From contig JBIOTM010000084.1 of the NCBI GenBank assembly GCA_044865955.1, positions 1 through 55,165 of the forward strand: a stretch of DNA of 55,165 nucleotides. Direction: 5' to 3'. The notes beneath the pieces are model-generated. The model did no database searches and was not told where the DNA came from. It was given only the letters and a program-made list of their open reading frames with translations. Below are positions 1 through 55,165 of this stretch, piece after piece; the first letter of the stretch is position 1; every line of letters begins with the position of its first letter. Source of the DNA: Actinomycetota bacterium. GTDB lineage: Bacteria; Actinomycetota; UBA4738; HRBIN12. The position numbers were made by a program, and so were the translations under genes.

Positions 1-20
1 CCCCCCCCCCCCCACGCCGG

Positions 21-686
21 GTGGAGGCCGGTGCAGCGACCGTCCGGTACGCGATCACCGACCGAGCCGGCGCCTCGGTCCTGGACACGGGTCGGCCGCT
101 CGCCGGTCCCGGCGCGGTTCACCTCGACCGCGCGTTGCAGGAGATCCTGGGAGGGAGCACGCGCCACGCTGGAGCGCTGCTGTCGCCGTTCGGGATCCGG
201 TTCGTCGTCGCCGACGAAGGCGTCCTCCCGGCGGCAGCCGCGGACACCCTCGGATCCCAGCTGGACCTGAGCCTCGTCCCCGCCGTCGGCCTGACGATCT
301 ACGGCAACGCGGACGCGATCCCGCCAGCCGCCATCCTCGACACGCGCTCCCCCGACCGGGAGATCATGGCCGAGAGCGATCCCGGACGCATCGTCCTGTG
401 GAGACCGGTCCCGGCGACGCCGCTCGAGCGCGTTCGCGGCGGCTGGGACGGTCCCGCCCGCGAAGGGACCGCGTTCCTGTCGACGGAGCACGACGCCGGC
501 TGGATGCTGGAGGGCACCGAGCGGGACCCGGACCTCGCGTTCGGCTGGGCCACCAGCTTCCGGGCCACCGGGGCGCCGGTGCGCATCCGGCACGAAGGCG
601 ACCTCCCGGCGCGCATCCAGCTCGGCGTGCTCGGGCTCCTGTGGCTCGGGGCGCTGTGGGCGACGAGGAGACCGGTGGCGCGATGA
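21..686 (+). CDS. C-terminal part of a large membrane protein, probably the actinobacterial GT2-family glycosyltransferase that precedes DUF5719 (5'-truncated by the window edge)
   Basis: Frame is open from the window start and ends in a TM helix (LGVLGLLWLGALW). ATGA overlap with the next gene. Assignment rests mainly on synteny. Confidence 0.5.
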   Translation: MEAGAATVRYAITDRAGASVLDTGRPLAGPGAVHLDRALQEILGGSTRHAGALLSPFGIRFVVADEGVLPAAAADTLGSQLDLSLVPAVGLTIYGNADAIPPAAILDTRSPDREIMAESDPGRIVLWRPVPATPLERVRGGWDGPAREGTAFLSTEHDAGWMLEGTERDPDLAFGWATSFRATGAPVRIRHEGDLPARIQLGVLGLLWLGALWATRRPVAR

Positions 687-2077
687 GGAGGACCAGTTCC
701 CGTCCGGCCCGGGGTCAGGCCCTCTTCGCCGGCGGCTCCGTCGTGGTCCTCGCGGTCGCCTTGGGGCTCCTGGACCGTGCGGGGCCGAAGGAGCCCGCGG
801 CCGCGCCCGTCGGGACCTCGATGTCCGGGGCCTGGGTCTGCCCGCACGGCGGGGGCCACGACTGGACGGTGAACCTGTTCCTGGCCAATCCGGGGCCGGT
901 CGCCGTGACCGCCCGGGTCACGACGCTCGGGGAAGAGCGTTCCCGGGCGCCCGACGAGCTCGACGTGCCTGCCGGCCGTTCGGTCCGGCTCGAGGTCCCC
1001 GCGAACGAGCCCGGGCGCGCCACGTTCGTCGAGTACTTCGGCGGATGGATCGGGGCCGGCTGGGTCGCCACCACCCCGGGCCGGGAGCCCGGCACCGCGG
1101 CCGAACCGTGCGCGCCGGAGGCGGCGAGGCGCTGGTACACGGTGGACGCCACGACGCAACAACACGAGGACGCCTACGTGGTCGTGGCGAACCCGTTCGA
1201 CATCGCCGCCGTCCTGGACGTCGTCATCTACACGGCGGATCGAGCGCCGATCCGAGACTCCGAGTGGACGGACCTGGTGGTGCCCGCCCGACGGAGCATC
1301 GCGCTTCCGCTCGACTCGAAGGTCGAGGGGGAGCCGGCCGTGGCGACGGAGATCGACGTGTCCGTCGGACGCGTCGCCGTGGCGTCCCTGGGGATCACCG
1401 ACGGCAGCCGGATCCGCAGCGCCCTCGGTTGGGCCGGCACCGCGACGGGAGGGATCTTCCCGGTCATGCGGGGGTCGGGACGGGCGGAGCTCCTGCTGTT
1501 CTCCACCGCCGACCGAACGATCACGTTCGGCGCGACCACGTTGAGCGAAGACCAACCGCGTCCGGCCGGCGGGCTGACGGAGCAGGAGCATCCGGGGGCG
1601 GCGATCCGAGCCTATCCCGTCCCCCTCGAGGGGGGGCCGGAGGCGGTGTCCCTCTTCACCCTCGACGACGCGGCGGTCGTGGCGGCCCTCCGTGCTTTCG
1701 GACCCGGCCCCGACCCGGGATCGACCGCGGGCGCCGTCGCGCCCGCGCCGGCCTGGCTCGTCCTCCCCGCGGTGGCCGGGGGACGATCCCACCCAGGCGT
1801 GGTCCTGGTGAACCCGGGAGACGAGGACGCGGTGGTGACCGTCGAGATCCTCGCTCGCGAGGGCGGCACGGCGGCCGCTCCGGTCACCGTGGACGTGCCC
1901 GCGCATGCCGCGGCCGCCGTGCCGCCCGGGTTCTGGGAGACCGCCCCCGGGGCCGGGCTCCTGGTCCGCGCCCAGGGCGCGCCGGTCGTCGCCCTAGCCG
2001 CCTCGACGTCCCTCGGGAAGGGCGACCGCGACACGTTCGCGCTCAGCATGGGGGTGCCCGTCCCGCAGCTGCCGTAG
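683..2077 (+). CDS. DUF5719-like secreted/membrane-anchored protein
   Basis: ATG 683 overlaps the upstream TGA. N-terminal TM, WVCP motif, repeated LxxxNP beta-sandwich segments (FLANPG, VVANPF, VLVNPG), conserved locus. Confidence 0.6.
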   Translation: MRRTSSRPARGQALFAGGSVVVLAVALGLLDRAGPKEPAAAPVGTSMSGAWVCPHGGGHDWTVNLFLANPGPVAVTARVTTLGEERSRAPDELDVPAGRSVRLEVPANEPGRATFVEYFGGWIGAGWVATTPGREPGTAAEPCAPEAARRWYTVDATTQQHEDAYVVVANPFDIAAVLDVVIYTADRAPIRDSEWTDLVVPARRSIALPLDSKVEGEPAVATEIDVSVGRVAVASLGITDGSRIRSALGWAGTATGGIFPVMRGSGRAELLLFSTADRTITFGATTLSEDQPRPAGGLTEQEHPGAAIRAYPVPLEGGPEAVSLFTLDDAAVVAALRAFGPGPDPGSTAGAVAPAPAWLVLPAVAGGRSHPGVVLVNPGDEDAVVTVEILAREGGTAAAPVTVDVPAHAAAAVPPGFWETAPGAGLLVRAQGAPVVALAASTSLGKGDRDTFALSMGVPVPQLP

Positions 2078-2153
2078 CACGAGGCGCGCGGGAGGTGTTG
2101 CGTCGTGGCGTATCATGCCCTTCGCGGACCCGTCGTCCGCGGAGCGCATCCCC

Positions 2154-3290
2154 ATGGCCAAAGGACGTCACGAGGTACGCGCGGCACGCACGCGATGGCC
2201 GCTGATCGTCGGGCTCGTCGCCGGCGTGCTCGTGCTCGCCCTCGGCGGCGGCGCCTACGCCGCCTATCGCTACGAGCAGGCGAACGCCGGCTACATCCTG
2301 CCCGGGGTTCGGATCGCCGGCGTGGACGTCTCGGGGATGACGCGGGCGGAGGCGACCTCGGCGGTCTGGGGGCAGGCACGGACCGAGCTCGATCGGGAGC
2401 TCACCGTGTTCGTCCATGGGAAGCACTTCACCGTCACGGCCCAACAGCTCGGACGCCGCGCGTGGGTCCGCGCCGCGGTCGACCGGGCGATGGAGCTCTC
2501 CGACCACCTCGGATGGCTCGAGCGGGCCTGGCGGAGGCTCCGCAACGATCCGCTGCGCCGCGACATCCCCCTCTCCTTCAGCGGCCACGGCGGCGTGCCG
2601 AGGTTCGTCCGCAGGACGGCGCACCAGGTCTTCGTGGGGCCGCACGACGCGGCGATCGACCTGTCCGACGACGGCGGGCTGGTCTTCCGGAACGCGAAGG
2701 CGGGCTCGGCACTGGACGTCCGCCGTTCCGAGCGCCTCCTGGCGAAGGCCCTCGAGTCGGGATCCTCCATCGTGCGGCTGACGATGCACGACGTCGCGCC
2801 GAAGATCACGGCACACAACCTCGGCCCCACGGTCGTGGTCCACGTCGACACCAACCGGCTGGATCTGTACGAGGGATTCCAGGTGGGCCGGAGCTTCGAC
2901 GTCGCCACCGCGAAGCCGGGCTGGATCACGCCCGACGGGGAATGGACGATCTACCAGAAGCGCGAGAACCCCACCTGGTACAACCCGGCGCTGGACACGT
3001 GGGGCGCCGGTCTCCCCGCCGTGATCCCCGGTGGCCCCGGCAATCCGATGGGCACCAGGGCCCTGTACATCACGGCGCCGGGCCTGATCCGTATCCACGG
3101 GACCAGCTCGGACGACTCGATCGGGCGCTACGCGTCCCACGGGTGCATCCGGATGCACAACTGGGAGATCGAGGAGCTCTACGATCGGGTCGGCGTGGGC
3201 ACCAAGGTCATCATCATGGGCTCCAGGCCGTCCTGGGCGGTCGAGGGGGACTTCCCGGACACCCCCGACGGATCCGACACCGTGGCCTGA
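2154..3290 (+). CDS. L,D-transpeptidase (YkuD family) with N-terminal anchor and putative PG-binding domain
   Basis: IRIHGT...ASHGCIRM catalytic motif and GPGNPMGTRAL. GGAG at 2141 precedes ATG 2154 (alternative start 2115). Confidence 0.9.
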   Translation: MAKGRHEVRAARTRWPLIVGLVAGVLVLALGGGAYAAYRYEQANAGYILPGVRIAGVDVSGMTRAEATSAVWGQARTELDRELTVFVHGKHFTVTAQQLGRRAWVRAAVDRAMELSDHLGWLERAWRRLRNDPLRRDIPLSFSGHGGVPRFVRRTAHQVFVGPHDAAIDLSDDGGLVFRNAKAGSALDVRRSERLLAKALESGSSIVRLTMHDVAPKITAHNLGPTVVVHVDTNRLDLYEGFQVGRSFDVATAKPGWITPDGEWTIYQKRENPTWYNPALDTWGAGLPAVIPGGPGNPMGTRALYITAPGLIRIHGTSSDDSIGRYASHGCIRMHNWEIEELYDRVGVGTKVIIMGSRPSWAVEGDFPDTPDGSDTVA

Positions 3291-3361
3291 CGTCCTTGGC
3301 GCCTGGGACCCTTGCCGCCCGAGATGCTTGCATCGGGCCCGAGGGCACCTAGCCTTCGCTC

Positions 3362-3577
3362 ATGCGAACCTGCGCCAGGATGAGCTGCCGCGACGAGCCC
3401 GTCGCGACCATCACGCTCCGCTACGCCGACCGCCGCGTCCTGATCGACGAGCTGCTCCCGGAACGCGATCCCAACCTGCTCGATCTGTGCCTCCGGCACG
3501 CAGGAGCCCTGACCCCGCCCGTCGGATGGCTGGTGGAGGACGCGCGCCTCGGAGCGCTCTCCGCTGAGCGTGCCTGA
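3362..3577 (+). CDS. DUF3499 family small Zn-binding protein
   Basis: CxRxxC...ATxTxxY...DLCxxHA..LTxPxGW pattern; conserved position upstream of manB. Confidence 0.85.
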   Translation: MRTCARMSCRDEPVATITLRYADRRVLIDELLPERDPNLLDLCLRHAGALTPPVGWLVEDARLGALSAERA

Positions 3578-3720
3578 CTAGCCCGTTCGGGCCAGGCGCC
3601 CGGACTTTCGACGTCCCGCACCCGGGGTGACCGGGTGAATCAAGAATGACTCCACGGTGTCTGAAGCCCGCGTCGGGGCCCTGCTAGCGTCCGTTCCCTC
3701 GACGGACGGAGCGTCTGGAC

Positions 3721-3900
3721 ATGGCCGAAACCAACACGTGCCCGGTCTGCAAGCAGGGCGACGTGATCTCCATCTCGATGAACGTGAGCGGTCGCGACCT
3801 CTCCTTCTCGACGTGCCACGCCTGCGAGGCGAAGTGGTGGCACCGGGACGGCGAAGAGGTGGTGCTGGCGCAGGTCATCGACACCGTCGTCCAGAGCTAG
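3721..3900 (+). CDS. 59-aa zinc-ribbon protein (absent from the ORF track)
   Basis: Hand translation: MAETNTCPVCKQGDVISISMNVSGRDLSFSTCHACEAKWWHRDGEEVVLAQVIDTVVQS. Two CxxC motifs, upstream GGAG, host-like GC3. Confidence 0.8.
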   Translation: MAETNTCPVCKQGDVISISMNVSGRDLSFSTCHACEAKWWHRDGEEVVLAQVIDTVVQS

Positions 3901-3948
3901 CGCGATCCTCGACTGACGTCGGCTGGGCCCCCTCCGTAGGATGCGGCG

Positions 3949-5304
3949 GTGGACCTCGCCCACATCTTCAAGGCTTACGACGTCCGCGGCGTGGTCCCCG
4001 ACGAGCTGGATGCCGATCTCGTTCGCAGGGTCGGCGCCGCCTTCGCCGCATGGAGCGGGGCTCCCGAGATCCTCGTGGGGCGTGACTGCCGCCTCTCCTC
4101 CCCCGACCTCGCGACGGCTCTGACCGAAGGCGCCACATCGCGAGGCGTCGATGTCGTGGACCTGGGGCTCGCCTCCACCGACCTCCTGTACTTCGGTGCC
4201 GGCTCCCTGGACCGCCCCGGGGTGATGATCACCGCGAGCCACAACCCCAAGGAGTACAACGGGCTCAAGTTCTGCCTCGCGGGGGCGAAGCCGGTGGGCG
4301 AGGACTCGGGCCTCGGCGAGATCAGGGCCCTCACCGAGAAGGGTGACGAGGTCCTTGGAACCGGGCACGGGCGCGTCACGCGCGGTGAGATCCTCGACGC
4401 GTACGTGGACCATGTCCTCCGGTTCACCGACGTCGAGCGGATGCGACCGGTCACGGTCGTGGTCGATACGGCGAACGGCATGGGCGGGCTCGTCGTGCCG
4501 CCTGTCATGGAGCGGCTGCCGGTGACCCTGCATCATCTCTTCCCCGAGCTCGACGGGACGTTCCCTAACCATCCCGCGGACCCGATCGACCCGGAGAACC
4601 AACGCGAACTGAAGGCGGCGGTCGTGGAGCACGGAGCCGACGTGGGGATGGCGTTCGACGGCGACGCCGACCGGGTGTTCCTGGTCGACGAGCGAGCGGA
4701 CGACGTGAGCGGCTCGATCCTCACGGCCCTCGTGGCCGCCGCGATGCTCGAACGAGAGCCCGGCGCCAAGATCGTGCACAACCTGATCTGCTCGTGGACC
4801 GTCCCGGAGGTGATCCGTGAGCGAGGAGGGGTGCCCGTGCGCACGCGCGTCGGCCATTCGTTCATCAAGCAGGTGATGGCGGAGACCGGGGCGATCTTCG
4901 GGGGGGAGCACTCAGGCCACTACTACTTCCGTGACAACTACCGGGCGGACTCCGGCCTGATCGCGGCCGTGGTCGCGCTGGGGGAGCTGTCGAGGTTCGA
5001 GGGCCCGCTCTCCGAGCTGCTGAAGCCCTATCGCCGCTACGTCGCGTCGGGTGAGATCAACTCGCGGGTCGACGATCCGGAGGCCACCATCGACGAGATC
5101 GCGCGGACGTTCCGGGGCGGCCGCCAGGATCGTCTCGACGGCCTGACGGTAGAGTTCGACGACTGGTGGTGCAACGTGCGGCCATCCAATACCGAGCCGC
5201 TGCTGCGGTTGAACGTCGAAGCGAAGACCGAGGAGCTCCTCGCCGCGGAGACGAGGGAGGTGCTCGCGTTGATCCGAAGGAAGGTCCAGGGAGGTGCGCC
5301 GTGA
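3949..5304 (+). CDS. manB: Phosphomannomutase/phosphoglucomutase
   Basis: IFKAYDVRG, TASHNP phosphoserine loop, FDGDADR metal loop, GEHSGH. Confidence 0.95.
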   Translation: MDLAHIFKAYDVRGVVPDELDADLVRRVGAAFAAWSGAPEILVGRDCRLSSPDLATALTEGATSRGVDVVDLGLASTDLLYFGAGSLDRPGVMITASHNPKEYNGLKFCLAGAKPVGEDSGLGEIRALTEKGDEVLGTGHGRVTRGEILDAYVDHVLRFTDVERMRPVTVVVDTANGMGGLVVPPVMERLPVTLHHLFPELDGTFPNHPADPIDPENQRELKAAVVEHGADVGMAFDGDADRVFLVDERADDVSGSILTALVAAAMLEREPGAKIVHNLICSWTVPEVIRERGGVPVRTRVGHSFIKQVMAETGAIFGGEHSGHYYFRDNYRADSGLIAAVVALGELSRFEGPLSELLKPYRRYVASGEINSRVDDPEATIDEIARTFRGGRQDRLDGLTVEFDDWWCNVRPSNTEPLLRLNVEAKTEELLAAETREVLALIRRKVQGGAP

Positions 5305-5495
5305 CGCTCGACGCCGAGCTGCTGGAGATCCTCGTGTGCCCCAACGATCGGGGCGAGATCGACTACCACGAGGACGAAGAGGTCATCGTGTGCCGTAGCT
5401 GCGGCTACCGCTACCCCGTCAGGGACGGGATCCCGGTGATGCTGATCGACGAGGCCGAGAAGCCCGGGGGCGCGTCGGGGACCACGGGAGCATGA
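5301..5495 (+). CDS. Trm112 family protein
   Basis: LLEILVCP...C..C..RYPVRDGIPVML; GTGA overlap with manB. Confidence 0.9.
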   Translation: MTLDAELLEILVCPNDRGEIDYHEDEEVIVCRSCGYRYPVRDGIPVMLIDEAEKPGGASGTTGA

Positions 5496-6550
5496 CGACC
5501 GACCTGGACGACCCGGCCGGCATCCGGTCCCGCGATCCGGCGGGGATGCTGGCGGCGATCGCGTCCCTGGCGGATCAGTGCCGTCGGGGGTACGCGGCGG
5601 GTGTCGCCGCGACGGGCTTGCCGGACCTCGTCGACATCCGCGGCGTCGTGTTCTGCGGCATGGGGGGCTCCGCCGTCGCGGGCGACGTCCTCCGCTCGGT
5701 CTTCCGGGATCGGCTCGGTGTGCCCGTGGAGGTGAGCCGGGCAGCCGAGGTCCCGGCGCACGCGGGTCCGCATGCGCTCGTGCTCGCGTCCTCCTACTCG
5801 GGGAACACCTCCGAGACGCTGGCGGCGTTCGAGGAAGCCACGAGGCGGGGTTGCCGCGCGATCGTCATCACCTCCGGCGGCGCGATCGCGGATCGTGCCG
5901 CGGAGCACGGTGTGCCGGTGGTCCGCGTGCCCGGCGGCTTCCAGCCGCGCGCAGCGCTGGGCTGGCTGGCCTTCGCCGCGATGGGGGCGTTGGAAGCCGC
6001 GGGCCTCCTGCCGCCGCTGGCCGACGACGTGGCGGAGGCGGCGGGGGAGGTCGATGCTCGGGCCGCCGCGTGTGGCCCCGACGTCCCGGTCGCGGACAAC
6101 GAGGCGAAGCGGCTCGCGGACGCGATCGGCGACCGCGTCCCGGTCGTCTGGGGCGCAGAGGGTATCGGGGCGGTCGCCGCGGCGCGGTGGAAGACGCAGT
6201 TCAACGAGAACGGCAAGATGCCCGCCTGGTGGGCTTCGATGTCGGAGCTCGACCACAACGAGGTGGTCGGGTGGACCCGGCCCTTCGGTGAGAGGCACGC
6301 CGTCGTCGCCCTCCGCCACGAAGGCGAGGATCCGGAGATGGCCGCCCGGTTCCCGCTCTCGCTCCAGATCGCTGCCGACGCGGGGGCGCGGACCGACGAG
6401 GTCTGGGCGACCGGGCGGTCGGCCCTCGCTCGGCTCCTGTCGCTCATCGCCCTGGGGGACCACACCACCGCCTACGCGAGCATCCGCCGGGGTGTGGACC
6501 CCACGCCGGTCGAGGTGATCCAACGGCTCAAGGCCGCGTTGGTCCCGTGA
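5492..6550 (+). CDS. Bifunctional phosphoglucose/phosphomannose isomerase (SIS domain)
   Basis: [33 protein letters not shown]. Confidence 0.92.
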
Positions 6551-7395
6551 GCGAGCGGCAGGCGCCCTCGCCGGGAGACGGCGTGGCCGAGGGGATCGTG
6601 CGAGCGATCCGCACGCGCACCGATGCCCGGCCGGTGGCCGGCGTGGTGCTCGGCTCCGGCCTCGGGGATGCGATCGGGGTGGCCCGGGATCTCGCCGGCG
6701 GCGGCGCCGAGCCCATCGAGATCCCGTACGCCGAGCTCCCCGGGTTCCCGCCGCCGACCGTGCCGGGCCACGCCGGCACCCTCTGGCTCGGCCCGCTCGG
6801 TGGTCGGCCGATCGCGGTGTTCCGAGGGCGGATCCACGCCTACGAGGGTCATCCGATGCCGCTGGCGTCGATCACGACGCAGGTCGCGGCCGGGCTCGGA
6901 GCGCGGACGATGGTGCTCTCCACGGCGGTGGGGGGCCTCGATCGGTCGCTTGCCGGGGGGTCGATGGTCGTGGTCCGCGACCACATCAACCTGATGGGTA
7001 CGAACCCGCTGGCGGGATGGCGATCCCCCGACGGCTCGCCCGCCTTCGTCGACGTCTCCGCCGTGTACGACGCAGACCTGTCCGCGAAGGCCGTGGCCGC
7101 CCTCCGGGCGCATCCCCGCGGGGTGGCCGAGGGCGTGTACGGCGCGGTCGCGGGTCCCGCGTACGAGACGCCGGCGGAGACGGAGATGCTCCGCCGCCTC
7201 GGCGCGACGGTGGTCGGGATGTCGATGGTGCCGGAGGCCGTCGCCGCCCGGGCGTTGGGGATGCGGGTCCTCGGGCTAAGCTTCGTGACGAACGAGGCGG
7301 GGGCTCCCGTCTCCCACGAAGAGGTTCTGCTCGCTTCGAAGACGGCGGCGGAGGCGATCGGCCGGGTCATCGCCGAGCTCGTCGACGACTTCTGA
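6547..7395 (+). CDS. punA: Purine-nucleoside phosphorylase (trimeric PNP family)
   Basis: [44 protein letters not shown]. Confidence 0.9.
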
Positions 7396-7421
7396 GCGAG
7401 CCGGAGCTCCCGAGGAGGCTC

Positions 7422-8681
7422 ATGGGATACGACGTCAGGGACACGGGGCTCGCCGGCGCGGGGCGTGGCCGGATCGACTGGGCCGCCGGCGAGATGCCGG
7501 TGCTTGCCCAGATCCGGGACCGCTTCGACAAGGAGCGGCCGTTGGACGGCGTCCGGATCGCCGCGTGCCTGCACGTGACCACGGAGACCGCGAACCTGAT
7601 GGAGGCGCTCGCGGCGGGAGGCGCAGAGGTCGCGCTGTGCGCGTCGAACCCCTTGTCCACGCAGGACGACGCGGCGGCGTCGCTGGTGGAGCACAGCGGG
7701 ATCGACGTCTACGCCATCAAGGGGGAGGACACCGACGTCTTCTTCAAGCACATCAACGCGTGTCTCGATCTCCGGCCCCACGTGACCATGGACGACGGCG
7801 CCGACATGGTCAGCGTCCTCCACAAGGGGCGCCTCGACCAGATCACCGAGATCATGGGCGGCACCGAGGAGACCACGACGGGCGTGATCCGTCTCCGTGC
7901 GATGGCTTCGGACGGGGCCCTCCGGTACCCCATCGTGAGCGTGAACGACGCGAACACGAAGCACCTGTTCGACAACCGCTTCGGGACCGGGCAATCCACG
8001 ATCGACGCGATCATGCGGGCGACGAACCGCCTGCTCGCGGGGCGGTCCGTCGTCGTGTGCGGCTACGGGATGTGCGGACGCGGGGTCGCGTCGCGCGCCA
8101 GGGGACTGGGCGCCCACGTGATCGTGACAGAGGTCGACCCCACGGCCGCGCTGGAGGCCGTGATGGAGGGATACCGCGTGATGCCGCTGCTCGAGGCGGC
8201 TCGCGTGGGCGACGTCTTCGTCACGGTCACCGGCGACCGGGCGGTGATCCGGGGGGAGCACATGGAGCGCATGAAGGACGGGGCGATCCTCGCGAACTCC
8301 GGGCACTTCGACGTGGAGATCGACAAGCCGGCGCTGTCGGCCCTGTCCGAGGGCAGGGTCCGTCGGATCCGTGAGTTCGTGGATGAGCACACCCTCTCCG
8401 ACGGGCGGAAGCTCAACCTCCTCGGCGAAGGCCGGCTCGTGAACCTCACCGCCGCGGAGGGTCACCCCGCGGCCGTGATGGACATGTCCTTCGCGAACCA
8501 GGCGCTGTGCGTCGAGTGGATCGTCGAACACCACGGGGACCTCGAGCCACGGGTGTACCCGGTCCCGACCGAGATCGACGAGGAGGTGGCGCGGCTCAAG
8601 CTGCGAGGGATGGGCGTGGAGATCGACACGCTCACGCCCGATCAGGAGGCGTACCTCCGCAGCTGGGAGGAGGGGACCTGA
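7422..8681 (+). CDS. ahcY: Adenosylhomocysteinase (short ~419-aa form)
   Basis: [55 protein letters not shown] precedes ATG 7422. Confidence 0.95.
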
Positions 8682-9307
8682 CACCACAGGACGCCGTCAG
8701 GATCCGCGCGCACTTCGAGCGCTTCCCGGCGTCGCTCAAGGGATCGTTCGTGATGCGAGGGGCCGACGGCAACCCGCACCAGGTCCGGATCGACGACGCC
8801 CGAGCGGTGGAGCTCGCCGGACACGGATCCGTGCCGATGGGCGTGCAGCCGGCCACCCTGGACGTGGCCCCCAACCGCGACCTGTTCGTGCCGTTCGAGT
8901 TCCCGGTCGCCGAGCTCGCTGCGGGGTGGTACGCGATCGAGTGTGCCGTGGCGATCGACGGCTCACCCCACACGGTGCGACCGGGTGCCCGGTTCGTCGT
9001 GCCCTGGCCGCGAGGGACCACGCGGCGTGAGCGCGTGGGCCTCGGGACCTCCGTGGAGCTCGGGGGAGAGAAGGTCCGCCTCGACCGGTTGGACTGCGAG
9101 GCCGATTCGATCAGCATCGCCTACGAGGGCGCGGAGGCCTCGATGACGCTCTCGGCCGACGACGTCCGCCTGCCCGTCCTGGAGGCGAGCTTCGACCCCC
9201 GGGCCGGGCTCGGATCCGTCGCCGCCTACCCGTTGTTGAAGTCCCATCGCACCCTGACCGTGGCCGTCAGGGGCGCGGGCGACCCGATCGAGATCCCGCT
9301 TCCCTAG
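8678..9307 (+). CDS. Hypothetical protein (probable CTG start overlapping the ahcY stop)
   Basis: Host-like codon usage across the ahcY-comF gap. GGAGGAGG precedes a CTGA overlap. No family recognised. Confidence 0.6.
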
Positions 9308-9345
9308 GAGATCGGATCGTCGGAGGCTCCCGGTACCGTTGCGTC

Positions 9346-10113
9346 GTGCTCCACGGTGCTGTGGACATCCTCTTCCCCCGGGCCTGCGCGGGGTGCCGCG
9401 CAGGCCCGTGGCCGTTCTGCGAGGCGTGCGCCGACGAGCTCGAGCCGCTGGGTCCGCCGTGGTGCCGACGGTGCGGCCGACCCTCCCCGTTCGACGTCGA
9501 CGCATGCCGCGATTGCCCCGCCGGGCCGGTCACGTCCGCACGGGCCGCGTTCGCGTACCGGGGTCCGGCGCGCGCCGCGGTCCACCGCCTGAAGTTCTCC
9601 GGCTGGCGAGGCGTGGGGCCGGCCCTGGCCGGCGCCATGGCCGCGCTCGGCCCGCCGCCGGCCGACGCCGTGACGTGGGTGCCGCTCGCGCGCCGGCGTC
9701 GGGCCGAACGCGGGTTCGATCAGGCTCGCGTGCTCGCGCGAGCGCTCGCGCGCGAGCTCGGTCTCCCCGCCCGGGCCTTCGTCCGGCGGGTCCGCGCGAC
9801 CGACCCCCAGGCCCGCCACAGGCGCACGGAACGGCTGGCGGCGATGCGGAGCGCGTTCGCGCCGCTGCCCCGGCGCCCCGCGCCGACGCGCCTCCTGCTC
9901 GTGGACGACGTCCTCACGACCGGGGCCACGGCCTCCGCGTGCGCGGCTGCCCTGGCGGAGGCCGGCGCCCGCGAGATCCATCTCGTCACGGCCTGTCGGT
10001 CGTTCTCCGAGCGCTCACCCCGACCTCGGGGTTCGTCTCGCCCCGAGGCCCCTGCCTATACTCGAGCGTGCTCCCGTCCGGGTCTGTGGTTGCCCGGGGA
10101 TCCACCCCGGTAG
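9346..10113 (+). CDS. comF: ComF/ComFC family phosphoribosyltransferase-like protein
   Basis: N-terminal double zinc ribbon, RGFDQA, LLLVDDVLTTGAT. The C-terminal tail runs into the raiA RNA. Confidence 0.9.
   Translation: MLHGAVDILFPRACAGCRAGPWPFCEACADELEPLGPPWCRRCGRPSPFDVDACRDCPAGPVTSARAAFAYRGPARAAVHRLKFSGWRGVGPALAGAMAALGPPPADAVTWVPLARRRRAERGFDQARVLARALARELGLPARAFVRRVRATDPQARHRRTERLAAMRSAFAPLPRRPAPTRLLLVDDVLTTGATASACAAALAEAGAREIHLVTACRSFSERSPRPRGSSRPEAPAYTRACSRPGLWLPGDPPR
10057..10062 (+). promoter_or_regulatory. -10 box (TATACT) of the raiA-motif RNA
   Basis: Ends 5 nt before the 5' strand of the P1 helix; preceded by hairpin CCTCGGGG...CCCCGAGG (10024-10048). Confidence 0.65.
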
Positions 10114-10322
10114 TCGATGCCAGCCGCGGGCGAAACGACCCACGTAAGGCGACCCTTGGTCGCCGAGCATGGAGCGGTTTAGACGTAAGCCCTGCCCCAG
10201 AGGCCGAAACAGGCCACGGGAGAGGGTGCGAGTCGACGGTCCAGGCGGATGTCGCTGGCCGACGGCGGACACCCCCGCAGGCGAGTGTGGGGGCAAAGAC
10301 CAGGTCAGCCGGGCGGGAGCAC
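10068..10322 (+). ncRNA. raiA: raiA motif RNA
   Basis: Conserved blocks GGTCTGTGGTTG, GTCGATGCCAGCCGC, AAACGACCCACGTAAG, GAGCATGG, TTAGACGTAAG and GCAGGCGAGTGTGGGGGCAAAGACCAGGTCA. Closing helix GTGCTCCCGTCCGG/CCGGGCGGGAGCAC. Canonical comF-RNA-hpf context. Confidence 0.93.
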
Positions 10323-10348
10323 CTCCCTCGGCAGACGGGCCGCGCTCG

Positions 10349-10708
10349 ATGGACCTGACGTTCACCGGCCGTGGCCTCCCGGTCTCCGACGACATCCGGG
10401 AAGAGGCCCAGCACAAGCTGGCCCGGCTGGAACGACTGGAACCGCGTGCCACGCGGATCGACCTGGAGCTCGTCGCCGAACACCATCCCAGCCCTGAGGG
10501 CTTGAAGACGATCAAGGCGGCGCTGAAGATCCCACGCAAGACGATCCGGGCCCGCGCGGAGGCCGGCGACGTCCGCACCGCGCTCGATCACGTCGCCGAG
10601 AAGCTCGAGCGGCAGCTGCGCGATCACCACGGCAAGCGGCTCCGGCGGTGGCACAGGGGAGTACGATTCCCGCGAGGCTCGGCTCCACCTCCTGCTGAGA
10701 GCGAGTGA
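10349..10708 (+). CDS. hpf: Ribosome hibernation promoting factor (HPF/RaiA), short form
   Basis: MDLTFTGRGLPVSDDIRE..KL, IRARAE.D..TALD...KLERQLR; lies between comF and secA. Confidence 0.85.
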   Translation: MDLTFTGRGLPVSDDIREEAQHKLARLERLEPRATRIDLELVAEHHPSPEGLKTIKAALKIPRKTIRARAEAGDVRTALDHVAEKLERQLRDHHGKRLRRWHRGVRFPRGSAPPPAESE

Positions 10709-10727
10709 TGCCGATACGACTGGGGAG

Positions 10728-11432
10728 ATGACCCCGAGGCAGATGACCAAGGACGCGAAAGGCGACGCCGCCGAGAAGCTCCGCGTGATGATCGTGGACG
10801 ATCACGCGCTGTTCCGGCGGGGTCTCGAGATGGTGCTGCAGGGGGAGGACGACCTCACGCTGGTGGGCGAGGCGTCCGACGGCGAGGAGGCCGTCGAGAA
10901 GGCGCAGGAGCTCATGCCCGACGTCGTGCTGATGGACGTGCGGATGCCGAAGCGATCGGGGATCGAGGCCGCGGGCCACATCAAGGAGCTCATCCCGCAC
11001 TGCAAGATCCTGATGCTCACGATCTCGGACGACGAGGGAGACCTGTACGAAGCGATCAAGGCCGGGGCCGCCGGCTACCTCCTGAAGGAGATCCCGATCG
11101 AGGAGGTCGCCGATGCGATCAGGAGCGTGTGGGCCGGTCAGTCGCGGATCTCACCCTCGATGGCGTCCAAGCTCCTGACGGAGTTCGCGGCGATCTCGAA
11201 GGAGGCCGACGAACGGCCGCAGATGCCGGCGCCGAAGCTCACCGACCGGGAGATGGAGGTGCTGCGCCTGGTCGCCCAGGGGCTCAACAACCGCGACATC
11301 GCCAAACGGTTGTTCATCTCCGAGAACACGGTGAAGAACCACATCCGCAATATCCTGGAGAAGCTGCACCTGCACTCACGCATGGAGGCCGTCGTCTACG
11401 CCGTGCGCGAGAAGATGATCGAGATCACGTGA
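10728..11432 (+). CDS. NarL/LuxR-family response regulator
   Basis: REC domain (IVDDH, DVVLMDVRMP) plus HTH LTDREMEVL...ISENTVKNH. No adjacent kinase. Confidence 0.95.
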   Translation: MTPRQMTKDAKGDAAEKLRVMIVDDHALFRRGLEMVLQGEDDLTLVGEASDGEEAVEKAQELMPDVVLMDVRMPKRSGIEAAGHIKELIPHCKILMLTISDDEGDLYEAIKAGAAGYLLKEIPIEEVADAIRSVWAGQSRISPSMASKLLTEFAAISKEADERPQMPAPKLTDREMEVLRLVAQGLNNRDIAKRLFISENTVKNHIRNILEKLHLHSRMEAVVYAVREKMIEIT

Positions 11433-11452
11433 CGGCTCCATAGCCGCCCGCG

Positions 11453-11920
11453 ATGGCAGATGCGACGATCGCCGCTGCCCGCGACCTGTTCGACCAGGCG
11501 TTCCGAGGGATGCGCGGAGCGATCGTGGGACTCCCGGCCGAAGGCCTCGCGTGGCGCCCGCCCGCGAACGACAGCAACCCGATCACCGTCCTCGCCACGC
11601 ATGCGATGCACAGCACCCGCTGGTGGCTGACGATCGCGCGCGGCGCGCCGCTCCCGCACCGGGACCGACCGTCGGAGTTCGTCGCCGGATCCGGGAGCGC
11701 CCAGGAGCTGCTGTCGTTCGTGGACTCGATGGCGGCCGACTGCCACGCGAGGCTCGACGCCGACGAGCCCTTCGACCCCGCCGCGATGCGCGACGTCCCC
11801 GATGACGAGCCGGTCTCGTCCACCTGGGCCCTCCTGCACGCCCTGGAGCACCTGAGCGAGCATTCGGCCGTCGCGCAGCTCACGCGCCAGCTCTGGGATC
11901 GGCGGCGGGAGGGCTCCTGA
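11453..11920 (+). CDS. DinB/DUF664 family protein
   Basis: LAWRP..SNPITVLATH...LLHALEHLSEH histidine pattern. Confidence 0.75.
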   Translation: MADATIAAARDLFDQAFRGMRGAIVGLPAEGLAWRPPANDSNPITVLATHAMHSTRWWLTIARGAPLPHRDRPSEFVAGSGSAQELLSFVDSMAADCHARLDADEPFDPAAMRDVPDDEPVSSTWALLHALEHLSEHSAVAQLTRQLWDRRREGS

Positions 11921-11934
11921 CGTTCGCTCGGTGA

Positions 11935-12534
11935 TCACCACCCGTTCCGATGGATCTGGTCCTCGAGTGGGCGCCGTCGCCGCGTCATCCACGAGCCCAC
12001 CGGCTCTTCGTCCTCCGCCCGGTAGCCGAGCCCGATGATGCCGATCGGTCGGAGGTGCTCCGGCACCCCGAACCGATCGAGCAGCTCCCGTTCGCCGTGC
12101 GTGATCCCGAAGAACCATCCGCCCAATCCGGCCTCGACCGCCGCCAGCAGCATCAGCATCGAGGCCATCGCGGCGTCGATCTCCCAGAACCGCACGGGCC
12201 AGTTCGCCTCCTCGTCCATGCCGAACCCGATCTTGTCGGGTTGCGAGTAGCGCTCCAGGTACCGACGGGCGTCGGGCAGGGGCAGGATGAGAACCGTGGG
12301 CCCGTGGGCGATCGCCTGCGGCTCCCATCCGTACTCCGGATCGGCGGTGAGCTCCCAGAAGGCCTGGACGGTCTCTGGCGTGTCCAGCACCAGCAGCTCG
12401 AGCCCCTGCGAGAACCCGGCGGACGGTGCGCGCCGGCCCACGTCGACGATCCGGTCGACGATCTCGCGGGGGACCGGCCGCCGATCGAACCGGCGAACCA
12501 TCCGGCGGCGGCGGACGACGTCCCGGAACTCCAC
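11935..12534 (-). CDS. Nitroreductase family protein
   Basis: C-terminal part of the 11935..14532 shadow ORF: VEFRDVVRRRRMVRRF, RAPSAGFSQG, LLAAVEAGLG. GTG start at 12534. Confidence 0.88.
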   Translation of the reverse strand: MEFRDVVRRRRMVRRFDRRPVPREIVDRIVDVGRRAPSAGFSQGLELLVLDTPETVQAFWELTADPEYGWEPQAIAHGPTVLILPLPDARRYLERYSQPDKIGFGMDEEANWPVRFWEIDAAMASMLMLLAAVEAGLGGWFFGITHGERELLDRFGVPEHLRPIGIIGLGYRAEDEEPVGSWMTRRRRPLEDQIHRNGW

Positions 12535-12570
12535 GCGGCCGAGCGTATCGCCCGGGTAGCCTGACGACCG

Positions 12571-14229
12571 ATGGAGGCTCCTCCGCACGGCCGACGGACC
12601 GTCGCACGGTTGCTCGTCGAGTGCCTCGTGAACGAGGGCGTCGAGTACGTCTTCGGCCTCCCGGGCGAGGAGAACCTGCATACGATCGACGCGCTCGCCG
12701 ATTCGTCGATCCGATTCATCACGACCCGGGACGAACGTGGCGCCGCCTTCATGGCCGACACGTACGGCGCCCTGACGGGGCGACCCGGGGTGTGCCTCGC
12801 CACGCTCGGTCCGGGTGCGATCAACCTGATGCTGGGCATCGCCAACGCGCACCTGGACTCGCACCCGCTCGTCGCGATCACCGCGCAAGCCGGGCTGAAC
12901 CGCCAGTACAAGGAGTCCCACCAGTCGGTCGACCTCGTGGAGCTGTTCCGTCCCATCACGAAGTGGGGCGCCATGATCACCGTCGACGAGGCGGTCCCGG
13001 CGATGGTCCGCAAGGCGTTCAAGCAGGCGCGCACGGAACGCCCCGGCGCTGCGTTCCTCATCCTGCCCGAAGACGTCGCCGATCAGCCGGCCGAGGGGAA
13101 GCCCCTCAGGGTCAACGTCCCGGTCGACCCCGCTCCGGCGGAGGCGCAGGTGCGGCGGGCGGCCCAGATCCTGGACGACGCGAAGGCGCCGGTGGTGCTC
13201 GCCGGCCCGGGCGTCGCGCGCGACGACGCGATGGATGCCCTGGTCCGCTTCTCCGAGCGGCTCCACCTGCCGGTCGCCACGACGTTCCTCGGCAAGGGGG
13301 TCTTCCCCGACGATCACCCGAACGCGCTGGGCACGATCGGGTTCATGGTCCGGGACTACGCCAACTTCGGCTTCGACGAAGCCGACGTGGTGGTGGCGGT
13401 CGGCTACGACCTGGTCGAGTACGCACCCGAGCGCTGGAACCCGGGACGGGACAAGCGGATCGTCCACATCCACCGCACCGTGGCCGAGGTCGACGACGCG
13501 TACACGCTCGAGGTCGGCGTGCAGGGAGACATCGGAGCGTCGCTCGACGCCATCGCGCGGGTCGCCGCCGGCAACACGGAGCGCAACCGGGAGGCTCCAG
13601 GCGAGCGGCTCGTCCGGGACGAGCTGGAGTCCGGCGCGGCCGACGACGCCTTCCCGATCCGCCCCCAGCGGATCGTGCACGACGTGCGGGAGGCGATGGA
13701 ACGCGAGGACATCGTGCTCTGCGACACGGGCGCCGCGAAGATCTGGATGGCCCGCCTGTTCCCGACCTACGCTCCGAACACGTGCCTGATCTCGAACGGC
13801 CTCGCCACGATGGCGTTCTCGCTGCCGGGCGCCTTCGCCGCCAAGCTCGTGCGTCCCGATCGCAAGGTGTTGGCCACGATGGGCGACGGCGCGTTCCTGA
13901 TGAGCGCCGCCGAGATCGAGACGGCGGTCCGCGAACAGGTGCACTTCGTGATCCTCGTGTGGGTGGACGGCGGCTACGGGCTGATCGGCTGGAAGCAGGA
14001 CATCCACTTCGGCCGGCGGGCGGCGGTCTCCTTCGGGAACCCGGACTTCGTCCGGTTCGCGGAGAGCTTCGGCGCGAAGGGCTACGCGGTCCAGGCAGCG
14101 GCCGAGCTGCTGCCCACCCTCCGCACGGCGCTCCACGACGACGCCGTCTCCGTGATCGCGGTGCCGGTCGACTACGGCGAGAACGCGCGACTCGTCGAGC
14201 GTCTCGGGGCGCTCACGGACTCCCTGTGA
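12571..14229 (+). CDS. Acetolactate synthase large subunit-like ThDP enzyme
   Basis: [23 protein letters not shown] ThDP motif. No small subunit nearby. Confidence 0.9.
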
Positions 14230-14305
14230 GGGCACCGTCGCCGTTCGCCGAGGCTCACGAGGAGCCCCGTTAGAATCGAAGTCCCACGACGGAAGAGGAT
14301 CCGCA

Positions 14306-17011
14306 GTGCCCTTCATCGAGAAGTTCAGCAACATCGGCGAAGGCCGGCGCCGCAAGGAGCTCGAGCACGTCGCCAAGCTCGTCAACACGTGGGAGCCAGA
14401 GACCGAGGAGCTCTCCGACGAGCAGCTGGGCCACCGGACGGTCGAGTTCCGGCAGCGCCTCGGGAACGGCGAGCCCCTCGACGACCTGCTGCCCGAGGCG
14501 TTCGCGACCGTCCGCGAGGCCGCCCGCCGCACGATCGGTCAGCGCCACTTCGACGTCCAGCTGATGGGCGGCGCCGCCCTGCACCGCGGGAGCATCGCCG
14601 AGATGCGGACCGGCGAAGGCAAGACCCTCGTCTCGACGCTCCCTGGCTACCTGAACGCCCTCGAGGGCCACGGCGTGCACATCGTCACGGTGAACGACTA
14701 CCTGGCCAAGCGCGACTCCGAGTGGATGGGCGGCATCTACCGCTTCCTGGGTCTCCACGTCGGGCTGATCCAGGCGCAGATGAGTCCAGAACAGCGCCGG
14801 CCCGCCTACGAGGCGGACATCACGTACGGCACCAACAACGAGTTCGGGTTCGACTACCTCCGCGACAACATGTCCATGCGCCTCGAGCACACGGTCCAAC
14901 GCGGCCACCACTTCGCGATCGTGGACGAGGTCGACTCGATCCTGATCGACGAAGCGCGCACCCCGCTGATCATCAGCGGCATGGTGCAGGACTCGGCCAA
15001 GTGGTACCAGACGTTCGCGCGGATCGCGCCCCAGCTTCGTGCCGACGACGACTACGAGGTGGAGGAGGCGAAGTACCAGGTCGCGGTCACGGAGCACGGC
15101 GTCGCCCGGGTCGAGGCGCTGCTGAACATCGACAACCTCTACGACCACTCGAACACGATGCTCGTCCACCACCTGCACAACGCGCTGCGCGCCAAGGAGC
15201 TCTACAAGCGCGACGTCCAGTACGTGGTCCAGAACGGCGAGGTGAAGATCGTCGACGAGTTCACCGGCCGGGTCCTCGAGGGCCGGCGGTACTCGGAGGG
15301 GCTCCATCAGGCGATCGAGGCGAAGGAGGGCGTGCGGATCAAGGAGGAGAACCAGACCCTCGCCACGATCACGATCCAGAACTACTTCAAGATGTACGAG
15401 AAGCTCGCGGGGATGACGGGGACCGCGAAGACGCAGCTCACCGAGTTCGAGGAGACCTACACGCTCGGCGTCACCGAGATCCCCACGAACCAGCCGATGA
15501 TCCGCCAGGACGACCAGGACCTGATCTTCAAGACCGAGGACGCGAAATGGAACGCGCTCATCGAGGACATCATCGAGCGGCACGAGGTGGGCCAGCCGAT
15601 CCTCGTGGGCACCGTGTCGATCGAGAAGTCCGAGAAGCTCTCGTCGATGCTGGACCGCCGCGGCGTCAAGCACAACGTCCTGAACGCCAAGAACCACGAG
15701 AAGGAGGCGATGATCGTCGCGCAGGCCGGCCGGAGGGGCGCGGTCACGGTCGCGACGAACATGGCTGGCCGCGGCGTCGACATCCTCCTCGGAGGCAACC
15801 CCGAGTACCTCGCCCGCCAGGAGATGGCCGCGCGGGACTTCGACAACGACCGGTACCTCCTGTTCGAGCTGGACGAGGACGAGCGGGCCGCCTACGAAAC
15901 CGAGTACGAGCCGATCTTCGCGAAGTTCAAGGCGCAGACCGACGCCGAGCACGAGGAGGTCGTCGAGCTCGGCGGCCTGTACGTGCTGGGGACCGAGCGC
16001 CACGAGTCCCGCCGGATCGACAACCAGCTCCGCGGACGGTCCGGCCGTCAGGGCGATCCGGGCGCGTCGCTCTTCTACCTGTCGCTCCAGGACGACCTGA
16101 TGCGGATGTTCGCCTCCGACCGGGTCGCGTCGATCATGGAGCGGTTCAAGTGGCCTGAGGACGAGCCGATCGAGGCGAAGATGGTGACACGGGCCGTCCA
16201 GAACGCACAGGGGCAGATCGAGGAGCTCAACTACGAGCGCCGCAAGAACGTCCTCAAGTACGACGAGGTGATGAACGGCCAGCGGACCGTGATCTACGGG
16301 GAGCGCCGGAAGATCCTCGAGGGCGGGGACCTGAAGGACGAAGCGCTCGGGTTCGTCCGGGAGGTCGTCGAGGCGACGGTCGCGACGTACTGCCCCCCGG
16401 ACGTGTTCGCCGAGGAGTGGGACCGGGACGGGCTCATGACCGCGCTCTCCGAGGTCTACCCGGTCTCGCTCACGGCACAGCAGGTCGCCGAGATGGGGGA
16501 TCCCGAGGCGCTGCAGGCAGCCTTCGTCGAGGACGCCCTAGCGGCGTACGCGGCGAAGGAGGAAGCGGTCGGCGAGCAGGTGATGCGCGAGCTCGAGCGC
16601 GTCGTGCTCCTGAACATCATCGACACCCGGTGGCGCGAGCACCTGTACGAGATGGACTACCTCCAGGAAGGGATCTACCTCAGGAGCTACGCGCAACAGG
16701 ACCCGCTGACGGAGTACCGCCGCGAGGCCTTCGAGATGTTCGAGGAGCTCACGAGCACGATCCAGAGCGAGTTCGTCCGCTACATCTACCGGGTGGAGCT
16801 GGTCAGGCCCGAGGAGCAGCAGCGGCGGGCGGCCGCTCCGAGGGTCAACCGCGTGCGCGAGAGCCACGGCGACGAGCCGGCCGCGTCGTCGTCGCCGACC
16901 GCGCAGGAGGCGAATCCGAACCAGGTCATCAGCGACAAGGTGCCGCGGAACGCCCCCTGTCCGTGCGGCAGCGGGCGGAAGTACAAGAAGTGCCACGGGG
17001 CCGTGGCCTAG
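14306..17011 (+). CDS. secA: Preprotein translocase subunit SecA
   Basis: [41 protein letters not shown] tail [13 protein letters not shown]. -10 TAGAAT at 14271. Confidence 0.99.
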
Positions 17012-17044
17012 CGGCCACGGCCCGTGACCCCGAGGTGGCACGAC

Positions 17045-17071
17045 GAAGGGGCCGGCGTTCCCGCCGGCCCC
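17045..17071. terminator. GC hairpin between convergent secA and CxxC paralog A
   Basis: GGGGCCGGCG-TTCC-CGCCGGCCCC, 10-bp stem; no long U tract. Confidence 0.55.
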
Positions 17072-17104
17072 CCATCGCCCCCTCCGTCCGAGGGCGTCCC
17101 GGTC

Positions 17105-17554
17105 TCATCGGCACTGCGGGCAGGGCTCGCCGTTGACCATGATCGGCTTGTGACCTCCGACCTTCGGCCTGAACGTTCCATCCGTCCCGTAGGCTGCGGG
17201 GTTCTCGAGACCGCTGATGGACGTGACGCCAGCCGTCACCGCTCCGACGGTCACCTCGTGGGCCCGTCCCGAAGCGTGGTAGGCGAACGCCCCTTGCTCG
17301 CGGATCGCGGCGCTCGAGTTCTCCAGGACCGCCGGGTCGAAGAGCACGCGGCCTCCCTGCTCGCGGACCGCGGCGCTCGAGTTGGCGAGGCGCTCGTCGT
17401 CGGTGACCGAGGTGACGATCCCGTCCGGACGAGCGTCGGTGAACACCGTCAGCCCGATGGCAGCCGCGATCGCGGCGGCCAGCAGGGCGGCGATGGTCCA
17501 CATCGGCAGCTGGACGGCCCCTCTCCTCTCGAGGGTTCCTCCCTGGGCGCTCAT
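17105..17554 (-). CDS. Small membrane-anchored protein with C-terminal CxxC (paralog A)
   Basis: Strong RBS (GGAAGGAGGGAG), one TM helix, internal repeat LxNSSAAxREQG twice, ends HKPIMVNGEPCPQCR. Confidence 0.8.
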   Translation of the reverse strand: MSAQGGTLERRGAVQLPMWTIAALLAAAIAAAIGLTVFTDARPDGIVTSVTDDERLANSSAAVREQGGRVLFDPAVLENSSAAIREQGAFAYHASGRAHEVTVGAVTAGVTSISGLENPAAYGTDGTFRPKVGGHKPIMVNGEPCPQCR

Positions 17555-17603
17555 GGCTCCCTCCTTCCTCTCCGGTCCCCCTCAGGACCTGACTGATGGG
17601 CTG

Positions 17604-17669
17604 ACCCTAGGGAGGGCGCGCTCGCCGGTCGGTGCCGAGCCGTACGGATCGGGGGTGATGTTGGCCACC
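17604..17669 (-). promoter_or_regulatory. Promoter of paralog A: -10 box plus two CRP-like boxes
   Basis: -10 TAGGGT (17604-17609); GGTGC-N6-GTACG (17631-17646); GGTGA-N6-CCACC (17654-17669). Confidence 0.6.
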
Positions 17670-17748
17670 TCGATCCGGTGACGGGTGGGGGGTCGATGCA
17701 GGCGATGACTCAGGGTGGGCCGGGGGGATGATGCGCGGTGCGGACGGC

Positions 17749-17778
17749 GAAGAGGCCGGCGCATCCGCGCCGGCCCCT
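17749..17778 (-). terminator. GC hairpin downstream of paralog B
   Basis: GGCCGGCGC-ATCC-GCGCCGGCC followed by TCTTC on the minus strand; homologous to the 17045 hairpin. Confidence 0.55.
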
Positions 17779-17798
17779 GACCCCTCGCGGGGAGAGGT

Positions 17799-18245
17799 CT
17801 ACCTGCACTGCGGGCAGGGCTCGCCGTTCACCACGATCGCCCGGTGCGGGCCTGCGGCGGGAGCGTCGCCGGCGGTCGGATACGCTCCGGCGTTCTCGAG
17901 TCCGCTGATCAACGTGGTCCCGGTCGTCACCGCACCGACGATCACCTCGTGAGCCCGCCCAGAGGTGTGGTAGGCGAGCGCCCCCTGCTCGCGGATCGCG
18001 GCGCTCGAGTTCTCCAGGACCGCCGGGTCGAAGAGCACGCGGCCTCCCTGCTCGCGGATGGCGGCGCTCGAGTTGGCGAGGCGCTCGTCGTTGGTGACCG
18101 AGGTGACGAGCCCGTCCTGGCGAGCATCGGTGAACACCGTCATCCCGATGGCGGTGGCGATCGCGGCGACCAACAGGACCGCGACGGGCCACATCGGCAG
18201 GCGGATGGCCCCTCTCCTCTCGAGGATCCCTCCCTGGGCGCTCAT
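17799..18245 (-). CDS. Small membrane-anchored protein with C-terminal CxxC (paralog B)
   Basis: Tandem duplicate of 17105..17554 with the same RBS/leader; ends HRAIVVNGEPCPQCR. Confidence 0.8.
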   Translation of the reverse strand: MSAQGGILERRGAIRLPMWPVAVLLVAAIATAIGMTVFTDARQDGLVTSVTNDERLANSSAAIREQGGRVLFDPAVLENSSAAIREQGALAYHTSGRAHEVIVGAVTTGTTLISGLENAGAYPTAGDAPAAGPHRAIVVNGEPCPQCR

Positions 18246-18293
18246 GGCTCCCTCCTTCCTCTCCGGTCCCCATGGGACCTGATCGATGGAGCG

Positions 18294-18359
18294 AACCTAG
18301 GGAGCGGGCGACCCGAAGTCGGTGCCTGTGGGCACCCATCGTCGGTGATGCCCATCACA
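18294..18359 (-). promoter_or_regulatory. Promoter of paralog B: -10 box plus two CRP-like boxes
   Basis: -10 TAGGTT (18294-18299); GGTGC-N6-GCACC (18321-18336); GGTGA-N6-TCACA (18344-18359). Confidence 0.65.
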
Positions 18360-18381
18360 GGAGCGGCGTCGCTTCTTCCTG

Positions 18382-19936
18382 TTGTACGTCGAACAGGGAT
18401 GCCGCGATACATCGGAGCGATCGACCGGACCCGCCCGAGACCATCCGGTCTCCGCCGACGACGGGACGACCTACGCCACCGACGAGCTGGGGAACCTCAC
18501 CGGGATCGACGCACCCGGTACCAGTTCGGACTGGACCTTCGCCTACGACGCGTGGTCACAGCTGAAGACGGCGACCCAGGGCTCCACGGTCATCAACTAC
18601 GCGCTGGATGCCTTGGGCCGGCTCCTCACGCGGACGAACGGCTCCGCGAGCACCTCGTACCTCTACCGGGGGACTTCCGAAGACATCTCGAAGGCCACGC
18701 CGTCGACGGGATCGGCCACGACCTACACCTATTCGGCCGGCGGACCCCTCGCTCAGAAGATCGGCACCACGAAACGACTGTACCTGCGCGACGTCCACGG
18801 CGACGTCGTCGGCCTCACCGACACGGCCGGCGTGGCCAAAGGCACCAGGACCTTCGATCCCTACGGCCGACAGCGGACCTCCACCGGAGAGACATCGGTC
18901 CTGGGGTTCCAGGGCGCCCCCACGGATACCAACACGGGCCTCGTCGACATGGTCACCCGTCACTACCTGCCGACGCTCGGCCGGTTCATCACCGCCGATC
19001 AGGTGTTCGGGAACCTGATGCTCCCGATCTCGCTGAACCGCTTCTCCTACGCGGTCGGGAACCCCGTCTCCTACACCGACCCCGACGGGATGTGCGCGGA
19101 CCCGTCCTTCTGCCCCGCCCCGATCACGTCTTCACGCTCCTCGGCGGAGAGGTGGTACGACACGGGATCGGAGCTCAACGAGCCCTCCTACGGGGAGTCC
19201 TCCGGCTACCACTCCTACGTCACCAAGCTGTACGTCGAACATCCCGACATCCGACCCCCGACCTTCCGGCTCCAGTTCTTCAACCGGCTCCCGAACCTCC
19301 TAAGGGATAGGGGTCTTCTGGACACGGACTACGCCACCTTCGGCTGCTCGGGGACGAAGGGCTTCTCCTCCTGCGGCGTCCACGTCGAGGACGAGGGCGG
19401 CGGCTTCATGGGGTTCCTCCACAACACCCTGGACCTCATCGGGTTCATCCCCGTGGTCGGGGAGCCTGCCGATGGTGCGAACGCGGTCCTGTACGCGATC
19501 GAAGGGGACCACCTCAACGCGCTGATCTACGCCGGCGCCGTGCTCATCCCGACAAGCGGACGAGCCCTGCGCGCGGGTCGAGAGATCGTTGAGGAAGGTG
19601 TCGAGGTCGTAGCCAAGAACGCCGACGGTCTCCTCACCCGAGCTCGCTACGCGATCGGAGACTTGCGCGATGAGACGGGGATCGTGGGCCGCGGAAGCCG
19701 ACTAGCAAACGCCCAAGCGACAGATATGGCCAACTGGATTGGCTTCCGACCTGCCGGCGGATCTCCGATCCAAGGACAGAGGGTCTTTACGAATGGCAGG
19801 CGTTACATCGTGCAGGACATCACCTCAAACAAGCCAGAAGGGCTCTGGAAGATGGCGAAGACACCCGCAAGATCTGCTCAGCAAGCAGACGAGGATGGGC
19901 ACCTATGACTACATGTTGAACTGGGTGGGGCCTTAG
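18382..19936 (+). pseudogene. Orphan Rhs C-terminal module with Ntox21-like nuclease tip, 5'-truncated and frameshifted
   Basis: YD repeats, Rhs core end NRFSYAVGNPVSYTDPDG, pretoxin helix region LDLIGFIPVVGEPADGANA. Tip GQRVF..G.RYI..D....GLWKMA continues in a shifted frame at ~19864 as QDLLSKQTRMGTYDYMLNWVGP*. Confidence 0.8.
18471..18547 (+). repeat. Rhs-derived direct repeat, copy 1
   Basis: 77 bp with about 15 mismatches (hand count) to 20429..20505; encodes YATDELGNLTGIDAPGTSSDWTFAY. Confidence 0.85.
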
Positions 19937-20418
19937 TGCGGTACCACTGGCGCATCAGCAAGTTCGACCCGTTGAGCGTTACCTCCTCAAAAGAGGAAGA
20001 CGACTGGACCTCGATCTCGGACGTGGGCAAGTCTTTCGGAGGCGTCCCTCTTACGCGGGCCGAGTATGAACGAGTTGAGGAGACATATCTGTCATCCGCG
20101 AGGTCCTTCATGAGAGACTCCGGCGTCAATGAGCTCTCCGTCTCAGACAAGCAGCTATCCTCAATCGCCTCGCCACGAGCCGATGCGGTCACTGAGGGTA
20201 GCGTCTTGGACGCGGAGGCCGCCCTTGAGGTCGTCAGACTCGAGCTCCGTGAGGAGCTGGCTTGCCGACTTGACGGCGATGGTTTTCACTTGGCCATAGG
20301 ATTTGACTACTACATGTTTGTCGGCAGCGATTTCCCGTGCCGGAACGCCGTCGAATGGACGACCAGCTCCGGCCTGTTCGTTGAGCCCAACATCATTTCG
20401 CCCTATCTGTCGGGATAA
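19936..20418 (+). CDS. Putative immunity protein of the Rhs toxin
   Basis: Start overlaps the restored toxin stop (TAGTG). Lower GC, acidic 160-aa protein, motifs RISKFDP, DWTSISDVG, GFDYYMFVG. Confidence 0.7.
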   Translation: MRYHWRISKFDPLSVTSSKEEDDWTSISDVGKSFGGVPLTRAEYERVEETYLSSARSFMRDSGVNELSVSDKQLSSIASPRADAVTEGSVLDAEAALEVVRLELREELACRLDGDGFHLAIGFDYYMFVGSDFPCRNAVEWTTSSGLFVEPNIISPYLSG

Positions 20419-20428
20419 CGTCCTCGAA

Positions 20429-20505
20429 CTACTCCACTGACGAGCTCGGGAACCTCACCGAGATCGACGCGCCCAGGACGGCCTCGGAGTGGTCGTTCGG
20501 CTACG
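20429..20505 (+). repeat. Rhs-derived direct repeat, copy 2 (stub of a second module)
   Basis: Encodes YSTDELGNLTEIDAPRTASEWSFGY; begins 10 bp after the immunity stop. Confidence 0.85.
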
Positions 20506-20533
20506 CCCCGCTCCGGACGGCTCACAGGGTCAC

Positions 20534-20774
20534 TGAGCTTGCCCCTAAGGCCGGACGCACAACGGTGGGACTCGCTGGTCCAGGGGATGAGGCGTTTCCC
20601 CCAGTGCCTAGATCACGTCCGTCCTACCTGGTGGGGTTGGGGTTCAAAGCTGAGGCGGTCCGGCTACCGCGAGTCGCGCCGCAGCCCGAAAGGCGATGGC
20701 CGAAGACCTGTGCGTTTCGCTCGAGTCTCGGCGCACGTGGGTCAACTAAACGCGCGATTGACGCCGGCGAGTGA
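20534..20774 (+). mobile_element. Decayed IS3-family element: left end plus frameshifted orfA fragment
   Basis: IRL-like TGAGCTTGCCCCTAAGGCCGGACGC. Stitching frames from GTG 20604 gives PRSRPSY..FKAEAVRL/RESRRSPK/MAEDLCVSLESRRTWVN*/IDAGE, an IS3 OrfA HTH pattern. Confidence 0.75.
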
Positions 20775-20775
20775 T

Positions 20776-20818
20776 GAAAGGGGGCGGCCGGCCGGGCCTT
20801 CCGGGCCGGCCGGCCGCC
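20776..20818 (-). terminator. GC hairpin downstream of paralog C
   Basis: 13-bp stem GGCGGCCGGCCGG/CCGGCCGGCCGCC followed by CCCTTTC on the minus strand. Confidence 0.6.
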
Positions 20819-20849
20819 GATGAGAGGGGGGTACCTCTCGTCTCTCAGG

Positions 20850-21074
20850 TCACGGCCGGCACTGCCCGCAGACCTGTCCGTCCACGACCACCTGATCGTG
20901 CGGGGCCGCCAACGCGTGGGCCGGCTGCTTGACCGGCGGGGTCGCGTCGGAGCCCTCGAACGCGGGCCAGAAGGCGAGCGCGATCACCGTGATCATCACG
21001 ATCATCAGCAGGCTCGCGACCCAGGTCGCGTTCCACCGCACTCCCGGGCGAAGGGTCTCCGCGTTCGAGCTCAC
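20850..21074 (-). CDS. Small membrane-anchored protein with C-terminal CxxC (short paralog C, 74 aa)
   Basis: RBS GAGGGAGAGG before GTG 21074; one TM helix; ends HDQVVVDGQVCGQCRP. Confidence 0.75.
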   Translation of the reverse strand: MSSNAETLRPGVRWNATWVASLLMIVMITVIALAFWPAFEGSDATPPVKQPAHALAAPHDQVVVDGQVCGQCRP

Positions 21075-21107
21075 GATGGGCCTCTCCCTCGAACCTGATC
21101 TTCCGGG

Positions 21108-21173
21108 AGCGTAGGCAGCTCCCCCCGCCGCGGCGGTGGCATCGAGCACGTTGTTCGTGTGACCTTGGTCACA
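21108..21173 (-). promoter_or_regulatory. Promoter of paralog C: -10 box plus two CRP-like boxes, one a perfect consensus
   Basis: -10 TACGCT (21108-21113); GGTGG-N6-GCACG (21135-21150); TGTGA-CCTTGG-TCACA (21158-21173). Confidence 0.7.
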
Positions 21174-21214
21174 CAACGAGAGGCCCCTGTGGATCGGCCA
21201 CTATGATCGAGGGG

Positions 21215-22328
21215 ATGACCGACCACACCGAACGCCTCCGCACGCTCCGCGGCCGGATCCTGGCCGCGAAGGAGTTCCTTTGACGTCGACGGAAAGCGCA
21301 CGAGGCTGACCGAGGTCGAACGGGAAGCGTCGGACCCCTCGATCTGGGACGACCCGTCCCGCGGGCAGGAGCTCACTCAGCGCCTCGCTCGCCTCAGGGA
21401 CGAGATCGATCGCTACGACCGGCTCGAGCGCGCGCTCGGCGACCTGCAGGCGACCGACGAGCTCCTGGAGGACGAGGCCGACCCCGAGCTGACGCGGGAG
21501 CTCGAGGCCGGCCTGGAGCGGCTCGAGCAGGAGCTCGAACGGGTCGAGCTCGGCGCGCTCCTGTCCGGCCCGTACGACGGGCACGACGCGATCGCCACGG
21601 TCCAGGCGGGCGCCGGCGGGACCGAGTCCCAGGACTGGGCCGACATGCTCCTGCGGATGTACGCGAGGTGGGCCGAGCGCGAGGGGTTCCGGATGGAGGT
21701 GGACGAAGCCCATCCCGGCGAGGAGGCGGGGATCAAGTCGGCGACGTTCATGGTGCACGGTCCGAACGCCTACGGGCTCCTCTCGGCGGAGCGGGGGGTC
21801 CACCGGCTCGTGCGCATCAGCCCCTTCGACGCGCAGAAGCGCCGGCACACCTCGTTCGCGGCGCTGGACGTGATCCCGCTCCTCGAGCGATCCGAGGAGG
21901 AGGAGGTGGAGATCCCCGACGACGATCTGCGGGTCGACGTCTTCCGCTCCTCCGGGCCCGGGGGCCAATCGGTGAACACGACGGATTCCGCCGTCCGGAT
22001 CACCCACCTGCCGTCGGGCATCGTCGTCGCCTGTCAGAACGAGCGCTCGCAGCTGCAGAACCGAGCCGTCGCGATGCGGATCCTGAAGGCGCGGCTGGCC
22101 GAGCTCGAACGCAGGAGGCGCGACGAAGCGATGGACGAGCTGCGAGGGGAACGGAAGGCCGTCGACTTCGGCTCACAGATCCGCTCGTACGTGCTGGCGC
22201 CCTACCAGATGGTGAAGGACCACCGGACCGAGGTCGAGGTGGGGGACCCGTCGCGGGTCCTCGACGGGGACATCGACCGGTTCATCGAGGCCGAGCTCAG
22301 GCGGCGGGCGGCGCCGACCGCCGCCTGA
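21215..22328 (+). CDS. prfB: Peptide chain release factor 2 (programmed +1 frameshift)
   Basis: ORF0 [22 protein letters not shown] followed by a +1 frame containing SPF and GGQ motifs. Confidence 0.97.
21269..21284 (+). other. prfB +1 frameshift cassette
   Basis: AAGGAG-TTC-CTT-TGA-C: internal SD, 3-nt spacer, CUU UGA C. Confidence 0.93.
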
Positions 22329-24702
22329 GGCGGCGTTCCGCGGCGAGCGCGAGCAGGGGCGCGGCCAGGAGGACCAGCCAGACGGCCGCCCCGAGGGCGA
22401 GCCCGACCATCACCGCGTCGTCGTGGTAGGTGAGGGCGACCTCGCGCCGGCCGTCGCCGGTGACGAGGACCCCCTGCAGGAACCCGTCGACCGCGATCGT
22501 GCGCGCGGGGCGGCCGTCGATTTCCGCCCGCCACCCCGGGTCGAACGCGTTCCTGATCGTGAGCACGCCGCCGTCCGGCGGCGCCAGGCGCAGGCGCAGC
22601 TCGGAGGCGGATCGAGCGAGGACCCGCGCGCTCCACGGGACCGAACCTCCGATCGCGGCGTGGACGTCGGGGTCCTCCACGATCGCGGTCCCCGCCGGGT
22701 CGAAGGCCGGCGCCGTGGCCATGGCCAGCGCCTCGCGGACGTCGCGGGCGTACTCGACGTGATCGGTGCCCGTCGCCAGCGGCTCCCGGTCGTCGAGCTC
22801 CCAGAGCGAATAGCCCTCCGCCTCCTCGACCGTCCGGCCGGGGACCGGGGGCGACAACCCCGTGGGGACGATGAGGTAGCGGAGGCCGAGCACGCGGACG
22901 TCCGTCCGGGTGGGCGCGTTCAGCACCGAGGCGTTGTAGAAGACCGAGAGGCGGTTCGTCGCCCTGATGTAGCGCCAGTAGCGGGGGAGCTGGACGGGGT
23001 TGTAGCCGAGCGCGTCGGGGACGCCGAACAGGGTCCCCCGGGACGGCGCCAGGGCGGGCCAGTCCGCCGGCGACTTCATCCACAGGTAGCCCTTCTCGAA
23101 GTAGGCGGCGGGCGGCGCCCACGTGGCGTAGCGGCCGGGCTCTGCCCGCAGACGGTTCACGATCGGCGTGGGGGTGAGGTACGCGGCCTCGTCGAGGTCC
23201 GGGTACCGGAGCACCTGCGGCACGAGGATGGGGTGGTCGCCGGTCTCCAGGCCGGTGAAGATCGTGCCGCCCTCGTACACCTGCGAATAGACGGCGCTCG
23301 CCAGCAGCTCGAGGGTCACCGCGCCCGCGAGCGCCGACGCGCCCGCCCACCGCCACCGTCTCGTGGCGAACCCGTAGAGCACCGGCCCCAGCGCCAGCAG
23401 GAGCACCGCGACCATCACGAAGCGAACCGGGTACCCGCCGGCCAGCAGCGGCCAGCCCACGAACAGGAAGGCGGCGCCGCCCAGCCAGGCGACGGCCGCC
23501 CGTCGGGAGAGCGGGCGCTCGACCAGGCCCTGCAGCCCGGCGGCAGCCAGCACGGGGAGGGCGAGGATCGCCACGTAGCGCAGTCGTCCGGGATTGTGCA
23601 GGTACACGTCCCCGAACGGGATCTTGAGGACGGACGCGCGGAACCACCCCGCGGCCAGCAGGATCGGGGAGGTCAGCACGTACGCCCCGACGGCGAGGCC
23701 GCCGATCGCGCCCACCGTCGTCCGGATCCGGCGGGCGCGGGCCGCCAGGAGCACGAGCGCGAGCGCTGCCGCGCCGGCGTAGGCGCCCGGCGCGGCGGCG
23801 AACCCGAGCGGCCAAGCCGCCCAGACGCCGTGGGAGCCGAGGGCGTCCCCGACCTCGGAGGCACCGGGATCCCCGAGGGCGCCGTAGCCACCTCGGAGGC
23901 TCGAGCCGCCGAGGAAGTCGATGTGCGGGATCAGGATCGCCAGCGCAGCCAGCGGCAGGACGACCAGGAACAAAGCAGTCCGAGCGGCGGCGGACCGCGC
24001 GGAGCACGCGCCGGCGCGCGTATCGGCCACGGCCCCCGCGGCGAGGTAGATCGTCGCGAAGGCCGTGGCGATCACCAGCCCGTGGCTCATGTGGGCTGCG
24101 GCCACCTGCGACCATGCGAACGCCCCGACGGCGAGCCAGGTCAGCCGTCCCGACCGGCGAGCGGCCCGACGGTAGCCGGAGGCGGCCAGGAGCAGGACGG
24201 CCGTCCACGCGAGGGCCCCGGCGAACGGCAGCGAGATGGCGATCATGGACGTCGCCATCGTCATCGCCAGCACGAGTCCCCCCACGGTCGCGGCCACCCG
24301 CCCCAGCGTCTCCTTCCGCAGGAACGCGTACAGCGCCAGGCCCGCGACGAGCGGGTTCCAGGCGATGAAGATCCGGAGTGCGAGGCCGGGGGAGAACGCC
24401 GAGAAGAGCAGCATCGGCGGGGCGTACAGCCATCCGCTCTGGGGGTCGGCGGCGAACCGGTAGCCTGCCATCTCGAACGGGTTCCACAGCGGGATGTCGC
24501 CGGCGGCGATCGATCTGCCGAGGAACGCCCATCTGGGCAGCCAGAAGGTCAGCAGGTCCGGATGCTGGTTCGTGAGCCCTGCGTCCAGGACGAACCCGCG
24601 GAGCGCGAAGAGGACGGAGGCGACGATCAGGACGGGTCCGACCCAGACGGCGGCTCGCCGTCCCGCGCGCGGCGCGGGTCCGCCCGCATCCGCGGCGTCC
24701 AC
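22297..24702 (-). CDS. YfhO-like multipass membrane protein (GT-C-type glycosyltransferase)
   Basis: [17 protein letters not shown]...YAP, many TM helices, C-terminal [10 protein letters not shown]...VDGFLQGV. Confidence 0.75.
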
Positions 24703-24789
24703 GGCCGCCAGACTACGGCACGTTCATCGGTTCCGCGGAAGACCTCTGGTACTGTGGGCCGACCCCGTCCAGAGTCGATCCGTCATCTC

Positions 24790-25467
24790 ATGATCAGCCT
24801 CCAGAGCGTTACCAAGGTCTACCGCAACGGCGTGACCGCCCTCGAAGACGTCTCCGTGGAGATCGACAAGGGCGAGTTCGTCTTCGTCGTGGGCCCGTCC
24901 GGCTCCGGGAAGTCCACGATGATCCGCCTGCTGCTCAAGCAGGAGGAGGCCACGCGTGGTGAGGTGTTCGTCGCCGGCAAGAACCTCTCGAAGGTGACGT
25001 CGTTCAAGGTCCCGCACCTCCGGCGGAACGTCGGGACGGTCTTCCAGGACTACAAGCTCCTGCAGGACAAGACCACCTTCGAGAACGTCGCCTTCGCGCT
25101 CGAGGTGATCGGCAAGCCGAAGCACGTGATCGACCAGCGGGTGCCGGAGATCCTCGAGTACGTCGGCCTGGGTGACAAGCTGAACTCGTACCCCGACGAG
25201 CTCTCGGGCGGCGAGCAGCAGCGCGTGTCGATCGCCCGGGCGTGCGTGAACCGACCGCTCGTGCTGCTGGCGGACGAGCCGACCGGCAACCTCGACCCGA
25301 ACACCTCCGTCGACATCATGCGGCTGCTCGACAAGGTGAACCGGATCGGCACGACGATCCTGATGGCCACCCACGACCAGGCGATCGTGGACGCGATGCG
25401 CAAGCGCGTGGTCGAGCTGGACGAGGGTCGGGTCGTGCGGGACCAGTCGCGAGGCGTCTACAGCTGA
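24790..25467 (+). CDS. ftsE: Cell-division ABC ATPase FtsE
   Basis: [37 protein letters not shown]; upstream of ftsX-smpB. Confidence 0.95.
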
Positions 25468-26390
25468 TGGTACGGCTCGAGTACTTCTTCCGCGAGACCG
25501 CTGCGGGCCTCCGGCGCAACGGCGTCGTGGCCTTCGCGGCGATGTCGACTGCTTTCATCGCGTTGTTCCTGTTCGGGCTCTCTCTTTTGATCGCGCGGGA
25601 GTTCAGCCTCGTCCGCCGTGCAACGACCGGGAACGTGGAGGTCCAGGTCTACCTGGCCGATCCCGTGAACCCCAGCACGGTGGCTCGTCTGACCGACAAA
25701 CTCCTGCGCGTTCCCGCCGTCGGCCATGTCCAGTACTGGGACAAGGAGCGCTCCTGCGAGCAGTTCCGAGTGCTCTTCGCCAACAACCCCGTGTACCTGG
25801 AGAACTTCGACTGTCTCAAGCGGATCCCGACATCGCTCCGGATCAAGCTCGACGACATCGGGGGATTCGATCAGATCACCGCCGTGCTCGGCTGCACGGT
25901 GGTCACTGAACCGGATGGCGACCAGCATCAGCAATGTGCGGAACCCGGGGTTCGGAGCGTGGCCGACTACAAGGAACTGCTGGACCGGCTCGACTCGATC
26001 ACCAGGATCCTGTCCCTCGGCGTTCTCGGGGTCGCCTTGATCATGCTCGTCTCAGCCGTCGGACTCGTGGCGAACACGCTCCGGATGGGGATGTTCGCGA
26101 GGCGCAAGGAGATCGGCATCATGCGGCTGGTCGGTGCGACCAACTGGCGCATCCGTGTGCCGTTCCTGATCGAGGGCCTCGTCGAGGCGCTGCTCGGTGG
26201 GGCGTCGGCGATCGCTGGCTTGTTCCTGGTGAAGGTCCTCGCCATCGATCAGTTCCGCGACGCGGTTCCCTGGCTGCCCCTGATCAGGAACACGGACCTG
26301 GTGGCGGTCATGCCGTGGATCCTGCTGGCCGCCTTCGTGGTGGCGATCGTGGCCGGCACGATCGGGATGCGCCGGTTCCTCGACGTGTGA
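25467..26390 (+). CDS. ftsX: Cell-division permease FtsX
   Basis: GLRRN N-terminus, four TM helices, RRKEIGIMRLVGATNWRIRVPFLIEG. Confidence 0.93.
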   Translation: MVRLEYFFRETAAGLRRNGVVAFAAMSTAFIALFLFGLSLLIAREFSLVRRATTGNVEVQVYLADPVNPSTVARLTDKLLRVPAVGHVQYWDKERSCEQFRVLFANNPVYLENFDCLKRIPTSLRIKLDDIGGFDQITAVLGCTVVTEPDGDQHQQCAEPGVRSVADYKELLDRLDSITRILSLGVLGVALIMLVSAVGLVANTLRMGMFARRKEIGIMRLVGATNWRIRVPFLIEGLVEALLGGASAIAGLFLVKVLAIDQFRDAVPWLPLIRNTDLVAVMPWILLAAFVVAIVAGTIGMRRFLDV

Positions 26391-26393
26391 GCG

Positions 26394-26864
26394 ATGGGAC
26401 GCTCGGCGGCCGAAGGCGAGAAGACGGTCGCCACGAACCGGAAGGCCCGCCACGACTACGCGATCCTGGAGCGGTTCGAGGCCGGGATCGCCCTGACCGG
26501 TGACGAGGTGAAGTCGCTGCGCGGGGGACGCGCCTCGCTGGCGGAGTCGTTCGCCCGCGTCCGGGAGGGCGAGGTGTGGCTCGAGGGGATGCACATCCCG
26601 CCGTACGAGGCGGGGGACAAGCGGACGCACCTGCCCGTGCGGCCGAGGAAGCTGCTCCTGCATCGGCGCGAGATCGGCCAGCTCAGGGCGGCGCAGGAGC
26701 AGCAGCGGCTCACGTTGGTGCCCCTGCGGGTGTACTTCACGCACGGGCTGGCCAAGGTGGAGCTGGCGCTCGCGAGAGGGAAGCGGACCCACGAGAAGCG
26801 GCAGGCCATCGCCGAGCGCGAGCACGAGCGGGAGATCCGTCGGGAGCTCGGCCGGCGTCGCTGA
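26394..26864 (+). CDS. smpB: SsrA-binding protein SmpB
   Basis: NRKARHDY, EAGIALTGDEVKSLR, RKLLLHRREI, RGKRTHEKR. Confidence 0.98.
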   Translation: MGRSAAEGEKTVATNRKARHDYAILERFEAGIALTGDEVKSLRGGRASLAESFARVREGEVWLEGMHIPPYEAGDKRTHLPVRPRKLLLHRREIGQLRAAQEQQRLTLVPLRVYFTHGLAKVELALARGKRTHEKRQAIAEREHEREIRRELGRRR

Positions 26865-26881
26865 TGTCGTACCGTCGTGCG

Positions 26882-28303
26882 ATGCCTCCGACCGCACCGG
26901 ATCCGGACGAGCTCGATGCCGTCGTCGCGTTCGTCTCCGACGAGGTCACGAAGTACCTCGACTCGCTCGGCGATCGCCCCGTCCGGGAGCCCCAAGCGGA
27001 GGAGGTCGCGGCCTCGTTCGGCGGGTCGCTTCCCGAGGAGGGGGTGGGCGCCGTCGCCGCCCTGCAGGAGCTGCTGGACGGCGCCGGCGGCCTCGTCCAC
27101 TCGGCGGGGCCGCGGTTCTTCCACTTCGTCAACGGCGGGACGACGCCGGCGGCGCTCGGGGCGGACTGGCTGACGTCCACGTGGGATCAGAACCCCGGCG
27201 CGTGGGTGGCGACGCCGCTCGGCGGGCACCTGGAATCGGTGGCCCTGGGGTGGCTCAAGGAGCTGTTCGGGCTGCCGTCGGGATGGGGCGGCGTGCTCAC
27301 CACCGGCGCCACGATGGCCAACTTCACGGCCTTGGCGTGCGCCCGGCGGTGGTGGGGGCTGCGGCACGGAGTGGACGTGGACGCGGAGGGGCTGGGCGGC
27401 TTGCCGCGGATGCCCGTGTTCGGCTCGGGCTACGTCCATCCGAGCGATGTCAAGGCCCTCGCCATGCTGGGCTTGGGCCGCCACGCCGTCCGGAAGCTGG
27501 CCCGGGACGGCGTGGGCCGCCTCGATCTGGATGCGCTCGAGCGCGAGCTGGTCGCGCTCGACGGCGCGCCCGCCGTCGTCATCGCGAGCGCCGGGGAGGT
27601 GAACGCGGGCGACTTCGATCCCGTGGTCGCGATGGCGGACCTCGCCGAACGCCACGAAGCCTGGCTGCACGTCGACGGCGCCTTCGGTCTGTTCGCCGCG
27701 CTCTCGGATCGGTCCCGGCATCTGGTCGAGGGCGTCGATCGGGCGGATTCCGTCATCGCCGACGGCCACAAGTGGCTGAACGTCCCCTACGACTGCGGGT
27801 TCGCGTTCGTCAAGGATCCCTCCCTGCAGGCGCCGGTCTTCACGTCCGGCGCCGCCTACCTCCCGGACCCCACCGGCCCGAAGCCCACGTGGGGCTACCT
27901 CGGGCCCGAGATGTCCCGGCGGGCTCGGGCGTTCACCGTGTGGGCGACGCTCCGGGCGTACGGGCGGATCGGCTACCGGGCGATCGTCGAGCGCCACCTC
28001 GACCTCGCCGAGCACCTCGCCGCCAGGATCGACGCCGAGCCGGACCTCGAGCGCCTCGCGGACGTGCGGCTCAACATCGTGTGCTTCCGCTACCGCCCCG
28101 AGCGCTACGGCGAGGAGCGCTTGAACGAGCTGAATCGCAGGATCGGGGAGGAGGCGCTCCTCGACGGCAGGGTCTTCTTCGGGACGACGGAGTACGACGG
28201 CAAGGTCGCCTTCCGGCCGGCGCCGGTCAACTGGCGCAACCGCACCGAGCACGTCGACCTGATCGTGGACGTCGTCCGTGAGCTGGGGGAGCGGCTCGCC
28301 TGA
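26882..28303 (+). CDS. Group II PLP-dependent decarboxylase
   Basis: LTTGATMAN, WLHVDGAFG, DGHKWL (PLP lysine), SRRARA. Alternative start 26864. Confidence 0.9.
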   Translation: MPPTAPDPDELDAVVAFVSDEVTKYLDSLGDRPVREPQAEEVAASFGGSLPEEGVGAVAALQELLDGAGGLVHSAGPRFFHFVNGGTTPAALGADWLTSTWDQNPGAWVATPLGGHLESVALGWLKELFGLPSGWGGVLTTGATMANFTALACARRWWGLRHGVDVDAEGLGGLPRMPVFGSGYVHPSDVKALAMLGLGRHAVRKLARDGVGRLDLDALERELVALDGAPAVVIASAGEVNAGDFDPVVAMADLAERHEAWLHVDGAFGLFAALSDRSRHLVEGVDRADSVIADGHKWLNVPYDCGFAFVKDPSLQAPVFTSGAAYLPDPTGPKPTWGYLGPEMSRRARAFTVWATLRAYGRIGYRAIVERHLDLAEHLAARIDAEPDLERLADVRLNIVCFRYRPERYGEERLNELNRRIGEEALLDGRVFFGTTEYDGKVAFRPAPVNWRNRTEHVDLIVDVVRELGERLA

Positions 28304-28346
28304 GCGGCGGCCTCGAGGGGCGTGGGCCCGCCCTGTGACCTGCCGC

Positions 28347-28352
28347 TATACT
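28347..28352 (+). promoter_or_regulatory. -10 box (TATACT) of ssrA
   Basis: 18 nt upstream of the mature tmRNA 5' end, consistent with a short precursor leader. Confidence 0.65.
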
Positions 28353-28370
28353 GGTACGACAACTACATAC

Positions 28371-28717
28371 GGGGGTGTACTGGCTTCGAGCAGGACGGTT
28401 ATCGCCTGGGAGAAGCGGGCCGAGATCCGGAGTCTCGTAAAACGCCGGAACAACACAAGCGCCAACGAAGAGTACGCGCTCGCTGCCTAGTCACTAGGTA
28501 GCTGTCCTCCCCGGAGGGCCTGCGGCCGGGACAGGGCATCGTGTGGCAGGCCTCACCGAAGGGGTTCCGCCCGGGGACCCCCGAGGGACACCTCACCCGG
28601 GCTGGCCGAGGGGTCCTCCGCCGGTGGGAGCCCCGAGGTGAGATCTCTCCGCCGGCTGCGCCCGGAGAAGTCCCAGACGGTCGCCCTGCGACAGGGGTTC
28701 GAATCCCCTCACCTCCA
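28371..28717 (+). ncRNA. ssrA: tmRNA
   Basis: 5' GGGGGTG pairs with 3' CACCTCC-A with a G3:U wobble. T-arm GGGG-TTCGAAT-CCCC. Internal tag ORF. CCA not encoded. Near smpB. Confidence 0.97.
28461..28490 (+). other. tmRNA proteolysis tag (A)ANEEYALAA
   Basis: GCC AAC GAA GAG TAC GCG CTC GCT GCC TAG. Confidence 0.9.
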
Positions 28718-28745
28718 CTGCGATTTAACAGACGGCCGCCCGACG

Positions 28746-31700
28746 TTAGCCGTTCGAGGCAACCTGCCGGGCCTCGGTGGCGCTTGCCAGGGCTCTCATG
28801 CGTTCCAGGCGCTCGGCGACGTCCTGCGCAGCGGCTCGGGCCACGTCCCTCTCCAGCTCCAGCAACGGAAGCAGGTCGACCATGAGCCGGGCCGCCGTGT
28901 AGCGCTCGCCATAGGCGTCCAGCGACGACGCGGCCCCCGTCGCCGCTGCCATCGCTTCGGCCGGGGCACCGGACCTCGCGAGCTGCACCGCCTCGCCCCA
29001 GTCCGCGAGCCAGTCGAGATAGGGGGCACATGCCGGTCCCGATAGGGATCGGGCCTCCTCCGCGAGGTGCCGGAACCGGTCCCGATCACCGGTCAGGGCA
29101 CGGAGTGGTAGCTCGGCGCGAAGCTTGTAGATCCTCTCCACGACGCTCTCCGGGTCTTCGATGCCCTCCAACCTCCGAAGTGAGTCCTCAAGGCCCGCAA
29201 GGGGGCGAAGGATCTCCACGGCGTGAGAGCGCGGGAAGACGATCCGACGCTTCGGGATGGCCAGATCGAGGAGCTCGATCGCGCGAACGGCAGCCGACGT
29301 GTCCTCTGCCTCGAATCGCGCGAGGACGTGTCCGACAAGGGCGATGGTTCCCAACCCGCACGTGTGACTACCTTCCTCGACAACCAGGTCCACGACGTGG
29401 GCCGTGGCGTCGAGGAGCTTCTCGAGTCGACCGGTTGGAACCAGATAGCTGGCTTGAGCAAATGCCGCATGGAGCCGGTGATGTGGACTGAGAGCAGCGG
29501 CCTGGCTCGCCGCTTCGTCGGCAACTTCCTCGGCCTCCCCGTACCGCCCCGCTTCGCAAAAGGCCTTCGCTGCCATCACGAGCATCTCGTGCGCCTGTAC
29601 TCGGTCGGCCATGCTTCGACCCACTTTGAGCGTTCGCTCGGCGATCTCCGCGGAACCGCAGAAGCCCTCTTCCTCAACGAGAGAGGCCAGCGCATCGAGC
29701 GCATGGGAGAGGAGATACGGGGAGTTGATCGTCTCGGCGATCTCGATGCCTCGCTCGGCGTCACGCCGCGCGTCTTCCTTCTCGTGAGGAGCCAGTTCCC
29801 AGTCCCGGAACGCCGAACGCCCGGTAAGCAGGGCGCCGGTCTCGAACGTCATCGCACCTTCGCCGGCTTCTTCCAGCCCTCGCCGCACGATGTCGACGGC
29901 TTGGGCTTTCCATTCATCCGTGGTGAAGGCCCCTCCGTACCGAGCCCAAAGCAGTGTGGCATTCGCGCTCAGCCTGGAGACCGCCTCCGCGTCTCCCATC
30001 TGCCGGGCGATGTCCAGGGCCCCGCGGTAGCAGAACCAGGCGTCGTCGGCACGGACGGCGGCGTGAGCAGCCAGCGCCTTCAGCTCGAGCCCGGCCAGCC
30101 GTTCGGCATCGGTAGTCGCGAGGGCCAGGGCGCGCTCTGCGAACCCGACCGCTTGGTCGGTGGCGAACCGTGTCTTGGCGGCGCTCCCGGCATCGAGCAG
30201 GGCTGCGACCGCCCTGGACCGGATCTCTTCACGGTGCGACGCATCATCGGGCCATGCGAGGGCCGCCTCCTCCGACTGCGCCGCACAGCCATAGTGGTAG
30301 GCGAGGAGATCGACGAATTCCTCCCGGCGGTCGCCGGCGACCCGTTCGACCCATCGCCCCACGGCTGCGTGCGCTCTGGCGCGCCTGCCCTTGGGGATCG
30401 ATTGGTAGGCGACCTCGCGCGTCAGGCCGTGATTGAAAGACAGCTCCGTCTGGCCGGGCAGCGATGAGGTGGGCCTCGTGACGACGAGTCCCTTGTTCTC
30501 GAGCGCCCGGAGAGCCGCCCGGATCGGGGCATCGGCGCGCATCGATTCGAGAGTCGTGACCCAGAAGATCCGCCCCACCACCGCCGCGTCCTGCAGCGCC
30601 GCCTTCTCCTCGGCGGGAAGTGAATCCACTCGAGCGGCGAGCAAAGCGCGCACCGTGTCGGGGATCGTGAGGATGGAATCGAGCTTCATCTCGACGATCT
30701 CGTGACCCTCGCGCTCCAGGACACCCTCGTCGATGAGGTGACGGACGATCTCCTCGGAGAAGAACGCGTTTCCTTCGGCTGCGGAAAGGATCCTCTCGCG
30801 AAGCTCGGGGCCAACGTTGGGCAACATCTCCCCCAAGAGCTCACGCGATTGAGCGTCCGTGAGCGGCTCGAGCCCGATCTGGGACATCGCCGGCTTGGAG
30901 CTCCAGCCCGGTCGCGCCTCCGCGAACTCGGGGCGGCCCGTGGCGATGATCAGTACCTGCCCCGTCGAGCGTGAGACCAGGTGCTCCATCATGTCGAGCA
31001 GGGGCGGCTCGGCCCGGTGAAGATCCTCGATCACGACCGTGACTGGCCGTTCGGCGGCGAGAACGCTGAGGAACCGGGGCCAAGCCAGGCTGAGCTCCTC
31101 GCCGACGGATTCCGGCGACATCCGGTCGAAGGGATTGCCCGGAAGGGAGATGCCCGCGGTCGTGGCGAGGGCGTACATCACCTGGTCCACCTCGAAGGCA
31201 TCGACACCCGATCCCTCGAACACTCCCCGAACGAGCTTCTGTAGCTTTTCGCCCGCAAGCGCGCTTTGGTCATCGAGGAGGATTCCGGCGGCCGCCCACA
31301 AGATCTCCCTGAGCGCCCAGTACGTGATGCCTTCCCCGTACGGGAGGCAGCGACCCCCGTACACCGCCGTGGGTGGATCGCCGGATTGAGCTCGGGCCAG
31401 GAATTCCTCCGTAAGGCGCGTCTTCCCGATGCCCGCCTGGCCCAGGACCGTCACGAGGTGGGGACGAGCTCCCTCCAGGGTCGCTCGATACAGGGTCTCG
31501 AGGAGAGCGAGTTCCCGGTCACGCCCCACGAGCCTGGTGGCTGGTCCCGGCACTCCACGGGGTCCCGTCGCCTCCCCCCGGTCGATCAACCGCCAGGCCC
31601 GCACGGGCCTCGATTTGCCTCTGAGCTCCCTCTCCTTGATCGGCTCGAAGACGAACATCCTCCGTGTCGCGAGATAAGTGCGCTCCCCGACCACGACCTC

Positions 31701-32303
31701 TTCGGGCTCGGCGGTCTGCTGGAGGCGGGCTGCGACGTTCACGACGTCGCCAGTGACCATGAGCTGGTCGCCCCCCGTTCCCGCGATAACGTCCCCCGTG
31801 TGTACGCCGATGCGCATCGCAAGCCGGACCCCATGCCGCTCGGCGAGATCCGGGTTCATCTCCGCCAGGCGGGCCTGCATGTCGAGTGCCGCCCGTAGAG
31901 CGCGTTCGGGGTCGTCCTCATGCATCGCCGGGATTCCGAAGACGGACATGACCGCGTCGCCGATGAACTTCTCGACGGTCCCTCCCCACGACTCGATCAC
32001 CGAAGCCATGGCGTTGAAGTAATCGCCCAGGAGCGCGCGCAACTTTTCCGGGTCGAGCTGCTCGCCCAGTGCCGTCGAGCCGGTCAGGTCGGCGAACAGG
32101 ACCGTAACCAGCTTCCGCTCTTCCTCCTTGGCCGCCGCGAGATCGAGGCGATGACCGCAGGAAGGGCAGAACTGAGCATCGACCTTCGTTTCCTCGCCGC
32201 AGGATGGGCAAGTGCCGACCAGGACGGTGCCACAGGAAGGACAGAACCGAGCAGCCGCATCGATCTCCGCTCCGCAAGATGGGCATTTGAAGTTCCTCGA
32301 CAC
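28746..32303 (-). CDS. Class III nucleotidyl cyclase-STAND ATPase-TPR protein (copy 1, two double zinc ribbons)
   Basis: Four CxxC, VLFADLTGST, EKFIGDAV, GDVVNVAARL, Walker A GQAGIGKT, Walker B VVIEDLH, AEGNAFF, helical C-terminus. RBS GGGAGG before GTG 32303. Confidence 0.92.
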   Translation of the reverse strand: MSRNFKCPSCGAEIDAAARFCPSCGTVLVGTCPSCGEETKVDAQFCPSCGHRLDLAAAKEEERKLVTVLFADLTGSTALGEQLDPEKLRALLGDYFNAMASVIESWGGTVEKFIGDAVMSVFGIPAMHEDDPERALRAALDMQARLAEMNPDLAERHGVRLAMRIGVHTGDVIAGTGGDQLMVTGDVVNVAARLQQTAEPEEVVVGERTYLATRRMFVFEPIKERELRGKSRPVRAWRLIDRGEATGPRGVPGPATRLVGRDRELALLETLYRATLEGARPHLVTVLGQAGIGKTRLTEEFLARAQSGDPPTAVYGGRCLPYGEGITYWALREILWAAAGILLDDQSALAGEKLQKLVRGVFEGSGVDAFEVDQVMYALATTAGISLPGNPFDRMSPESVGEELSLAWPRFLSVLAAERPVTVVIEDLHRAEPPLLDMMEHLVSRSTGQVLIIATGRPEFAEARPGWSSKPAMSQIGLEPLTDAQSRELLGEMLPNVGPELRERILSAAEGNAFFSEEIVRHLIDEGVLEREGHEIVEMKLDSILTIPDTVRALLAARVDSLPAEEKAALQDAAVVGRIFWVTTLESMRADAPIRAALRALENKGLVVTRPTSSLPGQTELSFNHGLTREVAYQSIPKGRRARAHAAVGRWVERVAGDRREEFVDLLAYHYGCAAQSEEAALAWPDDASHREEIRSRAVAALLDAGSAAKTRFATDQAVGFAERALALATTDAERLAGLELKALAAHAAVRADDAWFCYRGALDIARQMGDAEAVSRLSANATLLWARYGGAFTTDEWKAQAVDIVRRGLEEAGEGAMTFETGALLTGRSAFRDWELAPHEKEDARRDAERGIEIAETINSPYLLSHALDALASLVEEEGFCGSAEIAERTLKVGRSMADRVQAHEMLVMAAKAFCEAGRYGEAEEVADEAASQAAALSPHHRLHAAFAQASYLVPTGRLEKLLDATAHVVDLVVEEGSHTCGLGTIALVGHVLARFEAEDTSAAVRAIELLDLAIPKRRIVFPRSHAVEILRPLAGLEDSLRRLEGIEDPESVVERIYKLRAELPLRALTGDRDRFRHLAEEARSLSGPACAPYLDWLADWGEAVQLARSGAPAEAMAAATGAASSLDAYGERYTAARLMVDLLPLLELERDVARAAAQDVAERLERMRALASATEARQVASNG

Positions 32304-32462
32304 GGCCACCCTCCCGGGCCCATCTTGACGGTCCTCGAGTTGTCCTGGAAGTCCGATCTCACCTGGACGGTCTGCTCGACTCACGTAGCCACACGGCTTC
32401 ATGGACTCGCTCCTGCACCCCAGTCCTGCCCTCACCAAGCAGCCCTCTGAGCTGGTCGAGGC

Positions 32463-32490
32463 GGTTCGAATAGCGTCCCCTTAGGTCCAC
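32463..32490 (+). repeat. att-like derivative of the tmRNA 3' end, copy R1
   Basis: GGTTCGAATAGCGTCCCCTTAGGTCCAC versus ssrA GGTTCGAAT-----CCCCTCACCTCCAC; 25/28 identical to R2. Confidence 0.75.
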
Positions 32491-32540
32491 TGCTCTCCGC
32501 TACGGATTCCAGCGGCACGCCCTTGGAAAGGACGGTGCGG

Positions 32541-33368
32541 TCAGGTGGCCTGCCCGGATGGCAGTCCGCGCTTCACGAGCAGGTTGGCGATCAGCTGTTG
32601 TCCCTTCCCACTCGGATAGCAGCAGTCCTCCTTGTTCATGAGGCCGCTCGCGTATGCATCTTCCAACCCACTTCGGCCGTTGAAGGCGGTGAGGACGTCG
32701 ACGCATTGCCCCTCGTACTTCTGTATCGCACCGCAGATCGCATCTCGCTCCGTTGCCGCCTGGTAGCGACCGAGGTCCGGTGTGAGGAATGGAGGCACGA
32801 CGTCCTCGGCCCCGGGCACGACGTTTGCCAGAGTGATCGCGCGGAGCAGGGCGTCGGATGGAGTGGTCGTGTGCACGCCAGCAACGATGTCCTCGAAGTT
32901 CCTCCTGAAGCGCCGCAGGACCGGTGTGTAGCATGCCTTCCCCTTGCAGGACCCGGCCTCGAGATTGGCGTCGCCCTCGTTGAGATCCGCGCCGCCGATC
33001 CCGATGAGGACCACATCCGCGCTCGCCAGCTCCTGGCGAGTCACATCGTCCGACCGCACCTCGTCCAGGAGCTGCTCGCTCGTCTCGCCCTCCGCAGCGA
33101 GGTTGGTCACCTGCACGTCCACGCCGAGCTTCCTTTGGACGAGATCGCCATAGCGTCCCACCCAGCCCGTGCCGGTCGGGTCGCCAGCTCCTGTCGCGTC
33201 CGAGTCGCCGAGCGCCACGATCCGGAGCGCGGCGGTGGCCGACGAGGCACTCGGCGCCGACGTCGGACCCGGAGCCGACGGCGGCGCCGACCGGCAGCCG
33301 TTCAAGACGGCAGCTGCGAGAAGGATCGTGACAGCGAACGTGATGCGGCGAGACGCGCGAACGGTCAT
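32541..33368 (-). CDS. SGNH/GDSL-fold lipoprotein
   Basis: Lipobox LNGC, VALGDS, block III IGGAD, block V EDCCYPS. Confidence 0.8.
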   Translation of the reverse strand: MTVRASRRITFAVTILLAAAVLNGCRSAPPSAPGPTSAPSASSATAALRIVALGDSDATGAGDPTGTGWVGRYGDLVQRKLGVDVQVTNLAAEGETSEQLLDEVRSDDVTRQELASADVVLIGIGGADLNEGDANLEAGSCKGKACYTPVLRRFRRNFEDIVAGVHTTTPSDALLRAITLANVVPGAEDVVPPFLTPDLGRYQAATERDAICGAIQKYEGQCVDVLTAFNGRSGLEDAYASGLMNKEDCCYPSGKGQQLIANLLVKRGLPSGQAT

Positions 33369-33638
33369 CCGAGCCCTCCCCCTGTCGTCGCAGCCGGGCG
33401 AACCATAGCCCGCGACCACTCCGGGCGCACGTCAGCCTTGCGGGTCGGAGGCCGTCGCGCTTCCTCGCACCGCCCACGGAGGGTCTCCCCGGTATGACCG
33501 CCGTCGAGTACCCGACGGCACTGGGTGCCGGCTACGCGGGCTCGCTGGAATCAGGAGCTACGATCTTGGTCCGCAGCCCCGCCAGTTGCTCATGCCAAGT
33601 GGCGGAAGGAAGCGCGTGCCCGGGCCAACCCCCCGGTA

Positions 33639-33666
33639 GGTTCGAATAACGTCCTCTCAGGTCCAC
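33639..33666 (+). repeat. att-like derivative of the tmRNA 3' end, copy R2
   Basis: GGTTCGAATAACGTCCTCTCAGGTCCAC; same orientation as ssrA and R1. Confidence 0.75.
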
Positions 33667-33702
33667 CTAGAAGGCCGAGTCCCTTCGTCCTAGGCTTCCA
33701 TC

Positions 33703-36700
33703 GTGCTCATCTGCTCAAGCTGCGGGAGGGAGAATCCCGAGGACGCCCGCTTCTGCAACGCGTGTGGCACAGCTCTCGCCGTTCCTCTCCCTCCCCGGTC
33801 GGAGGAGAGGAAGATCGTCACGGTTCTGTTCTGTGACTTGGTCGGGTTCACGTCTCGGTCAGACCAGGCAGATCCTGAGGACGTCCGAGCGGCCCTGCAT
33901 CCGTACCATGCCAGGGTCCGCTCAGAGGTTGAGCGATTCGGGGGTAGGGTCGAGAAGTTCGTGGGGGACGCGGTCATGGCCCTGTTCGGTGCTCCGGTCG
34001 CCCACGAGGACGACGCCGAGCGAGCGGTAAGAACGGGACTCCGGGTTCTCGAGGCCGTATCCGAGCTCAACGATGCCACCCCCGGGCTGGAGTTGGCCGT
34101 GCGTATCGGCGTAAACACCGGCGAGGCTGTGGTGACCCTTCAGGCCAGGCCCGAAGAGGGCGAGTCCATGGCAGCCGGAGACGTGGTGAACACTGCCGCA
34201 CGGCTCCAGCAAGCGGCGCCGGTGGGTGCCGTGGTGGTTGGCGAAGTCACCTGCCGGGCCACACGGGACGCCATCGACTACGAGGCTCTGGGGCCGGTTC
34301 GAGTGAAAGGGAAGGCGGAGCCCGTTGGCATGTGGCGGGCGCTCAGGGTCCGAAAGCCGGTCGGGGCCGAAGCGGAGCGACTTCCCGCACCCTTCATCGG
34401 ACGCGAGGATGACCTTGCACTCCTCAAGCAGACCTTCTCGAGGACGCTACGAGAGTCCTCGGCTCAGTTGGTGACGGTGACGGGCGAGCCGGGGGTGGGA
34501 AAGTCGAGGCTGCTAGCCGAGTTCAGGGCCTCACTTGAGAAGCAGACCGGCGCCGTTTCCTGGCATCAGGGCCGATGTCTCCCGTACGGAGAAGGGGTCA
34601 CGTTCTGGGCCCTGGGGGAAATCGTGAAGTCCCACGCCGGCATGCTCGAATCGGATGGTCCCGGCGCCGCATCGGACAAACTGACGTCCTCATTGACCTC
34701 GCTTGTTGCCGATCCCTCCGAGCGGGACTGGATCGCGAGCCGACTGGCTCCCCTCGTGGGCGCGAGGACGTCCGAGGCCGCCGGATCGGTGGAGCGCGAG
34801 GAGTCCTTCACGGCCTGGCGGCGGTTCTTCGAGGCCTTGGCCGCGGAGCGCCCTCTCGTCCTTGTGTTCGAGGACCTGCATTGGGCCGACCTTGCGATGC
34901 TCGAGTTCGTGGAACACCTCGTCGATTGGTCCACGAGCGTGCCGCTCCTGGTGCTTTCCGTTGCCCGGCCCGAGCTGTACGAGCGCCGGCAAGGATGGGG
35001 AGGAGGGAAGAAGAACTCGACCACGATCGCATTGTCCCCTCTCACCACGGAGGAGACGGCCCGTCTGATCTCGGCGCTGCTATCCCAGGCCGTGTTGCCC
35101 GCGTCGACGCAGCGCGCGCTCATCGAGCGGGCGGGTGGCAACCCGCTGTACGCAGAGGAGTTCGTACGGATGCTCTTCGACCGCGGGATCCTCTTGCGGA
35201 GGGACCGGGTCGTCCACGTCGCGTCCAGCGTAGAGATCCCGGTCCCCGAGACGGTACAGGCTCTGATCGCCGCACGCCTGGACACCGTCCCAAGCGACCG
35301 CAAGGCGCTGCTCCATGACGCCGCCGTCGTGGGGAAGGTCTTCTGGTCGGGGGCCGTCTCCTTCATCGGAGGGGGGCGGCTCAGGGACGTGGAGGAAGGG
35401 CTCCACGAGCTTGTCAGGAAAGAGTTGGTCCGCCCGGCGAGGGGCTCCTCGGTCGCGGATCAAGCCGAGTACTCCTTCTGGCACCTGTTGGTTCGAGACG
35501 TCGCCTACGGGCAGATCCCCCGGGCCGCCCGGGCGAAGAAACACCGGTCAGCCGCGGAATGGATCGAGTCGATCGCAGGCGACCGGATCACCGACCATGC
35601 CGAACTCCTCGCCCACCATGATGTCCAGGCGCTCGAACTGACCAGAGCGACCGGCGCGGATGGGGAGCTTGCTCACCTCGAGGAGCGGAGCCGTCGCTCC
35701 CTCGAGCTCGCCGGTGACCGGGCGATGCAGCTCGACGTGACGATGGCAGAGTCGTACTTCCGCAGGGCCCTTGAGCTCCTTCCTACCGACCACCCAGGCC
35801 GAGCAAGCGTCCTCACCAAGGCGGCCGAGTGCGCCTTCCTGTCCGGCCGGTTCCCGGAGGCGGAACGGGACTACGAGCAGGCCATCGCGGGACTACGCAC
35901 TCGGGGCGATGCGCTGGGAGTGGGAGCGGCCATGGTGAGCCTGTCATTCGTGCACGGGTTCCGAGGGAAGACCGCACCCGCCCGCGAGCTCCTGCGGCAA
36001 GTGGTCGAGCTGCTCGAGGCCGAACCCCCTGGCCCCGAGCTGGCCAAGGCGTACGGCCAGATCGCCAGGGACATGATGCTGTCGGGCCGAAACAGGGAGT
36101 GCCTGGAGTGGTCCGAGAAAGCCCTCGAGCTGGCCGAGGAACTCGACATCCAGGGAGTGGCGGTGATGGCGCGGCAGTTCCGGGGAAGCAGTCGATGTGA
36201 GCTCGGAGACCTCGGAGGCGTCGACGATCTCAGGCGGGCCCTCGAGATGAGCCTGCAGTACGCACTCGGCCATGAGACCGTTCGCTGCCACATCAACCTG
36301 GCCGACTGGGTCTGGTACATCGAGGGCCCGGCGAACGCCCTCGACATCCAGCGAGATGGCATCCGCTTCGGAGAGCGCCGAGGGATCACCGGCCCTGTTC
36401 TGTGGACGAAGGGCGAGTCGTTGTGGACGCTGTTCGACCTCGGACAGTGGGACGAGCTGCTCAGGACGGCGGACGAGCTCATCGAATGGGATCGAGCTCA
36501 CGGAGGCAGCTACTTCGGAGTCATGGCGCTCACGTACAAGGCGGCAGCACTCCTGTGGAGGGGCCGAGTCTCAGACGCTGCCGCTCTCAAGGAGAAGTTC
36601 CTCAGCCGTGCCCGAGAGATCGCCGACACCCAGATCCTCGTCCCGGCGCTCACCGTGGGAGCCATGATCGAGGGGCGCAGAGGGAACCTCGATGTGGCTC

Positions 36701-37146
36701 TCCGACTGGTCCAGGAAACCGTCGAGACGACGAGCGAGCAACCGCGGTTCCGGGCGCAATTCCTGGCCGACGCTTCCCGGGTCGCCGTCTCGGCGCACGG
36801 GATCGATCTCGCCGGGACGCTCATCGAGGGGTCGGCCAGCGAGACCACGCGTGACCAGCACTCGGTGCGTACGGCTCGCGCAATCGTCGCCGAGGCCGAA
36901 CGGAGGCTAGAGGAGGCCGAGAAGCTCTACCGTGACGTTGCTCCTCGGTGGCAGGGATACGGGCATCCCCTGGAGAGGGGCCTCGCGCTTCTCGGTTTGG
37001 GCCGGTGCCTTCGGGATCTGAAGAGGATGCCGGATGCAGAAGTCCCTCTGATCGACGCGCGGAGCATCTTCGTCGGGCTCGGCACCCAGCCCCTCGTGGA
37101 GGAAGCCGACGCGCTGCTCGGAGGGGCGACCGCCCTGACGTCTTGA
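33703..37146 (+). CDS. Class III nucleotidyl cyclase-STAND ATPase-TPR protein (copy 2)
   Basis: Zinc ribbon, LFCDLVGFT, EKFVGDAV, GDVVNTAARL, GEPGVGKS, VFEDLH, GGNPLY, TPR-like tail. Confidence 0.93.
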   Translation: MLICSSCGRENPEDARFCNACGTALAVPLPPRSEERKIVTVLFCDLVGFTSRSDQADPEDVRAALHPYHARVRSEVERFGGRVEKFVGDAVMALFGAPVAHEDDAERAVRTGLRVLEAVSELNDATPGLELAVRIGVNTGEAVVTLQARPEEGESMAAGDVVNTAARLQQAAPVGAVVVGEVTCRATRDAIDYEALGPVRVKGKAEPVGMWRALRVRKPVGAEAERLPAPFIGREDDLALLKQTFSRTLRESSAQLVTVTGEPGVGKSRLLAEFRASLEKQTGAVSWHQGRCLPYGEGVTFWALGEIVKSHAGMLESDGPGAASDKLTSSLTSLVADPSERDWIASRLAPLVGARTSEAAGSVEREESFTAWRRFFEALAAERPLVLVFEDLHWADLAMLEFVEHLVDWSTSVPLLVLSVARPELYERRQGWGGGKKNSTTIALSPLTTEETARLISALLSQAVLPASTQRALIERAGGNPLYAEEFVRMLFDRGILLRRDRVVHVASSVEIPVPETVQALIAARLDTVPSDRKALLHDAAVVGKVFWSGAVSFIGGGRLRDVEEGLHELVRKELVRPARGSSVADQAEYSFWHLLVRDVAYGQIPRAARAKKHRSAAEWIESIAGDRITDHAELLAHHDVQALELTRATGADGELAHLEERSRRSLELAGDRAMQLDVTMAESYFRRALELLPTDHPGRASVLTKAAECAFLSGRFPEAERDYEQAIAGLRTRGDALGVGAAMVSLSFVHGFRGKTAPARELLRQVVELLEAEPPGPELAKAYGQIARDMMLSGRNRECLEWSEKALELAEELDIQGVAVMARQFRGSSRCELGDLGGVDDLRRALEMSLQYALGHETVRCHINLADWVWYIEGPANALDIQRDGIRFGERRGITGPVLWTKGESLWTLFDLGQWDELLRTADELIEWDRAHGGSYFGVMALTYKAAALLWRGRVSDAAALKEKFLSRAREIADTQILVPALTVGAMIEGRRGNLDVALRLVQETVETTSEQPRFRAQFLADASRVAVSAHGIDLAGTLIEGSASETTRDQHSVRTARAIVAEAERRLEEAEKLYRDVAPRWQGYGHPLERGLALLGLGRCLRDLKRMPDAEVPLIDARSIFVGLGTQPLVEEADALLGGATALTS

Positions 37147-37149
37147 CGT

Positions 37150-38398
37150 CCTTGATGCCGAACGCAAGGGAAACGTCGTGATGGCCGATCGGGCAGGGGC
37201 CAGATCTGGATCCTCCTCGATCGTCCGACGATCGGACCAGCCCGCCTCGACGGCCCGGTCCAACCACTCGAGCGCTCGGCCCGCGTGGCCGCTGCGGCTG
37301 AGGCTGCACGCGACGTTGTAGGCCACCTCGGCACGAGGACCGACGTCGATCTCGAACAGGTGTCGACCGACGCCCGCCGAGTCGTCGAAGAACCCTCCCG
37401 CATGGAGCTGGTACTGCAACCGCAGCGCGACATCGACCGCTGCCTCCTGCCTCGATGCGAGCACCTGATGCGTGACCGCTCCCACCGCTCCGGCCCTGGC
37501 CAGCTCCCGGACCACGGTCGAGCCGGTGGACGTCGTGGGATGTTCGAGCATCCATCCAGAGATCGCCCGCGCTCCCTCGTCCACGGAGCCCTCGATCAGG
37601 CTCAGACATCCGTCAAGGAGGACCTTGTTCACCGACGTCGAAAGGCCCCGGACGATGTCGCTGGCCTCCCCCGGATGTTCGTCGGCCAGGAGCGCCCACG
37701 CCAGGGACTCGGATGCCTGGTCGCGCACGGCCGAGGTGCGCGACGTTCGCCCCCACGAAGTACAGGGCGAACGCTCCGGCGTAGATCAGTCCGCGCGCGA
37801 AGGCGAGGGCCGCTCCGGCTGCGGCGGTCACGATCGCGATCATCAAGGCGATCCGCTCCCCGCCCTGGGGCCGGACGTACACCAGGAGACGCCGGGCCAC
37901 GAGCCCTCCGTCGAGAGGGAGGACGGGGAGGAGGTTCAGGAGCGCCCACCCCACGCTCACCCACACGAGATCGGACAGCACGATCCACCAACGGATGCTT
38001 CCGAGATCGGTCGGTTCGATCGAGGAGCGCAGCGCCATGGCCGGGAGCCCGAGCAGGGTCAGCTGGGTGAAGGACCCCGCGAGGGTCGAGATGACGTCCT
38101 TGGCGAGGGGCAGCGGCTTCGTGGGATAGGTCGCGCCGCCGAACGCGTGCAGCGTGATCCGCGGTGTGTCGCCGAACGCGCGCAAGGTCACCGCATGGCC
38201 CATCTCGTGGACGAGGATGGACACGAAGACGACCGCGATCCAGCCGAGGAGGAGCTCGCCGGGTCGGCCTTGACCGAGGATCGCGGCAACGAAGAAGAAC
38301 GTGGCCTCGATCCGCACGGGGAACCCCGCGAGGCGGAGGGTGACGCCCGGGCACGACCCTTCGGTTCGCCGTTCGTGACATTTCGATCCTCTGTCCAC
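37150..38398 (-). pseudogene. Frameshifted site-2 protease (M50) with C-terminal TPR-like domain
   Basis: HEMGH and NLLPVLPLDGG in 37613..38398. Continues in another frame from ~37728 (AYNVACSLSR...ALEWL.RAVEAG...DPDL). Both ends ill-defined. Confidence 0.65.
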
Positions 38399-38594
38399 GG
38401 GTGTCCTCCGTGGCGCAGATCACCCACGTGACTTCGTGGATGCCGCAGGGTACCGAAGAGGTCGAGCCCGCAGATCGCCCGATGACCCTTCGCTACCGTT
38501 CGTCCGATGACCGCGAACGAGGCGTTCCGAAGGGTCGTGTTCACAGGGGAGCACACCAGCTCCGTGGGATGTACATGGCACGGCCCGCCGAGAC

Positions 38595-38978
38595 CTATGG
38601 GACCTCGAGCTGATCGCCGTCGCCGATCTCGACCAAGGCGGCGGCCTTCGCCAACACCACCGGCACGTGGATGCCGTAGAGCTCCGCCGCCACGAGGGCG
38701 CCGACCGTGATGATGTCGTCCGGCTCGCCGAGCACGATTCCGGCTGGACCCGTGCCGAGGCGGGTCGCCTCGGCGAGGATCGTCGAGCTGGACGAGGACC
38801 CTCGTCCGGAAGGCATCACGAGGATCCTCCCGGTGACGATCGCGCCCCGCTGGGGATGGTTCCCCTCGACGATCTCGCCCGTCGCTGGGTCCAGCCCACC
38901 CCAGAAGCTGAGCGGCTCGTCGAGGACGAGCGCCTGTCCGCGGGCGTGTCCCTCCACGAGGACGCGTCCTTGCATCAT
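38595..38978 (-). CDS. Aconitase X small (swivel, DUF126) subunit
   Basis: PLSFWGGLDP.TG, HPQRG, GRGSSSSS; ATGA overlap with the large subunit. Confidence 0.9.
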   Translation of the reverse strand: MMQGRVLVEGHARGQALVLDEPLSFWGGLDPATGEIVEGNHPQRGAIVTGRILVMPSGRGSSSSSTILAEATRLGTGPAGIVLGEPDDIITVGALVAAELYGIHVPVVLAKAAALVEIGDGDQLEVP

Positions 38979-40237
38979 CCGCCCCAGAGGGAGCGGTCGC
39001 GGATCACGCGGCCCGCCGCGGCCGACCGCACGCACTCCTCGAGGCTCCCGAGCGCGACGTCGAACCCCAGGTTGCTGGGCGCGTACCACGCCCACTTGGC
39101 CGAGTCGGTCATGACCGGGCCCTCGACGTCATGCATCACCGGCGTGATGTAGGTGCACGTGTCGGTCACGACGGTGACGCCGGCGGCGGCGAGCGAGCTC
39201 GCGAGCGAGCCGACGCCCTCGAGCTGCGCTCGGCCGGTGTTGACGAAGAACGGGACGGCCGGCGGAGCGTCCTGGACGAGGTCGGCGAGCCGCCGGAGCT
39301 CGGTGTCCGAGGCGTGTGGCGTCCCCACGGAGACGGCGCCGATCTCCGTGCCGTTGCCGACGCGCGAGACCTCGTCCCTCGCCGCACGCAGGTCCTTCCC
39401 CGAGACCACGATCCGCCGGATGCCGGGGGCGGCGACCGCCTGCAGCGTGGCGGCTTCCGGCGTGATCCCGACCGCATGGAAGATGGCGACGGAGCCCGAG
39501 CTCGCGGCCGCGGCGCCGAGCGCCTTGAGGCCATCCTCGGAGATCTCCGGCGGGAGCCCTTCGATCGCCGCCACCTCGCTCCCGGCCAGGCGGCCCAGGA
39601 GGTGGCCCAGGACGGGAGGGAGGACCTCGGCGGCGAGCAGCTCGTCGGGCACCGCGCGCAGGTCGATCGCCAGGGTCGCGCGCCGACGGGCGTCGGTGTG
39701 TAGACCGCTGTCCGGCACGCGTCCCGTGACGGCCGCGCAGATGTCGATGAAGTCTCCATAGCGGTTCGTCCGGGCGCCGAGGACCGAGTTGGCGAACACG
39801 ATCGCGTTCGACTCGGCCCAGGCGACGTGCTCCCCGAACGCCGGACGGTCCGGCAGTTGGTACGGCGCGCACGTCCAGGTGGGCCGGCACCCCATCGCGA
39901 CGTAGGCGTCCATCTGACGCTTCGCCCGGTCGCGGGTCTCCTCGTCGAGCCGCGCGAGCTCGGGATGGAGCAGATCCAGCGAGCTCACGTTCAGGGTCGT
40001 CGGAACGGACACGTTCGCGCCGCCCGCCACGAGCCGCTCTGCGAAGTCCAGCCCGGCCTGCCCGTGATAGAGGCAGGAGTCGACGTGGGCCCGCGTGACG
40101 TCCCGCAGGCGCGAGGCCTCCATCACCTCCGCCATCCGAACCACGAGGCGCATGGCGAGCGCGACCGCTTCGCCGCGCCCACCGTCGAGCGACTCGCGAT
40201 CCTCCGCCGTCAGGTCGACGGCGGCACCGGAGGTCAT
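38975..40237 (-). CDS. Aconitase X catalytic (DUF521) subunit
   Basis: AHVDSC, VPTTLN, TWTCAPY, AWAESNA...NSVLGARTNR, DTC, MTDSAKWA.YAP. Confidence 0.92.
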   Translation of the reverse strand: MTSGAAVDLTAEDRESLDGGRGEAVALAMRLVVRMAEVMEASRLRDVTRAHVDSCLYHGQAGLDFAERLVAGGANVSVPTTLNVSSLDLLHPELARLDEETRDRAKRQMDAYVAMGCRPTWTCAPYQLPDRPAFGEHVAWAESNAIVFANSVLGARTNRYGDFIDICAAVTGRVPDSGLHTDARRRATLAIDLRAVPDELLAAEVLPPVLGHLLGRLAGSEVAAIEGLPPEISEDGLKALGAAAASSGSVAIFHAVGITPEAATLQAVAAPGIRRIVVSGKDLRAARDEVSRVGNGTEIGAVSVGTPHASDTELRRLADLVQDAPPAVPFFVNTGRAQLEGVGSLASSLAAAGVTVVTDTCTYITPVMHDVEGPVMTDSAKWAWYAPSNLGFDVALGSLEECVRSAAAGRVIRDRSLWGG

Positions 40238-43200
40238 CCCTTCTCGACCTCGGTCAGGCGAGCCCTGAGCGGGTCCAGGAGGACGAGGATCCCCTTGCGT
40301 TCGAAGAGATCGAGCGCGGCGCGCAGATGCCCGAGTCCTTCATCGCGCTCACCCTTCGCCAGCAGGATCTCGCCGAGCACGCGATGCGAATAGCCCTTCT
40401 CCAGCAGGAAGTCGGTCGGTCCCCCGAGCGCGATCGCGTCCCGAGCGGGCTGCTCGGCATCGTCGATGCGTCCCTGCCTCCGAAGGACCTCTGCGCGGAT
40501 CCGGCGGATCGCGATCAGGGTGATGGCGTCATCCTCGGCGGCTTGATCCTCGGCTTGCTGCACGACCGTCTCCGCTTCGTCGGGCCGGTCCTGCGCTACG
40601 ATCGCGTCGGCGAGGTAGGTCAACGACGTCGCCAGGTATCCGTGCTCGCCCATCTCACGGAGGCGCTCGATCCCCTCTCGCGCGAGGCGTTCAGTCTCCG
40701 CGTAGCGGCCGAGCATCAGGCCCGCCTCGATCTCAGGATGTGCGGCTGCGAGGTGCAGCCGCTGTCCGAGCTCGAGGGCGCGCGTGCGCGCCTGACCGAA
40801 ACGCTCGTCCGCGAGATCGATTTCCCCTCGCATCGCATGCGCCATGGCGAGCGCCAGACTCAGCTCATAGGAGTCGCTGCCGACGGCCTGCATCTCCCGC
40901 ACGAGCTGGCCCGCCCGTTCGATCACCTCTCCACTCGGAACCGGTCCCCAGACGAACGGGCCGAGGAATTCGTTGGCGGAAAGCCGGATCAGCCGCTCGG
41001 ATCCGGCGCGTTGGGCATGCGCGCGTCCCCGTTCGATGGCCTCGAGGGCTCCGGCGCCGTCGCCGAGCCAGAAGCGGTAGAGCCCCACGGTGGACCATCC
41101 CTCGGCCAATCCGAGATCATCGCGGACGGCCTCCAGCGTCTCGACCATGCCTTCGAGCTCTCTGAGGGCCGGTCGAAAGCCGAACTCTGGACCGAGGTGC
41201 GTGCGAACCAAGGCGCGAAGGATGGCGATGCGGGCGCCGATCGCCGCGGCGCCTGCCTCCGACGCTCTGATGGACGCGTCGTCGAGGAACTCGATCGTTC
41301 GCTCGAGCCGACCGGCGTAGTACAACGCCTGTCCCAGGGACGGCATCGCCGAGAGGGCACGGGGGTCGTCCGCGGGCAGGAGGGCCATCGCTCGCCCCAG
41401 GAGCCGTTCGGCCGCCGCAACGTCGCCACGGCCGAACGCACGCTCTCCGGCCGCGACCAGGTGTTCACCCGCGCGTGCCGCGACCGCCCGCCCGGCGTCG
41501 TCGACCGGACCGAGCTCCTCCCGGTACCGATACGACTGCTCCAGATGGTACCCGGCGAATTCGTCCAGCTCTCCGGCGGACCGAGCCTCGCGCTCGAGCC
41601 AGTCGGCGAACCCCTCGTGCAGCTCCGCCCGCAGCTCCTTCGGCATCGCGTCGTACACGGCGTCCCGAACCAGGAGGTGCCGGAACCGGTAGGCGTCCTC
41701 CTCGCCGAGGTCGCCACGGTCCGGGCGGACCAGATCCTTCCGGAGGAGGGCTCGGATGCCCTCGTCGACGTTGCCGGCCAGTTCCTCGCTCGCGAGCGAT
41801 CTGATCGAGGATGCGGCGAACACCTTGCCGATGATCGCGGCGCGCTCCAGCACGGCGCGCTCGACCGGATCGAGACGGTCGAGCCGGGCCGCGATCAGCG
41901 CCTGGACCGTGGGCGGCACCTTGACCTCCGACAGATCTCCGGCCGCGACCCACCGACGATCCTCGCGGACGAGGTAGCCGTCGTCGATCAGCATCGCGAC
42001 CATCTCCTCGACGAACAGGGGGTTGCCTTCGGCGGCCTCGGCCACCCGCGCCGACACGTCGCCGGCGGCCTCCGCGTCACCGATCAGATCGGTGACCAGC
42101 TCGACCGTCTCGGCCTCGGTCAGCGGTTCCAGCAGGATCGAGGTCGCGTTCGCGACACCGCCGCCCCAGCCGGGACGGTCGTCGCGGAGCTCGGGCCGCG
42201 CCTGGGCGAGGACCAGGATCGGGGCGTCCCGTGACCACTCCGCGACATGCTCCACGAGGTCCAGGAACGTCGATTCGGCCCATTGGAGATCGTCCAGGAG
42301 CAGCAGCAGCGGTCGACGGGCGGCGAGGATCTCCAGGGTCCGACGCAGGGCCCAGAACGACTCTTCCACGGGCGCCTCGGTCTCGGAGAGGCCGATGAGG
42401 CCGGCGACCAGGTCGGCGATCCGGTCCGAGCGTTCGCCGGGCCCGATCACGGTGAGCAGCTTCTTCCGCGCGCCCTGGGGAGGGTCGAGGATCGAGAGCC
42501 CGGCCGCCTGGCCGACCAGCTCGACCACCGGCCAGAACGTGATGCCGTCCCCGTAGGGCAGGCACCGTCCGCGGAGGACGGTGGCGTCGGCCTCGACCTT
42601 CGTGGCGAACTCCTCCACGAGCCTCGTCTTTCCGGCACCGGCGGCGCCCAGGACCGTGAAGAGATGACACGCGCGATCCGTGGTGGCCCGCTCGAACGCC
42701 TGCCGGAGCAACGCCAGCTCACGGTCCCGGCCGACCATCGGCGCGTCCAGCCGGCGCGTGTGGCCGGCGGCACCGGGCGTCACGTCCTCGAGCCGGTACG
42801 CGGCCACAGGCTCCGTCTTGCCCTTCGCTGCGACCGGATCCGCCGGCTCCGCCCTGACCGCGTCGCGGGTGAGTCGGTACGTGTCCACCCCGATCAGGAC
42901 CTCGCCGGGAGCCGCCTCCTGCTCCAGGCGGGCCGCGGTGTTGACGGCGTCGCCCGTCACCAACGCCTGACCGGTCGGATCCCCGGTCACGACCTCACCG
43001 GTGTTGACCCCGATCCGCGCTGCGAGCGTCACGCCGCGATCGCGCTCGAGCTCCTTGTTGAGGTCCTTCAGCCCCTCGCGCATCTCGACGGCCGCTCGCA
43101 CGGCTCGGAGCGCATCGTCCTCGTGGACCTGCGGGATGCCGAAGACGGCCATCACCGCGTCGCCGATGAACTTCTCCACGGTGCCGCCGTGGTGCTCGAT

Positions 43201-43422
43201 GGCCGCCTTCATCGCGTCGAAGTAGCGAGCCATCACCCGGCGGAGGGTCTCGGGGTCCAACCGCTCCCCGAGGGCCGTCGAACCGGTCACGTCGCAGAAG
43301 ACGATCGTGACGGTCTTGCGGATCTCGCGGCCCGCGTCCGCCGTGGCGAGGGATGCCGCGCAGGACATGCAGAACCTCGCCTCGTCCGGGTTCTCCGTCC
43401 CGCAGTTGGGGCACGTCCGCAT
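40234..43422 (-). CDS. Class III nucleotidyl cyclase-STAND ATPase-TPR protein (copy 3)
   Basis: Zinc ribbon, VFCDVTGST, EKFIGDAV, GDAVNTAARL, GAAGAGKT, LLDDLQW, EGNPLF. Confidence 0.93.
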   Translation of the reverse strand: MRTCPNCGTENPDEARFCMSCAASLATADAGREIRKTVTIVFCDVTGSTALGERLDPETLRRVMARYFDAMKAAIEHHGGTVEKFIGDAVMAVFGIPQVHEDDALRAVRAAVEMREGLKDLNKELERDRGVTLAARIGVNTGEVVTGDPTGQALVTGDAVNTAARLEQEAAPGEVLIGVDTYRLTRDAVRAEPADPVAAKGKTEPVAAYRLEDVTPGAAGHTRRLDAPMVGRDRELALLRQAFERATTDRACHLFTVLGAAGAGKTRLVEEFATKVEADATVLRGRCLPYGDGITFWPVVELVGQAAGLSILDPPQGARKKLLTVIGPGERSDRIADLVAGLIGLSETEAPVEESFWALRRTLEILAARRPLLLLLDDLQWAESTFLDLVEHVAEWSRDAPILVLAQARPELRDDRPGWGGGVANATSILLEPLTEAETVELVTDLIGDAEAAGDVSARVAEAAEGNPLFVEEMVAMLIDDGYLVREDRRWVAAGDLSEVKVPPTVQALIAARLDRLDPVERAVLERAAIIGKVFAASSIRSLASEELAGNVDEGIRALLRKDLVRPDRGDLGEEDAYRFRHLLVRDAVYDAMPKELRAELHEGFADWLEREARSAGELDEFAGYHLEQSYRYREELGPVDDAGRAVAARAGEHLVAAGERAFGRGDVAAAERLLGRAMALLPADDPRALSAMPSLGQALYYAGRLERTIEFLDDASIRASEAGAAAIGARIAILRALVRTHLGPEFGFRPALRELEGMVETLEAVRDDLGLAEGWSTVGLYRFWLGDGAGALEAIERGRAHAQRAGSERLIRLSANEFLGPFVWGPVPSGEVIERAGQLVREMQAVGSDSYELSLALAMAHAMRGEIDLADERFGQARTRALELGQRLHLAAAHPEIEAGLMLGRYAETERLAREGIERLREMGEHGYLATSLTYLADAIVAQDRPDEAETVVQQAEDQAAEDDAITLIAIRRIRAEVLRRQGRIDDAEQPARDAIALGGPTDFLLEKGYSHRVLGEILLAKGERDEGLGHLRAALDLFERKGILVLLDPLRARLTEVEKG

Positions 43423-43460
43423 GGCCGCGAGTCTAGGCGAGGCCTGTCGGGCGGGAGGTC

Positions 43461-45365
43461 CTAGGCGATCGGAGCGGGGATCCCGTCGGGATCGGCTTCG
43501 TCGAAGATGCCGGAGCCGAAGTCGGCCTCGAGGTCACGACCGGCCAACGTGTCCAGGAAGGAGGTGGCGAAGACCGCCGCGAACTGCTGGCGGTCGAGGA
43601 GGTCCTGCTCGATCGCGTCGCGCGGCACGTACGGGCCGATGTTCCGGCGGTAGGGGTAGTCCCGGAGGAACGAGGCCACGTCCTCCCGCGTGGCGCCCGC
43701 GTCCCACAGCACGTCGGGATGCAGGTACACCTCGGAGGGCACGACGTTCTGGACCACGCCGAAGAGCCCGCCGCCGAACTCGCGCTCGAGGTCGCCCCAG
43801 AGCTGGATCGGATCCAGGCGTACCCCGCCGGCCGCGTCCGGGAGCGGGCACTGGCCGTGGTCCGCGGTCACGATCAGCGCGTACCGGCCGGGGTAGAGGT
43901 CGTCGAGCTGTGCCACCAGCCGGCCCAGCTGCTCGTCGACGTCGCGGAGCGCGTCCCCCGTCATCGGGTCGTACATCCCGTAGACGTGACCGGTGTAGTC
44001 GGGCGACTTGTAGTTGACGAAGAGCAGGCCCGGCGCGTCGGCCGAGCCGACCGGTTCGTTCGCGAGGGTGGCCTCGATCACGTCGCCCTGGTAGCGGATC
44101 ACGGGGGTGCTGCAGCAGTGGAGGTTCTTGGGCTTCGTCGGGTCGAAGGCCGGGTTCCGGTCGGGGTCCGGGGTGTAGGCCTCCTGGTACGCCGCGAAGG
44201 TGTCGAGCGACGGCATCCCGTCGGGCAGCCGGAACAGCTCCTCGTTGTGGCTGCGCCAGTCCTGGGGGTCGCCGGTCTCGTCCCAGTAGACGGCGACGGG
44301 AAGGTCGTCGCCGCTCCGACGGCGGGCGCCGAAGCCGAGCATCCCCAGGTGCCAGACCTGGTAGCCGAGCTCGCCCACCCACGCGCGACCCGAGGTGACG
44401 TCGCTCCACAGGTCCGCCAGCGTGGGCACGAGGATGTCGCCCGGGTCGGCGCGGCCCGGCACGCCGTAGGCCTTCCGCACCTTGCTCCCGTCGCGGATGT
44501 TGTGGCCGGTGATCCCGTGCGTCCGCGGGAACGCGCCGGTGCCGATCGTGGCGTGCGCGGACGCGGTGACGGCCGGGAACGAGCCGTGGAGCGCGTTCCG
44601 GTACGTGGCGCCCTCGCCCATCAGCCGCCTGAGGTGCGGCCACGCATCGGGGTACCGATGGAGGACGTTCCACCCTCCGCCGTCGATCACGAACGTCACC
44701 ACGAGCTCCGGCCTGGTGTCGGGCCGGCCGATGTCGGGGAGCATCCGTCCCTCGCGCCCGAGGGAGAGGAACCCGTCGAAGCCGACCAGTCCGGCCATCG
44801 TCGGCGCGATGTCGGCGAGCGAGACGCGCTCATCGGAGTCGGAGGGATCGATCCCGGCCCCGTACACGACCAGCGGGATCCGCTCGAGGTACATCCAGAC
44901 GCTCGCGTGGCTGGTCCGGGGGTCGCGCGGGACCAGCGAGACCGATTCCTGCGGGTAGTTCGAGCTGTTGAAGGGAGACACGAGGAGCTGGAGGTCGCCG
45001 CTCCGCCCCGGGTGGTACGCGCGTGCGACGAGCTCCATGTACTCGGCGCCCAGGTCGCGCGCCATCGCCTCCTGCACCGGGCGGGGATCCGGGCGCGTCA
45101 CCCGCCTGATCGCGCGCCCGAGCGCCGCGCCGCCCGTCGCGGCGGCGGCCCCGAGTACCCCGGCGAGGGCCAGCAGCCGCCGCCGCGACGGGTCGGTGGG
45201 CGAGTCGATCCGCAGGATGGCCCGCGTCGCGAGGATGGCCACGGCCAGGCAGGTGATCCCGGCCATCGCGCCCAACAGCGCGCTGCCGGCCAGTCCCACC
45301 CCCACGGCGACCACGGTCGCGAGCAGGACGAGGGCGACGAGCATCGGTGTTCGACGGTGCGTCAC
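43461..45365 (-). CDS. Alkaline phosphatase superfamily protein (PafA/NPP type), apparently circularly permuted
   Basis: VIDG, Thr nucleophile region FPAVTASAHATIGTG, DYTGH, TADHG. The His...IPL...DIAPT block lies N-terminal to them. N-terminal TM helices and SRRRLL. Confidence 0.85.
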   Translation of the reverse strand: MTHRRTPMLVALVLLATVVAVGVGLAGSALLGAMAGITCLAVAILATRAILRIDSPTDPSRRRLLALAGVLGAAAATGGAALGRAIRRVTRPDPRPVQEAMARDLGAEYMELVARAYHPGRSGDLQLLVSPFNSSNYPQESVSLVPRDPRTSHASVWMYLERIPLVVYGAGIDPSDSDERVSLADIAPTMAGLVGFDGFLSLGREGRMLPDIGRPDTRPELVVTFVIDGGGWNVLHRYPDAWPHLRRLMGEGATYRNALHGSFPAVTASAHATIGTGAFPRTHGITGHNIRDGSKVRKAYGVPGRADPGDILVPTLADLWSDVTSGRAWVGELGYQVWHLGMLGFGARRRSGDDLPVAVYWDETGDPQDWRSHNEELFRLPDGMPSLDTFAAYQEAYTPDPDRNPAFDPTKPKNLHCCSTPVIRYQGDVIEATLANEPVGSADAPGLLFVNYKSPDYTGHVYGMYDPMTGDALRDVDEQLGRLVAQLDDLYPGRYALIVTADHGQCPLPDAAGGVRLDPIQLWGDLEREFGGGLFGVVQNVVPSEVYLHPDVLWDAGATREDVASFLRDYPYRRNIGPYVPRDAIEQDLLDRQQFAAVFATSFLDTLAGRDLEADFGSGIFDEADPDGIPAPIA

Positions 45366-45399
45366 GTCGCCTCTGATTGTCGCAAAGGCGGGGCGGGGG

Positions 45400-46593
45400 C
45401 TAGGTGCGCTTGCGGGCGAGGTCGAGGAAGGGTGTCGGGACCACGGTGGCGCCGACGTTACCGCGCTCGCCCTCCACGGTCCATTCGACGGAGAGCCGCG
45501 TCCCGGGCGCGTCGAGCCCCCTGGTCACCGAGCCGAAGCCGACCATCTTCTTGATCGTCGGCCCCCACACGACCGACGTGGCACGCCCGACCTGCCGGCC
45601 CTCCCTCGAGACCGGCACCGGAGCCCGCCGCACGGCCGGTGAGATCTGCGGGGCCAGCCCATGTCGGGCGTACATCCCCTCGATCCCCGACCAATCGAGC
45701 TCCAGACCGACGAGCCGCCGCGCCGGCCCTCCGGCCTCCCGTTCGGCTAGGAGCGCCCGGCGCCCCGTGAACGCAGCTCCCTTCTCGAACGTGACGAACC
45801 GACCCAGGCCGATCTCGAACGGCGAGTACTTCAGCTCGGGCGCGAACGCGTGTCGGGCGCTGGTGTACTCGGCCTCGATCAGGATGAGGCTCGCCTCGAC
45901 CCGGCAGATGTCCAGCGCCTGGATCCCTGCGGGCCGGATCCCGTACGCCGCGCCGGCCTCGAAGAGCCGGTCCCAGACGGGGAGCGCCCCCTCCGCCGGG
46001 ATCCACACCTCGTAGCCGAGGTCGCCGGTGTAGCCGGTCCGCGTCACGTCCAGGTCGACGCCGGCGATCGTGGCCGGGCGCCGGCGGAAGTATCCGAGGT
46101 CGGACCAGTCCCCGCCGGTGGCGGCCTCCAGGACGTGCCGTGAGAGCCGGCCCTGCAGCGCCAGCCCCGCCGTCTCCTCGGAGGTGTCGCGGACGATCGC
46201 GTCCAGCCCCGTCGCGTTCAGCAGGAACCACCGATACGACGGGTCGGCGGCCGTGACGCGGAACCGGTTCCGGTCGAGCCTCGTCACGGTGCCGTCGTCG
46301 ATGACTTTGCCCTCCTCGTCGCACCAGGGCGTGTAGACGACCTGGTCGATGACCATCCGCGAGACGTCGCGGGTCACCACGCGGTCGAGGAGCGCCACCG
46401 CGTCCGGCCCCGACACCTCGTACTTGTAGAGGGGCGATACGTCGATCACGGCCGCGGCCTCCCGGACCGCGTTGTACTCGATGTCGACGGAGTCGGCGAA
46501 CACGGCGGCGGCGTGGTACCCGGACCATTCGCCCCACGAGAGCTTCGCGTTCAGGCCCCGCTGCCGCTCGAAGAAGGCGCTGCCGACGCTCAT
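45400..46593 (-). CDS. GcvT-family aminomethyltransferase-like protein
   Basis: EYNAVRE.A..IDVSPLYK, GKVIDDG, LALQG, TRTGYTGDLGYE, RVEA. Confidence 0.9.
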   Translation of the reverse strand: MSVGSAFFERQRGLNAKLSWGEWSGYHAAAVFADSVDIEYNAVREAAAVIDVSPLYKYEVSGPDAVALLDRVVTRDVSRMVIDQVVYTPWCDEEGKVIDDGTVTRLDRNRFRVTAADPSYRWFLLNATGLDAIVRDTSEETAGLALQGRLSRHVLEAATGGDWSDLGYFRRRPATIAGVDLDVTRTGYTGDLGYEVWIPAEGALPVWDRLFEAGAAYGIRPAGIQALDICRVEASLILIEAEYTSARHAFAPELKYSPFEIGLGRFVTFEKGAAFTGRRALLAEREAGGPARRLVGLELDWSGIEGMYARHGLAPQISPAVRRAPVPVSREGRQVGRATSVVWGPTIKKMVGFGSVTRGLDAPGTRLSVEWTVEGERGNVGATVVPTPFLDLARKRT

Positions 46594-46691
46594 CGCGGCC
46601 AAGGGTATCGCCGCTCCATCCGATCGGCGGGCGGCGCCCCGCGGAGGCGTTCGGATAGCCTCTCTCGACGACCCGGATCCCCGGAGGGACG

Positions 46692-48305
46692 ATGCCGCAG
46701 AGGTACGACGCGATCGTGATCGGCGCCGGACACAACGGCCTCGTCACGGCCGCGTACCTGGCGAAGGCCGGCACGAAGGTCCTCGTCCTCGAACGACGGG
46801 ACGTCCTCGGCGGGGCAGCGGTCTCCGAGGAGATCGTCCCCGGGTACCGGTTCAGCGTGTTCTCCTACGTCGTCTCCCTCCTCAGGCCGGAGATCATCCG
46901 TGAGCTCGAGCTGCCGAGGCACGGCCTCGAGATCCTGCCGCTGGACGGCACCATCACGCCGCTCGAGGGTGACTCCCTCTGGCGCGTGAACGACCACGGC
47001 CGCACGGTCCGCGAGCTCCGACGCTGGTCGTTGAACGACGCCGAGGCGTACGAGGAGTACGGGCCGTTGATGGCCGAGATGGCTCGGTTCATCAAGCCGA
47101 TCCTCTCGATCGTCCCTCCCGACCCGGGGGAGGTGTCGATCCGCGATTGGCTCCCCTTGACACCGCTCGCGAAGACGTTCAGGGACCTCCCGGAACGCCT
47201 GCAGACCACCTTCATCCAGCTCATGACGATGTCGGCGGCGGACTTCCTCGACCAGTGGTTCGAGACGGATCCGTTGAAAGCCACGATGAGCGCCTCCGGG
47301 ATCATCGGCACGTTCCAGGGACCCCGCTCACCCGGGACGGCCTACGTCCTCCTCCACCACTACATGGGTGAGATCGACGGAGCCTTCCGCGCGTGGGGGG
47401 TCCCACGGGGAGGGACGGGCAGCATCTCGGACGCGATCGCCGATGCCGCCATGGCCCACGGTGCGGAGATCCGTCTCGAGGCGCCGGTCGCGAGGATCGA
47501 CGTGACCGACGGCAGGGCGACCGGCGTCACGCTGGAGTCGGGCGAACGGATCGAGGCCGCGATCGTGCTGTCCTCCCTCGACCCGCGCTGGACGTTCGTG
47601 AAGCTGCTCGAGGACGGCGTCCTCGATCCGGTGTTCAAGCACGAGGTGCTCCGCTACAAGTACCGCGGGTCGAGCGGGAAGGTGAACCTCGCCCTGGACG
47701 GCCTCCCCGAGCTCGCCTGTAGGCCGGGCGCGGGGGAGTGGCTCCGGGGCGCGATCTCGTTCTCCCCCTCGATCGACTACCTCGAGCGCGCCTACGACGA
47801 CGCGAAGTACGGGCGGCCGTCGCGCCGCCCCTACGTGGACATGATCATCCCGACCCTCCTCGACCCGACGATGGCCCCGCCCGGGGGTCACGTGATGAGC
47901 TGCTTCGTCCAGTACGCCCCCTACCGGCTGGCGGGGGACGACGTGTGGGACGACGCCAAGCGCGAGGCCTTCGGGCAGAACGTGATCGACACGATCGAGG
48001 AGCGGTTCCCGACGATCCGCCGGCACATCGTCGGCGCCCAGTTCATCACCCCCAAGGACATCGAGGACATCACGGGGCTGACGGAGGGGAACATCTTCCA
48101 GGGCGAGCTGTCCCTGGAGCAGCTGTTCTTCAACCGCCCGGTCCCGGGGTGGGCCCGGTACCGGACGCCCGTGCGCGACCTGTGGATGTGCGGCTCGGCG
48201 ACGCATCCGGGCGGCGGGATCATGGGCGCCCCCGGCAGGATCGCGGCGCTGGAGGCCCTGAAGGAGAAGAAGCGCGGCCAAGGGAACAGATGGAGGGCGG
48301 CCTAG
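46692..48305 (+). CDS. Phytoene-dehydrogenase-like FAD-dependent oxidoreductase (A)
   Basis: IGAGHNGL, GGTGSIS, GNIFQGE, THPGGGIMGAPG. Confidence 0.9.
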   Translation: MPQRYDAIVIGAGHNGLVTAAYLAKAGTKVLVLERRDVLGGAAVSEEIVPGYRFSVFSYVVSLLRPEIIRELELPRHGLEILPLDGTITPLEGDSLWRVNDHGRTVRELRRWSLNDAEAYEEYGPLMAEMARFIKPILSIVPPDPGEVSIRDWLPLTPLAKTFRDLPERLQTTFIQLMTMSAADFLDQWFETDPLKATMSASGIIGTFQGPRSPGTAYVLLHHYMGEIDGAFRAWGVPRGGTGSISDAIADAAMAHGAEIRLEAPVARIDVTDGRATGVTLESGERIEAAIVLSSLDPRWTFVKLLEDGVLDPVFKHEVLRYKYRGSSGKVNLALDGLPELACRPGAGEWLRGAISFSPSIDYLERAYDDAKYGRPSRRPYVDMIIPTLLDPTMAPPGGHVMSCFVQYAPYRLAGDDVWDDAKREAFGQNVIDTIEERFPTIRRHIVGAQFITPKDIEDITGLTEGNIFQGELSLEQLFFNRPVPGWARYRTPVRDLWMCGSATHPGGGIMGAPGRIAALEALKEKKRGQGNRWRAA

Positions 48306-49883
48306 GTGTCCCCGCGAGGCGACGCCGTCGTGATCGGCGCCGGCCACAACGGGCTGGTCGCCGCGTCGTACCTCGCGCGCTCGGGCCGCACGGTCACGGT
48401 GCTGGAGCGTGCCGACGAGGTCGGCGGCATCCTCCGCGGCGGCCAGCTCGCGCCGGGGTTCAGGGCGCCGGGCATCGCGCACACGATCGGGCGCCTCCGC
48501 CGGTCGATCGTGGAGGACCTGCGGCTGCACGAGCACGGGCTGGAGCTGCTCACGCCGGCCGTACGGATGTTCGCCCCGCAGCCCGACGGGCCCGGGGTGA
48601 CGTTCTGGAGCGACCCGGCGCGGACGGCCGAGGAGCTCCGCGCTCGGACGCCGAACGACGCCGAGGCGTTCATCGACTTCGACAGGAAGGTGCGGGCGGT
48701 CGCGTCCTTCCTCGCCTACGTGAACGTGGCCACGCCCCCGGACATCCACACGCCGACGATCGGCGACGCGATCGCGGGGCTCAAGATGGGCTGGCGGTTC
48801 CGGCGGCTGGGGGCGACGAACGGTCGCGAGGCGATCCGCGCTCTGCCGATGGCGGTGGCTGACCTGGTCCAGGAGGTCTTCGAGGACGAGGCGGTCCGAG
48901 GGCCGCTCAGCACCCGCGGCGTCTTGTTCACCGCCTTCGGCCCGTGGTCCGCGGGCACGGCATCGGTGTTCCTGAACGACTCGGCGGGCAACGACGGGGG
49001 CGCGGCGGGCACTGCGGTGCTCGCCCGCGGCGGGACCCAGGCGCTGGCGGACGCCCTCGCCTCCGCGGCGAGGGCGTCCGGCGTGGAGATCCGTACCGGG
49101 TCGGAGGTGGCGCAGATCCGCTCGAGCGGCGGACGCGTCCGGGGGGTGACGCTCACCGACGGGACCGAGCTCGACGCCGGACTGGTCGTGTCGGCGGCCG
49201 ATCCGAAACGGACGCTCGGGCTCTGCGACCCGGTGGAGCTCGGCCCGACGATGGCGTGGCGCGCGAGCAACATCCGCCAGCCCGGCGCCACCGGCAAGGT
49301 GAACCTGGCGCTCTCGGGCCTGCCTGCGTTCCATGAGGACCCCGGGCGGCTGCGGGGGAGGATCGTGATCGGTCCGTCGATCGACTACGTCGAGCGCGCT
49401 TCGGATGCCGGGAAGTACGGCCGTCTCGCGGACGAGCCCTGGATCGAAGCGATGATCCCCTCCCTCCTGGACCCGTCGCTGGCTCCCGAGGGGAAGCACG
49501 TGATGAGCGTGCTCGTGCAGGCGGCCCCGAGGCATCTCCGCGAAGGCGATTGGACGAGCGAGCGTGAGCGCCTCGGCGACGTCGCCGTGAAGACGCTCGA
49601 GCGGTTCGCGCCCGGTCTGGGCGAGCTCGTGGAGGCGAGGCAGATCGTCACGCCCGAGGACCTCGAGACCGACTACGCCCTGACGGGCGGCCACGTCCAG
49701 CACGCCGAGCCGGGATTGGATCAGTTCTTCGCCTGGCGGCCGCTGAACGGCGAGGCGCGCTACCGCTTCGTCCTCGACGGCCTGTACCTCGCCGGCTCGG
49801 GAGCCCACCCGGGCGGCGGGGTCACCGGCGGACCCGGGGCGAACGCCGCCCGCCAGATCCAGAGGGACGCACGGCGGCGCTGA
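48306..49883 (+). CDS. Phytoene-dehydrogenase-like FAD-dependent oxidoreductase (B)
   Basis: IGAGHNGL, AHPGGGVTGGPG; paralog that directly abuts A. Confidence 0.9.
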   Translation: MSPRGDAVVIGAGHNGLVAASYLARSGRTVTVLERADEVGGILRGGQLAPGFRAPGIAHTIGRLRRSIVEDLRLHEHGLELLTPAVRMFAPQPDGPGVTFWSDPARTAEELRARTPNDAEAFIDFDRKVRAVASFLAYVNVATPPDIHTPTIGDAIAGLKMGWRFRRLGATNGREAIRALPMAVADLVQEVFEDEAVRGPLSTRGVLFTAFGPWSAGTASVFLNDSAGNDGGAAGTAVLARGGTQALADALASAARASGVEIRTGSEVAQIRSSGGRVRGVTLTDGTELDAGLVVSAADPKRTLGLCDPVELGPTMAWRASNIRQPGATGKVNLALSGLPAFHEDPGRLRGRIVIGPSIDYVERASDAGKYGRLADEPWIEAMIPSLLDPSLAPEGKHVMSVLVQAAPRHLREGDWTSERERLGDVAVKTLERFAPGLGELVEARQIVTPEDLETDYALTGGHVQHAEPGLDQFFAWRPLNGEARYRFVLDGLYLAGSGAHPGGGVTGGPGANAARQIQRDARRR

Positions 49884-49896
49884 CCCCGGGCTCGAC

Positions 49897-49921
49897 GTTT
49901 CGAACGCGGTCATCTGGGTAA
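49897..49921 (+). promoter_or_regulatory. Possible SigB/SigF-type promoter of the subtilase gene
   Basis: GTTT-N15-GGGTAA. Confidence 0.4.
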
Positions 49922-49979
49922 CCCCACCTGCGCCGAGAGGGGGTATCCGACGTCCCCCCGTGACGGATCGGAGGCATGG

Positions 49980-51683
49980 ATGCGCAGACGAACCACAGCC
50001 GGTGCCCTGCTGGCATCGACCGTCGCGATCACGCTCGCCCTGCCGGGGTTCGTGCCGACGGCGTCCGCGCGGACGAAGGGGCCGTTGCGCGAGTACGTCG
50101 TCGAGTACGCCCACGGGGCGACGCTCGCCGAGGCGCGGGCCGCGGTCCGAGCGGCGGGCGGCGCGGTCGTGGACGAGCTCGCGGTGATCGGCGCCGCCAA
50201 GGTGGTCTCCAGGAACACGAACTTCATCCTCGACGCGGTGGGACAGGCGGCGTTGGCCGGTGCGGCCCGCAACCGCATCGTCGGCTACTCGGAGCCGGCG
50301 CTCCGGGAGAAGGTGGATGCCGTCGAGGCGCTGACCGCCACGAGCAAGGCGAGCGGCGAACGGGTGGCGGTGACGGCGGATGCCGAGCCGCGGGCCGACC
50401 TCCAGTGGGATATGGCCATGATCGACGCCACGGTCGAGGGGTCGTACGCGTCCCAGCCGGGCGATCCGCAGGTGCTCGTGGGGATCATCGACACGGGGAT
50501 CGACGCGTCGCACCCGGATCTGGACGACAACGTGAACACCTCGCTCAGCCGGAACTTCACGACCGACATCCCGCTGATCGACGGGCCGTGCAACCAGGAG
50601 CCGGACCACTCGTGCTCGGATCCCGCGACCGTCGACGAGGGCGGGCACGGCACGCACGTGGCCGGCACGGTCGCAGCCGAGCTGAACGGACTGGGGATCG
50701 CAGGCGTGGCACCGAACGTGACCCTGGTCAACCTCCGGGCCGGACAGGACTCCGGCTTCTTCTTCCTGTTCGAAACGCTGGCCGCCTATCAGTACGCGGG
50801 CACTCATGGGATCGACGTCGTCAACATGAGCTTCTTCACCGACCCGTGGCTGTTCAACTGCCGCGACAACTCCCTCGACTCCCCGGAGGAGCAGGAGGAG
50901 CAGGCGACGGTCATCGATCTCTCGAACGAGGCGCTGAACTTCGCCTACGCTCATGGCGTCACGCTCGTCGCGGCCGAGGGCAACGAGCACACGGACCTCG
51001 GGAACCCGACGTTCGACAACATCAGTCCCGACTACCCACCGGGGACGGAGAAGGTCCGGGACAACATCACGAACGACTGTCTCATCATCCCCACCGAGGG
51101 CGATCACGTGCTGTCGATCAGCGCCCTGGGGATCAGCGAACGGAAGGCGTACTACTCGAACTACAGCCTCGAACAAACGGTCGTGTCCGCACCCGGCGGG
51201 GATCGACGCGATCTGTTCGGGACCCCGCAGTACAACACGGCCGGCCTGCGGGTCCTGTCGACGTACCCGGCGGAGCTCGCGAAGGAAGAGGGTCTCATCA
51301 CCGGGAACTTCAAGTCCCGAACCCCGCTCGCGGTGGTCGATTGCGTCGGCAGGCGGATCAAGGGCAACTGCGGTGTGTACGTGTACCTGCAGGGGACCTC
51401 GATGGCGTCGCCCCATGTGACCGGCGTGGCCGCGCTCATCGTGAGCGAGTTCGGCTCGGGATCCGGCGCGGGCTTCGGGTACAGCCCTGCGCTCGTCGAA
51501 GCGAGGTTGAAGTCGACGGCGACCGATCACGCCTGCCCGACGGTGAGCTCGGCCGAGCTGTATCCGGATCTCGTGGGCGTGGACTCGGACGTGCCGTTCG
51601 AGGATCAGGTCTGCGTAGGCACCGCTGCGTTCAACAGCTGGTACGGCGACGGGATCGTGAACGCGCTGGCCGCGGTCTCGTAG
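49980..51683 (+). CDS. Secreted S8 (subtilisin-like) serine peptidase
   Basis: Signal peptide; IIDTGID, HGTHVAG and GTSMASP catalytic triad motifs. Confidence 0.95.
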   Translation: MRRRTTAGALLASTVAITLALPGFVPTASARTKGPLREYVVEYAHGATLAEARAAVRAAGGAVVDELAVIGAAKVVSRNTNFILDAVGQAALAGAARNRIVGYSEPALREKVDAVEALTATSKASGERVAVTADAEPRADLQWDMAMIDATVEGSYASQPGDPQVLVGIIDTGIDASHPDLDDNVNTSLSRNFTTDIPLIDGPCNQEPDHSCSDPATVDEGGHGTHVAGTVAAELNGLGIAGVAPNVTLVNLRAGQDSGFFFLFETLAAYQYAGTHGIDVVNMSFFTDPWLFNCRDNSLDSPEEQEEQATVIDLSNEALNFAYAHGVTLVAAEGNEHTDLGNPTFDNISPDYPPGTEKVRDNITNDCLIIPTEGDHVLSISALGISERKAYYSNYSLEQTVVSAPGGDRRDLFGTPQYNTAGLRVLSTYPAELAKEEGLITGNFKSRTPLAVVDCVGRRIKGNCGVYVYLQGTSMASPHVTGVAALIVSEFGSGSGAGFGYSPALVEARLKSTATDHACPTVSSAELYPDLVGVDSDVPFEDQVCVGTAAFNSWYGDGIVNALAAVS

Positions 51684-51701
51684 GCGGGAGGACGGATCGG
51701 T

Positions 51702-51732
51702 GTGGGCCGGGCGCCGGAGGCGCCCGGCCCAC
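51702..51732 (+). terminator. 14-bp GC hairpin after the S8 gene
   Basis: GTGGGCCGGGCGCC-GGA-GGCGCCCGGCCCAC. Confidence 0.65.
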
Positions 51733-51932
51733 CCTCTCGGGCCGTGGGCGCCCGGCGTCGTGTCAAGCGCATGACGAGACCTGTTACGTTCGCCCGGATC
51801 TCTGCGTCAAGGGGTTACCGATATCGACCGCCGACGATGTCGTGAACCCCTTGACGGCGTTCCCCGGCGGGAGGGTGGTGTGGGCGACAAGGCGTTGACA
51901 CACCCGGGCGGACGGACGCCGCGCCCGGCGCG

Positions 51933-52976
51933 ATGAGCCGCGACGACGAGGGGTCCTTCCGGATCCCGGAGAGCACCCTCTACGCGGCCGAAGCCGACGA
52001 GTTCGACGAGTACGACTGGACCGACCTGCCGTACTACGCGGACTGGCGCGGCTCGTTCCACAAGCTCCCGTGGTGCCTGGACGAGGACGCCGTTCGCGCC
52101 GCCGGCGCCGACGTCGCGATCGTCGGCGCGCCGTACGACGACGGCGTCTCGGCGCGTCCCGGTGCGCGGATGGGCCCGAAGGCGATCCGGAGCGCTCCCT
52201 ACCACTGGGGCACCCGTGATGCCTGGTCGATCCAGACCGAGGTCGAGCCCTTCGAGGTCCTCACCGTCGTGGATGCGGGCGACGCGCCGGTCGTCCCCGG
52301 CCGGCCGGAGCGGAGCCTCCGCGTGATCCACGAGAAGGTCCGGCGCGTCGCCGGCGCCGGCGCCGTCCCCATCGTCCTCGGCGGCGACCACTCGATCACC
52401 TTCCCGTCGGCGGCCGCCGTCGCGCGCGTCCAGGATCCGCGCACCGTCGGGATCGTCCACTTCGACGCCCATGCGGACACGGGCGCCGACCAATGGGGAT
52501 CGTTGATCGGCCACGGACAGCCGATGCGGCGGCTGATCGACGAGGGGTGGGTGGCCGGCCGGAACTTCGTGCAGGTGGGGCTCCGCGGCTATTGGCCGGA
52601 CAGAGCCACGTTCGGGTGGATGCGGGAACAGGGCCTCCGCTGGCACACGCAGGTCGAGATGGAGGAGCGGGGGGTCGACGAGGTGATCGACGCTGCGATC
52701 TCCGAGGCGCTCGACGGACCCGACCTGATCTACCTCTCGGTGGACATCGACGTCGTCGACCCGGGGATGGCGCCGGGCACCGGCACCCCCGAGTCCGGCG
52801 GGATGCTCGCCCGCGAGCTGCTCCGGGCGATCCGACGGATCGTGTCCGCCGTCGACCTGGTCGGGATGGATGTGGTGGAGGTCTCGCCCCCGTACGACCA
52901 CGCCGAGGTGACCTCGATGCTCGCGCTCCGTTGCGTCGTCGAGGCGATCGGCTCCCTCGCGGCGGGGCGGGGCTGA
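51933..52976 (+). CDS. Agmatinase-family ureohydrolase
   Basis: GGDHSIT, DAHAD, GHGQP, SVDIDVVDP..APGTGTP. Exact substrate cannot be determined. Confidence 0.92.
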   Translation: MSRDDEGSFRIPESTLYAAEADEFDEYDWTDLPYYADWRGSFHKLPWCLDEDAVRAAGADVAIVGAPYDDGVSARPGARMGPKAIRSAPYHWGTRDAWSIQTEVEPFEVLTVVDAGDAPVVPGRPERSLRVIHEKVRRVAGAGAVPIVLGGDHSITFPSAAAVARVQDPRTVGIVHFDAHADTGADQWGSLIGHGQPMRRLIDEGWVAGRNFVQVGLRGYWPDRATFGWMREQGLRWHTQVEMEERGVDEVIDAAISEALDGPDLIYLSVDIDVVDPGMAPGTGTPESGGMLARELLRAIRRIVSAVDLVGMDVVEVSPPYDHAEVTSMLALRCVVEAIGSLAAGRG

Positions 52977-53004
52977 ACGGCCGCCGCGCGGTACCCTCCC
53001 GCCC

Positions 53005-53226
53005 ATGTGCCGGAGCATCAAACGACTGCGCGAGCCCCACGGGCGGGGCCACGCCACCGACGAGGAGATCCGCGAGGCCGCGCTGCAGTTCGTCCGGAAG
53101 GTGAGCGGGTTCGGGTCGCCGAGCGCGCGCCACGCCGAGGCGTTCGGAACGGCCGTCGACGAGGTGGCGGATTCGTCGAGGCGGCTGCTCGAAGCGATCG
53201 ACGCCACGCTGCGGAGCGGAGCGTGA
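53005..53226 (+). CDS. DUF2277 family protein
   Basis: MCRSIK.LR...AT.EEI..AALQFVRKVSGF. Confidence 0.88.
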   Translation: MCRSIKRLREPHGRGHATDEEIREAALQFVRKVSGFGSPSARHAEAFGTAVDEVADSSRRLLEAIDATLRSGA

Positions 53227-54585
53227 CCGGCTATCCGCTGGATCCCTCGCCCGAGGACATGCGGGCGATGGGCGAGGCTGCGCTCGACTACGTGATCGAC
53301 TTCATCCGCGGCCTACCGGACGCGCCCGCCCAGAACGTCGAGGGCGCGCTGGAGGCGGCGCTGACGCTGAAGGCCTCGCCGTCCGAGGACGGTGGGCCGT
53401 TCGACGACGCCTTCGCGGAGTTCGCCGACGCGGCCGCTCGCGCGCTCGAGACCGCCGGCCCCGGCTACCTCCCGTACATCCCCGGCGGCGGTCTGTTCTC
53501 GTCGTCGCTGGCTCAGTTCCTGACGATGGCGGTGAACAGGTTCCCGAACCTGTGGGAGGTCGCACCGAGCCTCGCCCAGATCGAGCAGAACGTGATCCGA
53601 TGGCTGTGCGACCTGTTCGACTACCCGGAGGAGGCGCGCGGCATCCTCACGAGCGGCGGCTCCATCGCGAACCTGTCCGCCGTCGTCACCGCCCGCCACG
53701 TGAAGCTCGGCGAGGACTTCGCGGACGGGACCTATTACGTGAGCGAGCAGGCGCACGCGTCCGTGCCGAAGGCGGCGGCGATCGCCGGGATGCCGCGACG
53801 GGCGATGCGCCTGGTGCCGGTGGACGGCGAGCTCCGCATGGACCCCGACGCGCTCAAGGCGATGGTGGCCGAGGATCGCGCCGCCGGCCGCAGACCCTTC
53901 CTCGTCGTCCCCGCCGCGGGCACCACCAACACCGGCGCGATCGACCCGATGGACGCGGTGGCCGACGTCGCCGAGGCGGAGGGCCTCTGGTCGCACGTGG
54001 ACGCCGCGTACGGCGGGTTCTTCCAGCTGACCGAGCGCGGCCGCGAAGGGTTCCGGGGGATCGAGCGCGCCGATTCGATCACCCTCGATCCGCACAAGGG
54101 GATGTTCCTGCCCTACGGGACCGGCTCGCTCGTCGTACGGGACGGCGCGGCGCTCCGCGATGCGCACTTCGTCGGCGCCGAGTACCTCCAGGATCGCCTG
54201 CCGGAAGCCGAGCTGCCGAACTGGAACGAGTACTCGACGGAGCTCTCGCGGGATCATCGCGGCTTCCGCGTCTGGCTGCCGCTCCAGCTGCACGGGGTTC
54301 GCGCGTTCCGAGAGGCCCTCGACGAGAAGCTCGATCTCGCGGAGCACCTCCATGGCGCGCTCGCCGAGACGCCGGGGATCGAGCTGCCGTGGGCGCCGCA
54401 GCTCACGGTGGTGCCGTTCCGGCTCGCCGGCGCGACGGACGAGGAGGACCGGGCGTTCCTCGCGAGGATCAACGGTTCGAAGCGCGTCTACCTCTCGAGC
54501 ACGACGATCGGGGGCAGGCACATCATCCGGGCGTGCATCGTGAATCACCGGACGCACCGCGACCGCATCGACGAGGCGATCGAGG
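53223..54585 (+). CDS. Group II PLP-dependent decarboxylase (native stop lost at the junction)
   Basis: LTSGGSIAN, AGTTNTG, HVDAAYGG, DPHKG. GTGA overlap with DUF2277. Family-like sequence ends at HRDRIDEAIE. Confidence 0.85.
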
Positions 54586-54617
54586 GGTGCGGTCATGGGC
54601 TAAGTATATTGTCAGTC

Positions 54618-55142
54618 ATGCGCGCAGCAACATTCATTGCCATCGCACTCCTGGTGTCGTGCCGGACGCAGAACGCCGCCGTCGCTACGCGCATCGTGGA
54701 CACGCTGAGCTTCGCCGACGTCAACTCGGCGGACTCCGCCGACAGCATTCTGCTCGCGCCGCGCCTCGTCACCGAGCCCACGGTCATCGTGTTCTGGCTG
54801 GCGAGCGCCGATACGTTCTCCGCCGACGAGCAAGCCGAGGCGCTCGACGAGCTCAATTTCACGACGGAGCGCCTCGCGCCCACGCTCGCGCGCCACAGCA
54901 TCAAGCTGTTACCGACGAACTCCGACTCGATTTTCGTGGCGCTCCCGAACCGCCAACGGCGCCTGATCCTGTTGTCCGGCGTGGATTATCCGTTCGGCTA
55001 CGTGCTCGTGCAGCCGGGGACGGCCGAGCGGATTCTCGCCGGACTCTACGGCGACGACGAGCTGCGGGACGAGCTCGAGGCCTACTTCGACTTGCCGCCG
55101 GCTACTGATTCCACTCCCGCGGGGCCGCGGATCGCGACCTGA
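54618..55142 (+). CDS. Hypothetical lipoprotein, in frame with the decarboxylase; probably from unrelated DNA
   Basis: Own ATG, lipoprotein signal MRAATFIAIALLVSC, -10 TATATT at 54605, shift in base composition. Confidence 0.65.
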   Translation: MRAATFIAIALLVSCRTQNAAVATRIVDTLSFADVNSADSADSILLAPRLVTEPTVIVFWLASADTFSADEQAEALDELNFTTERLAPTLARHSIKLLPTNSDSIFVALPNRQRRLILLSGVDYPFGYVLVQPGTAERILAGLYGDDELRDELEAYFDLPPATDSTPAGPRIAT

Positions 55143-55165
55143 TGCTGCTGCTCGTGCTCACCGCG

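Follow-up and report, generated by a model that had tools for sequence, protein, structure and literature searches.

The closest precedent for the promoters analysed here is that of whiB1 in M. tuberculosis. There, two CRP palindromes abut, a good distal one (CRP1) centred at -58.5 and a poorer proximal one (CRP2) centred at -37.5 over the -35 region, and they are occupied cooperatively, the distal site aiding occupation of the proximal one (PMC2844151). The host of that promoter is an actinobacterium with many cyclases, as is the organism studied here. The class III CRP-dependent promoters of E. coli resemble ours in having, upstream of a site centred near -41.5 (a predicted position in our case) that covers a poor -35 region, another site; they leave room between the dimers for the polymerase alpha C-terminal domain, whereas here the dimers would abut. 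Known CRP and GlxR regulons are large and consist mostly of single sites (ChIP-seq of M. tuberculosis CRP found multiple motif copies at 14 of 191 sites; PMC4117774), in contrast to the phased arrays that we describe.

Paired palindromes before genes A, B and C

Within the window (the whole stretch of 55,165 nucleotides that was analysed), gene A (17105..17554, minus strand) encodes a 149-aa single-pass membrane protein which starts MSAQGG and ends VNGExCxQCR, and for which a family search returned no match. Gene B (17799..18245, minus strand) is its tandem paralogue, with 79% identity; gene C (20850..21074, minus strand) is a distant paralogue of both, and encodes a 74-aa single-pass membrane protein ending VVDGxxCxQC. 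Together with their relatives, these membrane CxQC proteins form an unannotated family of more than 200 members. The plus strand between C and B/A (18382..20520) holds a fragment of an RHS-repeat/Ntox21 toxin, with an ORF downstream of it and a repeated RHS stub. Relatives have C and A side by side, and we take the RHS/Ntox21 segment to lie outside the regulon, inserted between C and B/A.

An earlier, sequence-only reading of this DNA had claimed that two CRP-type boxes start exactly 22 bp (proximal) and 45 bp (distal) from the upstream edge of the -10 hexamer before all three genes, and that C has a perfect TGTGA-N6-TCACA as its distal box; read directly from the sequence, both statements hold. 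In all three promoters 21 nt (N21) separate the end of the proximal box from a TANNNT hexamer, and the distal and proximal centres are 23 bp apart. The promoter of A, on the minus strand like those of B and C, has a strong CRP-type distal box (17654..17669), whose position is kept in 25/25 family promoters; a weak proximal box (17631..17646), which reads GTA-N8-CAC, with GTA where the core has GTG, and whose core is in register in orthologues; and the -10-like hexamer TAGGGT (17604..17609), a TANNNT standing at the same distance in 25/25 promoters. For B, the strong distal box (18344..18359) and the weak proximal box (18321..18336) were located by reading the sequence and scored with the independent matrix described below, and the -10-like hexamer TAGGTT (18294..18299) was located by reading. 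For C, the strong distal box (21158..21173) is conserved in the 21 C promoters; with the weak proximal box (21135..21150) it forms a twin core that 19 of these 21 orthologous promoters retain, and in 15 of the 21 the counterpart of the -10-like hexamer TACGCT (21108..21113) is a TANNNT spaced exactly 21 nt downstream of the proximal box. The twin layout previously described is present in all three promoters but is not the whole of it: A carries a third half-box (17677..17692, minus strand), consisting of the promoter-side half only and lying 23 bp upstream of the distal box in the same register, and its pattern, CAC-N9-GTG, is kept in most of the 25 A-family promoters.

With 21 bp between its end and the -10 hexamer, the proximal box would overlap the -35 region, with its centre at about -41.5 and that of the distal box at about -64.5, if transcription starts 7 nt past the hexamer. 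A -35-like CCGAC, a poor match to the -35 consensus, straddles the end of the proximal box. A promoter of the whiB1 type would have two abutting sites, a strong distal one and a weak proximal one over the -35 region, and this arrangement is present at A, B and C. Compared with whiB1, the spacing differs (23 bp here, 21 bp there), as do the predicted centres (-64.5/-41.5); here a third half-site or up to six phased sites can be added, and one layout is shared by all the conserved targets instead of being peculiar to a single promoter. We also considered a class III arrangement as in E. coli and set it aside, the upstream centre at about -64.5 being off the class I phase and the sites abutting, with centres 23 bp apart.

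How strong the boxes are was assessed with an independent matrix, built from 33 boxes all taken from other genera and scored over 2,686,308 positions of the genome. Scores for the distal boxes are 12.1 (A), 19.0 (B) and 20.8 bits (C), values reached or exceeded at 95, 4 and 3 of these positions, respectively. The proximal boxes are reached or beaten at 11548 (A), 1028 (B) and 3738 (C) positions, and by sequence alone this matrix does not separate them from the genomic background. A second matrix scoring gave, for A/B/C, 15.4/17.9/19.8 bits for the distal boxes and 6.5/9.0/6.6 for the proximal ones. The arrayed 16-bp palindromes have the consensus TGTGAC-N4-GTCACA; the distal boxes are CRP-type inverted repeats (TGTGA-N6-TCACA), and the proximal boxes retain only a GTR-N8-CAC core. 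The claim that both boxes are of CRP type therefore needs dividing: it stands for the distal boxes, each of them among the best 3 to 95 of 2.69 million positions, but the proximal boxes are weak, that of A with its GTA, and they appear convincing only through their fixed position and their conservation.

A genome scan for box, box and TANNNT, which the sequence-only reading had proposed, bears out the architecture: the pattern GTG-N8-CAC-N9-GTR-N8-CAC-N22-TANNNT has four matches in the 2.69-Mb genome, three of which are the A, B and C promoters. Among the 1005 GTG-N8-CAC cores in the genome there are six pairs at 23 bp and two at 24 bp, and 0 to 3 at any other spacing from 1 to 60 bp, where simple arithmetic predicts about 0.4 per spacing; enrichment is confined to 23/24 bp. 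The architecture of the three promoters is far beyond chance, the A and B promoters not being mutually independent since they derive from a tandem duplication (300 nt at 88%). Single-box matrix matches are only about 2-fold more frequent genome-wide than in a Markov simulation, and the majority fall in coding sequence, so that the regulon is defined by phased arrays and not by single sites.

Conservation across relatives bears on whether there is any regulation here at all, as the boxes could be left over from promoter duplication, with further GTG/CAC cores arising by chance in a genome of 70% G+C, or could mark RNA hairpins in a longer leader. The recent tandem duplication of A and B, the paralogy of C and the weakness of the proximal boxes would suit such an explanation. 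In the A/B family, however, both cores and the hexamer are present, with zero indels between them, in 25/25 promoters (from kin, so that the counts are not independent), while the 21-nt filler varies; even the weakness of the proximal box is kept in all 25. The C promoters across the genus, likewise from kin and not independent, retain the twin core in 19/21 and the hexamer at N21 in 15/21. Across 27 genomes of the genus there are 142 occurrences of the twin pattern and 4 of a reversed-pattern control; across 59 other genomes of the order there are 85 and 3 (summed counts). The same phased boxes precede unrelated genes, and in A-family promoters changes in the left half of the distal box are not matched by compensating ones on the right, contrary to what an RNA helix would lead one to expect. 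An absence of regulation is already strongly disfavoured by these data, and we regard it as highly improbable. The expectation that the boxes would be conserved upstream of homologues is borne out, and the paired palindromes are, by this footprinting, real and evolutionarily conserved CRP-type sites, the predicted operators of a small regulon.

Further targets and a candidate regulator

Phased boxes, two to six per array and spaced 23 bp (22 to 24) from centre to centre, also precede three further conserved targets, all unrelated to A, B and C: an ORF beginning MITGDMA, a small basic ORF, and an element after lysS. Promoters of the 56-aa MITGDMA gene, again taken from kin, have the triple core in 16/18, the twin core in 18/18 and a hexamer at N21 in 15/18. 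In this genome the order of proximal box, N21 or N22, and -10-like hexamer is found at A, B and C and at loci on contigs C253, C21, C145, C48 and C92.

The small basic ORF with its array stands directly upstream of a CRP-family gene on contig C21 (G000:C21:5009-5710), with a terminator-like hairpin between the two. This gene encodes a 233-aa protein with cNMP_binding, HTH_Crp_2 and Crp domains, above the cut-offs for PF00027, PF13545 and PF00325; the genome thus encodes a CRP-family factor. Among proteins of solved structure its closest relatives are the CRP of M. tuberculosis (Rv3676; 3d0s with E 2.3e-21, also 3mzh and 3i54) and the GlxR of Corynebacterium glutamicum (4byy, also 3r6s). It aligns with them over residues 13-229 with E about 1e-21 and shares with them the cNMP-binding and HTH domains and the phosphate-binding cassette, whose residues are kept. 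In the alignment to 3d0s the nucleotide pocket keeps G-E-L-S...P-R-T-A-S and the recognition helix (R-E-x-x-x-R) reads S-R-E-N-V-T-R, residues whose roles we assume to be those assigned in E. coli CRP. Its predicted motif is the same palindrome as the M. tuberculosis CRP consensus (PMC4117774). The similarity to Rv3676 is distant, the score of 85 bits falls below the NCBIfam equivalog cut-off of 266, and a second CRP-like gene is present, so that orthology is not established.

In 12/12 loci, 10 of them from other genera, the orthologue of this gene is preceded, at a distance of 290 to 470 bp, by two to six phased boxes. Such linkage could reflect synteny of the small basic ORF instead of autoregulation. 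The likely regulator is in our view the CRP-family gene on C21, outside the window and itself preceded by an array of these boxes. That the three promoters belong to an undescribed regulon of a CRP/FNR-family factor, as had been proposed, gains support from the footprinting, from the other conserved targets and from the arrays that adjoin a CRP-family gene in all 12 loci. The observation that the window itself holds no CRP gene agrees with our domain search. The further, avowedly speculative link to the cyclase-STAND sensors of the window found no specific support, because the genome has 38 cyclase-domain matches in 2.7 Mb, of which the cyclase-AAA-TPR genes of the window account for three.

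The operators could be real and yet be read by another protein, either the second CRP-like protein (C190:5701-6330) or the redox sensor Rex (C217:52603-53286). The former has an HTH_Crp_2 domain and an R-E-x-x-x-R helix (T-R-E-S-V-N-R); the gene beside it we take to encode a metallo-beta-lactamase-type hydrolase, in a neighbourhood that presumably resembles that of M. tuberculosis crp. Rex operators are also of the TGTGA-N6-TCACA type, reading TTGTGAA...TTCACAA with A/T-rich half-site flanks and linkage to respiratory genes. Neither the gene on C190 nor rex has a box of more than 8 bits upstream, and in 12/12 loci it is the C21-type gene that the arrays accompany. The only A/T-rich-centred Rex-like site in this genome (C17:6693) stands alone, without an array, upstream of what, from the translated ORFs, we read as an ATP-synthase (atp) operon. 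We considered whether the arrays fall into the Rex operator class and rejected this: they carry C/G after GTGA, stand in rows and are linked to a CRP-family gene. A reader other than the C21 protein seems to us unlikely.

Proposed modes of action: activation, repression or rows of dimers

We consider it probable that the boxes are operators of a cyclic-nucleotide-receptor (CRP-family) factor, most likely the C21 protein, with activation as the favoured outcome. The sites themselves, with their phasing, conservation and linkage to the regulator gene, are what the sequences show directly; binding, effector, cooperativity, transcription start and sign of regulation are matters that we infer from them. 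The row before A, B and C pairs a strong distal site with a weak, conserved proximal one, and A and its orthologues have an upstream half-site as well. A nucleotide-bound dimer would occupy the strong distal site first; contact between neighbouring dimers would help to load the weak proximal site, and the dimer there could then touch RNA polymerase. In this class II-like mechanism, a rise in cyclic nucleotide would lead to production of the small membrane CxQC proteins.

The same regulator and sites could instead follow the logic of whiB1, the distal site activating at low levels of regulator or nucleotide and filling of the proximal site shutting the promoter, with band-pass behaviour or net repression as the result. 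The anatomy is the same as at whiB1, a strong distal site immediately adjacent to a weak proximal one, and there the proximal site represses, the authors arguing that the alpha C-terminal domain has too little room between the dimers (PMC2844151). Low proximal affinity in 25/25 A-family promoters is expected if weakness matters, and the -35-like CCGAC straddling the proximal-box end fits as well. Against this stand a spacing of 23 bp and not 21, and a proximal centre predicted near -41.5, where class II activators classically bind, and not at -37.5 (the start being placed from the hexamer); moreover, a poor -35-like element fits an activator-dependent promoter. We regard whiB1-like logic as possible but distinctly less probable than activation.

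Two observations count against a simple activation reading in their own right. A centre at -64.5 is off the E. coli class I positions, -61.5, -71.5 and so on (PMC2844151); and the proximal site of the adjacent whiB1 pair is a repressing one.

Returning to CRP-type activation by the C21 protein, we suggest, more tentatively still, that the factor may act not as isolated dimers but as a short protein row on 2.5 to 6 abutting sites per conserved target, phased at about 23.3 bp, half-sites being tolerated. The bends would trace a superhelical nucleoprotein with the last dimer on the -35 region, forming a cooperative, switch-like cAMP sensor. If so, it would control two membrane CxQC proteins, the 56-aa MITGDMA protein, a Lys/Arg-rich protein of 47 aa and, possibly, a small RNA located after lysS; and, within our limited literature searching, both such row-type action of CRP and such a regulon would be undescribed so far. 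The targets are small proteins without assigned function, a further difference from the whiB1 system.

To our knowledge, the strong/weak abutting CRP pair has so far been a single-promoter curiosity. The abutting pairs described here, with up to six sites, would extend the whiB1 layout to a rule for a whole regulon, and point to a cooperative, threshold-like read-out of cyclic nucleotide. The proposed circuit, in an uncultured actinobacterial lineage, comprises an operator motif, a geometry, a candidate regulator and five conserved targets, all testable. By marking them as putatively cAMP-controlled, it offers a first functional handle on the membrane CxQC proteins, an unannotated family of more than 200, and on several tiny basic proteins.

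Gene A also carries a hairpin in its 5′ leader (17574..17589, minus strand), just upstream of the ribosome-binding site; in the alignment of relatives 88.6% of cells pair, with compensatory changes at one pair.

Paired boxes before three small membrane-protein genes

Three minus-strand genes of the window (contig C84 of a 2.69-Mb assembly in 262 contigs, 70% G+C) each encode a small single-pass membrane protein: gene A (17105-17554, 149 aa), gene B (17799-18245, 148 aa, 79% identical to A) and gene C (20850-21074, 74 aa). The group is flanked on one side by secA (14306-17011, plus strand) and on the other by prfB (plus strand, from about 21200), which is divergent from gene C and has, as expected, a programmed +1 frameshift site (CTTTGAC with AGGAG before it, 21270-21284). 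A and B have a tandem duplication in common (300 nt at 88%), gene C matches the C-terminus of B weakly (E 0.1), and a C-terminal V-[ND]-G-x-x-C-x-Q-C motif is common to all three.

The family to which protein A belongs counts at least 215 members, all unannotated, that share an invariant MSAQGG-type start, a single membrane helix, a repeat-rich middle that varies, and a C-terminal CxQC; with protein A as query, members were found in 19/24 same-genus genomes and in 1/16 outside the genus, while gene C is present in 21/27 genus genomes. No Pfam or NCBIfam match passed its cut-off for A, B, C or the 47-aa and 56-aa ORFs described below, and an Atlas search with the target proteins returned unnamed clusters only, at 0.80 or below. 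AlphaFold was confident for the membrane helix of A and the short C-terminal hairpin carrying CxQC, but not for the rest (mean pLDDT 62.8); for C it was confident for the membrane helix only, the C-terminal hairpin being of low confidence (mean pLDDT 66.1). Positive residues precede the helix, which suggests that the C-terminus of these proteins faces outward.

Between C and B (18382-20520) lie an orphan RHS-repeat/Ntox21 C-terminal toxin fragment (18382-19908), a 160-aa ORF (19936-20418) and two copies, 79% identical, of an 86-nt RHS core repeat (18467-18552 and 20425-20510), the second forming an RHS stub. In relatives (e.g. genome G017) C and A are immediate neighbours on one strand; this cassette is therefore an insertion that split an ancestral C-A gene pair.

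Before A, B and C stand two 16-bp CRP-type palindromes, distal and proximal, followed by a -10-like TANNNT hexamer. The positions put forward in a sequence-only reading agreed exactly with the sequence, with offsets of 22 and 45 in 3/3 copies. Its description of both as CRP boxes holds for the distal ones, which match the CRP-type palindrome well, but less so for the proximal ones, which keep just GTR-N8-CAC. A genome scan for the full box-box-hexamer pattern gave four matches, three at A, B and C and one at C253:844-908. Pairing the genome's 1005 GTG-N8-CAC cores gives six pairs at 23 bp and two at 24 bp, against 0 to 3 at any other distance from 1 to 60; one 24-bp pair, at C47:6700, is inside a coding frame and was taken as chance. 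In the 27 genus genomes the twin pattern has 142 occurrences, versus 4 when read backwards, and 59 further genomes of the order have 85 versus 3 (tallies that include genomes G005, G029 and G057, which are flagged as unpublished and on which none of the specific claims depends). The box architecture at A, B and C exceeds chance.

Our first matrix was trained on boxes that it scored, and is not evidence of significance; we replaced it with one from 33 boxes of ten other-genus loci (consensus TGTGAC-N4-GTCACA). This ranks the distal boxes of C, B and A within the best 3, 4 and 95, respectively, of 2,686,308 positions. Single-box matrix matches run at about twice the Markov expectation and are mostly in coding sequence; the regulon is defined by phased rows, not by single sites. 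One single box (38409-38424; 13.2 bits, or 11.5 bits with the independent matrix) is without a phased partner, and about 100 bp downstream of it is an M50-peptidase-like gene (37613-38317, minus strand).

Conserved promoters and further phased loci

Upstream of homologues the boxes are kept: both cores and TANNNT are found in 25/25 A-family promoters (two belonging to this genome, the other 23 to relatives) and the twin core in 19/21 gene C promoters, counts that indicate constraint rather than independent events, because the relatives are kin. The 25 A-family promoters align gap-free from distal box to hexamer, while the 21-nt filler varies, and most contain a third element, a promoter-side half-box (CAC-N9-GTG) exactly 23 bp upstream; TANNNT follows the proximal box of gene C by exactly 21 nt in 15/21. 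Just upstream of the ribosome-binding site, most A-family leaders carry a short hairpin (17574-17589 for A, 18265-18279 for B, and at 23 related loci) of the form GATCCC/GGGATC, with GGTCC/GGACC variants; counted by hand, 88.6% of cells pair, with one compensatory pair; RNAalifold, in place of this local hairpin, proposed that 4 bp form with the ribosome-binding site.

The match on contig C253 consists of three boxes, then N21, then TACCGT, before a 56-aa ORF that starts MITGDMA and is present in 23/27 genus genomes. After five had been dropped (start-motif search or contig end), 18 of its promoters were read: the twin core is present in 18/18, the triple core in 16/18 and the hexamer at N21 in 15/18. 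Three boxes, then N22 and TACGTT, also stand after lysS (G000:C145:3898-4117, L021; G000 being this genome), on a contig that terminates in a poly-G run. The element that they precede, of roughly 100 nt, is conserved at nucleotide level and has a terminator hairpin at its end; it matches in 23/27 genus genomes and is kept in 19 aligned loci (L122-L140). Since its reading frame is not preserved, the element might be either a small RNA or a tiny, MARKR-like basic ORF; in two genomes a longer small basic ORF has this element as its 3' end. Searched against Rfam, neither this element nor the arrays had a family, the sole match being a terminator-like hairpin.

Contig C21 carries a row of five boxes at 23/24 bp before a 47-aa Lys/Arg-rich ORF. 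Weaker candidates are a twin at 24 bp, then N22 and TAGGTT, upstream of a two-domain rhodanese gene (G000:C48:1379-1418), and a single strong box, then N21 and TACGCT, before a 92-aa membrane protein with ARIDG repeats (G000:C92:900-915).

A candidate regulator

The next gene on C21 after the 47-aa ORF encodes a 233-aa protein (G000:C21:5009-5710) in which cNMP_binding, HTH_Crp_2 and Crp domains were recognised. Among solved structures it comes closest to M. tuberculosis CRP (3d0s, E 2.3e-21) and to GlxR of C. glutamicum; in that alignment its nucleotide pocket retains G-E-L-S...P-R-T-A-S, and its recognition helix S-R-E-N-V-T-R. By E. coli CRP, we take these to be the cAMP-binding and GTG-reading residues. 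Matches (E up to 1e-20) were found in 50/61 sampled genomes of the order, about 45 of the best matches having 48 to 65% identity outside the genus, and the one same-genus genome sampled 86%.

At all 12 regulator loci read (one in this genome, one in a same-genus genome and ten in other genera), between 2 and 6 boxes, spaced 22 to 24 bp apart, form a row 290 to 470 bp upstream of the regulator gene, and in 10/12 a small basic ORF with a MAEKK-like start follows the row. The independent matrix was built from the boxes of the ten other-genus loci among these, and its ranking of the window's distal boxes is the classical comparative-genomics argument which, though not proof, would assign the box motif to the C21-type factor. 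Read in order, the conserved cassette (G000:C21:5009-8648, L020) has an M50-type membrane peptidase bearing two cNMP-binding domains, then a 70-aa Cys-rich protein, the box array, the 47-aa ORF and the CRP-family gene. A terminator-like hairpin follows the 47-aa ORF, and so the array might serve only the small ORF; the regulator gene itself appears to be leaderless, with TAGGCT 6 nt ahead of its ATG. We considered and dropped an identity of the small basic ORF with CrsL, a 5.7-kDa actinobacterial protein, the two being set apart solely by the published description of CrsL, as linked to otsA and with a different conserved region (PMC12709188).

A second CRP-like protein, encoded on contig C190, and Rex remain candidates for reading the boxes instead: the C190 gene likewise encodes an R-E-x-x-x-R helix, and a rex gene is present in the genome. 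Neither gene has boxes nearby, and the sole Rex-like, A/T-centred site stands alone upstream of a putative ATP-synthase (atp) operon (read from translated ORFs). This site, the palindrome TGTGAA-N4-TTCACA at G000:C17:6693-6708, resembles a Rex operator and is distinct from the G/C-flanked arrays.

The proposal of an undescribed CRP/FNR-family regulon is supported by conservation, genome-wide statistics and regulator linkage. Such a predicted CRP-family regulon is of a known kind; what sets it apart is that its multi-site architecture is unusual and consistently phased, and that its small targets are novel. A limited literature search found no description of phased or adjacent CRP arrays of this type.

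Predicted input and mode of action

Cyclic-nucleotide input to this regulon is plausible. The three cyclase-AAA-TPR genes of the window are real, and the 2.7-Mb genome has 38 class III cyclase-domain and 13 cNMP-binding-domain matches, many of the cyclases being fused to AAA_16 + TPR (STAND-like) modules and N-terminal zinc ribbons. The suggestion that the regulon is the output of the window's own cyclases is unsupported as a specific tie, given these 38 matches.

The strong distal and conserved weak proximal sites abut, and the weak one overlaps the predicted -35 region, where the -35 element is poor. A nucleotide-bound dimer might occupy the strong site and aid loading of its neighbour, and the proximal dimer would then touch RNA polymerase. 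Two features lead us to favour activation: the predicted proximal centre coincides with the canonical class II position, -41.5, and the promoter's -35 element is poor. Repression, or a band-pass response in the manner of whiB1, is a serious rival. The whiB1 promoter of M. tuberculosis is the closest studied case that we found: the better of its sites, CRP1 at -58.5, activates, whereas the weaker CRP2, at -37.5, represses and is occupied with the help of CRP1, the authors arguing that the alpha C-terminal domain is without room between two abutting dimers (PMC2844151). The spacing is 21 bp at whiB1, in contrast to 23 bp here, where the predicted centres are at -64.5 and -41.5; activation is the outcome that we favour for this arrangement. 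In a ChIP-seq study of M. tuberculosis CRP, an E. coli-like palindrome is reported at 97% of 191 sites, 14 sites having more than one copy (PMC4117774); by that account multi-site rows are therefore the exception there, whereas here they are the rule.
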